From positions 2,464,001-2,528,000 of the forward strand of contig OY970296.1 in NCBI GenBank assembly GCA_963716175.1: 64,000 nt of DNA, given 5' to 3'. The DNA is from an uncultured Armatimonadetes bacterium (lineage in GTDB: Bacteria > Armatimonadota > Hebobacteria > Hebobacterales > Hebobacteraceae). Below are positions 1 through 64,000 of the stretch, piece by piece. How positions within the stretch are numbered: position 1 is the first letter of the stretch; each line of letters opens with the position of its first letter. The notes beneath the pieces were generated by a model. The model was not told the DNA's origin. It saw only the letters and a program-made list of their open reading frames with translations, and did not search any database. Position numbers and translations under genes: made by a program.

Positions 1-537
1 ATGCTCTATCTGCTGGGACTGCCGGAGGTGCTGCGAATCAGCGGCAAGGTCTATCAGGAGACCGGGATGGACCCCGGGCGCAGGGAGAGCAGCGGCTACA
101 ATGTAGAGGAGCTGGGCCTGGGCTTCGTGAGGCTTGCTGGTGGCATCACCATGGACATGATTGAGTCCTGGGCCATCCACCTCAACGAGTTCGAGAGCAG
201 CAGCGTGGTCGGCAGCAAGGGTGGGATCAGGCTGCGCCCGTTCGGCTTCTACACCACCCAGAGCGACATCGAGATGGATTCCACCTTCGATCTCGATTCC
301 TGGGATTGGCGGGAGGGCCAGTTGCGCCCCGATCAGCATGACGCCTTCCGCTCGTCGCAGCACCACTGGATCGCGGCCTTGCAGAAGCGGGTGAAGCTGC
401 TGCCCACCGGTGAGATCGGGCTGAAGACCATGCTGGTGAGCGAGGGCATCTACCTGTCCGATCGGCTGGGGCGTGAGGTCAGCGCCGAGGAAGTGCTCAA
501 GGCCTCCAAGTCCAGCGCAGTCAAGTTCCGGCGGTAA
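1..537 (+). CDS. Gfo/Idh/MocA family oxidoreductase, C-terminal part (truncated by window edge)
   Basis: VEELGLGFVRLAGG..ESWAIH, GSKGGI and HWIAAL..LKTMLVSEGIYLS..GREV resemble the GFO_IDH_MocA C-terminal domain. Confidence 0.75.
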   Translation: MLYLLGLPEVLRISGKVYQETGMDPGRRESSGYNVEELGLGFVRLAGGITMDMIESWAIHLNEFESSSVVGSKGGIRLRPFGFYTTQSDIEMDSTFDLDSWDWREGQLRPDQHDAFRSSQHHWIAALQKRVKLLPTGEIGLKTMLVSEGIYLSDRLGREVSAEEVLKASKSSAVKFRR

Positions 538-573
538 GAGGCCATATCGCAGCCCGGGGGAGGAGTTAGAGGT

Positions 574-1815
574 ATGAGCGCGCTGGCCGCCCTGGGTGGC
601 GCCCCGGTTCGGACCAGGCCCTGGCCATCGTGGCCCGACGGCCGCGACGAGGACGTGGCGGCGGTCGCAGAGGTGGTGCGCTCCGGTAACTGGTGGTCCT
701 ATGCGGGCGACCACACCAGGCGCTTCGAGGAGGAGTTCGCCAGCTATCACCAGGCTCGATACGGCATCACGGTCAACAGTGGCACCACTGCTCTTGCCGT
801 CGCCCTGGAGGCACTGGAGGTAGGGCCGGGAGATGAGGTCATCGTCCCGGCCTATACCTTTCAGGCCACGGCCACCAGCGTGTTCCTCGCCAACGCGGTC
901 CCGATCTTCGCCGATGTTGAGCCCGGGACCATGAACCTGGACCCGGTGTCAGTCGCATCGGCGATCACGCCTCGCACGCGGGCGATCATACCCGTGCACA
1001 TCGCCGGCCTGCCGGCCGATATGGCGCGGCTGCAGGAGCTGGCCCGGGACCGCGGTTTGCTCGTCCTGGAGGATGCCGCCCAGGCTCATGGTGCCGTCTG
1101 GCAGGGCAGGAAGGTCGGCGCCATCGGCCACGCCGGGGCCTTCAGCTTCCAGGCCAGCAAGAACCTCCCGGCAGGAGAGGGCGGCATCATCCTGACCGAC
1201 GATGAAGAGATCGCGGCTCGCGCCGCCAGCCTGCGAGACTGCGGCCGCGTCGAGGGCAGGCCCTTCTACGAGCATCACCTGCTCGGCTACAATTTCCGGA
1301 TCACGGAAATGCAGACCGCGCTGCTCCGCTCCCGGCTGCGCCACCTTGAAGTGGAGACCGATCTGCGGTGGCGCAACGGCCGGCGCCTCACTGGGAAGCT
1401 GGCCGCCCTGCCCGGAATCGAGCCGCTGGATCCGGCACCCGGCCCAGGCGACCGGCGCGCCTACCACCTCTATCCGGTGCGGCTGCATTCCGGGAAGCTT
1501 GGTGGCATCAGCAGAGAGCGGTTCATGGAGGCGCTCCAGGCCGAGGGCATTCCCTGTTCGGCTGGTTACGGCCACCCGCTCTACCAGAACCCGCTTTTCC
1601 TGGAGCAGAGCTTCAGAGGGCGCGGCTGCCCTACCAGCTGCCACCACTATGCCGGCGCGGTGGACTACCGCTCGGCCTCCTGCCCGGCGACGGAGGCGCT
1701 CTGCCAGGAGGTCATCTGGCTCTTTCATAACCTGCTGCTGGGCTCGGATGCGGATGTGGATGACATCGCGCGCGCCTTCGAGAAAGTGGCCACCGGACAT
1801 CGCGAGCTGGTGTAG
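574..1815 (+). CDS. DegT/DnrJ/EryC1/StrS family PLP-dependent aminotransferase
   Basis: NSGTTAL, EDAAQAHGA and FSFQASKNLPAGEGG (PLP lysine); GGAGGAG RBS upstream. Confidence 0.92.
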   Translation: MSALAALGGAPVRTRPWPSWPDGRDEDVAAVAEVVRSGNWWSYAGDHTRRFEEEFASYHQARYGITVNSGTTALAVALEALEVGPGDEVIVPAYTFQATATSVFLANAVPIFADVEPGTMNLDPVSVASAITPRTRAIIPVHIAGLPADMARLQELARDRGLLVLEDAAQAHGAVWQGRKVGAIGHAGAFSFQASKNLPAGEGGIILTDDEEIAARAASLRDCGRVEGRPFYEHHLLGYNFRITEMQTALLRSRLRHLEVETDLRWRNGRRLTGKLAALPGIEPLDPAPGPGDRRAYHLYPVRLHSGKLGGISRERFMEALQAEGIPCSAGYGHPLYQNPLFLEQSFRGRGCPTSCHHYAGAVDYRSASCPATEALCQEVIWLFHNLLLGSDADVDDIARAFEKVATGHRELV

Positions 1816-1852
1816 CGCGGGCATCCAGCGGAATGGCTGACGAGGGGACACT

Positions 1853-2719
1853 ATGGCACAGGCAAAGGCCTTGCGGCCCATGGGTCTGCTGGAGATCGTG
1901 GACCAGACCTTTCGCCTCTATCGCAGCAACTTCTGGCTGTTCTTTGGCATCGCCGCCATCGCCTACCTTCCCTTCGTTGCCCTCCTGGCGCTATTGGTGA
2001 TCGTTGACGCCGCGCCGAGCAGCGCGCTGGCGGGAACTGCCATCATCCTACTTCTCCCGTTGCTACTCGCGGTCGTGGCACTGTGGTTGCTCATGTCAGG
2101 GGCACTTGCCAAGGCCGTCTCGGATCGCTACCTCGGATATGAAACGACCATTGCCGGCGCCTATGGTCACGTGGGGAAGCGACTCGGCCCCTTCTTCCTG
2201 ACTCTGCTGCTCACTGGCCTTTTCATCGTGAGCGGCGTCATCCTGCTCTGGGTGGGGTCCATTGTCTTCTTCTTCTGGGCCGGTTTCGTGGTCGAGGTCT
2301 TCATCATCGAGGGCAAGCGCTACTTTCGGGCCATCTGGCGCAGCCGCTTCCTGGTGGGACATGGGGTATGGGCGGAGTTGGTGGTGCTGGCGGTGATCAC
2401 GGGCCTCCTCAGTCTACCGATCCGAGCGGCCATTCTGCTGCCGGTTGCTCTGCTGGGCGCGAGCACGAGTCACGTCGGGCTAGTCTCGGTCGCGAACGCC
2501 TTTGCCAGCGCACTTGGCCTGGCCCTGGTCCTCCCCATCACAGTCGTGGCCATGATTCTCCTCTACTACGACTCGCGCATTCGCAAGGAAGGCTTCGATC
2601 TGGAGACTCTGGCGCGAGAGCTGGGCAAGGCCGCACCCGTCACTGCCTTTTCCGCCCCTGCCCCCTCGGCCGCCGCGCCGCCGGCACCGACCCAGCCCCC
2701 GGACGAGGAGCGCGTGTGA
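1853..2719 (+). CDS. Multi-pass membrane protein of the MoxR/DUF58 cluster
   Basis: LRPMGLLEIVDQTFRLYR N-terminus, about 6 TM segments, LLYYDSRIRKEGFDL C-terminal motif. Confidence 0.75.
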   Translation: MAQAKALRPMGLLEIVDQTFRLYRSNFWLFFGIAAIAYLPFVALLALLVIVDAAPSSALAGTAIILLLPLLLAVVALWLLMSGALAKAVSDRYLGYETTIAGAYGHVGKRLGPFFLTLLLTGLFIVSGVILLWVGSIVFFFWAGFVVEVFIIEGKRYFRAIWRSRFLVGHGVWAELVVLAVITGLLSLPIRAAILLPVALLGASTSHVGLVSVANAFASALGLALVLPITVVAMILLYYDSRIRKEGFDLETLARELGKAAPVTAFSAPAPSAAAPPAPTQPPDEERV

Positions 2720-3711
2720 CCCGCGTTGCCGCGCTGGCCGCCGCCGTCTTCCTCGCTTGCGGGCTCGCCGCAGCCCGGCCCCTCACTGACTCCGAGTACA
2801 GTCGCGTTCTCACCCAGGTAGCAACTCGTCTGGCGCAGGCCGGTGCCGCGCGTGACGGGGCGAGCCTGGCCCGGGCGGCCCTGGACGGACTGCCCGACCG
2901 CTGCCAAGTGCAGGCCGCGCCGAACGCACCTCCCCTGGCCGTGGACAACCGCGAGGTGCTGCGGAGGCTGCGCCGCCAAGTGGCCCAGGGACCCGACGGC
3001 GTCAGATTCGCGGCCCAAGTGGTGCAGAACCTCGCGGTAAGCTGTAGGGCAGGTCCGCGACCTGCCCCGCCCACTCACGCCCACCGCGTTCTCGCCGAGG
3101 TCCTTTCCCGTCCGGAGTTCCATCCCAGCCCACTGGCCGGCCTGCAGGTCCGCTTCTTGCGATGGATCGGCCGCGCCGTTCAGTGGGTCCTCGACACCAT
3201 CGCCAGTGTTCTCGACCGCCTGACCGGGCTGGGTCCGCGGCTGCCTCGCCGCGCCCAGCGCGCGATCCTGGTCGCCCTGCTCGTGCTCTCCGCGGGGGCA
3301 ACGCTCGTGCTGATCGCGCGGTTGGCGCTGCGGATCGCCTCCAGTAGGACAGGGCCGCGACCTGCTACTGCCGCAGGGCAGGGCCGCGACCTGCCGCCTC
3401 ACCAGCACTGGCTATCCCAGGCCGAGGCAGCGACTCGCTCGCAGGACTACCGGGCAGCGGTGCGGGCCCTGCACATGGCCGCCCTCATGAGGCTGGACGA
3501 GGCGGGCCGGATCAGCTATGTCAGCTCCCAAACCGACCGGCGGTTCGTGCGTGCATTGAAGGAACACCAGCTCGATGATCTCTCAGACTCCTTGGCCGCG
3601 CTCAACCGGCTCTTCGCCGTTGTCTGGTATGGCTTCGCGCCGGCCGGCCCGGACGAGTACCGCCTTGCGCGCGAGCATTGGAGCCGACTGGAGGCACTCA
3701 GCGCGCCATGA
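2716..3711 (+). CDS. DUF4129 domain membrane protein
   Basis: GTG overlapping the upstream TGA; signal-like N-terminus; EVLSRPEF, YRAAVRALH and F..VWYG motifs. Confidence 0.75.
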   Translation: MTRVAALAAAVFLACGLAAARPLTDSEYSRVLTQVATRLAQAGAARDGASLARAALDGLPDRCQVQAAPNAPPLAVDNREVLRRLRRQVAQGPDGVRFAAQVVQNLAVSCRAGPRPAPPTHAHRVLAEVLSRPEFHPSPLAGLQVRFLRWIGRAVQWVLDTIASVLDRLTGLGPRLPRRAQRAILVALLVLSAGATLVLIARLALRIASSRTGPRPATAAGQGRDLPPHQHWLSQAEAATRSQDYRAAVRALHMAALMRLDEAGRISYVSSQTDRRFVRALKEHQLDDLSDSLAALNRLFAVVWYGFAPAGPDEYRLAREHWSRLEALSAP

Positions 3712-4931
3712 AGCTGCCCCGCGAAGCCTGGTGGGTGGCCGGCCTGATGGTGCTCACCTTCCTGCTGCTTCTCCTGCTGACCGGGGGAGAAGCGGAGCGC
3801 GGCAGGCCGGCCGGGCCGCCTGTCCGCACCAGCTACAGCTCCGAGCCGGGCGGGCTGCGCGCCCTCTATCTCGCGCTCGATTGGCTCGGCTACGATGCCC
3901 GCCGGCTGGGCACGCCGTTCCTGCCGGGCGCTCTGCCCGAGCGGGGAACACTGCTCGTGGTCGAGCCCATGACGCTGGCAAACTCCGAGTGGCGTGCGCT
4001 CCGCAACTGGGTGGCCGAGGGCCATGCCCTGCTCGTGGCGGGCGAAGATTCCCTCCCCAACAGCGAGACCGTATTCCCGATCCCGCAGCCCGATTTCGAG
4101 ACTCTCTTCCCGGAGGTGGCCCTCACCTACGCGAGACCGGATCAGCCGACCTATCTCGCGCTCGGACTGGCGCGGCTTGCGGTCCGCTCGAGAACGCGGA
4201 TCACTCCCCCAGCAGTAGTAGGCCGGGTCCGCGACCTGCCCACCCTTGCCGTGCCCAAGCCGGCCCGCGGCATGGCGGGCGACCTGGGCTCTGCCGCCCC
4301 GCTGTTTCGCGATGAGAAAGGCACGGTGGTTGCCTACGCGGAGATTGGAAAGGGAAGCGTGATCCTGCTGACCAGCCCCTGGAGCCTGTCGAATCAGGGC
4401 ATCGAGAAGGAGGGCAACTTCACGTTCGTGTTGAACGCGCTGGAGCACGGGCCGGTCTACTTCGACGAGTACCACCACGGCTACGGTGAGAATCTGCTTT
4501 GGCGCCTGCTGCCGCTTCCGCTGAAGCTGGCTGCCGCGCAGGCGCTGTTGGGGCTGCTGGTGGTGATGTACGCGCGAAGCCGCCGCTTTGGGCCGATCAT
4601 TCCGCTGGACGAGGGAAGGAGGGAACGCAGCGAGTACCTCGGCACCATGACCGGCCTGCTTCAGAAGGGCCGCGCCGCTCATCTCGCATTGCAGACCGCC
4701 TATGACGCGGCGATGGCGCGTCTGCGCTTCGAGCTGGGCCTGCCGCACGACGCTGCGCCCGCCGAGGTGGCGCGGGCGGCCGGCCGTGTGGATGCAGCCG
4801 CAGGCGAGAAGCTCGCGGCGGCACTGGAGCAGTCCCACCGCGCGCTGGAGCTTGCCCGCGTGGGCGAAGCGCGAGCAATGTCCCTAGTCCGGCAGCTCGA
4901 TGAGGCCGTGCAATCAGTGCGCCAGCTCTAA
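3708..4931 (+). CDS. DUF4350 domain protein
   Basis: ATGA overlap; TSYSSEPGGLRAL, WVAEG, VYFDEYHHG and RRFGP motifs. Confidence 0.8.
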   Translation: MKLPREAWWVAGLMVLTFLLLLLLTGGEAERGRPAGPPVRTSYSSEPGGLRALYLALDWLGYDARRLGTPFLPGALPERGTLLVVEPMTLANSEWRALRNWVAEGHALLVAGEDSLPNSETVFPIPQPDFETLFPEVALTYARPDQPTYLALGLARLAVRSRTRITPPAVVGRVRDLPTLAVPKPARGMAGDLGSAAPLFRDEKGTVVAYAEIGKGSVILLTSPWSLSNQGIEKEGNFTFVLNALEHGPVYFDEYHHGYGENLLWRLLPLPLKLAAAQALLGLLVVMYARSRRFGPIIPLDEGRRERSEYLGTMTGLLQKGRAAHLALQTAYDAAMARLRFELGLPHDAAPAEVARAAGRVDAAAGEKLAAALEQSHRALELARVGEARAMSLVRQLDEAVQSVRQL

Positions 4932-4936
4932 CCCCT

Positions 4937-4962
4937 GTGGGGCGGGCCTTCCCGCGCCCGCC
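4937..4962 (+). repeat. REP-like GTGG + hairpin
   Basis: GTGG-GGCGGGC-cttcccgc-GCCCGCC directly after a stop codon. Confidence 0.4.
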
Positions 4963-5043
4963 GGGCGCTGGCAGTTGCTGGTAGAAGCGGGGCAGGCCCG
5001 TGGCCTGCCCCTCGGAATGTTGCCTGAAATGAGGGAAGCGACC

Positions 5044-5991
5044 ATGACCATACAGGACTTGATGGCAGCAGTGAGGGCCGAGGTGGGCAAGGTAGTGCTC
5101 GGCCAGGAGGGGGTGGTGACGCAACTGGCGACCGCGCTGCTGGCGCGCGGCCACGTGCTGGTGGAAGGCGTCCCGGGCGTGGCCAAGACGCTCTTGGGGA
5201 GGGCCCTGGCGCGGTGCATCAGCGCCCAGTTCAAGCGGGTCCAGTGCACCCCGGATCTCATGCCGGCCGACATCACCGGCACCAATGTCTTCGACAGCCA
5301 GGCGCGCACCTTCCGGCTGATGAAGGGCCCCGTGTTCACCAATGTGCTGCTCGTGGATGAGATCAACCGCACCCCGCCCAAGACCCAGTCTGCGCTGCTG
5401 CAGGCGATGCAGGAGCGATGCGTCACCATAGATGGCGTTGACCATCCGTTGGAGGGCATCTTCTTCGTGATGGCCACCCAGAATCCCATCGAGTACGAGG
5501 GAACATATCCGCTGCCGGAGGCCCAGCTCGATCGCTTCCTGATGAAGGTAGACGTCCGCTACCCGGAGCGAGCAGCCGAGGAGAACATCCTGCGGCTGCA
5601 CCTGCAGGGGAAGGACCCCCAGGACCTGGAGGCGGCCGGCGTGCGCCCGGTGATCGGGCTCTCGGAACTCCAGGTCGCCGAGCAAGAGCTGTCGCGCCAG
5701 ATCGTGCGAGATGAGATGGTGGCCTACATCGCCGAGCTGGCAGGGCGCACCCGGGAATCGCCTCACACCTTGCTGGGCGCCAGCCCGCGGGCCGCGGTGG
5801 CCCTGCTGCGCTGCGCCCAGATCCGGGCCGCGGCCCAGGGGCGAGATTTCGTGGAGCCCGATGACGTCCAGGACATGGCCCCGCCGGTGCTGCGCCATCG
5901 CATCATCCTGAAGCCGGAGGCCGAGGTCGAAGGACTCAGCGTGGAGCGGCTGGTGGAAAGTGTCATCTCAGCAGTCCCCGTCCCTCGCTAG
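5044..5991 (+). CDS. moxR: MoxR family AAA+ ATPase
   Basis: Walker A EGVPGVAKT, TPDLMPADITG, Walker B LLVDEINR, ATQNPIEYEGTYPLPEAQLDRF. Confidence 0.95.
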   Translation: MTIQDLMAAVRAEVGKVVLGQEGVVTQLATALLARGHVLVEGVPGVAKTLLGRALARCISAQFKRVQCTPDLMPADITGTNVFDSQARTFRLMKGPVFTNVLLVDEINRTPPKTQSALLQAMQERCVTIDGVDHPLEGIFFVMATQNPIEYEGTYPLPEAQLDRFLMKVDVRYPERAAEENILRLHLQGKDPQDLEAAGVRPVIGLSELQVAEQELSRQIVRDEMVAYIAELAGRTRESPHTLLGASPRAAVALLRCAQIRAAAQGRDFVEPDDVQDMAPPVLRHRIILKPEAEVEGLSVERLVESVISAVPVPR

Positions 5992-7330
5992 CGAACGCGC
6001 GGCGCGCGAGCGCGTCTCTGGGTCCTGGCTGCCCAGCGCGCGGCTGGGCGCGGCAGTGGCCTTGGGGGCGCTCTGGCTTGCGCTGGGCGCGGCCTGGGCG
6101 CCGCTGATGTGGCTGGGCGCGCCGTGGTGGGCGGCATTGGTGGGTGTGGCGCTGGCCGAGGTGCGCGCCTTGCGCCAGGCGGGGCACGTGAGCGCGCAGC
6201 GGCCGCTGGAGCCGGTGCTATCGGTGGGAGCGGCGAACCCGGTCCCGACCGTGCTGAGGAACCGGGCGCGGTATTCCTATCAGTGCTTGCTGCGCGACGA
6301 GCCGCCCCTCGGTTTCGCCGTCAGCTCTCGCCGTCTGCGCTGTCTGCTGCCCGCGGCCGGAGAGGTGAGTGTGAGCTATGGCGTCACCCCGCCGCGCCGC
6401 GGCGACTTCGACTTCGGCGGCCTCAACCTGCGTCTCACCAGCGGGCTCGGGCTGATCGTGCGCCAGGTCCGATTCGACTTGGCCACTTCCGTCCGGGTCT
6501 ATCCCAACCTGGCCGGCATCCGGTCCCACGAGATGGCCGCCAGGAAGCACCGGCTGGTTGACATCGGAGTGCACCCCTCACGCCTCAGGGGCACGGGGCT
6601 GGAATTCGAATCCCTGCGCGCCTACGTGCCAGGGGATGAGCTGCGGCGCATAGACTGGAAGGCCACCGCCCGCCACGACGAGCCGATCACCCGCGAGTAT
6701 GACATCGAGCGCAGCCAGCACATCATCTTGTGTCTGGACCTGGGCCGCACCATGGCCAGCCAACTGGGGGCGCTCACCAAAGCCGATCACGCCGTCAACG
6801 CCGCGGCCTTGCTCGCCCACGTCGCGGCCCGGGTGGGAGACTGGGTGGGGCTCTACGCCTTCTCCCAGGAACCGATGATCTTCGTCCCCCCGCGCAAGCA
6901 CCAGTTCTCACTGGTGCTGGACTCTCTCTATGGCCTTCAGCCTCGGTCGGCGGAGAGCGATTACTACCGCGGCTTCCTCTACGCCGCGCAGCGCATGCGG
7001 AAGCGGGCCCTGATCGTGCTCTTCACCGACCTTCTGGACCCCGATTCCTCGGCCCGCCTGCTGACCTATGTCAGCCTGCTGACCAGACGTCACCTGGTGT
7101 TGTGCGCGGCCCTGAGCGACTACGAGCTCTACCGCCTGGTGGAGCAGTCACCGGCGCAACCCCGCGATCTCTACCAGCGCACCGTGGCCACTTCGCTGCT
7201 GGCCGACCGGCAGCGCGCCCTTTCCGCCCTGCGCCAGCGGGGCGCCATCGCGCTGGATGCAACCCCCGCGGATCTCTCCGTGGCCGTGCTCAATCGCTAC
7301 CTCGCGATCAAGGAGCGAGCGCGCCTGTAG
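5960..7330 (+). CDS. DUF58 (vWA-like) protein; start uncertain
   Basis: VYPN, GTGLEFESLRAYVPGDELRRIDWKATAR, LDLGRTM. Confidence 0.9.
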   Translation: MSSQQSPSLASERAARERVSGSWLPSARLGAAVALGALWLALGAAWAPLMWLGAPWWAALVGVALAEVRALRQAGHVSAQRPLEPVLSVGAANPVPTVLRNRARYSYQCLLRDEPPLGFAVSSRRLRCLLPAAGEVSVSYGVTPPRRGDFDFGGLNLRLTSGLGLIVRQVRFDLATSVRVYPNLAGIRSHEMAARKHRLVDIGVHPSRLRGTGLEFESLRAYVPGDELRRIDWKATARHDEPITREYDIERSQHIILCLDLGRTMASQLGALTKADHAVNAAALLAHVAARVGDWVGLYAFSQEPMIFVPPRKHQFSLVLDSLYGLQPRSAESDYYRGFLYAAQRMRKRALIVLFTDLLDPDSSARLLTYVSLLTRRHLVLCAALSDYELYRLVEQSPAQPRDLYQRTVATSLLADRQRALSALRQRGAIALDATPADLSVAVLNRYLAIKERARL

Positions 7331-7339
7331 CGCGGGCAC

Positions 7340-8290
7340 GCGGGTCGTGATCCGCGCCTCGCGGCGCCGACCACAAACCCACACCACTGGCCTGGCCGGC
7401 CCCTTCCCAGTGGCGCGGGTTTGCCGCGAGGGCAGCGAGCGACAACCTGCGCAGCCCGCCTGAGGCGGGCTCTATCCCCCTTTCAATCTCCTCAACTCCT
7501 CCTTCCCCGGGCACCAGAACCACTCATACCCCCACCCGTCCTCAACCAGTCCCTTCCGCTGCGCATTGTCAAGGATATAGCCGGCCTTCTCATCGAACTC
7601 GGCCTGACTGCGCACCATGCGATCCATTCTCTCCGACTGCCACAATCGGCCTCGCCGCCCCCGGAGCCGGTTGATCTCCCAGGCCGTTGTCCGCTTCACA
7701 CTATGCAGCAACCCGCGCAGCGGGTACCAGACTCCCGAGGACTTCTCCAATGGCCGAGCCAGTATGTGGACATGGTCCGGCATCACGGTGAGCGCATAGA
7801 CGAACCATCTCTTGTCGTGCCAGAACAGGATGGTCCGCATGATAATATGTCGCTCCTGCGGAGCGAACGCCCGCCACACGGCCGGCGGGCAAGCGGGTTG
7901 CGGCGCAACGCCTGACGGCGGTCGCCGCAAACCCACGCCACTGGAGGCGGGATAAGTGCCGTGCAGCCGGCAGGTGATGAAGTACGTGGAGCCGCCGACC
8001 TCCCAGTGGGGGAGATGGCGCCGGTAGATGGTGAGTTCATCTGTGACTCCTGACTCGTCGCCTCGCTCGTCGGAATCGGGCATCGCTGTTCTCACTGTCG
8101 GCCTGCTGGGTTCTGGGAAAGGATCTGCTTCCATGGTGAACCCTTGCTCTCCCTCCAGAAGAACAGGACCCCTCCAACCAGTGGCGCGGGTTTGTCGCGA
8201 GGGCAGCGAGCGACAACCTGCGAAGGCGCGGGCCGGGGACGCGGGTTGCGGCGCAACGCCTGACGGCGCGGACCACAAACCCGCGTCACT
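7340..8290. repeat. Cluster of five related REP-like palindromes around and inside the RAYT gene
   Basis: Core AGTGRYGYGGGTTTG...CRACCYGC at 7340-7389(-), 7407-7451(+), 7893-7944(-), 8178-8222(+), 8240-8290(-); the two + copies match at 44/45 nt. Confidence 0.85.
7472..8134 (-). mobile_element. REP-associated tyrosine transposase (RAYT, Y1 HUH, IS200-like); start 8134 or 8083
   Basis: YRRHLPHW..TYFIT, HUH motif VMPDHVH, SVKR, LWQSE..DR, catalytic YILDN; flanked by REPs. Confidence 0.88.
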
Positions 8291-9254
8291 ATGATACTGC
8301 GCGGCCCGCGAGCAACACGTACCACCAGAACCCGAGTGCCAGCGCCAGTGCCGCCGCGAGCTTCATCGAGGGCAGTACTGGCGCGGGCGAGAACAATCCC
8401 TCCACCATACCGGCCACGGCCAGGAACACCACTACCCCCAGCATCATCACCGCCGCCTGCCGGCCTGCCAGGCGGAGCGCGTCGACCCTGGTGTGATCGC
8501 CCGGCGCGATCACCGCCAGCCCCAGCAGCAGCCCGGCAGCCGCGGAGATGATGATGGAAGGGAGTTCGATCACGCCATGGGGCGCGACGAAGGACCAGAA
8601 GTAGATCGCCGCGTCGGTCCGACTGATGCCGGCGGCCAGCGCTCCTAACATCAGGCCGTTGTAGGCCAGCACCACGACCGTCCCCAGGCAAAGCAGGATA
8701 CCGGTGGAGAAGGCGAGGAACGAGATCTGCACATTGTTGGTTATGATCAGGGAGGAGGCGACCGGACGGAAATCGGCCGGCAGCCAGTTCCTCCCGCCGC
8801 GGTGGCGCGCCGCCAGAGAGTCAATGGCAGAGGCGATCCCGGGATCGAGCAGCTCCAGGAAGTCCGGCCGCAGCAGCGTTACCAGCGCGCCGATCAGCGC
8901 CGCGCTCAGGAAGATGGCGGCGGCCAGCGCGATCAACCGGCCCTGTCGACGCAGACCCTGCGGCAGCTCCCTGCGGAAGAACCTGACCACGCCCGCCCAC
9001 CCCGCTGACTCCGACACGTAGAGCAGCCCGTAGGCCCTCCCCACCAACCAGTTGAGCTGCTCCAACTCCGCCGCGTTCAGGCCCGAGGTGCGAGCGTGCG
9101 AGAGCTCTGAGGCCATCCTCCGGTAGAGCCGACCGAACTCCAGCAGTTCCTCCTCGGTCAGAGTCCGCAGGCCGTGCACCCGAGACGCCCGCGCCACCAG
9201 CTCCTGCAGACGCGCTCTCGACGGGTGTCCCGCGGCCGCGGAAGGCTGCGCCAC
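8289..9254 (-). CDS. Stage II sporulation protein M (SpoIIM) family membrane protein
   Basis: LYRRMASELS..R, IITNNVQISFLAF, PHGVIEL and AGMVEG motifs. Confidence 0.88.
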   Translation of the reverse strand: MAQPSAAAGHPSRARLQELVARASRVHGLRTLTEEELLEFGRLYRRMASELSHARTSGLNAAELEQLNWLVGRAYGLLYVSESAGWAGVVRFFRRELPQGLRRQGRLIALAAAIFLSAALIGALVTLLRPDFLELLDPGIASAIDSLAARHRGGRNWLPADFRPVASSLIITNNVQISFLAFSTGILLCLGTVVVLAYNGLMLGALAAGISRTDAAIYFWSFVAPHGVIELPSIIISAAAGLLLGLAVIAPGDHTRVDALRLAGRQAAVMMLGVVVFLAVAGMVEGLFSPAPVLPSMKLAAALALALGFWWYVLLAGRAVS

Positions 9255-9345
9255 CGCTCTACCTTGACAAGCCTTGCTGGTTAGGAGAGGATTGCATCTT
9301 GCGCGGCCCTGCACCCGGCCGAGGGGTGATGCAACTGGTGATGCC

Positions 9346-10147
9346 ATGAGCCTCGACGAGACCAAGACCGTGATCACACCCGAGCAGGTGGCTATCACCT
9401 ACACCCTGGCCGGTCTTGGGACGCGCTTCGGCGCGATCTGCCTGGATACCTTCGTGCAACTGGCGCTGCTGGGCCTGCTCTTCTACCTCCTGGCTCAGCT
9501 CGCGCGCTTCGATCTGATCACACGCCTGGACGTCGCGGGCGCCAATGCCCCGGCCTGGCTGCTCGCGGTGCTCGTGATCGGCTTCTTCGGTCTCATCTGG
9601 GGCTACTTCATCTTCTGGGAGACGGTCTGGAGCGGCCGCACCCCTGGCAAGCGGCTTACCGGCATCCGGGTGCTGCGGAGATGGCGGCTACCCCTTAGAC
9701 TTCCGCGCCGCCTTTGTGCGCAATATCTCCCGCTACGTGGACTTCCTGCCTTTCGCCTATGGGGTGGGAGCGGTGACCATGTTCCTCAGCCGGGACTCCA
9801 AACGGCTGGGGGATTACGCGGCCGGCACCGTGGTGGTGGTGGACGCCGGGCGGCCGCCCCCGCCGCTCTCTCAGGCCGCGACGGAGCCAGAGAGCTACCG
9901 CCTGCTGGGTGACCCGTCGCTGCTGAACCTGCGTGCGCTCAGCCGAGAGCAGTTCGCAGTGGTGGAGCGCTTCCTCGCTCGCCGCAACGAGTTATCCGAG
10001 CCAGTGCGTATGAAGCTGGCCAAGGAGATCGCGGTCCCTTTGCTGGGGGTGATTGGCATGGACCCTCCGGCTGACCCCGCCTTCCCTTACGACCTCTTCC
10101 TGGCCGAGCTGGCCTCGGCCTACCGCGAGCTGATGAACCGTTTCTAG
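9346..10147 (+). pseudogene. RDD family protein split by a frameshift near 9679 (or assembly error)
   Basis: ITPEQV..LAGLGTRFGA..D and GRTPGKRLTGIRV in one frame; removing one A restores DGGYPLDFRAAFVRN..KRLGDYAAGT. Confidence 0.85.
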
Positions 10148-10195
10148 CCCTGGCCAGCTCCTCGCGTGACATCACCTCGGGGCTTGGGCTTCGTA

Positions 10196-10356
10196 GCCCG
10201 CCGAAGGCAGGCGAGGTAGGCTCCGGTAGGCTTGCCCGCCGGCCGTGTGGTGGGTTCGACATCTTCTCGCTCCTCGCCTGAGGCGGGCAAGCCTCGCCAG
10301 TCATCACGACCCAGACTTGGTGTGCGAGGGGGTCTGCTGACCGCGCCAGAGGCGGG
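10196..10356. repeat. Intergenic cluster of short GC-rich palindromes
   Basis: GCCCGCCGAAGGCAGG (10196), 24-mer copy (10231-10254), CTCGCCTGAGGCGGG (10273), CGCCAGAGGCGGG (10344). Confidence 0.6.
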
Positions 10357-10538
10357 CAGGCCGCCTTCGCCCAGTGGCTAAGCCTTCGGCCGCCATGGCG
10401 GCCCCGACTCTTCGGGGCCTAGCCATAGATACTTACCGGACGGAGGTTCGAAGTGTCGGAGTTACCCGCGCGAGCCGCGCCTTGGCAACAGGGCTTCCAC
10501 TGTAAGCAAACGAAGCTAGTGGCTGAGGAGGGCAGGAT

Positions 10539-11534
10539 ATGACCTCGGACAATCCAGACGAGCGGCAGGAGGAACGAGAAGTCTACGTACCCGGCACGAT
10601 AGACCGAGACCGACAAACGCGAGCGGAAACTGTCCTGGGACAGACATCCTATTGGCTCCTGGCTAGCAGGGCCTATCGCTATGCTGGCCTGAGGACTTAT
10701 CTGGTTGAGGTTTTCGTTCGTGAGTTTGCCGAGTGCCTGAAGCATCCGAGCAGTCAGAGTGCCACCCTGAACGCTCAGATTCTCCTATGGGCCGCGTGGT
10801 CTCACACGTTCATGCACCTAGAGGACGTGGCGGCTTTGCTTCACGCCACCGGTGAGTTCGGGAAGCAGTGGGACATGGCAGGGAAGGCCTGTTGCAGCGA
10901 TCTCATCTATGAGCGCTATCTGTCCTTCAGTGATCCCGCGGCGGGGTCGGGAGCAAGTCCGCAGTCGGTGCTCGAGAAAGTGAAAAGCAGTCTCACCGAT
11001 GCCCGCCGAGCGCTTTGGCTGCCGGCGAAGAAAGAGTGGCGAGAGATGTTCCCCGGCGCGCCGGACAATGACTACGTCCTCATCGTACAGACTGCCGAGA
11101 ATCAGCGACGGGTGACACGTGAAGTGCTGAAGTACTTGAGGTCGGAGTCGGGCAGGAAATGGTACGAGTCGTACCTTCGATTCAAACACGGAATGCCAAT
11201 GGTGGCTCTCGACCTCTTCCATACGAATGCCACGATGTACTACCCGCCCGGCCAGGTGCCTGACGAGCAGACTGTACGCGCTGGTGCTGCTCGCGAGGTG
11301 CGGAGGATGAGAATACTGATGCCAAGAGACCCCCGCGATCCTGGAGGCAGAAGGCCTCACCTTCAGAGCTTCGACTGCCATGAGAAGGCCGCCAAGCAGG
11401 TTCTGGGCTCAAGCCGCCTGCTATCCGAGATCGAAGAGTACGTCTGTAAGTCTATCGCGCATCGAGCAGAGAGCGAGGAAACGCGGGAGTTCTTCATCAT
11501 CAGGAAGGCTGACGGCGAGACGGGAGCAGGATAG
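10539..11534 (+). CDS. Hypothetical protein in a foreign-looking islet
   Basis: 331-aa ORF with GAGGAGG upstream; more A/T-ending codons than neighbours; no family recognised. Confidence 0.7.
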   Translation: MTSDNPDERQEEREVYVPGTIDRDRQTRAETVLGQTSYWLLASRAYRYAGLRTYLVEVFVREFAECLKHPSSQSATLNAQILLWAAWSHTFMHLEDVAALLHATGEFGKQWDMAGKACCSDLIYERYLSFSDPAAGSGASPQSVLEKVKSSLTDARRALWLPAKKEWREMFPGAPDNDYVLIVQTAENQRRVTREVLKYLRSESGRKWYESYLRFKHGMPMVALDLFHTNATMYYPPGQVPDEQTVRAGAAREVRRMRILMPRDPRDPGGRRPHLQSFDCHEKAAKQVLGSSRLLSEIEEYVCKSIAHRAESEETREFFIIRKADGETGAG

Positions 11535-11802
11535 TGCCAGAGGACCGGCAGTGTTCGCTTGGGTCACCTGAGGTCGTCCTTCCGCCGGTAGCATTGCCGT
11601 CGGAGAGCGACCGATGGGAGGCCGACTCGCGTGCCCGGGCAGCGCCTTTGACAACGGGTTTTGACTTCCCGGTGCTGTCCGACGCGCCTTATTCTACGGA
11701 GGGTCTCCACGGCTCAGGCACCAGCTGCAGACAGCTGGACCCTGTGGAGCTGCAAGTAGGCCCACGTGATGCGGCTGCGGTGTGGCGGTATTGCCCTAAT
11801 GT

Positions 11803-12006
11803 CTACTCCGTCTTCACCTTGGCCAGCTGCCGGAGGGCATCGTCTAGGCTCTTCAGTATGTCGCTGCGTTGCGGTGAGTCCGGCATGTGATTCTTGATGA
11901 GCCCGATGGCCTGTTCGATGTGCTTCCTGGCGTTCTGCTTGTTGACCTCGGTCCTCTGAACGACTCCCTTTCCTGGCACATAGCGCACTCGGGTACCCTC
12001 CTCCAT
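11803..12006 (-). CDS. Small hypothetical helical protein
   Basis: 67-aa ORF MEEGTRVRYVPGKG...LAKVKTE with protein-like composition. Confidence 0.45.
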   Translation of the reverse strand: MEEGTRVRYVPGKGVVQRTEVNKQNARKHIEQAIGLIKNHMPDSPQRSDILKSLDDALRQLAKVKTE

Positions 12007-12674
12007 TCTAAGGTGGATGTGGCAACCACGCGGATCTTCCGCGCGCCATACGATAGCGCACCTGGCATGCGCTGACAAGTCACCGCGCTTCGCTGACCCC
12101 AACGACACTCCTGAGCGGGAACAGGGTCCAGAGCCCTGCGCGGCCGTGGTCTGAAGGTGTTCCCGTAGCCAGCCCTGGTGTCAGGGGTGGACCGCTTCCG
12201 GCGCTGGCGGCGTACCGGGGATAGATGGGGGAAGACCAGTAAGACAGCTCAACGCGAAGTGAGCCGGAGGATACTCGATGACATAGCGGGAGCACCGCGA
12301 AAGCGTCGGGTTCTACTCCGGCACGGCATCGAGACCCAGGGAGGCCGACCCCAAGGAACCCACATCAGTGTTAGCAGGCGCCCGTTCGCCACAGCGGCCT
12401 GTCAACGGCGGGCCTGGACGCAGACACCCATCGGACGGGAGTTCGAAACGCCGAGTGGTCAGCGTGTCCGAATCGAACCCTGAGAAAATCGAGGCTCGAA
12501 GAACCCGCATAAGTACTGGATTCTCTACCAACGGACGGATTGGCAGAAGTCCGAAGGATTCAGAGAAAGAGAGGCCGGAAGGGCCGTTTTCGGCGGCCAG
12601 ACGGGGTGGAAAAGGGGTGAGCCGTCCGAAGGCCTGCCATGCAGGAAGCGGCGAGAATGAGCCTATTACACGCC

Positions 12675-12703
12675 AGAACCCGCCTCTCGGTGAGGCGGGT
12701 TCT
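12675..12703. terminator. Stem-loop downstream of the tmRNA 3' end
   Basis: AGAACCCGCCT / AGGCGGGTTCT perfect 11-bp stem; no clear U-tract. Confidence 0.55.
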
Positions 12704-12734
12704 CAGCGACAGAGAATGTTTCGATGAAGAAACA

Positions 12735-12855
12735 TGGTCGAGGCGGTGGGAATTGAACCCACGTCCGATGGACAGTCCCTTCAGACCACTACGAGCGTAG
12801 CCTGCGTTTTGGCTTCGCCGGGCGGACGCCCACAGGCGCGCCGGTCACACGGCTC
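12735..12855 (-). ncRNA. ssrA: tmRNA 3' portion only (pk4-like region, helix 2 3' strand, T-arm, acceptor strand, CCA)
   Basis: Minus strand ...CCTGTG..CCGGCGAAGCCAAAACGCAGG-CTACGCTCGTAG...GGACGTGGGTTCAATTCCCACCGCCTCGACCA; no 5' half or tag ORF before the CDS ending at 12914. Confidence 0.7.
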
Positions 12856-12913
12856 GCTCACCTCTCTTTGCCTTCGCAGCGAATGCGCTAGACCAGTCGC
12901 CCAGCAGTCCACC

Positions 12914-14899
12914 CTAGCCGCCGAAGAAGTTATAGCTTGGCACCTTGAAGATGAGCCCGATCAACGGCCAGGCACAGCCTACTATGGACTCTCCCAGGAT
13001 CAGCCCGTAGAACAGCGGCAGCACCTGTCGGTAAAGCCGCAGGCCCCCGTAGCGAAGCACGGCCAGCTTCACTGCCCAGGCGATCAGCATCGGCATCCAT
13101 ACTAGATGGATGGACCAGCTGGCCGCTAGCGCGTAGGCTACCGGATGCAGGGGCCAGCCCACAAACGCAGTGCGCGCCGAGGCCAGCAGTAAGGTGATGC
13201 CGAACCCCACCGCCATCGCGGCGGGCGCGATCAGGTTCGCCGGTTTCGGGTTCTGCGTCCACGATGCCAGCCGCTCGTAGGCCTCCCGCCCGAACCACTC
13301 CGCCCCCGAGATGTGAGAGCTGGCGCCGAACCGGTAGGCATAGTAGAGCCAGATCCAGAAGCCGCCGATGGCCGCGGCCAGCGTGGCCAGCAGGATGGCC
13401 CACACCATCGGGCGGGGAGAGGTGCGCGCCCGCGCGTCCATCTGCAGCCCTTCGATCGAGTCTGCAATCGGATGCCCGCGGTAGGCGCGGTTGAACCAGA
13501 AGTATTGGGTGAGCATCCCCAGGTCTTGCTGCCGCAGGTTCAGGGTGCCCGCGACGTAGGCGATGGTGTAATCGGGCCCGGTGAAGTGGAAGTCGTGCAC
13601 CGGCGAGCCGAACTCGGCCCTCACCCGCGCCACGGCCACCGCCAGCAGGTAGTAGATCACGAAGGCCAGCACGGCGATGGGCAGTGACATGCCTGCGTGC
13701 AAGCTGAACGCCACCAGCGCGCCTACGCCCACCAGCACGCCTGCCGATGCCACTCTGAAGGGCAGACCTTCCTGCGAGTCATCCGCCTCCGAGGCCCGAC
13801 CCAGCACCCGCCGCCATACGTGCCGGAAGTAGCGCCTTCCTATCAGCAGCGACCCCAGCGCGATGGCGATGAACCCACCGAACATCTGCTCATTGGCATA
13901 GGGGAAGATCGACTCCGAGATGCCGCCCCCGTACCCTCGGCTCACCCCGGTCGCGGCGGCGATCACGAAAAGCAGCTTCCACCAGAAGAAGAAAACACAG
14001 CATGAGAACAGCAGGTCAAGCGGCATGAGGAAGGAGAGCCCGATCACCGCTGGCGTGAAGGTCACGGGCAGCCATCCCATGCCTGCCCACGGCATGTCCG
14101 GGATATACCGCATCAGATCAATCGTGATCGGGATGGCAGGAATGGCGGGGTAGATGTAGCTGAGGCCGTTCACCAGGTCAACCGATCCTGCCATCAGGAA
14201 CCCGATCCACATCAGCCGGCTTCTCAGCAGCGCGGTGCCGGGGTCGGTAAGCTCGAGTGGAAGCTGGATGATCGGGAAGGTCAGGCGTTCCCGCTCCGCC
14301 CAGAGCGGCCGCACCAGCACGGAAATGCAGATCATCACGAAGACCAGCACCACCAGGAACCCGGTCCACCACAGGAACGGGGTGAGCCAGGCCAGCAGCA
14401 CCGGCCGCTGGTACAGGGTGGTGCCGCCATTGTAGTAGCCATACAGCGTCTGCTTGTCCCAGATCGTCAGCCAACTGGGCGTGCTGTTGTCGAGTATCGT
14501 CTCCCAGTGGTTCTGAGGGTTGGCGAACCAGTAGCCGACAGTCATCATCGGGATCAGCACCTGGAGCATGTCGTGCCCCATGATCGAGGTGCCCACCGTG
14601 AGCATGATGTAGACGATGATCAGCTCACTGCGGTTGAGCCCCAGGCCAGGGCGCATTCTTCGCAGCGCCGCGTTGCCGAGGGCTACGAAGGCGATGATGA
14701 AGATGACGTTGAAGAACAGGGAGATGGTGGAGATATAGGGGCCGCTTCCGCTCTTCGGCTCCATGCAGAACTGCCAGGCCAGGTTGAATGGCAGCAGGAT
14801 GAGGCCCACCAGGAATCCGCGCCAGACCCTCAGCTCTGCTCTGGGGGCCGGGGGTTTGCCTGCTCGTCCGGCGATAGTTCGGGGTTGTGGTTGCGCCAT
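12914..14899 (-). CDS. DUF6785/DUF6784 (OPT-like) multi-pass membrane protein, putative transporter
   Basis: ELIIVYIML, W..RERLTFPIIQLP, RVRAEFG, WPLHPVAY, LRYGGLRLYR..PLFYGLILGE. Confidence 0.8.
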   Translation of the reverse strand: MAQPQPRTIAGRAGKPPAPRAELRVWRGFLVGLILLPFNLAWQFCMEPKSGSGPYISTISLFFNVIFIIAFVALGNAALRRMRPGLGLNRSELIIVYIMLTVGTSIMGHDMLQVLIPMMTVGYWFANPQNHWETILDNSTPSWLTIWDKQTLYGYYNGGTTLYQRPVLLAWLTPFLWWTGFLVVLVFVMICISVLVRPLWAERERLTFPIIQLPLELTDPGTALLRSRLMWIGFLMAGSVDLVNGLSYIYPAIPAIPITIDLMRYIPDMPWAGMGWLPVTFTPAVIGLSFLMPLDLLFSCCVFFFWWKLLFVIAAATGVSRGYGGGISESIFPYANEQMFGGFIAIALGSLLIGRRYFRHVWRRVLGRASEADDSQEGLPFRVASAGVLVGVGALVAFSLHAGMSLPIAVLAFVIYYLLAVAVARVRAEFGSPVHDFHFTGPDYTIAYVAGTLNLRQQDLGMLTQYFWFNRAYRGHPIADSIEGLQMDARARTSPRPMVWAILLATLAAAIGGFWIWLYYAYRFGASSHISGAEWFGREAYERLASWTQNPKPANLIAPAAMAVGFGITLLLASARTAFVGWPLHPVAYALAASWSIHLVWMPMLIAWAVKLAVLRYGGLRLYRQVLPLFYGLILGESIVGCAWPLIGLIFKVPSYNFFGG

Positions 14900-15027
14900 C
14901 CGCGGTGTAAGCTGATTTCGGTTCCGCGGGCATACGCCCCTGCCGCAGTGGGACAGAGGGGGACCGACTGGCGGCCGCAGCAGCCAGGTGGCGGGTCCCT
15001 GGCTCGCGTGGGGGCTGCAGCGGTGGT

Positions 15028-17196
15028 ATGAAGCCGAGGCAAAGCAGCCAGATGGCCGGGCAAATCCAACACCGTGTTCGACCTCGTAGCATCAGGAGGC
15101 TGATTGGCCTCTGGCTGCTATTCGCGGTGGTGCCGCTCTTGCTGGTGCAAGCAGGCATCTACTACCGGCGGGTCAACGTGGAGCGGCGGGACGAGCTTCA
15201 GGCGAACCTGGAGATGGCAAGGGCGGTGGCGGCTGCCTTCGGCTTCTACCTTCAGGAGGTGCGCGACGAACAGTGGAGTATCGGTCACGCGCTCGCCCGG
15301 TCAATGCCATCCGCGAGGCAGCAAGGCAATACTCTGCTGGCGGAAGCCGCCCGGCGGCACCCTGGCATCCGATCCCTGAGCTGGGTGGACCCGCGCGGGC
15401 GGGTGGTCGCTTCCAGTGTGCCCGGCCTGGTCGGGCAGGACTGGAGCCCGACCTCGTGGTTTCGGGAGCTTGCGGCTGGCCGGGAATGGAAGGTGACCAG
15501 TGCCGTACGCAGCCGGGATCCTCGCCAGATGACGTTCTCGGTCGCTCAGGCCATCCGCGACGCCGGAGGGACCTTGCGCGGGATGGTGGTGGCTGTGATT
15601 GACCCAGAGGGCCTCCGGTCGAGCCTTGACATCAAGCGGTCGGGCGGGGCGGCCTTCTCCCTGATAGACAGCAGCGGATGGCTGGTCTACCGCCGTCCCT
15701 CAGGCAGCATCCCCTGGGAGCAACACGACTGGGGGAAGCTGTACCCTCCGGTCAGGGGGGCACTGCAGGGCAGGGAGACCTCGGCTCCCGTGCTTGCTCT
15801 CCATGAGCGCCGCCAGCGCGACTTCGCCGGCGTTCCTATCCTCTCCACTGGCTGGGTGGCCAGCGCCAGCCGGCCCGAGGAGGAGGTGATCTCGCCCGTC
15901 CTCTGGGACACCGCGGTTCTGCTCATCATCACCCTCTTTGCTTTGGTGGTAGTGATGGCGGCCGCGACTGTCATCAGCGGGCCCTTGCGGCGGCTGCGCC
16001 GGCACGCGGTTGCCATTGGGGAGGGCGACTTCGCCCGCCGCCTCGAGGCCTCTGGGCCCGCGGAACTGGCGGATCTAGCGGAGGCCTTCAACCAGATGGC
16101 CCGCCAGCTGCAACTCCGCGAGCACGAGCACGAGCGACTGCTGGAGCTGGAGCGAGAGCGCGCCCGGGAGGCGCGGCTGCTGGACACCATCGTGGAGAAC
16201 ACCCAGGCCCATCTCGTCTATCTGGACCGCGACTTCAACTTCATCTGGGTCAACTCCGCCTACGCCAGGGCCTGCCGGCGCTCCCGCGAGGAGTTTATTG
16301 GGCACAATCACTTCGAGTTCTACCCGCATGCGGAGAATGAGGCTATCTTCCGGCGGGTGCGAGACACCGGCCAGCCCGCCGAGTTCCGGGAAAAGCCCTT
16401 CGAGTTCCCCGATCAACCAGACCGAGGGATAACTTACTGGGACTGGACCCTCACTCCGGTCAAGGATGATCAGGGAGTGGCAGAGGGCCTCATCTTCTCC
16501 CTCGCCGATGTCACCGAGAAAGTGCGCACTCGGGAGCAGATGCTTGCCGCCGAGCGCGCTTGCGTGCAGATCGCCGAGACCGTGGCCGCCGAGATCAACC
16601 ACCGGATGAAGAACAATCTCGCTCTGGTCTCGGGCATGCTGCAGATGCAGGCTGGGGCTCAGCCGGCCGGATCTCCCGCAGCGGACGCCTTGCGGCAGGC
16701 CGTCGCTCGGCTCTCCGCGCTCTCTGTCGTCCACGAGCAATTGCTGGAGGCCCGTTCGGAGCGGCTGGAGCTGATGGGCGCCGTGCGCCGTATCGGCGAG
16801 ATCGCCACCGCTGCCCTGGCCAGTGGCGGCGCCGACCTCTCGGTGACAGGCAGCCCCGCTTACGCTTCCCCAGGAGTGGGCAGCGCCATCGCGGTGGTGG
16901 CCAACGAACTCATCACGAATGCCGTCAAGCACGGCGCTGCCGGGCCGGGCCAGCCGCTGCGCGTCGAGGTGGACCTGTCCCGAGTGGAGGGGAAGCTGCA
17001 CCTTTCTGTCTGGAACTCCGGCCGCCCGGTCCCGCCCGATTTTGACCTGGCGGCTGGATCCGGGATGGGTCTCCGCTTGGCGCAGGGGGTAGCCGTCGGC
17101 CAGCTCAAGGGATCGCTGACCCTTCGCCCTCACCGGGGAGGCACGCTGAGCGAGCTCATCGTTGACGACAGCATACTGGAGACAGGGGTGAGCTAG
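15028..17196 (+). CDS. Sensor histidine kinase (Cache-HAMP-PAS-HisKA_2-HATPase)
   Basis: Two TM segments, HAMP ELADLAEAFNQMA, PAS YWDWTLTPVKD, H-box EINHRMKNNL, NELITNAVKH, GMGL. Confidence 0.9.
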   Translation: MKPRQSSQMAGQIQHRVRPRSIRRLIGLWLLFAVVPLLLVQAGIYYRRVNVERRDELQANLEMARAVAAAFGFYLQEVRDEQWSIGHALARSMPSARQQGNTLLAEAARRHPGIRSLSWVDPRGRVVASSVPGLVGQDWSPTSWFRELAAGREWKVTSAVRSRDPRQMTFSVAQAIRDAGGTLRGMVVAVIDPEGLRSSLDIKRSGGAAFSLIDSSGWLVYRRPSGSIPWEQHDWGKLYPPVRGALQGRETSAPVLALHERRQRDFAGVPILSTGWVASASRPEEEVISPVLWDTAVLLIITLFALVVVMAAATVISGPLRRLRRHAVAIGEGDFARRLEASGPAELADLAEAFNQMARQLQLREHEHERLLELERERAREARLLDTIVENTQAHLVYLDRDFNFIWVNSAYARACRRSREEFIGHNHFEFYPHAENEAIFRRVRDTGQPAEFREKPFEFPDQPDRGITYWDWTLTPVKDDQGVAEGLIFSLADVTEKVRTREQMLAAERACVQIAETVAAEINHRMKNNLALVSGMLQMQAGAQPAGSPAADALRQAVARLSALSVVHEQLLEARSERLELMGAVRRIGEIATAALASGGADLSVTGSPAYASPGVGSAIAVVANELITNAVKHGAAGPGQPLRVEVDLSRVEGKLHLSVWNSGRPVPPDFDLAAGSGMGLRLAQGVAVGQLKGSLTLRPHRGGTLSELIVDDSILETGVS

Positions 17197-17360
17197 CCTC
17201 AAGCTGGCACCGCGCGGATCGGGCTTCTGGTGAACAGGGGGGTGGGCCTGGCGGCCGCCTGCATGGCGGCAACCTGTCGCGGGGGTCACCACCGTGTTGA
17301 AAGAGAGGCTTTCCCGCGCTCCGCGCCGAACCCACGGTTGGCGCGGGAGGCGCTGGTGGT

Positions 17361-18860
17361 ATGCCTCCACACCTGATACTGCTCCATCCCCCCAGCCTGC
17401 TGGATGCGAGGGCACAGGCGATTCGCCACAGCCTCGCCACCGCCACCGTGGCCACCTCGCCGCTCTTCGAGTACTACCCGCTCGGATTCCTGACGCTGAT
17501 GGAGTACCTGGAGCGGCATCAGTTCGAGGTGCGCATCATCAACCTCGCGGCCAGGGCGAGCAAGAGCCCGCGCTTCGATGTCCGGCGGCTACTCCGGGGC
17601 CTGGCTCCTCTTGCTTTCGGCATTGACCTCCACTGGCTGGTCCACGCCGATGGCGCGCTGGAGGTGGCCCGCATCTGCAAAGAAGATCACCCTCGGACCC
17701 CGGTGATCCTGGGAGGCCTGACCGCCTCCTACTACCACCGCGAGCTGATCGCCTCTGCTCATGTGGACTACGTGCTCCGCGGCGATTCCACCGAGCAGCC
17801 CCTGGTGGATCTGCTTCGCTGTCTCGAGGCCAGGCGAGAGCCGTCTGGAGTGCCGAATCTGACCTGGAAGCGAGAGGGCGAACCGGTCATCAACCCGCTG
17901 ACCTATCAGCCCGAGTTGCTAGATATCCGGGTTGACTACCGCCGGCTGATCAAGCACATGCTCCGCTACCGTGACCTGCGCGGTGGGCTGCTCACCGGGT
18001 ACCAATGGCCCGCCTATGCCTTCAACATGACCCTCTTCTGCCGCGGCTGTCTCTTCAACTGCCCCATCTGCGGCGGCTCCAACTGGGCCCTGGGGCGGGC
18101 GCGGCTGGGGGTGAGGGACCCGGAGGTGCTGGCCCAGGAGATCGTCTCCACCCAGACGCTCACTCCCTTCTCCATTGGGATACCGGGAGACATCCGCCAG
18201 CATCAACCCCAACAACTGATCGAGGCTTTGCGACGAAGGAAGCCCACCCGGCCCCTCAGCTTCGAGCTCTTCGGGCCTGCAGGCGCGGAGTTCTTGCGAG
18301 AGCTGGCGAGCATCGGCCCACCTCTGGACCTCCATCTCTCGCCCCAGAGCCACGATGAGGAGCTGCGCGCGCGGGCGGGCCGCTGCTATCCCAACGCGCG
18401 GCTGGAAGAGGATGTGGCGACGACCTTGGAGCTGGGAGGCAAAGCCTTCCTCTTCTTTCTCATCGGCATTCCCGGCCAGACTCGGCAGTCGGTGCTGGAC
18501 AGCGTCGCCTATGCCGAGCGGCTGATGGAGCGCTTCCACCAGCGGTATCCAGGGAAGCTCGATGCCAATATCTCCCCGCCGCTGCCCTTCATTGACCCGG
18601 GCAGCCTGGCCTTCGAGCATCCCGAGCCTATGGGCTACCGACTCTTCGCCCGGACTCTCGCCGAGCACCGGGCGCTGATGCGCAACCCGGACCTGCGGCA
18701 GGTGCTGAACTTCGAGACCGAGACCATGTCCCGCAGTGAGATCATAGACATCGCCGCCGAAGCCATGGACCGGATGATCACTCTGCGCCAGCGCTGCGGG
18801 CTGCTCAAAGGTAAGTGGGCGGAACGAGAGCGGGCGCGGGTGCGAGAAGCGGAGATGTAA
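17361..18860 (+). CDS. B12-binding domain radical SAM protein (TIGR04190-like)
   Basis: LILLHPPS, FEYYPLGF, FGIDLHWLVH, GGLTASYY, RGCLFNCPICGGS (CxxxCxxC). Confidence 0.85.
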   Translation: MPPHLILLHPPSLLDARAQAIRHSLATATVATSPLFEYYPLGFLTLMEYLERHQFEVRIINLAARASKSPRFDVRRLLRGLAPLAFGIDLHWLVHADGALEVARICKEDHPRTPVILGGLTASYYHRELIASAHVDYVLRGDSTEQPLVDLLRCLEARREPSGVPNLTWKREGEPVINPLTYQPELLDIRVDYRRLIKHMLRYRDLRGGLLTGYQWPAYAFNMTLFCRGCLFNCPICGGSNWALGRARLGVRDPEVLAQEIVSTQTLTPFSIGIPGDIRQHQPQQLIEALRRRKPTRPLSFELFGPAGAEFLRELASIGPPLDLHLSPQSHDEELRARAGRCYPNARLEEDVATTLELGGKAFLFFLIGIPGQTRQSVLDSVAYAERLMERFHQRYPGKLDANISPPLPFIDPGSLAFEHPEPMGYRLFARTLAEHRALMRNPDLRQVLNFETETMSRSEIIDIAAEAMDRMITLRQRCGLLKGKWAERERARVREAEM

Positions 18861-18900
18861 GGGCCGGGGCCCGCAGGAGGGCCGGGTGAGGGCAAGACGC

Positions 18901-19176
18901 ATGAGAGACCTGGTGATTAGCGAGCACGCGCGGTTCGAGATGGAGCGCCGGCAGATCGCGGAGGAAATGCTCCGCCAGGTTGCTCTCGCGCCGGAGCAGG
19001 TGGTATCCTTTGGGAAAGGGCGGGTGATCTACCAGTCTCAGATCGCCGATCGCGCTTCCGGCAAGAAGATGCTGCTGCGAATCGTCGTCGAGGAGCGACA
19101 GGACGCGTTGTTTGTTGTGACTGCCTACAAAACGTCGAAGATCGGGAAGTACTGGCAGTCGGAGAGCGAGCCATGA
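18901..19176 (+). CDS. DUF4258 family protein, putative RelE-like toxin
   Basis: SEHARFEMERRQI..LLRIVVE..VVTAYKTSKIGKYW. Confidence 0.75.
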   Translation: MRDLVISEHARFEMERRQIAEEMLRQVALAPEQVVSFGKGRVIYQSQIADRASGKKMLLRIVVEERQDALFVVTAYKTSKIGKYWQSESEP

Positions 19177-19382
19177 AAGTCATCTATGACCGTGAAACCG
19201 ACACTCTCAGCCTTGTGCTAGCAGACGGGCCGGTGGCCGAGAGCGATGAGCTGCGCGAGGGGCTGGTCATTGACTATGACCGCCACGGGCACATCGTCTC
19301 AGTCGAGGTGCTTGACGCCTCCGAGCACGTATCAGAGCCCACCTCCATCGCCTTCGAGCTGAAGGAGGCCGCGGCGCGGTAA
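19173..19382 (+). CDS. DUF2283 family protein, putative antitoxin
   Basis: MKVIYDRETDTL..ESDE..G.VIDYD..G.IVSVEVLDAS; ATGA overlap. Confidence 0.85.
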   Translation: MKVIYDRETDTLSLVLADGPVAESDELREGLVIDYDRHGHIVSVEVLDASEHVSEPTSIAFELKEAAAR

Positions 19383-19478
19383 GGCCCGCGCCTGGCTATG
19401 CCCATCAGCGATCTGCATTGCCTGGGGGCAGCGACCGCGTTGCAAGCCGATGGCTAACGGCTGCTTAGCCCGCCCGGG

Positions 19479-20504
19479 CTATCCTCCGCGCAGCCACCTC
19501 GCGGCTTCCCGCGCGTGGTAGGTGAGGATGAGGTCGGCGCCGGCGCGGGCGATGCTGGTGAGCACTTCCAGCACCACCGCTCGCTCTTCCAGCCAGCCGC
19601 GTGCCGCGGCCGCCTTCACCATGGCGTACTCGCCGCTGACATTGTAGGCCGCTACCGGCCGGTCGAGCGCGGCCCGCACATCGGAGATCACGTCCAGATA
19701 GGGCAGCGCCGGCTTGACCATGATGATGTCGGCCCCCTCCTCTGCATCCAGGCGCGCCTCGCGCAGCGCCTCCCGGCGATTGGGAGGGGCCATCTGGTAG
19801 GAGCGGCGATCGCCAAACTGGGGCGCGGACTCCGCCGCCTCCCGGAATGGCCCGTAGAAAGCGGAGGCGTACTTGGCGGTATAGCCCATGATCCCGGTGT
19901 TCGAGAAGCCGGCCCGGTCGAGGGTTTGGCGGATGGCGGCCACCCGGCCATCCATCATATCCGAGGGCGCCACCAGATCGGCACCGGCCTCGGCATGGGA
20001 GAGCGCGGCCTTCGCCAGCAGCTCCAGCGTGGGATCGTTCAGGATCTCGCCGCCCTCCCCGATCACCCCGCAGTGGCCATGGGTGGTGTAGCCGCAGAGA
20101 CACACATCCGTGATCACCACCAGCTCCGGCAGGGCCTGCTTGAGCGCCCTCACGCCCTGCTGAGCCGGCCCCTCGGGGTTGGCCGCCTCCCGGCCTTCCG
20201 GGTCCTTGTGCTCGGGGATGCCGAACAGCAGCACCGCGCGCACGCCATCGTGCCATGCTCGCTCCGCTTCCTGCACCAGCAGATCGGGAGACCAGCGGGA
20301 CTGGCCGGGAAGGGCCTCAATCTCCTGGCACTGCCCGGCGCCGGGAACCACGAACATGGGATAGATGAACTGGCGCGGGTCGAGGCGCGTCTCCGTCACC
20401 AGCTCGCGCAGGGCGGCGGTGCGGCGCAAGCGGCGCGGCCGCTCCCGCAGCCAAGTCACGCCGCCGATGTCCGTCTCTTCCGTCCGACCCAGTAGCTTGG
20501 ACAT
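19479..20504 (-). CDS. hemB: Porphobilinogen synthase
   Basis: [55 protein letters not shown]. Confidence 0.97.
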
Positions 20505-20546
20505 GGCTCTCCCCCGGTCAACGATAGCAGGATGCCGCCGCTTGGT

Positions 20547-22067
20547 CTAGGCCTGCTTCTTTCTCTCTGCGCTGTAGGCAGCCAAGGCCGCCACCAGTCC
20601 CGGGATGGTATGCTCCTGGGCCTCGATATCCACCTGCAGCCCGGCCTCGCACGCGGCCTGAGAGGTGATCGGTCCGATGGAGGCGATAGTATAGCGGGCA
20701 AGAGTCCCTGTGCTCGCGAGACGGGTTAGCTGCCGCACGGTCGAGGCGCTCGTCAATGTGATCACATCCACCTCGCCCGCTTCCAGGGCCGTAGCCAGCC
20801 AGCGCGAGCCCTCTTCGTCTGGCAGCGTGCGATAGATACTCAGGACTTCGACGGCCGCTCCTCTTTCCCGCAGCAGCCTGGGGAGGACTTCCCTCGCCTC
20901 CTCTGCCCGCGCCAGCAGGATGCGAGTGCCCGCCGAGACCTCCGGAAGCTCAGCGGCGAGAGACTCGGCCACCGACCGGGAGGGGACGAAGTCCACCACC
21001 AGCTCGCGCTGCTTCAACTCAGCCGCGGTCCCAGGACCCATGGCCCCTATGCGCGCGCCCGCCAGGCACCGCCAGTCCAGGCCGGCCTGCTGGATCAGCT
21101 TGCCGAAATGGCTGACCCCGTTCGCCGAGGTGAACAGCACCCAGCTCCAAGTCTGCTCACACAGGGCCTGCAGTCGCGCCGCATCAACCGCGACCGGCTC
21201 GGTGCGAATCAAGGAGCAGACCACCGGCTCGGCCCCGGCCGCCCGTAGCCGGTCGGAGAGCGCGCTTGCTTGCTGTCGGGGCCGGGTCACCAACACGCGC
21301 AGGCCCCGCAGCGGCCGTGGCTCGAACCAGTTCAGCCGCCGCGCCATCGTCACCACTTCGCCCACCACCAGAATTGCCGGCGCGGCAAAGGCACGCCGCT
21401 CCGCCTCCGCGGCGATCTGTGCGAGCGTGGAAACGATGGTCTGCTGCCGGCCCGTAGTCCCCCAGCGGATCAAGGCCGAGGGCGTGATAGCCTCGCGTCC
21501 GCCACTCAGCAGCTCCCGCGTGATCTCTTTCAGGTTCTTCACCCCCATCAGCACCACCAGGGTATCCGCCGCGCGGGCCAGGCGCTGCCAGTTCACGCGG
21601 GTGCCTTCCCCTTCGCCCTCTTCGTGTCCGGTGACGATGGCCAAGCTGGACGCCGCGCGCCGATCGGTCACCGGGATGCCCGCGTAGGCCGGAACCGCTA
21701 CCGCTGACGTGACGCCCGGCACGACCTCGAAGCTCACGCCCTGCTCGACCAAGTGATCCGCCTCTTCGCCGCCGCGGCCGAAGAGAAACGGGTCGCCGCC
21801 CTTGAGCCGGCAGACCGACCGCCCGGCCTTGGCCTCCTCGACTAGCAGCCGGTTGATCTCGGTCTGGCTGAGGGCATGGTGCGAGCTGGACTTCCCGACG
21901 TAGTGCACTCGCGCGTCGGTGCGCGCTTCCAGCAGCAGTTCCGGACTGGCCAGGCGATCGTAGACGACGACGTCCGCGTCACGCAGCACCTCCAGCCCTC
22001 GCCGCGTAATCAACCCCGGGTCTCCCGGGCCCGCTCCCACCAGGTATACCGTGCCAGCCCTCAGCAT
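20547..22067 (-). CDS. cobA: Uroporphyrinogen-III C-methyltransferase / uroporphyrinogen-III synthase fusion (CobA-HemD)
   Basis: VYLVGAGPGDPGLIT, RLKGGDPFLFGRGGEE, then VLVTRP, FTSANGV, TSASTV, SIGPIT. Confidence 0.95.
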   Translation of the reverse strand: MLRAGTVYLVGAGPGDPGLITRRGLEVLRDADVVVYDRLASPELLLEARTDARVHYVGKSSSHHALSQTEINRLLVEEAKAGRSVCRLKGGDPFLFGRGGEEADHLVEQGVSFEVVPGVTSAVAVPAYAGIPVTDRRAASSLAIVTGHEEGEGEGTRVNWQRLARAADTLVVLMGVKNLKEITRELLSGGREAITPSALIRWGTTGRQQTIVSTLAQIAAEAERRAFAAPAILVVGEVVTMARRLNWFEPRPLRGLRVLVTRPRQQASALSDRLRAAGAEPVVCSLIRTEPVAVDAARLQALCEQTWSWVLFTSANGVSHFGKLIQQAGLDWRCLAGARIGAMGPGTAAELKQRELVVDFVPSRSVAESLAAELPEVSAGTRILLARAEEAREVLPRLLRERGAAVEVLSIYRTLPDEEGSRWLATALEAGEVDVITLTSASTVRQLTRLASTGTLARYTIASIGPITSQAACEAGLQVDIEAQEHTIPGLVAALAAYSAERKKQA

Positions 22068-23695
22068 CTCGCGGCCGCCAGAATCTCACCGGCGCCGGCG
22101 GCCAGCATCTCCTCCGCCAGCTTCACCCCCAGCGCCTCCGCCTCCTCCGCCCGGCCCTCTACTTGCCGCCGGATCACCTGCTTCCCCGTGACCTCTGCCA
22201 CCACGCCCTGCAGTAGCAGGCGGTCGTCATCAACTGTCCCCAGCGCTCCCGCTGGGACCGTGCAGCCCGCGGCCAGCCGCGCCAGGAAAGAGCGCTCCGC
22301 AGTCGCCGCCAGTCGCGTCGGCCGGTGGTCGAGCCTGCCCGCCAGTTGTCTCATCTGGAGGTCATCCGCACGTGCCTGCACCGCCAAGGCTCCCTGTCCC
22401 GGGGCCGGCAGGCAGATCTCGAAGGGAATCAGCTCTGTGGCGCGGTCCGCCCGCCCCAGCCGCACCAGTCCCGCGTAGGCCACCACCAGCGCGTCGAACT
22501 GCCCTGCTGCCAGCTTTCGCAGCCTGGTATCCACGTTCCCTCGCACGGGCACAAAGACCAGGTCCGGGCGGAAGGCCCGTAGCTGCGCCTCCCGCCGCGG
22601 GCTGGAGGTCGCCACCCGGCAGCCTGGGGCGAGCCGGGCGAGTCCCACTCCGGTGCCGGTCACCAGCGCATCATGGGGGTCGGCCCGCTCCGGTACCGCC
22701 GCCAGCGCCAGGCCGGGCCAATCGCCGGTGGGGAGATCCTTCAGGCTGTGCACCGCGAGGTTCACGTCGCCAGCCAGCAGCGCGTGCTCGATCTCCTTCA
22801 CGAACATCCCCGTCCCTGATTCCAGGCGGGGCGCGCGGCTCGCGTCGCCCGTGGTGCGGATGACCTTCACCTCCGCGCTCACGCCCAGCCGTTCCAGCAT
22901 CGCCACTGCCAACTGCGTCTGGGCCAGAGCCAGCTTGCTCCCCCGGGTGCCTATCACGACCTGCCCGCCGCCAGCGGGTTCGGTCACGTTGGCCCATAGG
23001 CCCAGCACCCGGCGTGCCAGAGCTTCGGCCTCGTGCTCTCTGCCCGCTTCGAGCAGCGCCAGCACTTTGCCATCCAACACTTGGCGCCAACGGCGCGCCC
23101 GCTCCTCGAATGACGTCACCCGCGCGGCCAGCTCGGGGCGCAGGCGGCCCAGCAGTTGGGCCAACCGCCCATAGGCGGCCGGCACCGCGGCCTCGATCCT
23201 TTCCCGGAGGTGGCGAGCCAGGGCCGGACTGGCCCCCTGAGTGGAGATGGCAATGGCGATGGAACCGCGCTCCAGTTTGGCTGGCAAGAAGAACGTGCAC
23301 TGAGCAGGATTGTCCGCGACATTCACCGGGATGCCTGATTGGCTCGCCTCGTGGTAGACGGCCGCGTTCACCCTGGGAGCGTCGGTGGCGGCGAAGGCCA
23401 GGGTGCTCCCGCGCAGGTCGCCGAGCTGGTACTCGCGCGCAAGGTGCGTCAGTTTGGCCTGGCCGAGCAGGCTTCTGGCGGCCTCGCTGAGCTGGGGTGC
23501 GATCATGCGCACCGTCGCCCCCGCGGCCAGCAGAGAGGCGACCTTGCGCGCCGCCACCTCGCCACCACCCACCACGGTGCACAGCTCGTCGGCCAGACTG
23601 AGGAAGATGGGGAACAGCGAGTAGCGCTCCTGTGCCTCTTCGGCTCTGCTCTCGCCGCCGGGCGCGCCCACGTCCCGGTGCTCGCTATCTCTCAT
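22061..23695 (-). CDS. hemC: Precorrin-2 dehydrogenase/ferrochelatase (SirC/CysG-N) fused to hydroxymethylbilane synthase
   Basis: N part: FPIFL..VVGGGEVAARK, VNVADNP..C.F, AISTQGASPALA; C part: IGTRGSKLALAQ, HSLKD, TSSPRR, RGNVDTRL, GCTVP. Confidence 0.9.
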   Translation of the reverse strand: MRDSEHRDVGAPGGESRAEEAQERYSLFPIFLSLADELCTVVGGGEVAARKVASLLAAGATVRMIAPQLSEAARSLLGQAKLTHLAREYQLGDLRGSTLAFAATDAPRVNAAVYHEASQSGIPVNVADNPAQCTFFLPAKLERGSIAIAISTQGASPALARHLRERIEAAVPAAYGRLAQLLGRLRPELAARVTSFEERARRWRQVLDGKVLALLEAGREHEAEALARRVLGLWANVTEPAGGGQVVIGTRGSKLALAQTQLAVAMLERLGVSAEVKVIRTTGDASRAPRLESGTGMFVKEIEHALLAGDVNLAVHSLKDLPTGDWPGLALAAVPERADPHDALVTGTGVGLARLAPGCRVATSSPRREAQLRAFRPDLVFVPVRGNVDTRLRKLAAGQFDALVVAYAGLVRLGRADRATELIPFEICLPAPGQGALAVQARADDLQMRQLAGRLDHRPTRLAATAERSFLARLAAGCTVPAGALGTVDDDRLLLQGVVAEVTGKQVIRRQVEGRAEEAEALGVKLAEEMLAAGAGEILAAARC

Positions 23696-23714
23696 GGATG
23701 ATTCTTCCGCGGCC

Positions 23715-25172
23715 TCACTTCTGCGCGCCTCGGCGCGCCGCTTCCAGATCGGCCGCGATATCCGGGGGGGCCGCGGGCAGCAGCACGCGAAAGGTAGTGC
23801 CCGCGCCCACTTCACTCTCCATCGCCACCTCTCCCCCCTGCGCGCTTACGATGGCTTGGACGATGGACAGCCCCAGCCCGGTCCCCTCCTTGCCGCTTTC
23901 TCGGGCATTGCTGGCCCGGTAGAACTCCTCGAAAATCCGTTCCTTCTCGGCCGCAGGGATCCCGATCCCGGTATCGGAGACGGAGATCTCGACCCGGTCG
24001 CCCTTCCGGTCTATCACCACCCTGACCTTGCCTCCCGCCGGGGTGTACTTGACGGCGTTCGAGATCAAGTTCTCCAACAGATCGCTGATTGACTCCGGGT
24101 CGCCCACGATGGGCGAAACCTGGGCCCCCACCTTGGACTCCAACGAGACCGAATTGGATGCGGCCTGGGGCCGGAAGTCGTTCTCGACATTGGCCAGGAT
24201 CTCGGCCAGGTCCATCGGCTGGCGATGGGCCAGGGGCGATGTCTCCTGGGCCCGCGACAGCGCCAGCAGGTCTCGGGCCAGGTCCAGCATATTGCGCACC
24301 CGCTCTCCCGCGCGCACTATCATCTCGTGCGACTTCTCGTTGAGCGGCCCCGTGCGCCCCTCCGACACCACGGCGAGCATCCTCTCCAGCGCCGCCAGCG
24401 GGGAACGGAGATGGTGGGCCACTCGGTGCAGGTACTCAGATTTCCCCCGCTCCAGGCGGGAGAGCTCCTCGTAGGCACGCTCCAGGTCAGCGGTGTGCTC
24501 CTGCAGCGACTGGGAGAGACGCACCACTTCACCCTCCCGCCGTCGCAGTTGCGCCGTGATCGAGGTCGCCATGAAGGCGGTGAACGTGAGCATGCTGCCC
24601 ACCACGAGGAGAATGGCGAAAACATAGGTGGGGCTGCGGTAATGCTCACTCCCCGTGAATCCTACCAGGTGATAGTGGGCGATCCGGCCCGTGGCCTCCA
24701 GCCCGGCCATCAGAGAGACCAGGCCCAGCGCCAGCACGGTGTGCGCATAGGTAGCGCGGCGGGAGAGCAGAATGCTGGCGATCACAATGTGAAAGACGTA
24801 GTAGCAGACCAGTGGATTCTCGATGCCACCTGCGAAGTGCAGCAGCGCGGTCAAGAATAGCAGGTCCACCCCGATCTGGAGGTTGGCGAAGGCCTTCAGC
24901 AGAAAGGGCCTGGCCGCGAAGGGCAGCCGGTAGCTGGCCACCCAGAGCACGAGGTTGTAGCCGGCCAGACCCACGGTGATCAGGTAGAGCGGCCGCTCGG
25001 CCAAGGGCACTCCCACCAGCCTGGGCACCGACCAGACCACCACCGTCACGCCCGCGGCCGCGGCCCACCGCAGGCGGACCAGCCACCAGATCCGCTCCCT
25101 CAACTCCTCCGTCTGGGAATCGCCTTGCACTCCGAGCTGCGCCCGCATAACGGTCCGGGCCCCCCAGCTCAC
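23715..25172 (-). CDS. Membrane sensor histidine kinase; start may be 25148
   Basis: WLVRLRW plus about 6 TM segments, H-box VAHHLRSPL, NLISNAVKY, DTGIGI, FEEFYR, GTGLGL. Confidence 0.92.
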   Translation of the reverse strand: MSWGARTVMRAQLGVQGDSQTEELRERIWWLVRLRWAAAAGVTVVVWSVPRLVGVPLAERPLYLITVGLAGYNLVLWVASYRLPFAARPFLLKAFANLQIGVDLLFLTALLHFAGGIENPLVCYYVFHIVIASILLSRRATYAHTVLALGLVSLMAGLEATGRIAHYHLVGFTGSEHYRSPTYVFAILLVVGSMLTFTAFMATSITAQLRRREGEVVRLSQSLQEHTADLERAYEELSRLERGKSEYLHRVAHHLRSPLAALERMLAVVSEGRTGPLNEKSHEMIVRAGERVRNMLDLARDLLALSRAQETSPLAHRQPMDLAEILANVENDFRPQAASNSVSLESKVGAQVSPIVGDPESISDLLENLISNAVKYTPAGGKVRVVIDRKGDRVEISVSDTGIGIPAAEKERIFEEFYRASNARESGKEGTGLGLSIVQAIVSAQGGEVAMESEVGAGTTFRVLLPAAPPDIAADLEAARRGAQK

Positions 25173-25250
25173 GCGCCCACCGCCGCCGTCCCGGTCTCGC
25201 CGCGGCGGCTAGGTCGCCGGGACCTCCGTGGCGGCCGAAGGCCCAGCCAG

Positions 25251-25685
25251 CTACGGGGTATCCCCTTCTTCCAGCAGGCGCTTGATATTCGCCAGCAGGT
25301 CTGCAGAGGAGGCTGTCTTGTCCAGGAAAGCCTGCACCGGGAGATACTCGTAGGGCCCATAGGCGGTATCGCCTTCCTCCGGGCGGAACTTGAGCCCGGT
25401 CTTCTTCTGAATCGCGGTCAGCACGATGATGGGCAGCTCTCGACAGGCCGGATCGGGGTCCTTGCGCAGATCCCACACGAAGTGGAATCCCTCCGTGCCG
25501 GTTGGCATCATGACATCCAGAATCACCAGGTCGGGCTTCTCGGCGTGCACGGCCTCCAGGGCGGCCTGGGCGTCAGCGGCCACCCGCGTGGCGTAGCCCT
25601 CGTCGTCGAGCAGGATCTTGAGCGCATCGGCCGCATCCGGGTCGTCCTCCACGATCAGAATCCTCTTGCCAGCAGCATCTCCCAT
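25251..25685 (-). CDS. Stand-alone response regulator receiver
   Basis: ILIVEDD, PDLVILDVMM, IIVLTA, FLDK. Confidence 0.9.
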   Translation of the reverse strand: MGDAAGKRILIVEDDPDAADALKILLDDEGYATRVAADAQAALEAVHAEKPDLVILDVMMPTGTEGFHFVWDLRKDPDPACRELPIIVLTAIQKKTGLKFRPEEGDTAYGPYEYLPVQAFLDKTASSADLLANIKRLLEEGDTP

Positions 25686-25834
25686 CGCCTTCCTCCTTAG
25701 AGTCTCTAACAGAACCCGGTATCAGGCTATATCGAAGCCACCGGAACTGCGCTCAGCGCACGCTAGCCGGGTTTTGATCCAGCCTCTTAGCAGCTATCAC
25801 AGCACTCCCGACACAGGCTCCACCAAGATCGGCC

Positions 25835-28486
25835 TCAGTTGCGAGCTGCATGGGCCAAGCAGCGCCACACCATTGTCGGCATCCAGCCCAGATTCTCCCA
25901 GCGCAGCACCACCTCCCGATAGGTGGTGCGCCCCGATATGCAGTCGAACAGAGCTTGGCGCAGCGCAGGCCGGCGCGCCGCCTCCTCGACGAACGGGTCC
26001 AGCAGGTCGTGCTTCGAGGTCACGATCACAAGCCAGCGAACCAGCCGGCCGAACCACACGTCGCGCGCCAGATGCTGCTGTTGCTGCGCCAGTCGGGCGA
26101 ATGCCTCTCGCGATATCCCCTCGCCCAGCATGGTTGCCGCGCACTGTTGTCCGCCCTCCAAGGCGCTGTTGATGCCCTTCCCTTTGAAGGGCCGCACTAG
26201 CCCCGCGGCGTCGCCAATCAGCACATAGCGGTCTCCATACCAGCCCCGCGCCGGCCCCAGTGGGAAAGCACCCTTGAAGCTGCCGCGCACATCAGGCGCC
26301 GCCGGCAGCAGCCTGGCCACCTGGGGCTGCCGCAGGAACTCCTCCATGTGCGCCGACCTCAGGCGGGCGCCAGCAATCACCACCACGATGTGATTCCCCT
26401 TCGGGATCAAGGCTCCGAAGTCCACCTCCCGCTGCTCAGGCAGGAACACGTGAATGCAGTCGTCCAGCAGGTGCGGGATGAACTCCAGCCCGGCCGGATG
26501 GATCTTGCAGGCCAGCGTCTCCAGTGACCGGGGCGGCCGGTAACGGCTGGATCGGGCAAAGGCTCGGCCCATGCCTTCGTCCAGGGCGAAAGCCCCGACC
26601 ACCGCGTCTCCATCGAAGCTGCCGCCCTCGGTATAGACCACTACACCCCCTGGCTGTATCTCCACATTCGTGGCCCGAGCGTGCACCACCTGCGCTCCCC
26701 TGGCCTCCGCCTGCTCCAGCAGCAAGAGGTCCAGCTCTACCCGTCGGAGAGCGAACGGTTGCTCGCCCAGCTCCTCACCGCTCAGATAGGTGCTATGTTT
26801 CCGGCCATACAGCACATAACCTGCTATCTGGCGCTGCAGCAGTGTCGGGGGGAGAGCAATGCCCAGGCCCTGGGAGATCAGCTCCGTCCCGGGGGGAGAG
26901 AGCACCCCCGCGCACTGGTTCTGGTGCTCCCCGAAGCGTTTCCCCTCAATTACCACTATCCCCGGCCTCTGCCCTGAGCGCTCGCCCTCGCGCGCCAGCG
27001 CGATCGCGCAGGCGCTCCCAGCCGGGCCTCCGCCGATGATGATCACGGTCTGCCCCGTGCGCAGGGGCCCCAGCCCCGACGTGGCCGTCATGCTCGCCGC
27101 CTGTGTTCGGGTGCGGGCAAGGTCAGCCTGGCCCCGCGGCCCCGTTGCCCCGACCCCCAGCATGTGTCTGGCCGCCACCGAGGCCAGCGCCTTCGCCAGC
27201 CGGAGCTGCGCCCGCGCCTGCAGTCCCCTCCCCAGGATCCGGCGGTAGGGGATGCTGCCCGTGAACATACCCCACAGCGCGGCCGTCAGCGGCTTGCTGC
27301 GCCCCCGCCACTGCTGCTCCGCCCGCGCCGCTTCGAGCAGCGCCCGCGACATGGTGGGAGAACGTGATCCCAGGTCCTGCAGCCCTAGCAGGAAGCGGCC
27401 GTAAGTGTTGTCCCGCGGGTAGGTCCGGCGGCAGACCCGCAGATAGGTCCGGCTGAGGTGCGCCCGTGTCGGCTCCTCCGCGAGCAGAGCTTCGGCCGCC
27501 CACATCGCGGTGTAGAAGCTGGACTCGATCCCGTTCTTGAGGTAGCGAGAGACCTTCGCGTCTCCGATCACCACCAACCAATCATAGGCCGGACCTCGGG
27601 CCGGCGATACCGGCAGCCGCGGGGCGCACGAGCAGTACTCGTCCGGTGGCCTCCAGTCGGGCGGGAAGTGGGCTCTGACCTCGGGCGCGGCCAGCACCTG
27701 CTCCATCTGCTCCCGGCCCGGGTTGTCGCCGATCAGGGTTACCGTGACGTGCTGCCGCTTCGGCGTCACTGCCGCGAATCGGATCCTGGGCCACCCCATA
27801 GCGAAGATCAGCACACGGTTGCGCATCCGTTCCTGGATGAAGGCCCGTTCCAGGGGGATCTCCGCCTGCCGAGCTCGCGTGGTGTGCGGCGCGCGGTAGC
27901 CCACCGCCAGGCGTTCGAAGACGTTGACCAGATTGCTGTTGACGCCAAAGGCACCGACCACCAGGTCGGCTTCATAGGACGAGCCATCACGGCAGAGAAT
28001 GCCGAAAGGCTCTCCCTCCCCTCCCGGCAGCCGCACATCTGTGACCAGCTTACCGATATGCTGTGCTCCCTGCCGCTCGGCTTCGCCCATCAGGAACCAG
28101 TCGAAACCTTCCCGGGCCGCGGGATACATGCCCAGGGGGCCGGGTCCCCGGAAGGTGGCGTACATGGAAGTGCCCGGCGGCGTCGGGATATCGAGCGCGC
28201 CGGCACGTGTCTGCAGCAGATAGCCCTCGATCCGCCGCTGGATCACGTGCTCGGGCACGTCCATGCCCAGCGCCCGCATATTCCTGATCAGCGAGTCGGG
28301 GATAATGCCCGCGCACATGTTGCAGCCTGCCGGGCCGGGCTGCTCGAAGCTCTTGTGGTCGAAGACAAGCACTTCCAGCTCCCGGCCGGCCACGCGTGCC
28401 AGCCGACAGAGCCAGATGGCGCAGAAGGCCCCGGCCGGCCCTCCCCCCAGAATCCCCACACGCCGCGGCTGCTCCTGTTGGCTCAT
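25835..28486 (-). CDS. Tandem two-domain FAD-dependent oxidoreductase (geranylgeranyl-reductase-like fold)
   Basis: Two Rossmann motifs (ILGGGPAG, IIGGGPAG), each followed by a Cys motif (CNMCAG, NQCAG) and an IGDA...GI.S motif. Confidence 0.8.
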   Translation of the reverse strand: MSQQEQPRRVGILGGGPAGAFCAIWLCRLARVAGRELEVLVFDHKSFEQPGPAGCNMCAGIIPDSLIRNMRALGMDVPEHVIQRRIEGYLLQTRAGALDIPTPPGTSMYATFRGPGPLGMYPAAREGFDWFLMGEAERQGAQHIGKLVTDVRLPGGEGEPFGILCRDGSSYEADLVVGAFGVNSNLVNVFERLAVGYRAPHTTRARQAEIPLERAFIQERMRNRVLIFAMGWPRIRFAAVTPKRQHVTVTLIGDNPGREQMEQVLAAPEVRAHFPPDWRPPDEYCSCAPRLPVSPARGPAYDWLVVIGDAKVSRYLKNGIESSFYTAMWAAEALLAEEPTRAHLSRTYLRVCRRTYPRDNTYGRFLLGLQDLGSRSPTMSRALLEAARAEQQWRGRSKPLTAALWGMFTGSIPYRRILGRGLQARAQLRLAKALASVAARHMLGVGATGPRGQADLARTRTQAASMTATSGLGPLRTGQTVIIIGGGPAGSACAIALAREGERSGQRPGIVVIEGKRFGEHQNQCAGVLSPPGTELISQGLGIALPPTLLQRQIAGYVLYGRKHSTYLSGEELGEQPFALRRVELDLLLLEQAEARGAQVVHARATNVEIQPGGVVVYTEGGSFDGDAVVGAFALDEGMGRAFARSSRYRPPRSLETLACKIHPAGLEFIPHLLDDCIHVFLPEQREVDFGALIPKGNHIVVVIAGARLRSAHMEEFLRQPQVARLLPAAPDVRGSFKGAFPLGPARGWYGDRYVLIGDAAGLVRPFKGKGINSALEGGQQCAATMLGEGISREAFARLAQQQQHLARDVWFGRLVRWLVIVTSKHDLLDPFVEEAARRPALRQALFDCISGRTTYREVVLRWENLGWMPTMVWRCLAHAARN

Positions 28487-28490
28487 GCGC

Positions 28491-29539
28491 TCACGTCCCC
28501 CAAGCTCCGCCGCCTCCGGTTCGCAGCACGCACCAGGGGTCTTCGGCCAGGTAATCCCCATCCGAGGCATAGTAGGCGCGAGCGCGGCAGCCGAAGCAGG
28601 TCCTTCCCCAGCGACAGCGCCCGCACGCGCCCTTCAGATGTCCCTCGCGCAGCCGCTGGAAGGCCTCTGCTTTCGCCCAGATTTCCGACAGGGTCTGCTC
28701 GTGCACATTGCCCGCGCGCACGGGCAGATAAGGGCAGGGCTGCACCTCACCTGTGGGTGTGATCACGCAGTAGCTGCGGCCCGCCAGGCAGCCAGCCTGA
28801 TAGCCACTGTCCAGGCCCAGGCGGTCGGCGATGCGCACGAACTGGGGGGCGCACGTAGGCTTGATCTCCAGTTCGCCCTGCGCCTGCCTCTTGAGCAGCG
28901 CCTCCAGCAGCTTCTCGCAGCGCTCGGCCTCCACCATGTCCTGGGCGATCTCCTTGCCCCGGCCGGTTGGCACCAGGAAGAACACGTGGTGGCCCGCGGC
29001 CCCGAGTTCCAGGGCGAGATCGGTGATCCGCAGCACTTGCTCCTGGTTCTGGCGGGTGACAGTGGTGTTGACCTGGAAGGGGAGCCCGACCTCCCGGCAA
29101 GCCCGCATCCCGGCCACCGCTTCCTCCCAGGCCGTCGGAGAACCCCGGAGCGCGTTGTGGTATGCGGGGTCGGTGCTGTCCAGCGAGACGCCGGCTCGCG
29201 CCAGGCCCCGCTCTTCAGGTTGGCTGCAACCTCATCGGTGATCAGGGTGCCGTTGGTCCCCAGCCCTGGCCTCAGGCCCAGGTCCCTGGCCGCGCGGATC
29301 AGATGGTAGAGGTCCCGGCGAAGCAGCGGCTCTCCCCCTGACAGGATCAGCACGCGGAAGCCGATGCCGGCGATCTCCTCGATCAGCCCCAGACCCTCTT
29401 CCGTGGTCAGCTCTCCCGGATCGGGGCGCTCCCGCGCGTCCCGGTAGCAGTGCGAGCAGGTGAGATTGCACTGCCGGGTGATGTTCCACGACACCAGTGA
29501 AGGCCGCAGGCTGTTTTCTCTCTGGGTCCCGCTGTCCAA
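28491..29539 (-). pseudogene. Radical SAM/SPASM protein (AhbD/NirJ2-like), frameshifted near 29208 (or assembly error)
   Basis: VSWNITRQCNLTCSHCY, LSGGEPL, GTNGTL, then in another frame GVSLDS, FFLVPTGRG, PTCAPQ, GCLAG..PCPY..CGRC..CFGCRARA..DPWC. Confidence 0.85.
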
Positions 29540-29836
29540 GTCCTACTGCCTCTCCAACTCTCTGTTCTGTCAGCGATGCCCGCTTGCCTGGGGCGGCCTG
29601 GGCCGATTTGTACTGCCGCAGAGACGGCGCAGCCAACCGCGCAAGGCTGCACTACTCCGAGCATCCCCCGGCGCTACTACCGCGAAACGCCGCGACTTCG
29701 CGCCCCGCGCTTCCCCTCCGTCGGGATGCGGCCGGAGAGGAGGGATCAAGGCTCCGCAAAGAGAATCCCGCCAAGGCTGTCCTCCGGGGCGACCCTCAGC
29801 GATCATCCCGGCAAGCCAATCAGAGTGAGGTGCGCT

Positions 29837-31558
29837 ATGAGCAAGGCAGAGCGACTGGCCGACAACCCGCCCGCAGCACCCGACGTCCCTACGGTGGGCG
29901 TTTTCGCTATCTGCGACCCTCGCCTGGATCGCGCCTCCCGCCAGCGGGCCGCTAACATCGTGGAGATGGTCGCCAGCACTATCGCCCAGACGGTAACTCT
30001 TCCCGATGGCCAGCCCGCGCGGGTCGTCTACACCCCAGTGCTCGTTGACGGCGAGCGCCAGGCCGACATGGTGGCGCGGCAGTTCCAGGCCGAAGGCGTC
30101 GGCATCCTGGTCTGCGCCCCTGATACCTGGGCCTTCCCCCAGCTCGGCCTGATCTCATTGCTCTCCCAGTTCCCGGACGACACTCCCATCAACCTCACCT
30201 GCGGCAACAGCGGCCCGAAGCCCGGGGTGGTATTCACTCACGCCGCCAGCGGCGCTATCTCCCAGTACGGCCGGCTGATCCATATCAATGTCGGCACTTG
30301 GCCCGACACGGGCGAGCGGCCCGAGATGACCGAGTCCACCGCCACCGCGCTCATTGACTGGACCTTCGCCGCCGTCGCCTATCGCGCCCTGAAGGGTCGC
30401 CGGGTGGTGATCTTCGGCCATGACTCCATGGGCATGGAGACCGCCCTCGCCCACATCATCCCCACCCGCCGCACCTTCGGGCTGGAGATCACCCGCCTGG
30501 ATATGAAGCTGCTCGCCGATATGCTGCAGAAGAAGGCCTATCCCCAGCAAGAGCTGGCCGCTCTGCGCGGCTGGATTGAGAGGCACGTCGGCGATCGGCT
30601 GGAGCTGCGAGATCAGGCCGACCGGGCCCGCCTCGATCAGAGCCTGGCCATGTATCTCATCACCCGCGATCTGATGCGCGACCTCAACGCGGTGGGCGGC
30701 GGGTTCATGAGCCAGCTCGAATGGGGCTCCGATCCCCGCGGCCTTCCCCTCCCCGTGGCCGACATCATGGAATCCCTGTTCAACTCGACCTTCGACCACA
30801 ACGGGAAAAAGGCGCCCCTGCCCTATGCCACTGAGGCCGATGTGCAGGGGCTGCTCACCATGCTCTTCTTCACCTGGCTCAGCGGCGGCAATCCTCCGCT
30901 CTTCATGGACTTCCGCAAGGTCTGGGAGCCCTGGGAGATCAACCGCCTGGCGGAGGAAGTGGGCATCGGGAAGACCTGGGAGCCCAATGCCATCTGGCGC
31001 AAGAAGGGCCTGGTGGATGGCGACAACTCCGGCAGCGCCTCCTTCGATTGGGCGGCCGCGCCCGGCGCCTCGCCGGAGGAGATCATGCCCCGGGTATCCC
31101 TGCCGCTGGCCGACCCCGGCTATTTCCCCGGCCTGGGCAACTCCGTCACCTTCATCTCCCCCGGAGGCATCGAGGGCATCGCCGGTCGCCTGGCTTACAG
31201 CGCGAGCGCCAACCTGTTCTCCCTGGTGTGGGATGAGGCCACTACCGTCGAGTTGCCGGAGAAGCTGGCGCAGGCCGTCTGCCGCACCTCCACCCCGACC
31301 TGGCCCCACACGTTTGTGGTGCCCAAGCACGCCACCATGGGTGAGTACAAGCAGTACGCGCCCGCCAACCACTTCCATATGACCTGGGGGCTGAGACCGG
31401 CGCGGCTTCAGTACTGGATGGATCTGGCCAACGTGCTCTCAGTGACCCCCTGGCAGGCCCGGCCCGCCTATGTCGAGGGCAGCGACCGGCCCCTGCCCCT
31501 GCTCTACTTGCTGAATGGCGGCGAGACCAACGCCAAGCTGCTGCACGCCCGCCGGTAG
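29837..31558 (+). CDS. fucI: L-fucose/D-arabinose isomerase
   Basis: KPGVVF, DSMGME, MESLFNSTFDHNG, ATEAD, FMDFRKVW, NSGSA, PTWPHTF, ANHFH. Confidence 0.85.
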   Translation: MSKAERLADNPPAAPDVPTVGVFAICDPRLDRASRQRAANIVEMVASTIAQTVTLPDGQPARVVYTPVLVDGERQADMVARQFQAEGVGILVCAPDTWAFPQLGLISLLSQFPDDTPINLTCGNSGPKPGVVFTHAASGAISQYGRLIHINVGTWPDTGERPEMTESTATALIDWTFAAVAYRALKGRRVVIFGHDSMGMETALAHIIPTRRTFGLEITRLDMKLLADMLQKKAYPQQELAALRGWIERHVGDRLELRDQADRARLDQSLAMYLITRDLMRDLNAVGGGFMSQLEWGSDPRGLPLPVADIMESLFNSTFDHNGKKAPLPYATEADVQGLLTMLFFTWLSGGNPPLFMDFRKVWEPWEINRLAEEVGIGKTWEPNAIWRKKGLVDGDNSGSASFDWAAAPGASPEEIMPRVSLPLADPGYFPGLGNSVTFISPGGIEGIAGRLAYSASANLFSLVWDEATTVELPEKLAQAVCRTSTPTWPHTFVVPKHATMGEYKQYAPANHFHMTWGLRPARLQYWMDLANVLSVTPWQARPAYVEGSDRPLPLLYLLNGGETNAKLLHARR

Positions 31559-31578
31559 CGCAGGTTCCCAACCTGCGC
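31555..31578 (+). repeat. Canonical GTAG-type REP overlapping the fucI stop codon
   Basis: GTA-GCGCAGGTT-ccc-AACCTGCGC; right arm CAACCTGCG shared with the RAYT-flanking repeats. Confidence 0.75.
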
Positions 31579-31617
31579 ACGGCGCATTTGTCTTCCGGCT
31601 CGTGGCCGGTCGGCAGC

Positions 31618-32343
31618 TCACTCGTGGACATATGCCCAGCCACCGATCTCCTCGATGACCCCTCCCCAGGCCTGCTTAGGGTATTGGCCGGAGGGCCAGT
31701 AGTGCATGGAATCGAAGTTCAGGAAACCCCACGGGCACGGGAGCCGCAGGTCGTAGCCGGCGTGCCAGTCGGCCAACCATGCGCCTCTCCCCATCTGGTC
31801 TTGGGGATCGGCTCGCGTGTACTCGAACTCGCGATGGCCCAGCACGCCAGCGTCGGGCACGCGTGGGAGGTAGCGTGGGACCAGCCTGGTCAGGGCGCCC
31901 GGATAGTGACCGTGGTCGCTTCTGAACTTCTCGAGCGCGGTGACCAGAGGCCGTGCTCGGAGAGGAATCTGCCGCGCAAACCACATGCGCGCCTGGACCG
32001 TTGGTCTGGCCAAGAGAACTGAGGCCGCGGCGCCGCAGAGCAGGACAAGCGCGAGTCGGCCCTGTGTGGAGCGGCACGGCCTGCGCAGGACCAGTACACG
32101 CACACCAAGGGCCACCCCGAACGCGAGGTACAGGGTGAGCAGGAGGGGCCACACAAAGGACAGGAGCGGTGGAAGGTCGCGGCCGACCGGGGTAAGCCAG
32201 TCAGGTCCGGGCATCAGTGGGAGAGCGACGGCGCCGAAGCACGCCAACAGAGGAGCTGTGGCCACGACGCACCATCGCAGCACCGTGACTGCGCGCCACC
32301 CGGTGGCCCTGGCCTTCTGCCTGCCTGCGGTCTCCTCGGTCAT
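31618..32343 (-). CDS. Hypothetical membrane protein
   Basis: Three TM segments then ALEKFRSDHGHYPGALTRLVPRYLP and WAYVHE. Confidence 0.7.
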   Translation of the reverse strand: MTEETAGRQKARATGWRAVTVLRWCVVATAPLLACFGAVALPLMPGPDWLTPVGRDLPPLLSFVWPLLLTLYLAFGVALGVRVLVLRRPCRSTQGRLALVLLCGAAASVLLARPTVQARMWFARQIPLRARPLVTALEKFRSDHGHYPGALTRLVPRYLPRVPDAGVLGHREFEYTRADPQDQMGRGAWLADWHAGYDLRLPCPWGFLNFDSMHYWPSGQYPKQAWGGVIEEIGGWAYVHE

Positions 32344-32447
32344 CCTTCAGTGCTCGGCCCCTGCTCGGCACCGTGTCAGCTTAGAACGCCTACCGTGGAC
32401 CGTCAAGCCTGCCCGCCGGCCGTGTGGCGGCGATCTGCCCTTCTGGC

Positions 32448-33242
32448 TCAGTGATGGTCTTCCCGCGCCCTCATCGGCCTTGCCTTGAACTCCCGGATCA
32501 GGGCCGCTAGCTGCTCGGTCATAGCCCGATAGAGCGTTTCCCCCTTCTCCGCCGTCGCCTTCGTGGGATCGCCCAGCACCCCGGTGTGCGAGAAGGTGCT
32601 CCACCATTCCATCATGCCGACTCTGGCGCCGCCCTCCAGGTCTTGCCACCAGAACTCGGAGGGCAGCATGTTGTTCTCGGCCTGCGCCAGCTCTCGCCGC
32701 ACGCCCTCCGGCCGCAGATAGAGGTAGAGCGAGGTCTCGATCTCATCTGCATGGGCCACCCATCCCCTCGGGGATTCACGCACAGCATGAACGGCATCTC
32801 GCGCGACCTCGAAGTAATCCAGGCCCGCGCAGATCACCGGGTTGTCCATGGTCGCCTGCCGCGCCGCCACCTCCACCAGGATGCGATTGGACCCGTGTCC
32901 GTTTACTATCAGCACCTTCCTGAACCCGTGGTGCGCTACGCTCCTGATGATGTCGAGCAGGAACCGGACGAAGTTGTCCCAGGCAATGCCGATGGTTCCA
33001 GGGAAATCAATGTGGTGCCAGTTGAAGCCATAGCTGAGTTGGGGCATGAGCAGCACATCATCGGGCACGAGCTTCCCCGCTCCCTCGCAGACCTGCTGGC
33101 AGAGGAAGTTGTCCACGTCCAGCGGCAGATGAGTACCGTGCTGCTCGGTGGAGCCGACGGGCAGCACGATCACCCGCTCCTGGGCCGCCGCCTCCCGGAT
33201 CTCGGGCCAGGTCAGCTTGTCGTAGTGGTACTCCGCCATCAT
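32448..33242 (-). CDS. Creatininase family amidohydrolase
   Basis: PVGSTEQHGTHLPLDVD, HH..FPGT, NGHGSN, HADEIETS, GVLGDP. Confidence 0.92.
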   Translation of the reverse strand: MMAEYHYDKLTWPEIREAAAQERVIVLPVGSTEQHGTHLPLDVDNFLCQQVCEGAGKLVPDDVLLMPQLSYGFNWHHIDFPGTIGIAWDNFVRFLLDIIRSVAHHGFRKVLIVNGHGSNRILVEVAARQATMDNPVICAGLDYFEVARDAVHAVRESPRGWVAHADEIETSLYLYLRPEGVRRELAQAENNMLPSEFWWQDLEGGARVGMMEWWSTFSHTGVLGDPTKATAEKGETLYRAMTEQLAALIREFKARPMRAREDHH

Positions 33243-33289
33243 CCCTCCTCTTCAGTCGCCTCCGGCGACTCCGCCGTGGGGCCAGGGAT

Positions 33290-34783
33290 CTACGCCTGCC
33301 ATTGCCGCAGAGCTCGGCTCACCTCCACGAACCGCTGGTAGGCGCGGTCCCAGGCCCCGACCTCCTTCGGCTCGTAGCGCTTGAGTGGGAAAGAAGTCCT
33401 CACGATCTCCCGCAGCTCGACGAGCGAGCTGATGTGCCCCAACCCCATCGCCTGCACCAGCAGATTGCCGATCGCGGTGGCCTCCGACGGCCCGGCAAGG
33501 ACGGGCAGCCCGCTGGCGTTGGCGGTGAACTGGCACAACGTGCCATTGCTCGATCCGCCGCCAATGACATGGACCCGGTTGATAGGGGAGGGGTGGATCT
33601 GGCGCAGCTCGTCCAGCACCATCCGGTACTTCAGGGCGAGGCCCTCCAGGATGCAGCGCACGAACTCGGCCGGCGTCTCTGGTCTGCTCTGCCCCGTCGC
33701 CTCGCAGTAGTGGCAGATCGCCTCCGGCATATCCCCCGGGTTCAAGAACCCGGCGTGGTCGGGGTCAATCAAGGCCCGGAAGGGCCGCCCGGAGGCCGCC
33801 ATTCCGGCGAGTTCTTCATAGCTGTAGACGCGCTCGCGCGTCCAGGCCCTTCTGCATTCCTGCACCAGCCACAAGCCGGTGACGTTCTTCAGCACCCGGA
33901 ACGTGTTGCCCACTCCGCCCTCGTTAGTGAGGTTGAAGTCGAGCGCTTGCTGGGTGATCACCGGCCGGTCGCTCTCGAACCCGACCAGCGACCAAGTTCC
34001 GGAGCTGATATAGGCCCAGTCGGTCCCCTCCCCCGGCGCCGCCGCCACTGCGGCCCCGGTGTCGTGGCTGGCAGTCGCGATCACGGGCACCGGCGGCAGT
34101 CCTGTTTCCTGGCAGATCGTGGGGCGAAGCTCCCCGATCACCGTCCCCGGCGGGACGACCTCCTGCATCAGCGCCTGCGGCACTCCGAGGGCCGTGAACA
34201 GCTCCGCCTCCCACCCTCCCTTGACTGGGTTGTAGAGCTGGGAGGTGGTCGCGATCGTGAACTCAGTCACCCTCTTGCCGGTGAGCAGGTAGCTCAGCAG
34301 GTCGGGGATCAGCAACAGCGCATCGGCCGCCGCCAGCAGGGGCGAGCGGTCGCGCGCCATCACATAGAGCTGGAACAGGGAGTTGATCGGCATCATCTGA
34401 ATGCCCGTCAGCTCGTAGAGCCTCCGGCGCGGCACTCGCTGGAAGAGCTCCTCGGGTGCGCCTTGCGTCCGCGGATCGCGGTAGGAGTAAGGCAGGCCGA
34501 GCAGGCTGCCGTCCGCAGCCACCAGCCCGAAGTCAACACCCCAGGTGTCCACCGCCAGGCTCTCGGGGCGTACCTGGAGGTCGCCGGCGCACGCCTCCAT
34601 GCCCTGCTTCATCTCCTGGTAGAGCTGCGCGATGTTCCAGTGGAGATGTCCCGCCAGCTCGACCATCTCATTGGGGAAGCGGTTCACCTCCCTGATGCTG
34701 AGCCGGCCCTGATCGAGCGTGCCGAGAATGCTGCGGCCGCCGGAGGCGCCCAGATCGAATGCTAGGAAGGACTTGGTGGGCAT
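33290..34783 (-). CDS. rhaB: Rhamnulokinase/fuculokinase (FGGY family)
   Basis: AFDLGASGGR, VDTWGVDF, YRDPRT, TGIQ, SHDTG, SSGTWSL, TNEGG, KNVTGLW, GPSEATAIGN. Confidence 0.9.
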   Translation of the reverse strand: MPTKSFLAFDLGASGGRSILGTLDQGRLSIREVNRFPNEMVELAGHLHWNIAQLYQEMKQGMEACAGDLQVRPESLAVDTWGVDFGLVAADGSLLGLPYSYRDPRTQGAPEELFQRVPRRRLYELTGIQMMPINSLFQLYVMARDRSPLLAAADALLLIPDLLSYLLTGKRVTEFTIATTSQLYNPVKGGWEAELFTALGVPQALMQEVVPPGTVIGELRPTICQETGLPPVPVIATASHDTGAAVAAAPGEGTDWAYISSGTWSLVGFESDRPVITQQALDFNLTNEGGVGNTFRVLKNVTGLWLVQECRRAWTRERVYSYEELAGMAASGRPFRALIDPDHAGFLNPGDMPEAICHYCEATGQSRPETPAEFVRCILEGLALKYRMVLDELRQIHPSPINRVHVIGGGSSNGTLCQFTANASGLPVLAGPSEATAIGNLLVQAMGLGHISSLVELREIVRTSFPLKRYEPKEVGAWDRAYQRFVEVSRALRQWQA

Positions 34784-34794
34784 TCTGTCACCTG

Positions 34795-36480
34795 TCAGGT
34801 CCGTGATCGCCCGTCCCCGCACGAGCCGAGCAACGCGTTCTCAGCGCGGAGGTTCCACAAGCCACTGCTGAGCATAGGCGCGACGCTCGGCATTCTTTCT
34901 GCCATCTGCTCCAGCTTGATCAGCCCCAACCCCTGGCACGCGGGATAGACGATGATCTTGCCCGGAATTCCTCGCTTCTCCACCGCCGTCATGCCCTCCG
35001 GCGCTCCTTCCAGTCCGCAGATGGCGGCCACCGAGAGGTTGGTGTCGAGGGTACCGGCCTCCACCTTCGCCAGCACCGTCCTCATGTCCGCGAGCACCGA
35101 GCCGCTGGTCCCGGTGAGGTAGATCTGCTTCTCGATGTACCGGTCCAGGTCAATCTGCGCCGTCACCTCGGCCGGGATGCCGGCGAAGACGTTGACGATG
35201 GCATGGCGGTCAGAGCGCGCGACGGCTTCGCTCACCAAGGCCGGCGCCGGCACCATCAGGATGGTGTAGGTGAAGCTTTCGCTGGGGCCGGGCTCGCTGC
35301 TGTCCTGTGCCCGGAACGAGACCCCGTGCTCGCTGGCGAGCGGACCGGCAATCCGGCTCAGCGCCGCCAGCCGCTCGGCATCTATGTCGCTGGCAACTAT
35401 CGCCACATCGTCCAGTCCCAGGCAGATATCGCGGATGACGTGCATCACGCCCATCGGCCCCCCGGCCCCGATCACGTGGAGTCTGTCGTCGCGCCGGATC
35501 TCTCCCGAGGTCGGAATCGTGCCCATGGACAGGGCGGGGTCGTGTCCGCTGGTGCCGATGACTCTGATGCCGCCATAGTGCACGCGGCCCACAGCCACCG
35601 CCACGGGCCGGCCCAGCTGCCCGCCGCAGAGCACGACATTGAGGAGGCCGTGAGGCGCTAGCTTGGAGAACAGTCCTTCCACCGCCTCCGGGCGCGCGCC
35701 GAAGTAGATCGCATCATCGTAGCCGCCATCGGCTGCGTGATCTGGGTCAGAGACGCTGAACACCCGCGCCTCCAGTCGCGGAGGCGCAGAGGTGCGAGAG
35801 CACCAGGTGACCTCGGCGGGGTTGCCATAGCGTCTCAGGAATCCCGTGAGGGTCTGCTCGCGCATCGCCGCTTCGGCCACCACCAGCATCCGGCCCCCGG
35901 CCTTGAGAGTCCGGCGTTCCTGGGTGGCATAGGCGTCCTCCACACAGGCCCAGGGTTCGACCAGCGCGATCGCCGAGGCCGCGAACTGCTCCGAGGCGGG
36001 GATCAGCATGGGCTCACCCTCAGGCGAGGTGATCACCCGCTCATCCATCAACACGAATTCCTGAAGCGCCCCCTCGAAGTTGTAACCAAAGGCGGCATTG
36101 CCGTCGGCCGTGCGCAGCCAGCGGTAATCGGTCTGGACCAGATAGCGCTCGCCCGGTCTGAATCTGGTGACTGCGTCTCCCACTGCCCACACCCGCACCA
36201 CAGTCTCATGCCCGGGAACCGTGGGCGCCTCTCCAGGTACGTAGCTCGGGAGTTCCTTCAGCACCGCCGGCTCAATCCCCGAGACGATCTCACCTTTGCG
36301 GGCGTGGCGGGAGAACTGTTGCAGCAGCTTCAGGTCGGAGAAGCAGAGCCCTACTGCTTCCACCCGACACAGAACCTGATAGGGGCCGGGCGGCACTACG
36401 GGCTTCTTGTCATTCAGCCGCAGAGCATGCTGGCCGACAAGCTGGATCGCCCGCTGGGTGTCGGGGATCTCGAATCTCAA
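34795..36480 (-). CDS. Extended zinc-binding (MDR) dehydrogenase, sorbose-1-phosphate-reductase-like
   Basis: TTG overlapping the upstream TGA; GLCFSD, PGHE, FGYNFEGALQEF, EPWACV, GAGGPMG, GTSGS, PGKIIVYP. Confidence 0.8.
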   Translation of the reverse strand: MRFEIPDTQRAIQLVGQHALRLNDKKPVVPPGPYQVLCRVEAVGLCFSDLKLLQQFSRHARKGEIVSGIEPAVLKELPSYVPGEAPTVPGHETVVRVWAVGDAVTRFRPGERYLVQTDYRWLRTADGNAAFGYNFEGALQEFVLMDERVITSPEGEPMLIPASEQFAASAIALVEPWACVEDAYATQERRTLKAGGRMLVVAEAAMREQTLTGFLRRYGNPAEVTWCSRTSAPPRLEARVFSVSDPDHAADGGYDDAIYFGARPEAVEGLFSKLAPHGLLNVVLCGGQLGRPVAVAVGRVHYGGIRVIGTSGHDPALSMGTIPTSGEIRRDDRLHVIGAGGPMGVMHVIRDICLGLDDVAIVASDIDAERLAALSRIAGPLASEHGVSFRAQDSSEPGPSESFTYTILMVPAPALVSEAVARSDRHAIVNVFAGIPAEVTAQIDLDRYIEKQIYLTGTSGSVLADMRTVLAKVEAGTLDTNLSVAAICGLEGAPEGMTAVEKRGIPGKIIVYPACQGLGLIKLEQMAERMPSVAPMLSSGLWNLRAENALLGSCGDGRSRT

Positions 36481-37826
36481 GTCAGCCTCTCCAGTACCGC
36501 TTCCGGCCGCGCATCCTCGGGCAGTCCTGACAGCAGGCCCTCTTCGCCAGCTTCCAGCCGCCGCCCGACCTCCTGGAAGAACTCGCCGCGGGAGGCCAGG
36601 TCGGGGAAGTTCCCCTCGGCCCAAGGGCTAGTATAGCCCAGTCCGCTCTCCCGCTGGAGCACGGAATGCGCGTAGACGGCATAGGCGCTTCTCAGAAAAA
36701 CGGGCAGCAGAGGCGCAAGCTCGCTCGACTGAAAATCGTCAACCAGCTTCTGCCCGGGGCTGTTCATCTCCGTCCCCGCCACCACCAGCAGGCCCAGCGT
36801 CTCTGCCAGCTGCACCGCCTGGTACAGGTTCGCCAGCTTCACATCCGCACTTCCCGGAGTGTAGTTGCGGTCCGGGATGACGTTGATCGCCGCCACCCCG
36901 GTGCCCATGGCCACCCTTAGCAGCTGCTCGAGCCTGGCCTCGCCTTCGGACGTGCCATCCAGCCAGGTATGGGTGGGAATGCCGCCGGCCGCGAGGATGA
37001 ACCGGTTGGTCTCAGCCAGCTCCGGAAAAGCCCCCTCCCCTGGTTGCACATAGCCCACGCCGCCCCGCTTCATGGTCTTCGCTCTGATCTGCAGCTCGAG
37101 TGCAGCGCTGGTAGGCAAGTCGAGTTCGCTGGCATCAACTCCCAGCTTCTCACTCCAGAATCGCCCCAACTCGGTGCCATCCGGGAAGACCACGCGTGCC
37201 TTGAGAGCATAGGCGTGGCAGATGTGCCGTTCGGTGGCATTGCCCGAGGGTGTCAGCGGCAGCACCTCCCGGTCGTAGTCGAGAGTCACCGGTCTGAGGT
37301 ACTCGTTTACCCGCCGCATCAGGTCCCGGTTTCTCTGCTCGGAGGTGCGCCGGAGTCGCGATAGGAATGCCTGCTGCGAATCCGGCACCCGCGAAGTGGG
37401 GAACCCCACTCCCATGTGATAGGAGATCCCCGGCTCTCCCGGCGAGTTGATCACTTTATCGGCGAACTCCGGGATGTACACCCTGGTCTCCAGGCCCACA
37501 CAGGTCTTGAGCCTCAGCCTCCGTCCCGCCTCTTGGAACTCCTCCAGGCCATCGAGCACGTCGAAATCAACTATCCCCGCAACCGACAGCCCCAGCCTGC
37601 GTGCCAGCCACGCGAACGCGGTGGGTGAATAGCCATAGGAATTGTAGGAGAAGAAGGTATGGCAGTGCAGGTTCACGTCATTGCCGGCCGCGGGCAGATG
37701 GATGTGATCGCGCTCCACCATTGCCATTAGACCGGCGAGCGCTTCCTTCCGATGGAAGGGATCGAAGTGGTTCAGCTTGTTTTCCAGAGCTGCCACATCG
37801 GCGGAAAACTCGGCAGCAGAGCGCAT
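36477..37826 (-). CDS. PHP-domain protein
   Basis: NLHCHTFFSYN, GIVDFD, GLETRV, TERH, GTEMN; AGAGAG upstream of ATG. Confidence 0.8.
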   Translation of the reverse strand: MRSAAEFSADVAALENKLNHFDPFHRKEALAGLMAMVERDHIHLPAAGNDVNLHCHTFFSYNSYGYSPTAFAWLARRLGLSVAGIVDFDVLDGLEEFQEAGRRLRLKTCVGLETRVYIPEFADKVINSPGEPGISYHMGVGFPTSRVPDSQQAFLSRLRRTSEQRNRDLMRRVNEYLRPVTLDYDREVLPLTPSGNATERHICHAYALKARVVFPDGTELGRFWSEKLGVDASELDLPTSAALELQIRAKTMKRGGVGYVQPGEGAFPELAETNRFILAAGGIPTHTWLDGTSEGEARLEQLLRVAMGTGVAAINVIPDRNYTPGSADVKLANLYQAVQLAETLGLLVVAGTEMNSPGQKLVDDFQSSELAPLLPVFLRSAYAVYAHSVLQRESGLGYTSPWAEGNFPDLASRGEFFQEVGRRLEAGEEGLLSGLPEDARPEAVLERLT

Positions 37827-38078
37827 CTCTCTCCCCGTGTGCTGCGACTCCGTGCTGACGGCGTGCCTCCGTTGCCGCGGAATCTCTGGGTCGAAACCAC
37901 CACATAGTTCGAGTGTAGCCATGGGCAACCTTCCGCTCCAGGTGGAGGCCGATCGGCCCTGGGCGGCATGATCTGGGGCGGCAGGTCGGCGGGGTGATGG
38001 CCCGAAATAACGGTGGCGGGCAGGGAGCCGGCGGCTCCCTGCCAGGCGGTATGGAGCAGATCGGGATAGGACCACATC

Positions 38079-39150
38079 ATGATGCCCATCGAATCTATCC
38101 CCGACTGGGAGCAGCGCCTGGCGCGGCAGGATGCCTTTTGGAGCCGCGCCATCATTGATCGGCCGGTGGTCTGCATCACCATCCCGAAGACAGGGCCGCG
38201 GCAGCCGTGGCCGCAATCCCACCACACCACCTTGCGCGACCGCTGGATGGACGCGCAATATGCCGCGGAGATCGCCCTGGCCACCGCGCTGGACACAGAC
38301 TACCTGGGTGATGCGCTCCCACATGCCCACCCCAACCTGGGGCCGGAGGTGTTCAGCGCCTTCTTCGGGTGTGAGCTGGAGTTCGGAGAGGACACCTCCT
38401 GGTCCGTTCCCATCCTGAGCGACTGGGCTGATGTGGGCAAGATCAGGTTCAACCCGGAGAGTATCTACTGGAAGAAGATCATCGAGATCACCGATGCCAT
38501 GTTGGAGGCCGGCAAGGGCCGGTTCTACACCGGCCTGACTGACTTCCACCCGGGCGGCGATGCCATCGCCGCCTTCCGCGACCCGGCGCAGCTGAACCTT
38601 GATATGATGGAGAGAGTGGAACAGGTCAAGGCCCTGCTCTCCTATATAACCGAGACCTATCTTCAGGTCTACGATTTCTTCCACCGGAAGTTGACGTCGG
38701 CCGGCCAGGCGATCTGCACCTGGATCGGAATCGTCTCCACCAAGAAATGGCTGGTCCCGTCAAACGACTTCTCGTGCATGGTCTCGCCCAAGATGTTCCA
38801 GGAAGTCTTTCTTCCCAGCATCGTAGCTGAGTGCCAGCATTACGATGCTTGCATCTATCATCTGGACGGGCCCAGCGCGCTCAAACACCTGGACAGCCTG
38901 CTGGCGATCGAGGAGCTCAGCGCGATCCAGTGGGTATACGGCGCCGGAAACGGCCGCGCCTCGGATTGGCTGCCGGTCTACCGGAAGTGCCAGGCCGCCG
39001 GGAAGGGGCTGCAGATCCACCTGGACTTGGATGAGCTTGACCTGTTCATGGCCAGCCTCAGGCCCGGAGGGGCTCTGGCTTGGCATCAGTGGAGTTCAGG
39101 ATCGCGAGCAGGCCGAGGCCATCCTCAGGAGAATGGCGCAGTGGAGATGA
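38079..39150 (+). pseudogene. Uroporphyrinogen-decarboxylase-like protein with a late frameshift near 39064 (or assembly error)
   Basis: NLGPEVFSAFFG, SNDFSCMVSP, YHLDGP, IQWVYGAG; the expected tail LRPEGLWL..EQAEAIL lies in another frame. Confidence 0.75.
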
Positions 39151-39185
39151 GCCTTCTGGCCTCGGGCTATCGCGGCCGCACCGGG

Positions 39186-40556
39186 TCAGGCGAACTGCGG
39201 CAGCAGCTCCCGTGACGCGGCCAGCAGTTCGTCCAGCATGGCCGTCGCCTTCTCCGGCAGGACCGCCATCTCATCCAGCAGCAGGGCTTGCAGCGCCAGC
39301 TTCCGGTCGCCCTTCACCCCGGCCTCCACTACCAGCTCCTGCCAGGCGATCCGCTTCTGGAGCAGACCCATGAGAGAGAGCGGGGCCTCGCCGGCGTAGA
39401 CTCCGCGCACTCCACAGCTATCAGTCACCCCTTCCACCTCGAGGATGGAGTAGTCGGGAAGGTTGGGAACAACACCTCGATTGGGGATGTTGACGATCCG
39501 CACTTCCCGGCGCCCGGTTGCTATCGCCTCGATCAGGCTGGCGATGCCCTCGCCGCGGATCGCGCTGGGCTCGGGCTCCGGCAGCCCCCGCTGGTCGAGC
39601 CGCTGCTGGAACTCCTGCAACTGCTGCTTCCGCAGCGCCGCGCGCTTGGCGGCCGAGAGCTTCGCGGGCCGCCTCCGCTTCAGCTCGGCGAAGTGCGGCC
39701 CGATTCGCTCACCGTAGCCATACGGGATTTCCATGGGGTCCCTCACCTGGGCGAGGAAGGGATAGAACTCCAGCTCGTGGCCGTCCTCCTGGTAGACCAG
39801 GCGAAAGCCGTAGATCTCAGAGAGCGCGGCTGACAACTCCTCTGCGTGCGGCGGCTTACGCTTCGCCGCCCTCCGCATCACCTCAGGATAGACGTCCTTG
39901 CCGTGCAGGCGAATGCGGGTGAACCAGTAGTAGTGATTGGTGCCGATCCAGACTGTCTCCAGTTCCTCCGGCTCCACCCCCAGCAGCTCCGCCACTTGCA
40001 TCACGCCGTGCTGCACCCCGTGGCAGATTCCGATCACCCTCTCCAGTCCACCGTACTTGATCATGGCCCGGCAGAGCACGGCCATCGGGTTGGAGTGATT
40101 CAGCAGCACCACCTCAGGACAGCGCTTGTGCATCTCCTTGCAGATCGCCAGGTAGGCGGGAATGCTGCGCAGCCCCATCATCATCCCGGCCGGGCCGCCG
40201 GTGTCGCCCACCATCTGGTAGATCCCGTAGCGAGCTGGGATCAGGATGTCAGCGCTGTGCGCGGCCGTGCCATAGACCCCGCCCATGGAGGGCCCGGAAC
40301 CACCGATCGAGGAGATGGCAAAATCGGCCCCGTCCACCGCCTCCGCCAGGCCAGCGCAGGCGCGCACCCGCAGCCCCGTGCCGCTCATCTGGGCCAGGCG
40401 CTTGCCCAGCCGCGCCATCAGCCTGGCCTTGTCCGCGTCGATGTCATAGAGCGTGATCTCGCTCTCGGCCAGGCCGGGTGTGATCGCCAGGTCACCCAGT
40501 GCCCTGGGAAAGTAGAAGCTACCCGCGCCCAAGCACACGATCTTCTTGCGAGGCAT
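39186..40556 (-). CDS. Family 4 glycoside hydrolase (NAD-dependent)
   Basis: KIVCLGAGS, LYDID, GDTGGPAG, NHSNPM, IGICHGV, GTNHYYW, VNIPNRG. Confidence 0.9.
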   Translation of the reverse strand: MPRKKIVCLGAGSFYFPRALGDLAITPGLAESEITLYDIDADKARLMARLGKRLAQMSGTGLRVRACAGLAEAVDGADFAISSIGGSGPSMGGVYGTAAHSADILIPARYGIYQMVGDTGGPAGMMMGLRSIPAYLAICKEMHKRCPEVVLLNHSNPMAVLCRAMIKYGGLERVIGICHGVQHGVMQVAELLGVEPEELETVWIGTNHYYWFTRIRLHGKDVYPEVMRRAAKRKPPHAEELSAALSEIYGFRLVYQEDGHELEFYPFLAQVRDPMEIPYGYGERIGPHFAELKRRRPAKLSAAKRAALRKQQLQEFQQRLDQRGLPEPEPSAIRGEGIASLIEAIATGRREVRIVNIPNRGVVPNLPDYSILEVEGVTDSCGVRGVYAGEAPLSLMGLLQKRIAWQELVVEAGVKGDRKLALQALLLDEMAVLPEKATAMLDELLAASRELLPQFA

Positions 40557-40574
40557 CAGCTTGCGCTCCCTAAT

Positions 40575-40670
40575 GGCGTTCGCACAAAGAAGTAATGTGC
40601 GAACGCCGCTCTGGGCCCATCTGAACAGTTGCCTGAGCTTCGCCTCGTTGCTTCTTTGGGCGAAGCTCAG
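40575..40670 (-). repeat. Twin-hairpin element, copy 1
   Basis: GGCGTTCGCAC-aaagaagtaat-GTGCGAACGCC and CTGAGCTTCGCC-tcgttgcttctttg-GGCGAAGCTCAG; reverse-complement homolog of 63008-63107. Confidence 0.8.
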
Positions 40671-40775
40671 TAGATGCTGAGATGTGACTCTGCTCACTCT
40701 TCTGGCCCCAGGCTGCGCGTCCTGCCCGTGCATCTCTGCTATACTGAGCCAGGCTTCAAGACCGGAGGCAAACCT

Positions 40776-42002
40776 GTGAGCAACGAGGATCTGCTGAACC
40801 CGGACGCGGCGCTCGCCATCATCCTGGAATCCGTGAACCAGGTGGGCGTCGGGCGCGCGAATCTGCGCCAGGCCCTGGGGCGGACGCTGGCGGAGGACAT
40901 TCGCGCGCAGCAGGACCTGCCTCCGTTTGCCAACTCCGCCATGGACGGCTATGCCGTCGTTGCCTCTGACACGCGGGGAGCCAGCCGGCAGTCACCCTGC
41001 CGACTGCGAGTGCTTGCGGAGCAGCCGGCCGGCAAGATAGTGACTGCCGCGGTGATCCCGGGAAGCGCGGTGCGCATCATGACCGGCGCAGCGCTGCCCC
41101 CCGGCGCCGACGCGGTGGTGATAGTGGAGAGCACCGAAGCGAAGGATGACCTCGTTCTCATCTATGACGAAGCCGCCCCCGGCGCGAACGTGCGGCCCGC
41201 GGGCGAGGATGTGATCCAGGGCCAACTGGTCCTGAAGGCGGGCACGCGAATCGGGCCCGCGGAGATGGGGATGCTGGCCGCGCTGGGCAGGGAGGAGGTT
41301 GATGTCTTCCGCAAGCCCCGGGTGGCGATCATCACCACTGGCGACGAGATTGTGGATGTCTCACGGCCTCTCGCGCCGGGGCAGATACGCGACGCCAATC
41401 AGTACTCGCTAGTGGGCGCGGTGATGGCCGTGGGAGCAGATCCTGCCATGGTGCGGCGGGTGGCGGATGAGCGCGAGGAACTGGCGGCTGTGCTGCTCGC
41501 CGCCGCGGAAAGCGGTGACGCTATTGTCACCTCGGGCGGCGTATCCGTCGGCGCCTTCGATTTCGTGAAGGAGACCCTGGGCCGGCTGGGGGAGGTGCGA
41601 TTCTGGAGGATCGCGATGAAGCCGGGCAAGCCGCTGGCCTTCGGGTTCATCGCTGGCAAACCACTCTTCGGGCTGCCAGGCAATCCTGTGTCCTCTATGG
41701 TCACCTTCGATCTCTTCGTGCGGCCCGCGCTGTTGCGCATGGCGGGGGTCAAAGACGTTAGACCTTCGGTGGTCACCGGTGTCTGTTCGGAGGCGGTATC
41801 GCACAGGCCCGGCCGGCGCGAGTTCGTGCGAGCTCAGGCCGCCTGGAGCGATGGCCGGTACCTGGCGACGCCCACGGGGCCGCAGGGGTCGGGACGCCTG
41901 AGTTCAATGCTGAACGCGAACTGCTACCTGGTCATCCCCGAGGGCCGCGGCGATGTCGCCGCCGGTGAGACGGTGGAGATCATTCTGTGGGAGTGGGTCT
42001 AA
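40776..42002 (+). CDS. moeA: Molybdopterin molybdenumtransferase
   Basis: PPFANSAMDGYAV, RIMTGA, TGDE, TSGGVSVG, MKPGKP, GLPGNPVS, QGSG. Confidence 0.95.
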   Translation: MSNEDLLNPDAALAIILESVNQVGVGRANLRQALGRTLAEDIRAQQDLPPFANSAMDGYAVVASDTRGASRQSPCRLRVLAEQPAGKIVTAAVIPGSAVRIMTGAALPPGADAVVIVESTEAKDDLVLIYDEAAPGANVRPAGEDVIQGQLVLKAGTRIGPAEMGMLAALGREEVDVFRKPRVAIITTGDEIVDVSRPLAPGQIRDANQYSLVGAVMAVGADPAMVRRVADEREELAAVLLAAAESGDAIVTSGGVSVGAFDFVKETLGRLGEVRFWRIAMKPGKPLAFGFIAGKPLFGLPGNPVSSMVTFDLFVRPALLRMAGVKDVRPSVVTGVCSEAVSHRPGRREFVRAQAAWSDGRYLATPTGPQGSGRLSSMLNANCYLVIPEGRGDVAAGETVEIILWEWV

Positions 42003-42040
42003 GGCCCGCGCCGGGGCGGAGGGCCCCGCGGGCGGGGTGG

Positions 42041-42904
42041 TCACCCGATCTGCCGCCAGGTTGCTCTTCGCTTCCGGCCGGAGCGTTTCGGCCGCGAACC
42101 GGTGATCTCCATCGCTATTCCCCTCGCCACCGCGGCCTCAACAACGGGCCGCAGGTCCGTCTCCTCGCGTGCCGGCGGCCGGGCGTGCAGGAAGAACTCC
42201 CGCGCTCCGCCCCGCCCCGAGGCGCGGCAGGGGATCACATCCCGAACCGGGATGCCGGATTCCCGCAGCCGCGGCAGGAGCCAGGCGAATACCGACTCCT
42301 GTAACAGCTCCGCTCCTGCCAGGCCGGCCAGCTTCGCTTCGTGCAGCGGCTTCACCAGCGCACATGCTTCCCGTTCCTGCGCCAGGAGGCTCCATGCCTT
42401 TGGCAACACTGTCGAGAGAGAACGGAAGGTCACATCCACGGTCGCCAAGCTGGGCGCAGGAACGAGTTCATCGGGCTGCAGCGCCATCACGTCCCGCCCC
42501 CCGAGGTCCATCACACGCGGGTCCGCGCGGAGGCGCTGGGCGAGCTGCCCGCGTGCGACATCCACCGCATAGACGCGGCTCGCGCCACAGGCCAGCAGAC
42601 AGTCGGTGAAACCGCCCCCCGCGGCGCCGATGTCCAGGGCGCACCGTCCGGCCACCGCGATCCCGAAAGCGGCCAGCGCCTCTGCTAACTTCTCGCCGCC
42701 GCGGGTGGCGTAGCGGCGACGTCTGCGGAATCGCACCTCCGCAGTCACCGGCACCGGCCTGGCCGCCTGATCCACCAGCTCTCCGTCAACGATGACTTCG
42801 CCCGACCAGATGGCGCGCCGCGCCGCTTCCAGGTCCGCGGAGAGCCCGCGATCCACCAATACTTCCTCCAGGCGCTTCCTCGCCGGACGGGCCGCCTTTG
42901 CCAC
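42041..42904 (-). CDS. tlyA: TlyA family rRNA methyltransferase (S4 + FtsJ); start uncertain
   Basis: RKRL..LV.RGL, YATRGGEKL, LDIGAAGGGFTDCLL..GA..VYAVDV, DVTF.SL, LVKP. Confidence 0.85.
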   Translation of the reverse strand: MAKAARPARKRLEEVLVDRGLSADLEAARRAIWSGEVIVDGELVDQAARPVPVTAEVRFRRRRRYATRGGEKLAEALAAFGIAVAGRCALDIGAAGGGFTDCLLACGASRVYAVDVARGQLAQRLRADPRVMDLGGRDVMALQPDELVPAPSLATVDVTFRSLSTVLPKAWSLLAQEREACALVKPLHEAKLAGLAGAELLQESVFAWLLPRLRESGIPVRDVIPCRASGRGGAREFFLHARPPAREETDLRPVVEAAVARGIAMEITGSRPKRSGRKRRATWRQIG

Positions 42905-43089
42905 GAAGCTCACTCTCCCAGGCTGGGGGAGCACTTCGACCAGGGGCCCTTGCGCCCCTACCGCTCGAGGCGGACAAGGGCCGCCGAAGGAATCCGCGCG
43001 CTCCACGGCAAAGGGAAGCACACGACGAACCGGGTTGTAGCTTGCTCGTGGGTTAGCTCTATGACTATCCTGGCGACGGAGGTGCTGAG

Positions 43090-44181
43090 ATGGACAAGGT
43101 CGGCGTCGCGCTGCTGGGCTGTGGGTTCGTGGCCGGGATCCACGCGGACTGCTACCACCGGTTCGTCCCTGACGCGCGGATCGAGGCCGTGGTCGGGCGC
43201 AATGAGGCTAAGGTGAAGGCCTTCGCCGAGCGCTTCGGCATTCCGCGCTGGTTCACGGACTACCGCAAGGCGCTTGCGCTCGACCAGGTGCAGCTTGCGG
43301 ATCTGTGCATTCCCACTTACCTGCACGCCGAGGCCACCGTGGCCTCCGCCCAGGCCGGCAAGCACGTGATCTGCGAGAAGCCCCTCTGCATGAACCTGCA
43401 GGAGGCCGATCAGATGATCGCGGCCTGCCGCCAGGCTAAGGTCCATCTCATGTATGCGGAGGAGCTCTGCTTCACCCCCAAGTACGTCCGCGCCAAGCTG
43501 CTGGTGGATGAGGGAGCGCTTGGTAAGGTCTACCTGGTGAAGCAGAGCGAGAAGCACTTCGGCCCTCACGCCGACTGGTTCTGGGACGTGGAGCGCTCCG
43601 GCGGCGGGGTGATGCTGGACATGGGATGTCATGCCTTGGAGTTCTTCCGCTGGGTGCTGGGCAAGCCCAGGGCCACCTCGGTCTACGCCCATATGGGCAC
43701 CTACGTCCACAGCGATAAGACCAAGGGGGACGACAACTCCATCGCCATTGTCGAGTTCGAGGGAGGCGCGGTGGGGATGGCCGAGGAGAGCTGGGCGAGA
43801 CGGGGCGGGATGGACGACCGCGCCGAGATCTACGGCTCAGATGGCGTGACCTATGCCGACCTGCTGCACGGCAATTCCCTGGAAACCTACAGCGAAATCG
43901 GCTATGGCTACGCCGTGGAAAAGGCCCCTCAGACCAAGGGCTGGACCTTCACCATGTACGAGGAGGCCTGGAACTACGGGTTCCCGCAGGAGTTGGCGCA
44001 TTTCGTCGGCTGCGTGAAGGATGGCACTCAGCCCCTGGAGACCGGCGAAGATGGTCGCGCGGTGCTGGAGATCATCATGGCCACCTACGAATCCGCGGCC
44101 ACCGGCCGGCGGGTGGACCTGCCCTTCTCCACCAGCGCCAAGAGCCCGATCGAGCCCTGGCTCAAGCGGAAGCGGGCCTAG
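43090..44181 (+). CDS. Gfo/Idh/MocA family oxidoreductase
   Basis: LLGCGFV, GKHVICEKP, SGGGVMLDMGCH. Confidence 0.92.
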   Translation: MDKVGVALLGCGFVAGIHADCYHRFVPDARIEAVVGRNEAKVKAFAERFGIPRWFTDYRKALALDQVQLADLCIPTYLHAEATVASAQAGKHVICEKPLCMNLQEADQMIAACRQAKVHLMYAEELCFTPKYVRAKLLVDEGALGKVYLVKQSEKHFGPHADWFWDVERSGGGVMLDMGCHALEFFRWVLGKPRATSVYAHMGTYVHSDKTKGDDNSIAIVEFEGGAVGMAEESWARRGGMDDRAEIYGSDGVTYADLLHGNSLETYSEIGYGYAVEKAPQTKGWTFTMYEEAWNYGFPQELAHFVGCVKDGTQPLETGEDGRAVLEIIMATYESAATGRRVDLPFSTSAKSPIEPWLKRKRA

Positions 44182-45399
44182 ATGGGGAACCAGAACGGTT
44201 CCAGTCGGGAACGGCTGCTGGCCGCCATTGAGGGCGCAGAGGGGGCGCCAGTCCCCTGTTGCTTCATGATCTTCCGCGCCCTCAGGGAGCGGTGCCGCGA
44301 TGAACTCGAGTTTGCCGCCCGTCAGGCCGAGATGGGGCTGGACACTCGCCTCCAGCTCGACGACTTGCCGCTGCGGCTTGCGCCGGAGGTCAAGGTTCGC
44401 GACTGGACGGAGCCCGCCTCCGGAGGCCGGCCGCCTTGTCTGCACCGGACCTATGAAACCCCCGCCGGGGCGCTCACGGCAAGCGTGAAGCTGACCGAGG
44501 ACTGGCCCTACGGCGCCAGGCTTCCTCTTTTCGGCGACTACATCACTCCTCGCGCCATCAAGTACCTGGTCACCGGACCCGAGGACGTGGATGCTCTGCG
44601 CTATCTCTTCCCCGCGCCCACCGCCCAAGATCGGGACGCCTTCTTTCGCGCCGCGGCCGAGCAGAAGCGCTTCGCCCACGAGCGCGGTCTGCTCTTCGCC
44701 GGCGGCTGGAGGTCAGATCGCTCGCGGCTCCCGGAGGACAAAGGCCTGACTGGCGAAAACGGAGGCACGGGAACCGTTGTTGACACGCTGATGTGGCTGT
44801 GCGGCGCCACCGAGCCGCTGCTGTGGGCCTACGACCAATCCAGCTTCCTTTCCCAGCTCCTCTCTCTTATCGAGGGCTGGAACCGCCAGCGATTGGAGAT
44901 GCACCTGGAGGCCGGCGTTGACCTGGTGGTGCGCCGCGCCTGGTACGAGGGCACCGAGTTCTGGTCCCCTCGCTTCTACCGCCAGTTCATACTCCCCGGC
45001 CTGCGAACGGAGGTGCAGCTCGCCCATCAGGCAGGCGCTCGCTATGGCTACATCATGACCAGCGGCATGGTTCCCCTGGCTGAGGATCTGCTCGCCTCCG
45101 GCGCGGATGTCATCATCGGTATCGATCCTGGTGAGGGGAAGGGCACCACCCTGGAGGAGGTGCGCGCTTCCTTCGGGGGCCGCATCGGCCTCTGGGGCGG
45201 GGTGAGCGGGCCGCTTGCGGTAGAGCAGGCAAGCGAGGGCCAGGTCCGGCAAGCAGTGCGGGAGGCGATGGACGCCTTCGCTCCCAGCGGTCGCTTCATC
45301 CTCTCTCCGGTGGACAACATCCGGGCCAGCGATGACCAGACCTGGCGTAACGTCAGCATCTTCATTGACACCTGGAGGGCGATGAGCGCGGCGGGGTGA
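44182..45399 (+). CDS. Uroporphyrinogen-decarboxylase-like protein
   Basis: YETPAGALT, WSP..YRQFILP, LWGGV, GRFILSPVD. Confidence 0.75.
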   Translation: MGNQNGSSRERLLAAIEGAEGAPVPCCFMIFRALRERCRDELEFAARQAEMGLDTRLQLDDLPLRLAPEVKVRDWTEPASGGRPPCLHRTYETPAGALTASVKLTEDWPYGARLPLFGDYITPRAIKYLVTGPEDVDALRYLFPAPTAQDRDAFFRAAAEQKRFAHERGLLFAGGWRSDRSRLPEDKGLTGENGGTGTVVDTLMWLCGATEPLLWAYDQSSFLSQLLSLIEGWNRQRLEMHLEAGVDLVVRRAWYEGTEFWSPRFYRQFILPGLRTEVQLAHQAGARYGYIMTSGMVPLAEDLLASGADVIIGIDPGEGKGTTLEEVRASFGGRIGLWGGVSGPLAVEQASEGQVRQAVREAMDAFAPSGRFILSPVDNIRASDDQTWRNVSIFIDTWRAMSAAG

Positions 45400-45461
45400 G
45401 CGCCGCGGGGTGCGCCCGGCTAGTCTCCCGGAGTGGACGACCAGAGGGGGCGCCGGCGCTG

Positions 45462-46385
45462 TCAGCTATCCCAGAACAGCTTCGCGGCCCCCAGCAGCGC
45501 GGCTGAATCGCCCAGGGCTGAACGCTCCAGCCGCACCTTCCCTCCCTGGGTGGTCGTGGCGCCCACCACCTCCGCCAAGGGCCCGCGGAAGTGATCGAAG
45601 GACCGGGAAATGGATCCTCCGAAGACCACGACCTCCGGGTCCAGCAGGTTCACCAGAAACGAGATCACAGCCCCCAGCGTGCGGCCGAAGGAGGCGAAGG
45701 CCTTCAGGGCGCGCTCATCGCCTCGCTCGGCGAGGGCTGCAATCTCCGCGCCGCTCGGGGCTTGCCCGCCGGCCGTGTGGCGGGACTGCGCCAACGCGCG
45801 TTGGTAACTGCGCTCGATCGCGCTGGCGCAGACCTGGGCCTCCAGAAAGCTGTCCCCCATAGGAGTGTTCCAGATCTCGCCGGCGAAGCCGTGGCTGCCC
45901 CGGTAGGCCTGCCCCCCGATGACGATGCCGACCCCGATCCCCGTGCCCAGCGTTACTCCGCACAGGTTCGATGCGCCCTTCCCAGCCCCCATCCACCATT
46001 CGCCCACGGCAAAGCAGCAAGCATCGTTGGCCACCGTCACCGGTAGCCCTAGCCGGGCCTCGAGATGGCGGCCCAGGTAGAGCCCGCCGAGTGTGGGCAG
46101 GTTTGGGCACGGGATCACCTGCCCCTCACTGTCCAAGACGGTGGCGATCCCAACCGCGGCGCCAGCGATCGCGCCTTCTGCCTCCCCGGCCTGCTGGGCC
46201 TCCCCGATCACCCTCAGCAGATCCGCGATGATCTCCGCCTGCGGTCTGCCGGCCTCGGTCGGCCGGCGCGCGACCGGCCCGGTTGCGCCGAGCGCGGAGA
46301 CAACCGCAGCTCTCATCCAGGTGCCGCCCAGATCAACCGCGGTCACCTGCCCGCCCCCACGACTGTGAGCAATGCTGGCGCACAT
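45462..46385 (-). CDS. ROK family sugar kinase
   Basis: AVDLGGT, VANDA, GE..MGAG, TLGTGIG, GFAGEI, DPEVVVFGG; carries an in-frame 24-nt element at 45761-45784. Confidence 0.9.
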   Translation of the reverse strand: MCASIAHSRGGGQVTAVDLGGTWMRAAVVSALGATGPVARRPTEAGRPQAEIIADLLRVIGEAQQAGEAEGAIAGAAVGIATVLDSEGQVIPCPNLPTLGGLYLGRHLEARLGLPVTVANDACCFAVGEWWMGAGKGASNLCGVTLGTGIGVGIVIGGQAYRGSHGFAGEIWNTPMGDSFLEAQVCASAIERSYQRALAQSRHTAGGQAPSGAEIAALAERGDERALKAFASFGRTLGAVISFLVNLLDPEVVVFGGSISRSFDHFRGPLAEVVGATTTQGGKVRLERSALGDSAALLGAAKLFWDS

Positions 46386-46423
46386 TCAGCTCACGGCCTT
46401 CTTCTCTTCCGCGTTTCCTCCCT

Positions 46424-46846
46424 TCACCGCCTCACTACGTCACGCACCCCGGGCAGGCTGCCCGGGGTGCGTTTGTTCCGCGTGGTATGGGTGCTGCCTC
46501 CGGCGCTACCAGCGGGGTCCCCGGCCTCGCGGGGCGCCGCCACCGCTTCGACCGCCCCGCCGGAAGCCGCCGCCCCCTCCGCCACCACCGGGGCCGCGCC
46601 CCGGTCGTCCCGCTCGCGCTTGGGCCGGGCCTCGTCCACTCGCAGCGCGCGGCCCTTGAGATCGCGTCCGTTCATCGCCGCAATCGCCTCCGCGGCCTTG
46701 TCATCGGGGAGATCCACGAACGCGAACCCCTTGCCCTCGATCACCCGGACTGCCTCCAGAGGCCCGAACTGGGCGAATAGCTCCCGCAGCTCGTCCTCCG
46801 TTGTGCCGTGGGGCAGGTTCCCCACATACAAACTCTTGGTCGGCAT
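46424..46846 (-). CDS. RRM RNA-binding protein with low-complexity tail
   Basis: RNP2 LYVGNL, RNP1 KGFAFV, GRALRVDEARP; AGAGGAG RBS. Confidence 0.9.
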   Translation of the reverse strand: MPTKSLYVGNLPHGTTEDELRELFAQFGPLEAVRVIEGKGFAFVDLPDDKAAEAIAAMNGRDLKGRALRVDEARPKRERDDRGAAPVVAEGAAASGGAVEAVAAPREAGDPAGSAGGSTHTTRNKRTPGSLPGVRDVVRR

Positions 46847-47074
46847 TGCGACTCCTCTCTTTCCCACCGTAGCCTGGCTCGGCCTCTGGGATCTCTCACC
46901 GCATGGCCCGTCGCCGCCGCAATCCTCGCCCCTTGCTCCACCCGCCAGGCAGGCGCCTCAGTGGCGCGACAGAGGACGTGCGCGCAGCGCCTGCCCCTAT
47001 TCTGCCGCCTTGGTGGGGTTCCTGCCCTCCCTGCAGCCGCTCTGTTCCCTCCCTGGCCCACGGGCGGCCCCCCT

Positions 47075-47923
47075 TTAGGCCTCTCGGCCCGGGGCACGGC
47101 CGGCGGGCAAGCCCGCCACTATGCCCCGCGCGTTCCCACCTAGCACCAGCTCGGCCGCGCCGGGCTGAGGGAAGACCTGGGTGAAGTAGTGCCTCCAGAA
47201 CAGCACCCGTTCCTGCCAGGTGCGAATCCTGCCGCGGTGGTCCTGGCCCTCGGGAGTGAGCAAGTTGATGTCCGTGCCCATCAGCATCTTGCTGGCGATG
47301 CCATGGACCGTCATCGCCCGCGCCACCGCATCCAGGAACACGCCGATGTAGCCACTGGTATCGAGGAAGAAGTTGGGATGAGTGAGCGCCATCCCCATGG
47401 CGGCCTCGCAGTGCGGCCAGCCGAAATGGGCGGCGATCACGGTGAGAGACGGGAACTGTTTGATCACGACATCGAGCCGCTCCACGTGCATCCAATCGGT
47501 GGACCGGGAGCGATGCCCTGCCGCGTGGGGGTAGTGATCCAGCGTATCCGCCCAGGCCTGCCCGGTATGGAACAGGATCGGCATCCCCAGCGCCTCCGCG
47601 CGCTGGTAGATGGGGAAGAACGAGTCGTCATCCCAGGGCCTCGGAGGAGTGTGGGCCTTCAGTCCCACGAATCCGCGCCCCTTCTGGCGGTCCACCCAGT
47701 CGGGCCCCTCCGCCAGCTGGAGATAGCCAAACGGGATGATCTTGCCTTTGAGATCGCGCGCCAGCTCCAGCACCACCTCATCGTTGTCCCGGACCCCCGT
47801 CCAGTGGGTGAGCGGAGCCGAAAGCGCCCAGACCTCATCCACGAAGCCGAGAGAGAAGGCAGTCTCGAGCTCCCGCGCGGTGAAGCCTTGCGGCAGGTGG
47901 CAGTGCGCGTCTACGACCAGCAT
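47075..47923 (-). CDS. Amidohydrolase_2 family protein
   Basis: VDAHCH, GFVGLK, PILFHTG, IAAHFG, LDTSG, LMGTD. Confidence 0.88.
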   Translation of the reverse strand: MLVVDAHCHLPQGFTARELETAFSLGFVDEVWALSAPLTHWTGVRDNDEVVLELARDLKGKIIPFGYLQLAEGPDWVDRQKGRGFVGLKAHTPPRPWDDDSFFPIYQRAEALGMPILFHTGQAWADTLDHYPHAAGHRSRSTDWMHVERLDVVIKQFPSLTVIAAHFGWPHCEAAMGMALTHPNFFLDTSGYIGVFLDAVARAMTVHGIASKMLMGTDINLLTPEGQDHRGRIRTWQERVLFWRHYFTQVFPQPGAAELVLGGNARGIVAGLPAGRAPGREA

Positions 47924-47954
47924 CGAACTCCTCCTCTGTCCAGAAGATGGCCAG

Positions 47955-48059
47955 ACCCCTCGCTTCGCTCGGGGCAGGCTTACCCCCTGCCCAGGCCCGG
48001 TCCTGCAGCGGCTTGCCCGCCGGCCGCGTGGAGGGCTTGCCCGCCGGTCGTGTGGAGGA
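47955..48059. repeat. Intergenic palindrome plus tandem pair of the 24-nt element
   Basis: ACCCCTCGCTTCGCTCGGGGCAGGCT (47955-47980); two 24-nt units at 48012-48035 and 48036-48059. Confidence 0.75.
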
Positions 48060-48146
48060 CAGGAGAGTTGAGCCGGAATATGGCTAACATCAGTCCGGGA
48101 CAGGGGGCAAGTGCCTGCCCAACGACATCAATGGAGCCCTGCTGCC

Positions 48147-48956
48147 ATGCCAAGCATATCTGCCAGGTGCCTCGCCGAAACCGACCTCTACCCTCCTCTC
48201 TATCACTATCTGGTGGCCCAGGGATACACTGTCAGAAGTGAAGTGAACTACTGCGACATCACCGCCGCCAGGGGCGATGATCTGATCGTGATCGAGCTCA
48301 AGCGAAGCTTCAGCATTGAGCTGCTCATCCAGGCCACGCGGCGCCAGCGGATCACCGACTCCGTCTATGTGGCCCTTCCCCGGCCCCGCCCCAGCCGGAG
48401 ATGGAACGGTATCCGTCATCTCCTGCGGCGGCTGGAGCTGGGCCTGATCTTGGTCTCCTTCCGCGGGAAGACACCGCGGCTGGAGGTGGTCTTCCATCCG
48501 CTTCCCTTCGACCGCAAGCAGCGCACTCAAGCCAGACGCGCCGTGCTCACCGAGATCGCGCGCCGTTCCGCCGATCTCAACGCGGCCGGCAGCCATCGCC
48601 GCAAGATCGTCACCGCCTACCGCGAGCACGCAGTCCACATCGCCTGCTGTCTCGCCGAGCTGGGGCCGCTTTCGCCGCGACAGCTCCGGACCCTGGGCGC
48701 CGGGCCCAAGGCGCAGTCCATCCTTTACCACGACTTCTATGGCTGGTTCGACCGGATCGGGAGAGGCCAGTATGCCCTCCGGCCGCAGGGGCAGGCCGAG
48801 CTGGCGCAGTATCCTAGCCTGGTGCAGCACTACCGCACCCTGCTGGCGGGAGCTTCCGCTCCTGCCCAACATGGAGATGTCAGTGGCCCTCAGCTACCAG
48901 ACCGAAGACTGGGACCGCTACCACATGGATTACTACCATCCTCACCGCGTGCTTGA
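48147..48956 (+). CDS. DUF2161 family putative PD-(D/E)XK protein
   Basis: ETDLYPP, GY.VRSEV..CDI, IELK, LL.QA..RQ, VTAYRE, YGWF.RI.RG.Y.L; tail overlaps next gene. Confidence 0.85.
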   Translation: MPSISARCLAETDLYPPLYHYLVAQGYTVRSEVNYCDITAARGDDLIVIELKRSFSIELLIQATRRQRITDSVYVALPRPRPSRRWNGIRHLLRRLELGLILVSFRGKTPRLEVVFHPLPFDRKQRTQARRAVLTEIARRSADLNAAGSHRRKIVTAYREHAVHIACCLAELGPLSPRQLRTLGAGPKAQSILYHDFYGWFDRIGRGQYALRPQGQAELAQYPSLVQHYRTLLAGASAPAQHGDVSGPQLPDRRLGPLPHGLLPSSPRA

Positions 48957-49626
48957 GCCGCTGGAGGAGGAGATCTCGGCGGTGGCGGGCGCGCTCAGTG
49001 CGCTTCAGCGAGCAGGTATCCTGCCGCACGCCAGCTACGACCAGGCCAGGATGTTGGCCCATCGCCGGGCGGTGGCCGAGGGCTTCGACATCCCCTGGAC
49101 TGCGATCACGCCGCGCATGCAGCGTCTCCTTTATGCCGTCAATGCCATCGTCGGGCCGGAGAACATGATCGCCGCCGGCGTCTTCTGCGGGTTCACCTTC
49201 ATCTCCAACGCCGGAGCCGCCGTGGGCCCGGGCGCATGCTACACCGCCCGCAACCTGATCGGGGTCGAGATCAAGCCGAAAGAGGCGCAGCGGGCGGAGC
49301 GCAACGTCAGGCGCATTGACCCCACCGGCGTGGCCCGCGTGCTCGCGGCGGACGCCGTCGAGGTGGTGGCCAGCTTCCCCGAGCCCATCCACCTTCTCTA
49401 CCTGGACGCCGACGGCGACGGAGGCAGGGGCAAAGGGATCTACCTCGACATCCTGGAGGCCGGCTACGAGCGCATGCCCTCAGGCAGCCTCGTGTTGGCC
49501 CACAACAGCGTCAACCTCGCCGGCCTGCTGAGACACTATCTGGACTACGTCCGTGATCCTGGCCGCTTTCGGGCGAGCGTCAACGTCATCCTGGACCCCG
49601 AAGGGCTGGAGGTGTCCGTCAAGTGA
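48871..49626 (+). CDS. Class I SAM-dependent methyltransferase-like protein
   Basis: AGVFCGFT, GVEI, DAVEV, LLYLDAD, LVLAHN. Confidence 0.7.
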   Translation: MEMSVALSYQTEDWDRYHMDYYHPHRVLEPLEEEISAVAGALSALQRAGILPHASYDQARMLAHRRAVAEGFDIPWTAITPRMQRLLYAVNAIVGPENMIAAGVFCGFTFISNAGAAVGPGACYTARNLIGVEIKPKEAQRAERNVRRIDPTGVARVLAADAVEVVASFPEPIHLLYLDADGDGGRGKGIYLDILEAGYERMPSGSLVLAHNSVNLAGLLRHYLDYVRDPGRFRASVNVILDPEGLEVSVK

Positions 49627-49664
49627 CGAAGTGGCTGGCCTGTGAGGGACGCGCGAGCCCGACC

Positions 49665-51890
49665 TCACAGGCGGCCAAAGACCACCGGCCGCTCCTGCTG
49701 GCGGAACCCGAAATCGGCTCCGCTCGCCCGCTGCCCTGGCTCGAGGCGAAACGACCAGGAGCTGGGAGGAACGGGGCTGAGTAGAGGGTCACGCGGCTGG
49801 TCCGGGAGCGCAACCGTGTACCGGCCCGGCCTCAAGCCGCTGAACTGATAGCGCCCTTGGTCATCGCTTGTGGTGCGCGCCCCGGTGTTCAGCTCCACTG
49901 CCACTCCCGCCAGAGGCGCTTGCTGCCCGGAGCCGGTCTCGACATACACCCGGCCGCTGATCAGGCAGAGGCGGGTGACCGTGAAGTCAGCCCGGCCTCT
50001 CTCCTGCGGTGTTGCGAACACAGTGCGTGCTCGCAGGTCGCCCTCCAGGTCGGCGGGAATCCGCTCTGGGTCCAGCCTCAGCGTGTGGCGGCCTTCGCTC
50101 ACCGCGAGGAACTGATAGCTCCCGTCGGACCGGGTCACCGCCACCTCTCCGTCATCTAGCAAGACAGCCACGTCCGGAACGCCCCGACCCGCATCATCTC
50201 TCACCTGGCCCCCGATGTGGGCTGTTCCTGCTCCCGCTCGGCCCGGCCCTCCGAAGGCCAGCGCGGCTTGCACTGCGAAGGCCATCTCCGGACCTGAGCT
50301 TGGCAGTCCGGAGTCGAAGCTGCCGTAGCGCACTGAAACCACCTGGTCTCGCGCCGGCCGCCATTCGATTCTGCATTCGGGATGGACAGCAGAACTCTCC
50401 CAGGCCAGCGCGGTTTGCACACGCACCCGCCTGCTGACGGGAGAGTAGGTTCCGAGGCGATAGCTGCGGCCGCCCCCGCCGTCCCCGGTCGGTGGTGCGC
50501 TTGAGCTCAGGAACATCTGCCGGCCGGAGGCTGCGGCCCGCGACAGGCTCCATTCCAGACCCGATTGGCCCGTACCCTCTCGCATGGCGACATACCGCAC
50601 GATGCCCGCCACAGGCCGGCGGAAGAAGGAGATGGAGAAGGCGTCGGACAGCCAGCCCTCTCCCGACGACGTGCCCCGCGCTCGCTCCACAGCAGCCTGG
50701 GCGCGGCCCAGGCTCCACCGCAGGCCCAGCGCGCTGGCCTCGTCCTGATACCATCCCTCCACCGCTGAGGCGCGGCCCAGGATCGCGAGCGCCGGCGTTG
50801 CTTTCACCTGCCCCCACAAGGCCCGGCGCCGGTTCTCGCTGCCCTCCAGCGCTGACGAATAGAGGGAGAAGCGTGGTCTTTCCCAACGCGCTGAAGTGTA
50901 GTAAGACCCGTCGGCGGCGATGCCCGCTTCCGTCGTCAACTCTCGCCCCGCCCGCGTCTCGGCTCGCAGGGAGAGCTGACCCTTGGCCCGTTCGCCAGGC
51001 CTAGCCGTGGGTAGCATGACTGAGGCCCCAGCCCTGGTGCTGTCCGAGAGCGCCGTGGAGAACATGATACCGGTGGCCGTGCCGAATAGAGGATCGAACA
51101 CATCACCTAGCTGATAGCGGCGCCCTGCTTCGCTGATATCCATGTTGAAATAGGACAGCACTGGGCTGAAGGGTGAGCTCGGGTCGAGTCCGCGCTGCCG
51201 GCTCTCGAGCGTGTACAGCGGTGGCCCGATGCTCTCCTGGTAGATGCCCCGGCTCGCAGGCCCGCTTAGCCCGGAGGTGCGCGACAGCCCCAGGTTCATA
51301 GCTATCGGTGAGATGTCAGCCCAGGTGCGATCGCGCGTCGTTTCCACCACCAGTTGCGCCAGCGACAGCGGCCGCGTGATCTGTGTAGGCAGAGGAGCCG
51401 GGCTGGATACGGTCGGCTTCTTCACCTCGAAGGTCTCGAATGACGGCCCTTCGGCTTCGCCCTTGTTCTTTGGCCCTGCGCCGCCGTTGGCAGCCGACCC
51501 GGCCTCAGAACCCAGGAGCAGGGCAATCTCTCTTGGCGTCGCCCAGGCCTCACCATCGCGGATCACTGGGGCCCCATCCCTCTGCCCCGAGCGTCGTCTG
51601 CCGCCTGCCTTCTGTGCGTCGGAGGATACGCCGACAACTCTGGACTGGCTGCCATCAGGGCGGATGATGTGGATATCAGTGCCGTTGATTACTACGATCA
51701 CGCCCAGCTGCGCGGCGGTAGTGGATAGGGGCAGGCGCTGCGCATCGGCCAGAGCTTCTGGCGGCAGCGCCGCCACGGCCCTACCGGTGCTAACGGCAGA
51801 CCCGGAGGCGATCTCGCTGGCCCGCGCCGCTCCCATGGCGAGCAGCAAGGTGGCGATCGAGCCGACCACGCTCGCGAGCCGAGACCTCAT
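49665..51890 (-). CDS. Exported usher-like protein with beta-strand-rich core and two C-terminal Cna-B/carboxypeptidase-regulatory-like domains
   Basis: Signal peptide; YQLGD followed by amphipathic strands; IGGQVRDD..T..DGSYQF and ISGRVY..T..QGRYQFSGLRPGRYTV. Confidence 0.6.
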   Translation of the reverse strand: MRSRLASVVGSIATLLLAMGAARASEIASGSAVSTGRAVAALPPEALADAQRLPLSTTAAQLGVIVVINGTDIHIIRPDGSQSRVVGVSSDAQKAGGRRRSGQRDGAPVIRDGEAWATPREIALLLGSEAGSAANGGAGPKNKGEAEGPSFETFEVKKPTVSSPAPLPTQITRPLSLAQLVVETTRDRTWADISPIAMNLGLSRTSGLSGPASRGIYQESIGPPLYTLESRQRGLDPSSPFSPVLSYFNMDISEAGRRYQLGDVFDPLFGTATGIMFSTALSDSTRAGASVMLPTARPGERAKGQLSLRAETRAGRELTTEAGIAADGSYYTSARWERPRFSLYSSALEGSENRRRALWGQVKATPALAILGRASAVEGWYQDEASALGLRWSLGRAQAAVERARGTSSGEGWLSDAFSISFFRRPVAGIVRYVAMREGTGQSGLEWSLSRAAASGRQMFLSSSAPPTGDGGGGRSYRLGTYSPVSRRVRVQTALAWESSAVHPECRIEWRPARDQVVSVRYGSFDSGLPSSGPEMAFAVQAALAFGGPGRAGAGTAHIGGQVRDDAGRGVPDVAVLLDDGEVAVTRSDGSYQFLAVSEGRHTLRLDPERIPADLEGDLRARTVFATPQERGRADFTVTRLCLISGRVYVETGSGQQAPLAGVAVELNTGARTTSDDQGRYQFSGLRPGRYTVALPDQPRDPLLSPVPPSSWSFRLEPGQRASGADFGFRQQERPVVFGRL

Positions 51891-52687
51891 TTTCCACCTG
51901 TGGGCCCCATCGCCAGCTTCGTGCGCGCGCCCAGCAGCGAGGGCCCGCCGCAGTCGAGGACGGCGGTGACTTCATATTCACCATCGGCCAGTCCCGCGAA
52001 CGCCTCCTTGCTCAGCTTCACCTGATGCCGGTTGAAGGGAGCGGGCAGGACCACGAAAGCGTTGAGATCGCTGGCTCGCACCAGCTCCCCGGAGCGTCGG
52101 ATCTCCAACCTTCCGGTGAACCGGAGGTGTCCCGGCCCGGCATTCTCGATCACCAGCAGCCCCATCTCCGGTCCCACGTTGAACTCCGCCACCCGCGCTT
52201 GCGCCGGGGCGGCTGCTCCGGACTGAACGTAGATAATGGTGCCGATCCGGGGGATCACCCGGGAGGGCGCGCCTCGCAGCGACAGCGCTTGTGCTTCCGC
52301 CTCGAAGATCACCACGGTCCGGGTCTCACCCACCGCGTCGGAGGGGACGCGGACGGTATAGCGCACCTGCTGGGAATCCCCGGGCGCCAGATCGAACTCA
52401 GAGGGGGTGAGCGCTACCCAGCCGCTAGCCGACTGCGGCAACCTCCCCGCGCTCACGAAGATCACCACCCCATCCGGCCGCAGCGTCCAGTCCTGGCAGT
52501 AGGCCTTGATGTGCTGGCGATTGGCCCCCGTGTTCGTTATCTGGATGGCGTCAGTGTGGGCACGACCCGGGTCAACCTGGAGCTCCAGGGTGAGCGGGGA
52601 GACCTCAATGGAGCAGACGCTGGCCGCGCTGGCGGCGCCGGCGAAGAGCAGGATCCCCAAAGCACAGGCCGTGATCACCTTGTACAT
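51887..52687 (-). CDS. PapD-like pilus chaperone
   Basis: Signal peptide; IEVSPL.LEL, I.ITNTG, QDW, W..LTP.EF.L.PG..Q.VRYTV, IENAG..H.R. Confidence 0.75.
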   Translation of the reverse strand: MYKVITACALGILLFAGAASAASVCSIEVSPLTLELQVDPGRAHTDAIQITNTGANRQHIKAYCQDWTLRPDGVVIFVSAGRLPQSASGWVALTPSEFDLAPGDSQQVRYTVRVPSDAVGETRTVVIFEAEAQALSLRGAPSRVIPRIGTIIYVQSGAAAPAQARVAEFNVGPEMGLLVIENAGPGHLRFTGRLEIRRSGELVRASDLNAFVVLPAPFNRHQVKLSKEAFAGLADGEYEVTAVLDCGGPSLLGARTKLAMGPTGGK

Positions 52688-52740
52688 CTTGTGCCTCCTC
52701 CGCTCCTGGGTAGAGCATGTCCGCAGCAGTCGGTAACCTC

Positions 52741-52770
52741 CGGGGGTGGGCCCGACCGGGCCCACCCCCG
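52741..52770. terminator. Strong intergenic hairpin between pilin and chaperone genes
   Basis: CGGGGGTGGGCCC-gacc-GGGCCCACCCCCG, 13-bp perfect stem; no U-tract. Confidence 0.6.
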
Positions 52771-52799
52771 CCGAGGGAATAATCACCGACGCGCCAACC

Positions 52800-53309
52800 C
52801 TACGGAGCCGACAGCGTGTACACCACGCTCTGGGTGTAGCTGCCGGTCTGGTAGTTCCAGTCATTGGCCAGGAAGTAGGAGAAGGTTCCGCTCCGCTGGC
52901 CGGACCCGGTCCATGAGCCCGCGGGCTGGGCCAAGGTGTTCATGGTGCCGGCCACGAATCCGGAGCCGGATGCCGTCCACGTCACCTTCGCGATCGGGAT
53001 GCTGTCAACGCCGGACTCGAGATCACCGCTCGCCTGCACGGTGAGAGTGACAGTCTGGCTGCTCCCGCTGTGGGCCTTCACCGTCACCGAGACTGGGTTT
53101 TCGCTCGCCCCAATCGAGGGCACACTATCCGGGTCCGAGTCCGCGAAGTTGATCGCAGCCACGCCCAGTGTGAGCTTCGCCTTCGCCGCGACCGCGGCGT
53201 TGATCGTCAACGTCTGCTGATCAGTCACGGCCCAGCCCACCGCGCTCATGCTCAACAGCACGGCCAGGCAAGTGACTACCATCGTTCCCGCAACAGCATA
53301 CTTTCTCAT
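52800..53309 (-). CDS. Putative pilin/fimbrial subunit (probably major)
   Basis: GGAGG RBS, signal peptide, alternating LTINAAV N-terminal extension, C-terminal GSYTQSVVYTLSAP. Confidence 0.65.
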   Translation of the reverse strand: MRKYAVAGTMVVTCLAVLLSMSAVGWAVTDQQTLTINAAVAAKAKLTLGVAAINFADSDPDSVPSIGASENPVSVTVKAHSGSSQTVTLTVQASGDLESGVDSIPIAKVTWTASGSGFVAGTMNTLAQPAGSWTGSGQRSGTFSYFLANDWNYQTGSYTQSVVYTLSAP

Positions 53310-53364
53310 CGTTGAGCCTCCGCTCTTGGTTTCTGATCGCCTTTCCTAGTGAGGCGCCCCACAC

Positions 53365-53907
53365 TCAATAGGCGATCAGTGTATACACCAGGTTCTGACT
53401 GTAGGCCCCGACCGCATAGGACCAGGAGTTCTGCAGCCAGAACCGTAGCTGCCCTGTAGCATCCACCTTCCAGAGCCACTGCCCCACCAGCTCGGGCTGA
53501 GTCTTGCTCAATGTTCCCGAGACGAAGCCCTGCCCTTGGGCCGTCCAGGTAACCTGGCCGACCGGGATCGAATCTGACCCTGACAGCAGGTCTCCCACTG
53601 CCTGTACCGTCAACTGAGACGGGCTTGATGGCTGCTGGCCTTTGACCACTACCCTCACTTGGACCGGGTTCTCGGCGGCGCCAATCGTCGGAGCCAGGTC
53701 CGGATCGGCGGAGGGAAACGAGACGGTGGTGACATCGAAGGAAAGCTCGGCCTGGCTGGCGTGAGCCACGCCCGACGCCAGCGCCAGGACGACCGCGATC
53801 GCGGGTGCCAGCCGCGCCGTCCGGGCGCAGCCTCTCCCCGCACACCAACTCCGAAGCTGTCGTGCTTTCGCCGCCACCTGCTCGCTCTCGCGCGTCCCTT
53901 GTTCCAT
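53365..53907 (-). CDS. Putative pilin paralog; start uncertain
   Basis: Shares F...DPD..P.IGA.ENPV.V.V, LTVQA.GDL.SG.DSIP...VTWTA.G.GFV.GT and G.Y.Q..VYTL with 52800-53309. Confidence 0.65.
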   Translation of the reverse strand: MEQGTRESEQVAAKARQLRSWCAGRGCARTARLAPAIAVVLALASGVAHASQAELSFDVTTVSFPSADPDLAPTIGAAENPVQVRVVVKGQQPSSPSQLTVQAVGDLLSGSDSIPVGQVTWTAQGQGFVSGTLSKTQPELVGQWLWKVDATGQLRFWLQNSWSYAVGAYSQNLVYTLIAY

Positions 53908-53950
53908 AGAACCCGTCCGGCTCCAACATGCGACCTGCCTCCCAGAATGC

Positions 53951-53994
53951 AAAAACCCGTTTCCCGAGGGCGCTGGTGGCCTTGGAAACGGGTC
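53951..53994 (-). terminator. Intrinsic terminator, likely riboswitch expression platform
   Basis: Minus strand ACCCGTTTCC...GGAAACGGGT followed by TTTT, between aptamer and first gene. Confidence 0.8.
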
Positions 53995-54079
53995 AGTGTG
54001 GTGCTCGTGGTCTCCGCTAGGCCAGCCGACTCAGCCCTCCCAGCGCTCCCCAGACTCAGCTGGTGAATCGCTGGTACGG

Positions 54080-54176
54080 TCTCCTTCGGCAGCCTGGCTG
54101 TCATCGTCCGCGCTAGCGGACCTTAGATCCACGGCTTTGCGTCCCCGCCTTTCGGCGGGTTTGCCTTTATCGGAAG
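54080..54176 (-). promoter_or_regulatory. c-di-GMP-I (GEMM-I) riboswitch
   Basis: Minus strand CCGATAAAGGCAAACCCGCC-GAAA-GGCGGGGACGCAAAGCCGTGGATCTAAGGTC...GACAGCCAGGCTGCCGAA: GGCAAAC, GNRA loop, GACGCAAAGC, receptor CTAA and GCTGCC. Confidence 0.93.
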
Positions 54177-54575
54177 ACAGTTCGCTTCTCAAAGAGCAAG
54201 GACCAGGCGCTGGCGGCTTCGCCGACACCCGGTCCAGGTTCACTAGGTTTCTTCCACAGTCATCACGCGGTTTTGAGATTCCACTCTCAGGTCTTGGGGC
54301 GGTTTATCAGACATCGAGCCAGGCCGCGCCAGCGGCTTCAAGATGCCCCTGGGCCGCATCCCCTCGCCGGCATCAGGCGGAGAGCAGGGCAGCAGCGTGT
54401 GGCTAGGTCGGTTGTGCCGGCCGCCACCCCGGTCGCTTTGCGACTTGGCGGCTCTTGCCCAGGCCTACCTGCTGCTACCAGGAAAAGCAGGGCCGCCAAC
54501 GAAAAGAGAGTCGCTCTCTCCGGGGCGCCAAGTTAGGCCGGATGACACTGCCCCTGGGTGGAAAGGAACTAGCCC

Positions 54576-55805
54576 ATGACTGAGAAACAGCGCAAAGCGG
54601 CCCTCCAGCGCGGCCGACCCTCCATCGCCTGGCCCGGCGAGCCACTGCTGGGAAGCTACTACGGGGAGGAGGAGATCGAGACTGTTGTCAAGACCATTCG
54701 CGCCTCCCTCGATCCTACCGTCGGGTTCGGCTTCATCTGCGAGGAGATCGAGGAGTTCGAGAAGGCGTTCGCCAAGTACGTCGGCACCGACTATTCCGTC
54801 TCCATCAACGGGGCCGGCGGCGGCCTCGACATGGCGGTGATGGCGCTGGATCTGCAGCCGGGCGACGAGGTGATCGCTCCCTCCATCAACTTCCGCGCCG
54901 CCCTCATGTCCATCATCGGCCAGGGCGGCAAGCTGGTGCTGTGCGAGATTGACCCCAGGACTCTGAACCCCGACTTGAACGACGTCGAGAAGAAGATCAC
55001 GCCGCGGACGCGGGCCATTCTCCCCACCCATATGAACGGGCTCTCGGCCGACATGGACGGCCTGCTGGAGCTGGCCAGCCGCTACCCCAACCCCAAGCAC
55101 GGCCCGCTCAAGGTGATCGGCGACGGGGCCCGCGCCTGCGGGGGTGGCTACAAGGGCACCAAGATCGGGAAGCGGGGCTGGATGAACGTGTTCAGCTTCC
55201 ACACCCAGAAGAACATGACCACTCTGGGGGAAGGAGGCGCCCTCACCACCGACGATCCGGACCTGCGCACCCGGCTTCAGGGCGTGCGCCAGTTCGGCAA
55301 CCCCATCCATTACGCCGATCCCAATCTGCGGGGAGCGGGGTGGGGGTCCAATTACAAGATGACCAAGGTGCAGGCCGCGGTCGGGCTGGTGCAGTTGCGC
55401 CGGCTCGATGGCCTCATTCAGAACCGGCGCCGGCTGGCGCAGGCCCGCAGCAAGCTGCTGGAGGGCTGCCCGGGCCTGCAATTGCCCTATGAGCCGGAGG
55501 GCTACGAGCACAGCTACTATCTCTACTCGATCCTGGTCCCGAAGGAGTGGGCCGGCGACAAGCGCGATAAGCTGATGCAGATGCTGAAGGACGACTACGG
55601 GGTTGACACCGTGGTGGCCAACCCGCCTTGCCACCAGACCGTCACCTTCATCAAGCATCACACGCAAGGCCAGCAGCTGCCCATCTCCGACGAGGTGGGC
55701 GCGCGGCTCTTCTGCCCGCCCATGCACCCCATGATGTCGGACGCGGACAACGAGTTCATCTCCGCCGCCATCTGGGAGGCGGTGGAACGGATTCGAAAGG
55801 AATAG
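54576..55805 (+). CDS. DegT/DnrJ/EryC1/StrS family aminotransferase
   Basis: FEKAFA, PGDEVI, ITPRTRAI, IGDGARA, FSFHTQKNMTTLGEGG, NYKMT. Confidence 0.9.
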   Translation: MTEKQRKAALQRGRPSIAWPGEPLLGSYYGEEEIETVVKTIRASLDPTVGFGFICEEIEEFEKAFAKYVGTDYSVSINGAGGGLDMAVMALDLQPGDEVIAPSINFRAALMSIIGQGGKLVLCEIDPRTLNPDLNDVEKKITPRTRAILPTHMNGLSADMDGLLELASRYPNPKHGPLKVIGDGARACGGGYKGTKIGKRGWMNVFSFHTQKNMTTLGEGGALTTDDPDLRTRLQGVRQFGNPIHYADPNLRGAGWGSNYKMTKVQAAVGLVQLRRLDGLIQNRRRLAQARSKLLEGCPGLQLPYEPEGYEHSYYLYSILVPKEWAGDKRDKLMQMLKDDYGVDTVVANPPCHQTVTFIKHHTQGQQLPISDEVGARLFCPPMHPMMSDADNEFISAAIWEAVERIRKE

Positions 55806-55845
55806 CTGGCGCGGCTCCGACTCTCTGCGCCTAGGCGGGTGAACC

Positions 55846-56652
55846 TTGGCCAACAAAGCTAGGATCATGTACGAGATGACGGTGAGGCAGGTCCGGGAGG
55901 GCCTGCGGGAGATGAAGACCGTGCTGCTGCCGGTCGGGGTGGTGGAGCAGCACGGTTACCATCTGCCTCTCAGCACCGACATCCTGGTGGCGCAGGAGAC
56001 TGCGCGCCTGGCGGCCGAGAAGACAGGTTGCTTCGTGGCCCCGGCGGTGCACTACAGCTTCTCGGGCGGAATGCTCCCGGGCACCATCAACATCAGCCCC
56101 CAGGTCTTCTCTTTGGTGCTGATGGATATCTTTCGCAGCCTGGTCGTTCAGGGGTTCCGCAGCGTCATCGTGGTTCCGGGGCATGGCGGCACCGAGGCGG
56201 TGCGGGCCATCCAGGATGCAGCCGAGAACTTCCAGCGCCTCAGCCCCGAACTGGAGGGAGTCGTCATCGCGGTGTTTCGCCGCGAGCAGTCGCGTGCGTT
56301 GGAAGCCGCGCGCCGCCAGCTCGGCAACACCGGCCCGGATTTCCACGCGGGCCTGGCGGAGACTTCCCTGGTGCTGTACTTCAGGCCCGACCTGGTGCGG
56401 ATGCAGCAGGCCCAACAGGACCGGCCCCAGATCCTGGCGATGATGCTGGCCGACCAGGACGGCTACCTGCAGAGAACCCGAAGAGTTGAGGACGACCAGG
56501 TGGTGCCCAAACTGACCCAGCATCCCGAGATCGAGGTCGGGGTCATGGGTCACTACCAGGGGGCCAGCCCGGAGCTGGGCCGGGCGATGGCGGAGGAGCG
56601 GGCTGCGGCCCTGGCCGAGCTGGTATTGAAGCTGGAGGCGGCGGCTGGCTAG
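55846..56652 (+). CDS. Creatininase family amidohydrolase
   Basis: LPVGVVEQHGYHLPLSTD, PGT, GHGG, HAGLAETS, GVMG. Confidence 0.9.
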   Translation: MANKARIMYEMTVRQVREGLREMKTVLLPVGVVEQHGYHLPLSTDILVAQETARLAAEKTGCFVAPAVHYSFSGGMLPGTINISPQVFSLVLMDIFRSLVVQGFRSVIVVPGHGGTEAVRAIQDAAENFQRLSPELEGVVIAVFRREQSRALEAARRQLGNTGPDFHAGLAETSLVLYFRPDLVRMQQAQQDRPQILAMMLADQDGYLQRTRRVEDDQVVPKLTQHPEIEVGVMGHYQGASPELGRAMAEERAAALAELVLKLEAAAG

Positions 56653-56728
56653 CCGCAATGCCGGCGCGCGCGTCCACTGTGCTTCCAGGCTCGAAGCGGA
56701 TAGACGTAGATGCAGGAGAGAGATAGTG

Positions 56729-58411
56729 ATGGGGACCACTGGCAGCTACGACCCCTGCTATTGGATCTTCGCCCTGCGCAACCCGGAGGACCTGGACTGG
56801 GCGAAGGCGCAGGGCTTTGGCGGAGTGGGTTTCTGGGGCGCGGATCGCGATGGCGATAACCTGAAGTACTACTTCACCTCGCCCACCCTGGCGGCCCAGC
56901 CCTGGGCGCGTTTCGAGGGAGACCGCCTCACCCCCTTCGCCGCCCGCGCCCATGCCCTGGGGCTGAAAGTGTTCGTCAACATGGAGGGCGTGAACCCCTG
57001 GCACTGGCCGCCTGGGCGCACCAACTGGAGCCCGAAAATCCTGGCCGGCGTGATCACCGATCTGCACCACTGCGGCACGGACCGCTGGTTCGACGAGTGC
57101 TTCAGCTGCTATTCGGACTTCTTCTTTGCGCTCGCGAATACCGCCAAGCACATCGGAATGGAGTATCAGGAGGGGACTGATCCGCAGTCGCTCTACAGCG
57201 AGGCCCAGTTCCAGACTCGCAGCAACTTCCCCGGGCTTTTCGAGCACTGCCACCCCCTCGGCATCTACCATTATTACCTGCGGCGCGATGTCGGCTTCAA
57301 CACTGCCACCCTGGCTCAGGAGGGGACTCTGGGCTACGGCTTCGCGAAGGCCTGGGGCCACCCCATGGCCCTGGTCTACTCCATCGCGCATGACTGGGGG
57401 ATCAGTCCAGAGCATTGGCCGGGCGTGCTGCGAGCGTGCTGTCTGATCCGGGCGCTGCAGTTTCGGGTTGACGACATCATGGTGATCGGCGTGAACTCCG
57501 AGCGCGGCGCCCGGCTCGACGTGCCGGCCACCAAGGCCTGGGTCGCGGGATACGTGGAGAAGCAGGCGCAGGAGCGGCGTCCCTTGCTCAACATCATCGC
57601 CCACCTCTCCATAGGGACGAATGCACACTGGGATGACTTTGCGGTGTCAGGCGATGCTATCACCTCGGGCGCGTTCCACGCCGGCTATGATGTGGCCTGC
57701 AGCACCAGCCCCCTGGCGGATGCCGACGCCTATTGGGTCTACACGCGAGGAAGCGACCAGGAGGGGACTCTGGACCTGACCCCCGAGATCGCCCGCTTGT
57801 GGGATGGCGCCAACCCGGTCTTCCTGCAATGCGGCGCCCGCATCCCCAGCGGAGAGTCTCTGACCGAGAGCTGGAGTAAGGTGCTGACCGAGTGCGGCGT
57901 GAACCCGGAGGCCGGCTTCGATTACGGGGACCTGCCCGCGACCAGCGCCTATCAGGGCCTGACCTTCAAGTACACCGGCTATCGGGCAAAGGGCGAGCAA
58001 GGTACGGAGCGCCGCCGCGGCACCTTGATCCCAAAGACCGCGGTGACTGGGACCGTGCATGCTGCCTCGGCTGCCACGCCCCTGATCATCGGCCGCAACC
58101 GCAAGTACCTGATCCCGGCCACCTGCCTGAGCTGGCAGGCGAGCTATCCCATTGGTCAGCTCCTTTCCGGCTGCGGGGCGAAGCCCACCTCCAACGTCTG
58201 GGGGATCGCGGGGGAGAAGGTAACGGCCCTGCTGGCGATCGAGGACACGACGCTCGAGATCACTCTCCCGCGCCTGGAGGACGGCGCCAGGATTCACGTG
58301 GTTGAGTGGGACGAGTATCACCACAGAGTCCGCGAGGACACGGTCACGTACCGGGCACCGTTCAGCAGGGGTCTGGGGCGCTACCACTTGCTGGTAGTGG
58401 ACGCGGCCTGA
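56729..58411 (+). CDS. Hypothetical protein, possibly glycoside-hydrolase-like
   Basis: 560-aa ORF with typical codon usage; AARAHALGLKVFVN and WFDE resemble TIM-barrel GH segments (weak). Confidence 0.65.
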   Translation: MGTTGSYDPCYWIFALRNPEDLDWAKAQGFGGVGFWGADRDGDNLKYYFTSPTLAAQPWARFEGDRLTPFAARAHALGLKVFVNMEGVNPWHWPPGRTNWSPKILAGVITDLHHCGTDRWFDECFSCYSDFFFALANTAKHIGMEYQEGTDPQSLYSEAQFQTRSNFPGLFEHCHPLGIYHYYLRRDVGFNTATLAQEGTLGYGFAKAWGHPMALVYSIAHDWGISPEHWPGVLRACCLIRALQFRVDDIMVIGVNSERGARLDVPATKAWVAGYVEKQAQERRPLLNIIAHLSIGTNAHWDDFAVSGDAITSGAFHAGYDVACSTSPLADADAYWVYTRGSDQEGTLDLTPEIARLWDGANPVFLQCGARIPSGESLTESWSKVLTECGVNPEAGFDYGDLPATSAYQGLTFKYTGYRAKGEQGTERRRGTLIPKTAVTGTVHAASAATPLIIGRNRKYLIPATCLSWQASYPIGQLLSGCGAKPTSNVWGIAGEKVTALLAIEDTTLEITLPRLEDGARIHVVEWDEYHHRVREDTVTYRAPFSRGLGRYHLLVVDAA

Positions 58412-58498
58412 GTCGTTCACGAGCAGCGGGATAGGATACCTCCATCCCCGCGGGCACCGCACTGCTACTCGCCCCGTCCGGTGCATCCGCTGCTGCAC

Positions 58499-58527
58499 TT
58501 GACAGAATTCGTGAGAAATGGTACTAA
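58499..58527 (+). promoter_or_regulatory. Candidate sigma70 promoter for the hemA operon
   Basis: TTGACA-N17-TACTAA with TG before the -10; -10 is imperfect. Confidence 0.5.
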
Positions 58528-58663
58528 GTGCCTGCACCAAGGGCTGGGGGCGCATGTCTGTTGCCTGCCCATGCCTGAATCAGTTGTCGCACATTGCCTC
58601 TCCAGTCCTTGCAGGTGAGCGACTGCTTTCGCGCAAAGCCCCGGACTTGGCGGAGCGGACGTC

Positions 58664-60064
58664 GTGATTCATCTAGTCGGTACCAACCACAAACGGACCT
58701 CAGTGGATGGCCGGGAGCGGTTGGCCTCGGGCCAGGGCCCGGCCGCAGAGTTGGTAGCTAGCGCGCGGGCTGACCTGGGTGCCCGCGAGTGCGTGCTGTT
58801 GGCCACCTGCAACCGATTTGAGGCCTACTTCCTGGCCTCCCCCCATCTCTTTGACCCTACGGCAGCGAGGAGCCTGTTCGGGGCCGGGGTTGCCGGCGGC
58901 GAAGTGTTGGCCGCCGACAGCATCTACTACCATAGCGGGCGCGAGGCCGTCGCCCACTTGCTCACCGTGGCTTCCGGCCTGGACTCTATGGTGCTGGGTG
59001 AGCATGAGATCCTTGGCCAGGTCAAATCTGCCCTGGCGGGAGCGCTGGAGCGGAAGCAAGCCGGCCCCACCCTCACCCGTCTCTTCCAGCACGCGGTGAG
59101 GACCGGCAAACGGGCGCGGCGGGAAACGGCCATCTCCCGCGGCATCTTCTCTCTGGGCCAGTGCGCCGCTCGGGTGGCGGAGGGAGTGTTGGGCGACCTG
59201 GAGGGCAAGCGGGTGCTGATGCTGGGAGCCGGCCGGATGGCCAAGATGACTGGCAAACACCTCGCGGCCTTCGGCGCCCGGCCCATCGCTGTTTTCAGCC
59301 GCACTCCCGAGAGGGCCAGGGATCTGGCCGCGGCGCTGGGCGGCCAGGCCATCGGCGGCACTGAACTCATCGGAGCTCTGCAGACTGCTGACATCCTGAT
59401 CGGATGCGCGGCCGCCCCTCACCATATCATCGGTCGGCCCCAGGTCGAGCAGGCGCTTGAGGGCCGCCAGCACCGGCCCCTGGTGGTGATTGACCTGGGG
59501 GTGCCCAGAAACGTGGATCCCGCGGTCAGACCCCTCGCTGGGGTGAATCTCTTCGACCTGGACGACTTGGAGGCAGTGGTGGCCGAGAACGCAGAGGCGC
59601 GGGAGGCCGAGATCGAGCGGGTCCGCGCCATCGTCGCGGAGGAGACGGCCGAGTTCGAGCGCTGGCACGCCCGCGCCCGGGCCGCCGCGATCGTCGCTCG
59701 GCTTCAGGCAAAGGCAGAGGAGGTGCGCCAGGAGTGCCTGAGAAAGGTGGCGGGCAAGCCGCTTGGGGAGGGTGATGCGTCCACCCTCGACTATCTCACC
59801 GACTTGCTGGTGAGGAAGCTGCTTCACCGCCCCCTGGTCGCGCTGCGGGAAGCGGTTGGCGAAGAGCCTGGCGAGGCTGACCTCGACCTGACCAGCGCGG
59901 TTGCCAGGCTGTTTGACCTGGCCGAATCCAGCCAGCCTGAGGTCTTGGAGCAGCCTGCTGACGAGCGCGCCACACCGACGGCGGACGATCCCGCTACACC
60001 GACGGCGGGCGAGACCTCCAGACGGCCGGCGGGCAAGCTTCGGGGGGCGGGTGGCCGATCCTGA
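58664..60064 (+). CDS. hemA: Glutamyl-tRNA reductase
   Basis: VGTNHK, catalytic TCNRFE, SGLDSMVLGEHEILGQVK, GK.AR.ET.I, LGAGRMA, IDLGVPRNVD. Confidence 0.96.
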   Translation: MIHLVGTNHKRTSVDGRERLASGQGPAAELVASARADLGARECVLLATCNRFEAYFLASPHLFDPTAARSLFGAGVAGGEVLAADSIYYHSGREAVAHLLTVASGLDSMVLGEHEILGQVKSALAGALERKQAGPTLTRLFQHAVRTGKRARRETAISRGIFSLGQCAARVAEGVLGDLEGKRVLMLGAGRMAKMTGKHLAAFGARPIAVFSRTPERARDLAAALGGQAIGGTELIGALQTADILIGCAAAPHHIIGRPQVEQALEGRQHRPLVVIDLGVPRNVDPAVRPLAGVNLFDLDDLEAVVAENAEAREAEIERVRAIVAEETAEFERWHARARAAAIVARLQAKAEEVRQECLRKVAGKPLGEGDASTLDYLTDLLVRKLLHRPLVALREAVGEEPGEADLDLTSAVARLFDLAESSQPEVLEQPADERATPTADDPATPTAGETSRRPAGKLRGAGGRS

Positions 60065-60089
60065 TCTGATTGTACGGAGAGAGGGCGAA

Positions 60090-63008
60090 GTGGCTGACGC
60101 TTGGGTGTGGTTCCGAAGAAGGGCAGTCGGCAAGATCGTGGGAGTGAGTCTGGCGGCCGGGGTTTGCGCAGTGGTGCTGTTCTTTCCCGGCGGCCTGGTG
60201 GTGCGGGCCGAGGAGCAAGCAAAGGCCCCCATATCGGGGACGGCCGCGGTGTGCGCGGGCTGCCACCCCGAGGCGGCACAGAGCTGGGCGAACAGCCTGC
60301 ATCGCCGCACCGTTGGCGCGCCCCAGCTCAAGAGTGAGTGGCAGGGCTGCGCTGCCTGCCATCGCGGCGCCAGCGAGCACCTCGCCGATGTCACTGATGT
60401 GAGCAAGCGGCCCACCCTGGCGAACCTGACCCCGGACCAGATCACCGACCTCTGTCAGACCTGCCACCGCGGCGGCAAGCAGGCGCTGTGGATGCTCTCG
60501 CCGCACTCTCGCACCAAGGAGGCCTGCCTCACCTGTCACGATCCTCACGGTGTCAACCCGGATCACATGCTCAAGGCTCCCGAGGTCGAGCTCTGCCGGC
60601 AGTGCCACCCGACCCAGGTGGCGGAGGGAAATCTGCCCTCCCATCATCCCATCCAAGAAGGGAAGATGACCTGCTCCGACTGCCATAACGTGCATGGAGA
60701 AGAGCGCGGGACTCTGCCAGAGGCCACCAATGGCGAGATGTGCTACCGCTGCCATGCCGACAAGCAGGGCCCTTTCATTGCCGAGCATCCGCCGGTGACC
60801 GAGGATTGCACCATCTGCCACCGGCCGCACGGCTCGCCCGTGGACAACTTACTGGTGGAAGACATGCCCATGCTCTGCCTCCAGTGCCATAGCGGCCACG
60901 GCAGCAACCACCGTGATGCCCTGGTTCCAGTGACCACCGATCCCGCCGGCGTGGCCAACGGCCTGCAGGCCATCGGCGCCTTCTACACCAGGTGCACCAG
61001 TTGCCACAGCCGCATCCACGGCACCGATCTGCTCTCACAGAGGGGGGAACCGGTCTTCATGCCAGGCACTCCGCTCGCGCCGCTGGGATCGGAGGAAATC
61101 GGGACCGCGATGAAGGCCGCCGCCCTTGACCAGAGCCTGTGGGGCTTCAGCTATGTGGACGTGGGGCGGTTCGATCAAGACAACAACCCCCAGTTCGTCC
61201 GGGAGTGGGATGGCAAGGACTACAACGTGCCCACCTCCCGCCTCAGCATCGTCAAGTACGGCCAGCAGGACGACTTGCGTTTCGAGGCCACTGACCTGCC
61301 CCGGGGCGACCAGGAGATCAGGCTGCGTTTCGGCAGCCCGCGCTACGACGTGCAGATCAGGCAGTCCGGCCTTACCCACCGCCTGGGACGTTTCGATGAG
61401 AATGTGGACGTCATGGTCCCGGCCTTCCCGTCGCACGGGAGCAGCACCTATCAGGTCAACACCACTGACCTGACAGACGGCGAGAATGACTTCAGAATAA
61501 ACCGGACCTTGGTAGACGCGCGCCTCGCCGCGCGCTGCCCCAGGCTGCCCTACGCCAAGCTCCTCCTGAACTACTGGCAGGCGGCGGAAACGGGGACCAG
61601 GCAGTTTCTGTTCGTAAGTCATTGCACCGCTTGCCACAAGATCCAGACCGCGGAGCCCATTGACCGCATCACCACCATCACCGAAGGAGGCGCCCAACTC
61701 GATTTCCCCAAGGCCTCTTTGCGCTATCTGCGAGGCCACGAGGAGTTCAGCAACCGCGCTCCCGAGAGCTACTTCACTTTCGCCGGTGCAGGACCGGTCT
61801 TCGCCGGCACTGCCCCCCTCTTCGGGGTGGCCAGCACCCGCGCCGACACCAACGACCTTCGCGGCTCGGCCGCCATTGGCGACCGCGTCAGCGTGGCCGC
61901 GCTATGGCGGACCCGAGACCGGAGGGACCTGCTGGGCAATGGGACGATCAACATCAGCAGCGCCGGCGGCGGCGCCACTTACGCCCTGTCACCCCATCTG
62001 CGGCTGCAGACTAGCGCCTTCCGGCGTCGCCTGAACACGTCGCCGCTGCTCGAGGAGGGCATCGCCCGGGACCGGGATACCACCCGGGCCGACCTGCGGT
62101 TCACCGGCCTGCCCCACACCATTGTCAACGTAGGCTATGAGGTAGAGGCGGTGCGTCGGGCCGACGAGCGGGCGCTGGTGCCGGACAGGAGCGATTCCAG
62201 CATCTGGAGCAGCTCGCTCCTCTTCCGGCCGCTCTCTCGACTCTCACTGCAAGTTCGCTACAGGAATACCAAGACCGATCAGAGGGACTTCTTCGATCCC
62301 ACGGCCCCGCCCGCCCAATTCGGCGCGCGGCTGCTTGGCCTGCCCACCGATGGCACTCTGCTCTCCGCCGTGCTCAGCTATAGCCTGCGCAGCAATACCA
62401 TGCTGAGCGGGATGTACAACCGGCAACGCGACATCTTCGAGGAAACCGCGCCGGAGTTGGGGATCTTCAACCAGGTTGAGCAGGAGACCAGGAGCTGGGG
62501 CAGCCAGCTAGTGCACAACCGCGGGCGCAGCCAGCTCAGCGCCGGCTACTACCGCCAGGACGGCAGCAACCTCACCAACGCCATCTACGGCAAGGATACC
62601 TTCACGCTCGCGCCTCCGCTGGTCGAGTCCTCGGTGGACTTCCCGCCGATTGACTCGCACGTCGCCTACGACTACCGAGCTACCATCGAGACTCTGGACG
62701 GCTCGACCTGGCTGACTTCGCGGGTGCGGCTCTTTGGGCGCTATGCTCGCACCCAGACCGACGGCCGGGAAAGGCTAAACGACCTGGGAGATTATCTCGA
62801 TCAGAACCCTGATCTGAACGGCGTGGCCGTCATCCTGAACCCCTTCGATATCGAGATCCTGGATCGCTGGTGTGGGGTAGGCTACGCCGTAGACAGGGAC
62901 ACCGAAGTAGTGCTCAGTCAGCAGCGTCGCTCCTGGGATGACGCCGCCAATCCCTCCCATGATGGCGCTTACACCCTGTGGCGACTTGGTCTGCGCAAGC
63001 AGTTCTAA
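60090..63008 (+). CDS. DmsE/MtrA-type decaheme cytochrome c fused to an outer-membrane beta-barrel with one extra CXXCH
   Basis: GTG after GGAGAGAGG; signal peptide ending VRA; ten CXXCH at 60252-61007; about 620 aa of amphipathic strands with CTACH at 61623; ends LRKQF. Confidence 0.88.
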   Translation: MADAWVWFRRRAVGKIVGVSLAAGVCAVVLFFPGGLVVRAEEQAKAPISGTAAVCAGCHPEAAQSWANSLHRRTVGAPQLKSEWQGCAACHRGASEHLADVTDVSKRPTLANLTPDQITDLCQTCHRGGKQALWMLSPHSRTKEACLTCHDPHGVNPDHMLKAPEVELCRQCHPTQVAEGNLPSHHPIQEGKMTCSDCHNVHGEERGTLPEATNGEMCYRCHADKQGPFIAEHPPVTEDCTICHRPHGSPVDNLLVEDMPMLCLQCHSGHGSNHRDALVPVTTDPAGVANGLQAIGAFYTRCTSCHSRIHGTDLLSQRGEPVFMPGTPLAPLGSEEIGTAMKAAALDQSLWGFSYVDVGRFDQDNNPQFVREWDGKDYNVPTSRLSIVKYGQQDDLRFEATDLPRGDQEIRLRFGSPRYDVQIRQSGLTHRLGRFDENVDVMVPAFPSHGSSTYQVNTTDLTDGENDFRINRTLVDARLAARCPRLPYAKLLLNYWQAAETGTRQFLFVSHCTACHKIQTAEPIDRITTITEGGAQLDFPKASLRYLRGHEEFSNRAPESYFTFAGAGPVFAGTAPLFGVASTRADTNDLRGSAAIGDRVSVAALWRTRDRRDLLGNGTINISSAGGGATYALSPHLRLQTSAFRRRLNTSPLLEEGIARDRDTTRADLRFTGLPHTIVNVGYEVEAVRRADERALVPDRSDSSIWSSSLLFRPLSRLSLQVRYRNTKTDQRDFFDPTAPPAQFGARLLGLPTDGTLLSAVLSYSLRSNTMLSGMYNRQRDIFEETAPELGIFNQVEQETRSWGSQLVHNRGRSQLSAGYYRQDGSNLTNAIYGKDTFTLAPPLVESSVDFPPIDSHVAYDYRATIETLDGSTWLTSRVRLFGRYARTQTDGRERLNDLGDYLDQNPDLNGVAVILNPFDIEILDRWCGVGYAVDRDTEVVLSQQRRSWDDAANPSHDGAYTLWRLGLRKQF

Positions 63009-63107
63009 TGAATGTCGCCCAAAGAAGTAACGGGCGACATTCATCAGAAAGCCAGGGAATGCCTGAAGAAAGACGTTCGCGCAGTGTTACTTCATTGCGC
63101 GAACGTC
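63008..63107 (+). repeat. Twin-hairpin element, copy 2
   Basis: ATGAATGTCGCCC-aaagaagtaac-GGGCGACATTCAT and GACGTTCGCGCA-gtgttacttcat-TGCGCGAACGTC. Confidence 0.8.
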
Positions 63108-63136
63108 GGTAGCTGACCGAGGAGTCTGCTTCCCCT

Positions 63137-64000
63137 TTGCCGAGAGTGACGGAGAGCCTGAGAGAGGGGGGCGCTGCCGCCCAGAGCAGCGCCCCCTCGG
63201 TCGAACGCGGGTCGCCCGCCTCCGGCGGGCTGGCCCGCATGGCCTCGGTGAGGCTGACCCTGTGGCTGCTGGCCGTGCTCACTATCGGCATGGCCCTGGC
63301 GACTCTCATCCCCTGGGGCGTGCACCGCTTCGCGTGGCTGGAGCCGCTGGTGGCGAAGACCACCTTGCGCAACATCTATGGGTCCTGGTGGTTCATCGGT
63401 GCCTTTGGTCTGCTCGCAGTCAACCTGTTGGCGTGCAGCATCCAGCGCACCGGACAGTTGCTGCGCCAAGGCCAGTTGCCGGAGGGACCTATCACCCGGG
63501 CGCAAGTGCTCGCCCGCGGGCATCAGGCGCGCTGGCGCGTCCCGCGGGATGGAGAAGAGGTGGCGAGCATCCTGGCCGCCTCCCTCCATCGGCGCGGCTA
63601 CCAGGTTGCGGCTCTGCCGGGCGAGAACGGTCACCGCGGGCTGGCCGCGAGGCGCGGCCGGCTGGCGCCTTGGGCGCCGGTGATCGTGCATGTCGGGATG
63701 GTGATCGTCCTGCTGGGGGCCGCCTGGGGGCGGCTGCCGAGTCACACCTACCGGACGGCCGCCGCCCTGCAGCCAGGCGAGACCTTCCCGGTCACCATCG
63801 GCGAGGACGCCTTCGGGCTGCGGCTGGTGGACGCCGGCGCCAAGCGCGACGCCAGGGGGCAGCCCAGCGACTTCTGGGCGCGCGTGGAGCTGATGGAGGA
63901 GGGCAGGGCGGTTCGCGCCGAGACCGTCCGGCCCAACCATCCCCTCCGCTACCACTCCGTGAGCATGGTGCTGCAGAGCATCATGCCCGCGGGATATAGC
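63137..64000 (+). CDS. resB: Cytochrome c biogenesis protein ResB/Ccs1 (runs off the window; absent from the ORF track; start 63137, 63146 or 63239)
   Basis: Manual translation: MASVRLTLWLL..ATLIP..NIYGSWWF...LLAVNLLACSIQR...RGRLAPWAPVIVHVGMVIVLLGA..VRPNHPLRY. Confidence 0.88.
   Translation, partial: MPRVTESLREGGAAAQSSAPSVERGSPASGGLARMASVRLTLWLLAVLTIGMALATLIPWGVHRFAWLEPLVAKTTLRNIYGSWWFIGAFGLLAVNLLACSIQRTGQLLRQGQLPEGPITRAQVLARGHQARWRVPRDGEEVASILAASLHRRGYQVAALPGENGHRGLAARRGRLAPWAPVIVHVGMVIVLLGAAWGRLPSHTYRTAAALQPGETFPVTIGEDAFGLRLVDAGAKRDARGQPSDFWARVELMEEGRAVRAETVRPNHPLRYHSVSMVLQSIMPAGYS

Follow-up and report, generated by a model that had tools for sequence, protein, structure and literature searches.

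The gene at positions 60090..63008 (+ strand) of the window, i.e. the whole stretch of 64,000 nucleotides that was analyzed, is a fusion of a multiheme cytochrome with a porin-like sequence. It probably represents an electron conduit of the outer membrane whose two usual subunits form one polypeptide, with function and direction of electron flow that are putative. From the N-terminal end, the order is one signal peptide, a decaheme domain, a linker of ~40 aa and an all-beta domain of ~620 aa. The fused architecture is conserved and is apparently an undescribed variant of a known conduit type, as no description of it was found.

The gene and its reading frame

The gene is uninterrupted and encodes 972 amino acids, with the stop codon within the range. 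The frame is free of stops from 59901 to 63008 and the gene contains no in-frame TGA. The GTG at 60090 is the likely start codon; the 5′ portion of the open frame, upstream of this position, overlaps hemA, which ends at 60064. The single open reading frame of about 972 aa and the C-terminal Phe described in the earlier note are thus both present. An identical protein is on record and is encoded on a 4.56-Mb contig.

The fusion is genuine and is not an assembly error. This is based on 34 full-length homologues that display the fusion in one frame, and on contigs of three other studies (X2 record 10, X3 record 17 and X4 record 26) that bridge the junction at 61020–61150 with no indel or stop. 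Junction coverage was judged on Logan contigs and not on raw reads, and no single listed piece covers the entire gene. The X1 contigs leave positions 61364–62245 uncovered. X4 record 26 has a deletion of 1 nt at 61538, which is inside a CCCC run and away from the junction. Joints in X2 that skip 60844–60993 or 60847–61002 were rejected as originating from other organisms or from heme-motif repeats, since their short sides are only 20–30 nt and the source is a metagenome.

Domains of the fused protein

The signal peptide is at residues 1–40 (60090..60209, + strand). It displays an RRR n-region, a hydrophobic core, and VRA followed by EEQ, with the cleavage site placed by eye. Residues ~15–40 are the only strongly hydrophobic stretch of the protein, and the sole peak is at residues 16–30 (15-residue Kyte-Doolittle mean of 2.6). 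Across residues 300–380 the maximum is 0.53, and the other two frames across the junction have stops and no signal-like open reading frame. Thus there is no second signal peptide at the junction, in agreement with the earlier note.

The decaheme c-type cytochrome domain encompasses residues ~46–313 (60225..61028, + strand). The ten CXXCH motifs begin at residues 55, 87, 122, 146, 169, 195, 218, 240, 263 and 302, a span of ~300 residues. Judged by profile matches, the domain appears to be a DmsE/MtrA-type cytochrome that is OmcK (GSU2203)-like. The match to TIGR03508 (DmsE decaheme) is 209 bits against a cut-off of 192.2, with residues 53–313 corresponding to profile positions 3–255 of 258. NF041028 (GSU2203, OmcK family) is the best-scoring family for the N-terminal half, with 251.9 bits at residues 46–317, a score that is below its cut-off of 325. 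The Pfam search shows heme-motif families only, at residues ~50–320, and nothing on the barrel half. In the AlphaFold model the heme domain is of low quality, with pLDDT less than 50 over most of residues 100–313, and hemes are absent.

All ten motifs listed in the earlier note are present, however the count of ten is incomplete because an eleventh heme-binding motif was overlooked. This is C512-T-A-C515-H516 (61623..61637, + strand) and it is located in the barrel half. All 11 CXXCH motifs are invariant in 35/35 aligned full-length sequences, thus the arrangement is well beyond chance expectation.

The linker is at residues ~314–355 (61029..61154, + strand), and contigs cross it without an indel. 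It displays pLDDT values below 50 at residues 317–357 and no hydrophobic core. A G6 run (61042–61047) and an in-frame ATG at 61110, which encodes M341, are located here as previously described. The linker as a whole is poorly conserved in the consensus; in the alignment of 35 sequences M324, P325, G326 and G352 are invariant, and F323 and P328 are conserved in at least 90%.

Residues ~356–972, including the terminal Phe (61155..63005, + strand), model as an MtrB-like outer-membrane β-barrel. The model is all-beta with pLDDT mostly 65–92, and the strand number is predicted at about 26, as the domain aligns with the 26-strand MtrB. The top Foldseek match is MtrB, 6r2q_B (E-value = 2e-21, TM 0.71 on the target), and the next chain has an E-value of 3.8e-10. 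VIA comparison with 6r2q_B gives a Z of 18.6 versus 11.8 for the next chain, with an rmsd of 3.5 Å and 555 residues aligned over positions 355–972 of the model. MtrB is therefore the best structural match by a wide margin, and the long beta-strand domain of the earlier note does model as a barrel.

Sequence profiles match the C-terminal half less closely. The sole barrel HMM that matches is NF041027 (GSU2204, OmcL family), with 88.4 bits against a cut-off of 350; residues 356–567 correspond to profile positions 26–241 and a second fragment matches 376–451. The protein is unmatched by TIGR03509 (MtrB/PioB) at E-values up to 1. There is also no TIGR03509 match in the genome, although this is a weak search since control genomes are unmatched as well. 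Among the profiles suggested in the earlier note, the DmsE profile (TIGR03508) is above its cut-off and the MtrB/PioB profile has no sequence match. The best families for the N- and C-terminal halves are GSU2203 and GSU2204, both with scores below their cut-offs.

Modeling of the heme domain and the barrel as two chains suggests that the heme domain sits within the barrel lumen, which addresses a question raised in the earlier note. The score is 0.91, and the best of three controls gives 0.00; this pass may stem from resemblance to the solved MtrAB complex. In calibration, 58/80 solved complexes and 2/110 mismatched pairs reach the mark, a calibration that applies only roughly because a custom alignment was supplied. 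The two-chain runs share at least 90% of contacts, and the partner pLDDT is at least 83. The interface is made of alternating, lumen-facing barrel residues, and heme-domain residues 264–317 contact the long barrel loops at 832–840 and 899–919.

In the model the eleventh CXXCH is at the turn between two 23-residue strands, 489–511 and 516–538 (DSSP), and residues 506–509, 515 and 517 are within the modeled interface with the heme domain. Heme 11 may thus be located near the outer end of the heme chain, on a long barrel hairpin. Its membrane side was tentatively assigned by a strand-parity argument from DSSP and the contact list.

Fused and split relatives, and known conduits

The 34 closest full-length fused homologues have 41%–61% identity at a coverage of at least 94%. 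All are single open reading frames, in the same frame and with all 11 motifs. Thus none of the three findings that the earlier note regarded as refutations (an indel or stop at the junction, close homologues that are two genes, or a C-terminal part that does not model as a barrel) was obtained. A search of 401 genomes of the phylum shows seven others with a full-length match and no stop, and one more that is cut by a contig end. The architecture is not confined to this genome or to the phylum.

Relatives elsewhere are mostly two genes, and the stand-alone form is found at 78 of the 80 loci. Split pairs are also found in the same phylum. G367 has a 386 aa decaheme cytochrome, a stop, and then a 670 aa porin with its own signal peptide; the two are in the same frame and are separated by a single TGA. 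Selenocysteine read-through to a fused product was considered with the TGA of G367 translated as U and was rejected for this locus, where the TGA is a genuine stop and the porin signal peptide comes after it. G367 is counted as split; G387, G347 and G332 are further distant matches with one in-frame TGA. In G153 a 313 aa decaheme cytochrome is followed by a TIGR03509 porin (269 bits). The identity of the barrel to stand-alone GSU2204-like porins is only 24%–29%.

A second fused clade carries Acidobacteriota names and consists of P0092, P0094, P0096–98, P0101–104, P0106 and P0107 (1089–1142 aa), and P0079 and P0095 belong with it. The GSU2203-GSU2204 order is as in the present gene. Unlike the present protein, 10 of the 11 have only ten motifs, with no eleventh CXXCH, and the chains end in ...GRSW and not in ...F. 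P0075 (1180 aa) is a further case, where a DmsE-type domain is joined to a TIGR03509 MtrB/PioB barrel. In a decaheme tree of 89 rows the other fused proteins are in separate clades, and at least three changes between the fused and split states are needed. In public data these other fused decaheme-barrel proteins are labeled only as “DmsE family decaheme c-type cytochrome”.

Among the closest known systems is OmcK/OmcL of Geobacter sulfurreducens and syntrophic sulfate reducers; GSU2203 gives the best HMM for the N-terminal half and GSU2204 the sole barrel HMM. GSU2203 and GSU2204 have been proposed as a two-gene porin:cytochrome conduit, according to the accessible text of PMC10553843, and both genes have increased expression on hematite and magnetite (PMC4070692, Table 2). 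The barrel described here bears a CXXCH, as the GSU2204 family name, “CXXCH-containing (seleno)protein”, demands. As in OmcKL (accessible part of PMC10553843), there is no dedicated surface cytochrome gene alongside the fused gene. In contrast to OmcK/OmcL there is one polypeptide with one signal peptide and not two genes, the organism is of a different phylum, the gene is inside a hemA-resB unit, and the scores are below both curated cut-offs.

Similarity to the MtrAB/MtoAB/PioAB/DmsEF systems is seen in the passed TIGR03508 cut-off and in the best structural match, the MtrB of 6R2Q. The model is MtrAB-like in that the lumen houses the heme domain, whose C-terminal half lies on the loop side. 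The parts are however fused here, TIGR03509 is unmatched, an extra heme motif is present in the barrel, and the genome search revealed no MtrC/OmcA partner. The protein also departs from the DmsE/MtrA family norm in that it is not a stand-alone periplasmic subunit but continues in frame into a 620 aa barrel.

Cyc2 of iron oxidizers also has a c-type cytochrome and an outer-membrane barrel on one chain with one signal peptide, however it has one heme and a 16–17-strand barrel (accessible parts of PMC10654088 and PMC13647500), whereas the present protein has ten hemes and an eleventh, with a barrel of the size of MtrB. None of the searches revealed a relationship to Cyc2 at the sequence level. 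In agreement with the earlier note, the multiheme conduits MtrAB, MtoAB, PioAB and OmcKL are known as two-protein systems of cytochrome and porin, and the fused Cyc2 has one heme. Its contrast with the two-gene conduits is overstated, as the distance from OmcKL and MtrAB is smaller than it implied. No description of a decaheme- or multiheme-porin fusion was found in the literature, although such genes may be listed in supplementary tables (PMC9671151, PMC11788075 and PMC10553843). Cyc2 is the only fused cytochrome-porin in the accessible portions of the papers found. The accessible portions of those on Armatimonadota, extracellular electron transfer and multiheme proteins make no mention of a fusion, and the paper that defines Hebobacteria has 0 occurrences of multiheme, decaheme and porin.

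Gene context, proposed function and alternatives

The fused gene is flanked by genes for heme synthesis and cytochrome maturation. Directly upstream is hemA (58664..60064, + strand), which encodes glutamyl-tRNA reductase (TIGR01035, 336.8 bits). Directly downstream is a ResB/Ccs1 gene of system II cytochrome c maturation (63137..64000, + strand, continuing past the window; PF05140, E-values 3.4e-40 and 6e-45), whose full-length product is 473 aa in L003. The upstream hemA is found at 6/6 homologous loci checked and the downstream resB at 5/5 where the open reading frame was scanned. Thus hemA, the fusion and resB form a conserved unit. Further downstream are genes for CcsA, a CbcL-like protein with nine hemes and a cytochrome b (quinol-oxidase-like), a 28-CXXCH NrfH-anchored cytochrome, a 7-heme cytochrome, and a cytochrome b preceded by a Rieske-like motif. 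A neighboring cytochrome b/multiheme gene of the same genome has an apparent frameshift. The genome also has a BamA-like gene (204.6 bits, below the cut-off of 297) and a heme-copper oxidase (269 bits). It displays no match to the MtrC/OmcA family of surface cytochromes (TIGR03507), and no RuBisCO large subunit was found in the assembly, which is 90.85% complete.

The gene context, the BamA-like gene and the models suggest a putative trans-outer-membrane electron conduit with a possible role in extracellular electron transfer. In the proposed mechanism, Sec would export the whole chain via the single N-terminal signal peptide, and the neighboring system II proteins ResB and CcsA would attach eleven hemes in the periplasm. 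BAM would put the C-terminal MtrB-like barrel of ~26 strands into the outer membrane, with the OmcK/MtrA-like decaheme domain threaded through its own barrel such that heme 1 is periplasmic and hemes 9–10 are at the outer mouth. The linker of ~40 residues would double back to where the barrel begins on the periplasmic side, and the eleventh heme would be on a long barrel hairpin close to the outer end of the chain. Electrons may then pass between the periplasmic and inner-membrane cytochromes encoded downstream and an extracellular donor or acceptor. Candidate inner partners are the CbcL-like quinol oxidase, the 28-heme NrfH-anchored cytochrome and the 7-heme cytochrome. MtrA chaperones MtrB through the periplasm (accessible text of bioRxiv 10.1101/2025.06.06.657845), and this offers a rationale for hard-wiring both in one chain.

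The path of the linker is the awkward point of this topology. The C-terminus of MtrA lies at the cell surface in the MtrAB complex, the barrels begin at the periplasmic face and the barrel is ~70 Å high (accessible text of PMC7198977). The linker must therefore return through the barrel or alongside it, and its predicted path has low confidence. By simple arithmetic 40 residues are sufficient to cross ~70 Å. A more specific version of the conduit is offered tentatively and is rather doubtful: a complete one-gene wire with no MtrC-like partner, where the conserved linker would return inside the barrel alongside the heme domain, and an extracellular heme 11, covalently bound at the hairpin tip beside heme 10, would be a built-in surface contact by which electrons leave or enter.

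It is extremely improbable that the fusion is an artefact of a sequencing or assembly indel, such as one in the G6 run, that joined adjacent decaheme and porin genes. The apparent frameshift in the nearby cytochrome gene indicates that indel errors are possible in the assembly, one contig has the deletion at 61538, and the phylum has split pairs, including one whose two genes share a frame and have a single TGA between them. Against this are the 34 independent homologues, which are from several sources, the seven other genomes with no internal stop and the gap-free contigs; moreover the junction has neither a start context nor a signal peptide in any frame, whereas the truly split G367 porin has a clear signal peptide. 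A genuine fusion may also be a precursor: the chain would be exported whole and the linker cut after heme attachment to give an ordinary two-subunit MtrAB/OmcKL-type complex, with the fusion ensuring 1:1 co-delivery of the chaperone cytochrome and the barrel. Such processing is considered unlikely. It is consistent with the predicted disorder and poor overall conservation of the linker, with the chaperone role of MtrA, and with a family precedent for post-secretory proteolysis, as PioA loses ~240 N-terminal residues (accessible text of PMC6831781); cutting would also relieve strain between the surface-side C-terminus of the heme domain and the periplasmic start of the barrel. However, no cleavage motif or protease was identified, the conserved linker positions suggest a structural role, and the linker is long enough to span the barrel uncut.

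An intact one-chain conduit may have another use than mineral respiration, i.e. electron uptake from Fe(II), a mineral or a partner cell, as in MtoAB and PioAB, or delivery to a soluble or chelated acceptor. This is a real possibility, although not the expected one. MtoAB, PioAB and MtrAB are homologues whose direction depends on context alone (accessible text of PMC6831781), and an Armatimonadota “MtoA” is grouped nearer PioA/MtoA in the accessible part of PMC9671151. The heme-copper oxidase could carry incoming electrons to O2, and the lack of an MtrC/OmcA-family match resembles the MtoAB/PioAB arrangement. The RuBisCO result, however, leaves Calvin-cycle lithoautotrophy on iron unsupported. 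The adjoining CbcL-like and NrfH-like cytochromes also argue against uptake, as in Geobacter and Shewanella quinol-dehydrogenase-type cytochromes of these kinds typically go with outward electron flow.

If the one-gene, self-threaded wire is correct, no smaller genetic unit for a multiheme trans-membrane wire would be known, and the protein would offer a natural system in which to test how a cytochrome gets into a barrel during BAM assembly. The conserved fusion itself indicates that tethering of the two parts is compatible with MtrA-in-MtrB assembly, which sets limits on models of cytochrome entry into the barrel. The gene may serve as a single-gene part for engineered electron export, and the eleventh heme on the barrel is a candidate built-in surface electron contact. 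Automatic annotation as a “DmsE family decaheme cytochrome” conceals the porin, and gene-pair surveys of iron cycling and extracellular electron transfer may therefore miss or misread the fusion in Armatimonadota and Acidobacteriota of wetlands and sediments.

The fused reading frame and its conservation

The fused cytochrome-porin gene (60090–63008, forward strand) is a single open reading frame with a GTG start at 60090 and a chain length of 972 aa. The open frame extends back to 59901, a stretch which overlaps hemA (end at 60064). The N-terminus is a typical signal peptide in which an RRR stretch is followed by a hydrophobic core at residues ~15–38 and then by VRA/EEQ. When Kyte-Doolittle hydrophobicity is averaged over 15 residues, this core (mean 2.6) is the sole strongly hydrophobic stretch of the protein. 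The earlier note saw no second signal peptide at the junction and this holds, as residues 300–380 stay at or below 0.53 and the remaining two frames display stops and nothing signal-like. The ten CXXCH motifs it listed are all found, at residues 55–302, and the C-terminal Phe is confirmed. However an eleventh motif, C512-T-A-C515-H516 in the beta-rich half, had been overlooked.

That the two halves form one gene is borne out by metagenome contigs and by homologues. Contigs from three other studies (sets X2, X3 and X4) bridge the junction and its G6 run (61042–61047) without a gap: X2 record 10 at 60895–61527, X3 record 17 at 60090–61131 and X4 record 26 at 60706–61871. The sole indel listed in the metagenome contigs is a 1-nt deletion in X4 at 61538, in a CCCC run well within the barrel part; this deletion, in record 26 (depth 26), is either a contig error or represents a strain with a broken copy. 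Metagenomes of wetlands and sediments, produced by many different studies, contain 31-mers of the fused gene.

A word-indexed search of 5.8 billion proteins shows an identical protein on record, from a 4.56-Mb contig, and 34 further full-length fused clusters from several sources (930–1023 aa, 41%–61% identity, coverage at least 94%), two of which carry the NCBI name Armatimonadota MAG. An 806-aa fragment (P0027) is an additional match. The eleven CXXCH motifs are invariant in the alignment of the protein with these 34 homologues, whose C-terminal residue is Phe in 30 and Leu in four. In the phylum sample, 118 of 401 genomes have some match at E ≤ 1e-10, the majority to the heme domain alone. 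A full-length match free of internal stops is present in seven other genomes of the 401; four are of the same family (G265, G045, G083, G169), one of the same order (G124) and two of the same class (G032, G178). In one additional genome, G212, the match is interrupted by the contig end. An assembly or sequencing artefact as the origin of the fusion is thus excluded for practical purposes. The G124 homologue (L012 1501–4425, reverse strand, 975 aa) is missing the second heme motif of its decaheme domain and retains the one in the barrel, i.e. 9+1 CXXCH motifs.

The barrel, the heme domain and the eleventh motif

Family models treat the two halves differently. With TIGR03508, the DmsE/MtrA decaheme family, the N-terminal domain scores 209 bits, above the cut-off of 192.2, as the earlier note anticipated; the GSU2203 model gives a higher score, 251.9 bits, yet below its own cut-off of 325. 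The only model to recognise the C-terminal half is NF041027 (GSU2204 "CXXCH-containing (seleno)protein"), which matches residues 356–567 at 88 bits, below its cut-off of 350, with a second piece at profile positions 376–451. The MtrB/PioB sequence model also proposed in that note, TIGR03509, leaves the protein unmatched, and a Pfam search of the C-terminal half matched no family. GSU2203 is OmcK and GSU2204 a putative cytochrome, and Geobacter up-regulates both on hematite and magnetite (PMC4070692, Table 2). Murali et al. (PMC10553843) name the pair OmcK/OmcL and propose it to be a two-gene porin:cytochrome conduit of syntrophic sulfate reducers.

The AlphaFold2 model of the whole chain, from a 35-row alignment, has a mean pLDDT of 64.9. 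Most of residues 100–313 of the heme domain fall below 50, which is expected because the hemes are left out of the model. Residues 356–972 are modeled as all-beta (block pLDDT mostly 65–92), as the earlier note expected of this half. The top Foldseek match in the PDB is MtrB (6r2q_B; E-value 2e-21, target TM 0.71), followed by a TonB-dependent receptor (E-value 3.8e-10, TM 0.44). A second aligner also places MtrB first (Z 18.6, rmsd 3.5 Å, 555 of 649 residues aligned, model range 355–972), and the runner-up chain has Z 11.8. Since MtrB is the best structural match, the modeled C-terminal part is taken to work like MtrB.

Residues 45–318 and 345–972 were also folded as two chains, each with its own alignment. 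The score is 0.91 (runs 0.91, 0.92 and 0.91), whereas the best-scoring of three controls reaches 0.00; in calibration the mark is attained by 58 of 80 solved complexes and by 2 of 110 mismatched pairs, figures which apply only roughly here because the authors' own alignment was used. Between runs, 90% or more of the contacts recur, and the partner pLDDT is at least 83. The interface consists of alternate residues on many strands, e.g. 601, 603, ... 613 and 638, ... 650, which are predicted to face the lumen. Heme-domain residues 264–317 (hemes 9–10) contact the long loops 832–840 and 899–919. In MtrAB the N-terminus of MtrA points into the periplasm and heme A10 is at the surface (PMC7198977), and the modeled placement of the heme domain agrees with this orientation. 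For a heme domain within its own barrel, this modeling pass shows likeness to MtrAB, not binding, and it may reflect memory of the MtrAB complex because that structure is already solved.

Counted back from the C-terminal strand, DSSP of the model displays short turns of 2–6 residues (936–937, 875–878, 812–813, 768–769, 716–717, 672–676, 635–636, 596–599, 539–541 and 483–488) that alternate with longer loops (898–920, 834–853, 733–753, 556–582 and others). In outer membrane barrels the periplasmic turns are usually tight and the surface loops long. By this parity CXXCH 512–516 would be extracellular, at the tip of a hairpin formed by two strands of 23 residues each. MtrB is described with the same pattern of turns and loops (PMC7198977). 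Residues 506–509, 515 and 517 belong to the modeled interface with the heme domain, and residue 528, which is ten positions above the periplasmic turn, contacts residue 223, directly after heme 7. By simple geometry the tip would lie about level with hemes 9–10, and on that ground it is hypothesized that heme 11 may prolong the heme chain at the outer mouth of the barrel.

Split relatives and a second fused group

The same phylum also includes split forms. The decaheme of G367 (386 aa) stops at TGA, and seven in-frame codons later a 670-aa porin starts, which has a clear signal peptide of its own and a barrel without CXXCH; identity to the fused protein is 25% over the whole length. G153 has a 313-aa decaheme and, after it, a porin gene of its own, whose product scores 269 bits with TIGR03509, above the cut-off. 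Distant matches across both halves in G387, G347 and G332 have one or two in-frame stops each. These are probably split pairs sharing one frame, as in G367, although they may instead represent a selenocysteine form.

Of 588 confirmed related loci, drawn from species-representative genomes, the best 80 comprise 78 with a stand-alone cytochrome of 10 to 14 CXXCH and two fused ones, one in an Armatimonadota MAG and the other in a "Candidatus Hebobacteria" MAG. The Planctomycetota decaheme relatives (L034–L089) are a distinct extended form of 430–585 aa, mostly with 14 CXXCH. The barrel half alone has 36 matches at E ≤ 1e-3 among 1.84 billion cluster representatives. At E ≤ 1e-30 every full-length match is fused and the remainder are fragments. 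The closest stand-alone porins are GSU2204-like, 650–700 aa, with 24%–29% identity.

A second fused group of 1089–1142 aa, with the C-terminus ...GRSW, has the same domain order, and the eleventh motif is mostly absent; some members carry the NCBI names Candidatus Acidoferrum or Acidisarcina. The JGI metagenome protein P0075 (1180 aa) joins a DmsE-type domain with 9 CXXCH to an MtrB/PioB-type barrel (184.7 bits with TIGR03509, below the cut-off of 240), its JGI label carries both family names, and it is an independent-looking fusion. In a quick, unrooted maximum-likelihood tree of 89 decaheme domains, excluding P0075 and the 14-heme Planctomycetota forms, the Armatimonadota-type fusions are a single clade (SH-aLRT 100) and the Acidobacteriota-type fusions, with P0079 and P0095, a separate one (SH-aLRT 99). 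The tree requires a minimum of three switches between the fused and the split state; since it is unrooted and its deep branches are weak, it does not fix how many fusions were independent.

Genomic setting and proposed function

The fused gene is adjoined by hemA upstream and resB downstream, an order kept in 6 of 6 homologous loci checked for hemA and in 5 of 5 where the resB reading frame was scanned. Upstream of hemA, a 561-aa open reading frame (56726–58411, forward strand) has no match in Pfam or NCBIfam at the applied thresholds. Genes for a 7-heme cytochrome and CcsA lie directly past the window end, as do siroheme-route heme synthesis genes. In this region (L003), positions 3563–5521 (G000:C1:2530563–2532521) encode a nine-heme c-type domain fused to a cytochrome b561/FdnI-type membrane domain, an architecture which we take to be that of the Geobacter quinol oxidase CbcL. 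L003 5518–7545 (G000:C1:2532518–2534545) encodes 675 aa with 28 CXXCH, an NrfH/NapC-type membrane anchor in front and stretches like MtrC/MtrF domain II/IV; it might serve as a wire across the periplasm that links the inner membrane with the fused conduit. A Rieske-like CxHxGC...CxC motif at L003 ~7700–8070 directly precedes a cytochrome b gene with c-heme motifs (L003 8071–10310; G000:C1:2535071–2537310), whose 696-aa product has five C-terminal CXXCH and an Ala/Arg/Pro-rich tail. A 145-aa open reading frame in another frame overlaps it and has eight more CXXCH with the same paired spacing, so that the locus looks like one cytochrome b-multiheme fusion split by a frameshift, either an assembly indel or real.

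In the 4.56-Mb genome, two or more CXXCH motifs are present in only nine open reading frames, and six of these frames lie in this cluster. The genome encodes a heme-copper oxidase and a BamA-like gene (204.6 bits, below the cut-off of 297); neither a RuBisCO large subunit nor an OmcA/MtrC family member was found in it at 90.85% completeness. This context suits a respiratory route by which electrons pass from quinol to the outer membrane. It is compatible with either direction of flow, whether outward to Fe(III), minerals or partner cells or inward as in MtoAB/PioAB.

The most likely reading, which we hold with some confidence, is that the intact chain is a tethered conduit of the MtrAB/OmcKL type. 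Shewanella MtrA chaperones unfolded MtrB across the periplasm (preprint, bioRxiv 10.1101/2025.06.06.657845), and this offers a rationale for tethering the cytochrome to its barrel; fusion would make such chaperoning obligatory and 1:1. The chief alternative is cleavage of the disordered linker (residues ~314–355) after export, which would leave an ordinary two-subunit complex. PioA is a precedent in the family for post-secretory processing (PMC6831781), and we consider such cleavage rather improbable here. The tethered conduit would have parts and a likely mechanism that are already known, those of MtrAB/OmcKL.

The fused proteins are already in public databases, under the sole label "DmsE family decaheme c-type cytochrome". 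An Armatimonadota MAG has a gene annotated as MtoA, and the available text of that metagenome paper (PMC9671151) does not mention a fusion. No decaheme or multiheme fusion to a porin is described in the literature searched, whose coverage leaves out subscription journals and supplements and does not prove absence. The only fused cytochrome-porin in that literature is Cyc2, which is monoheme, unlike the present protein with its eleven CXXCH motifs. What is new is the single-chain architecture, conserved across the lineage and recurring in another phylum, together with an eleventh heme motif borne on the barrel.
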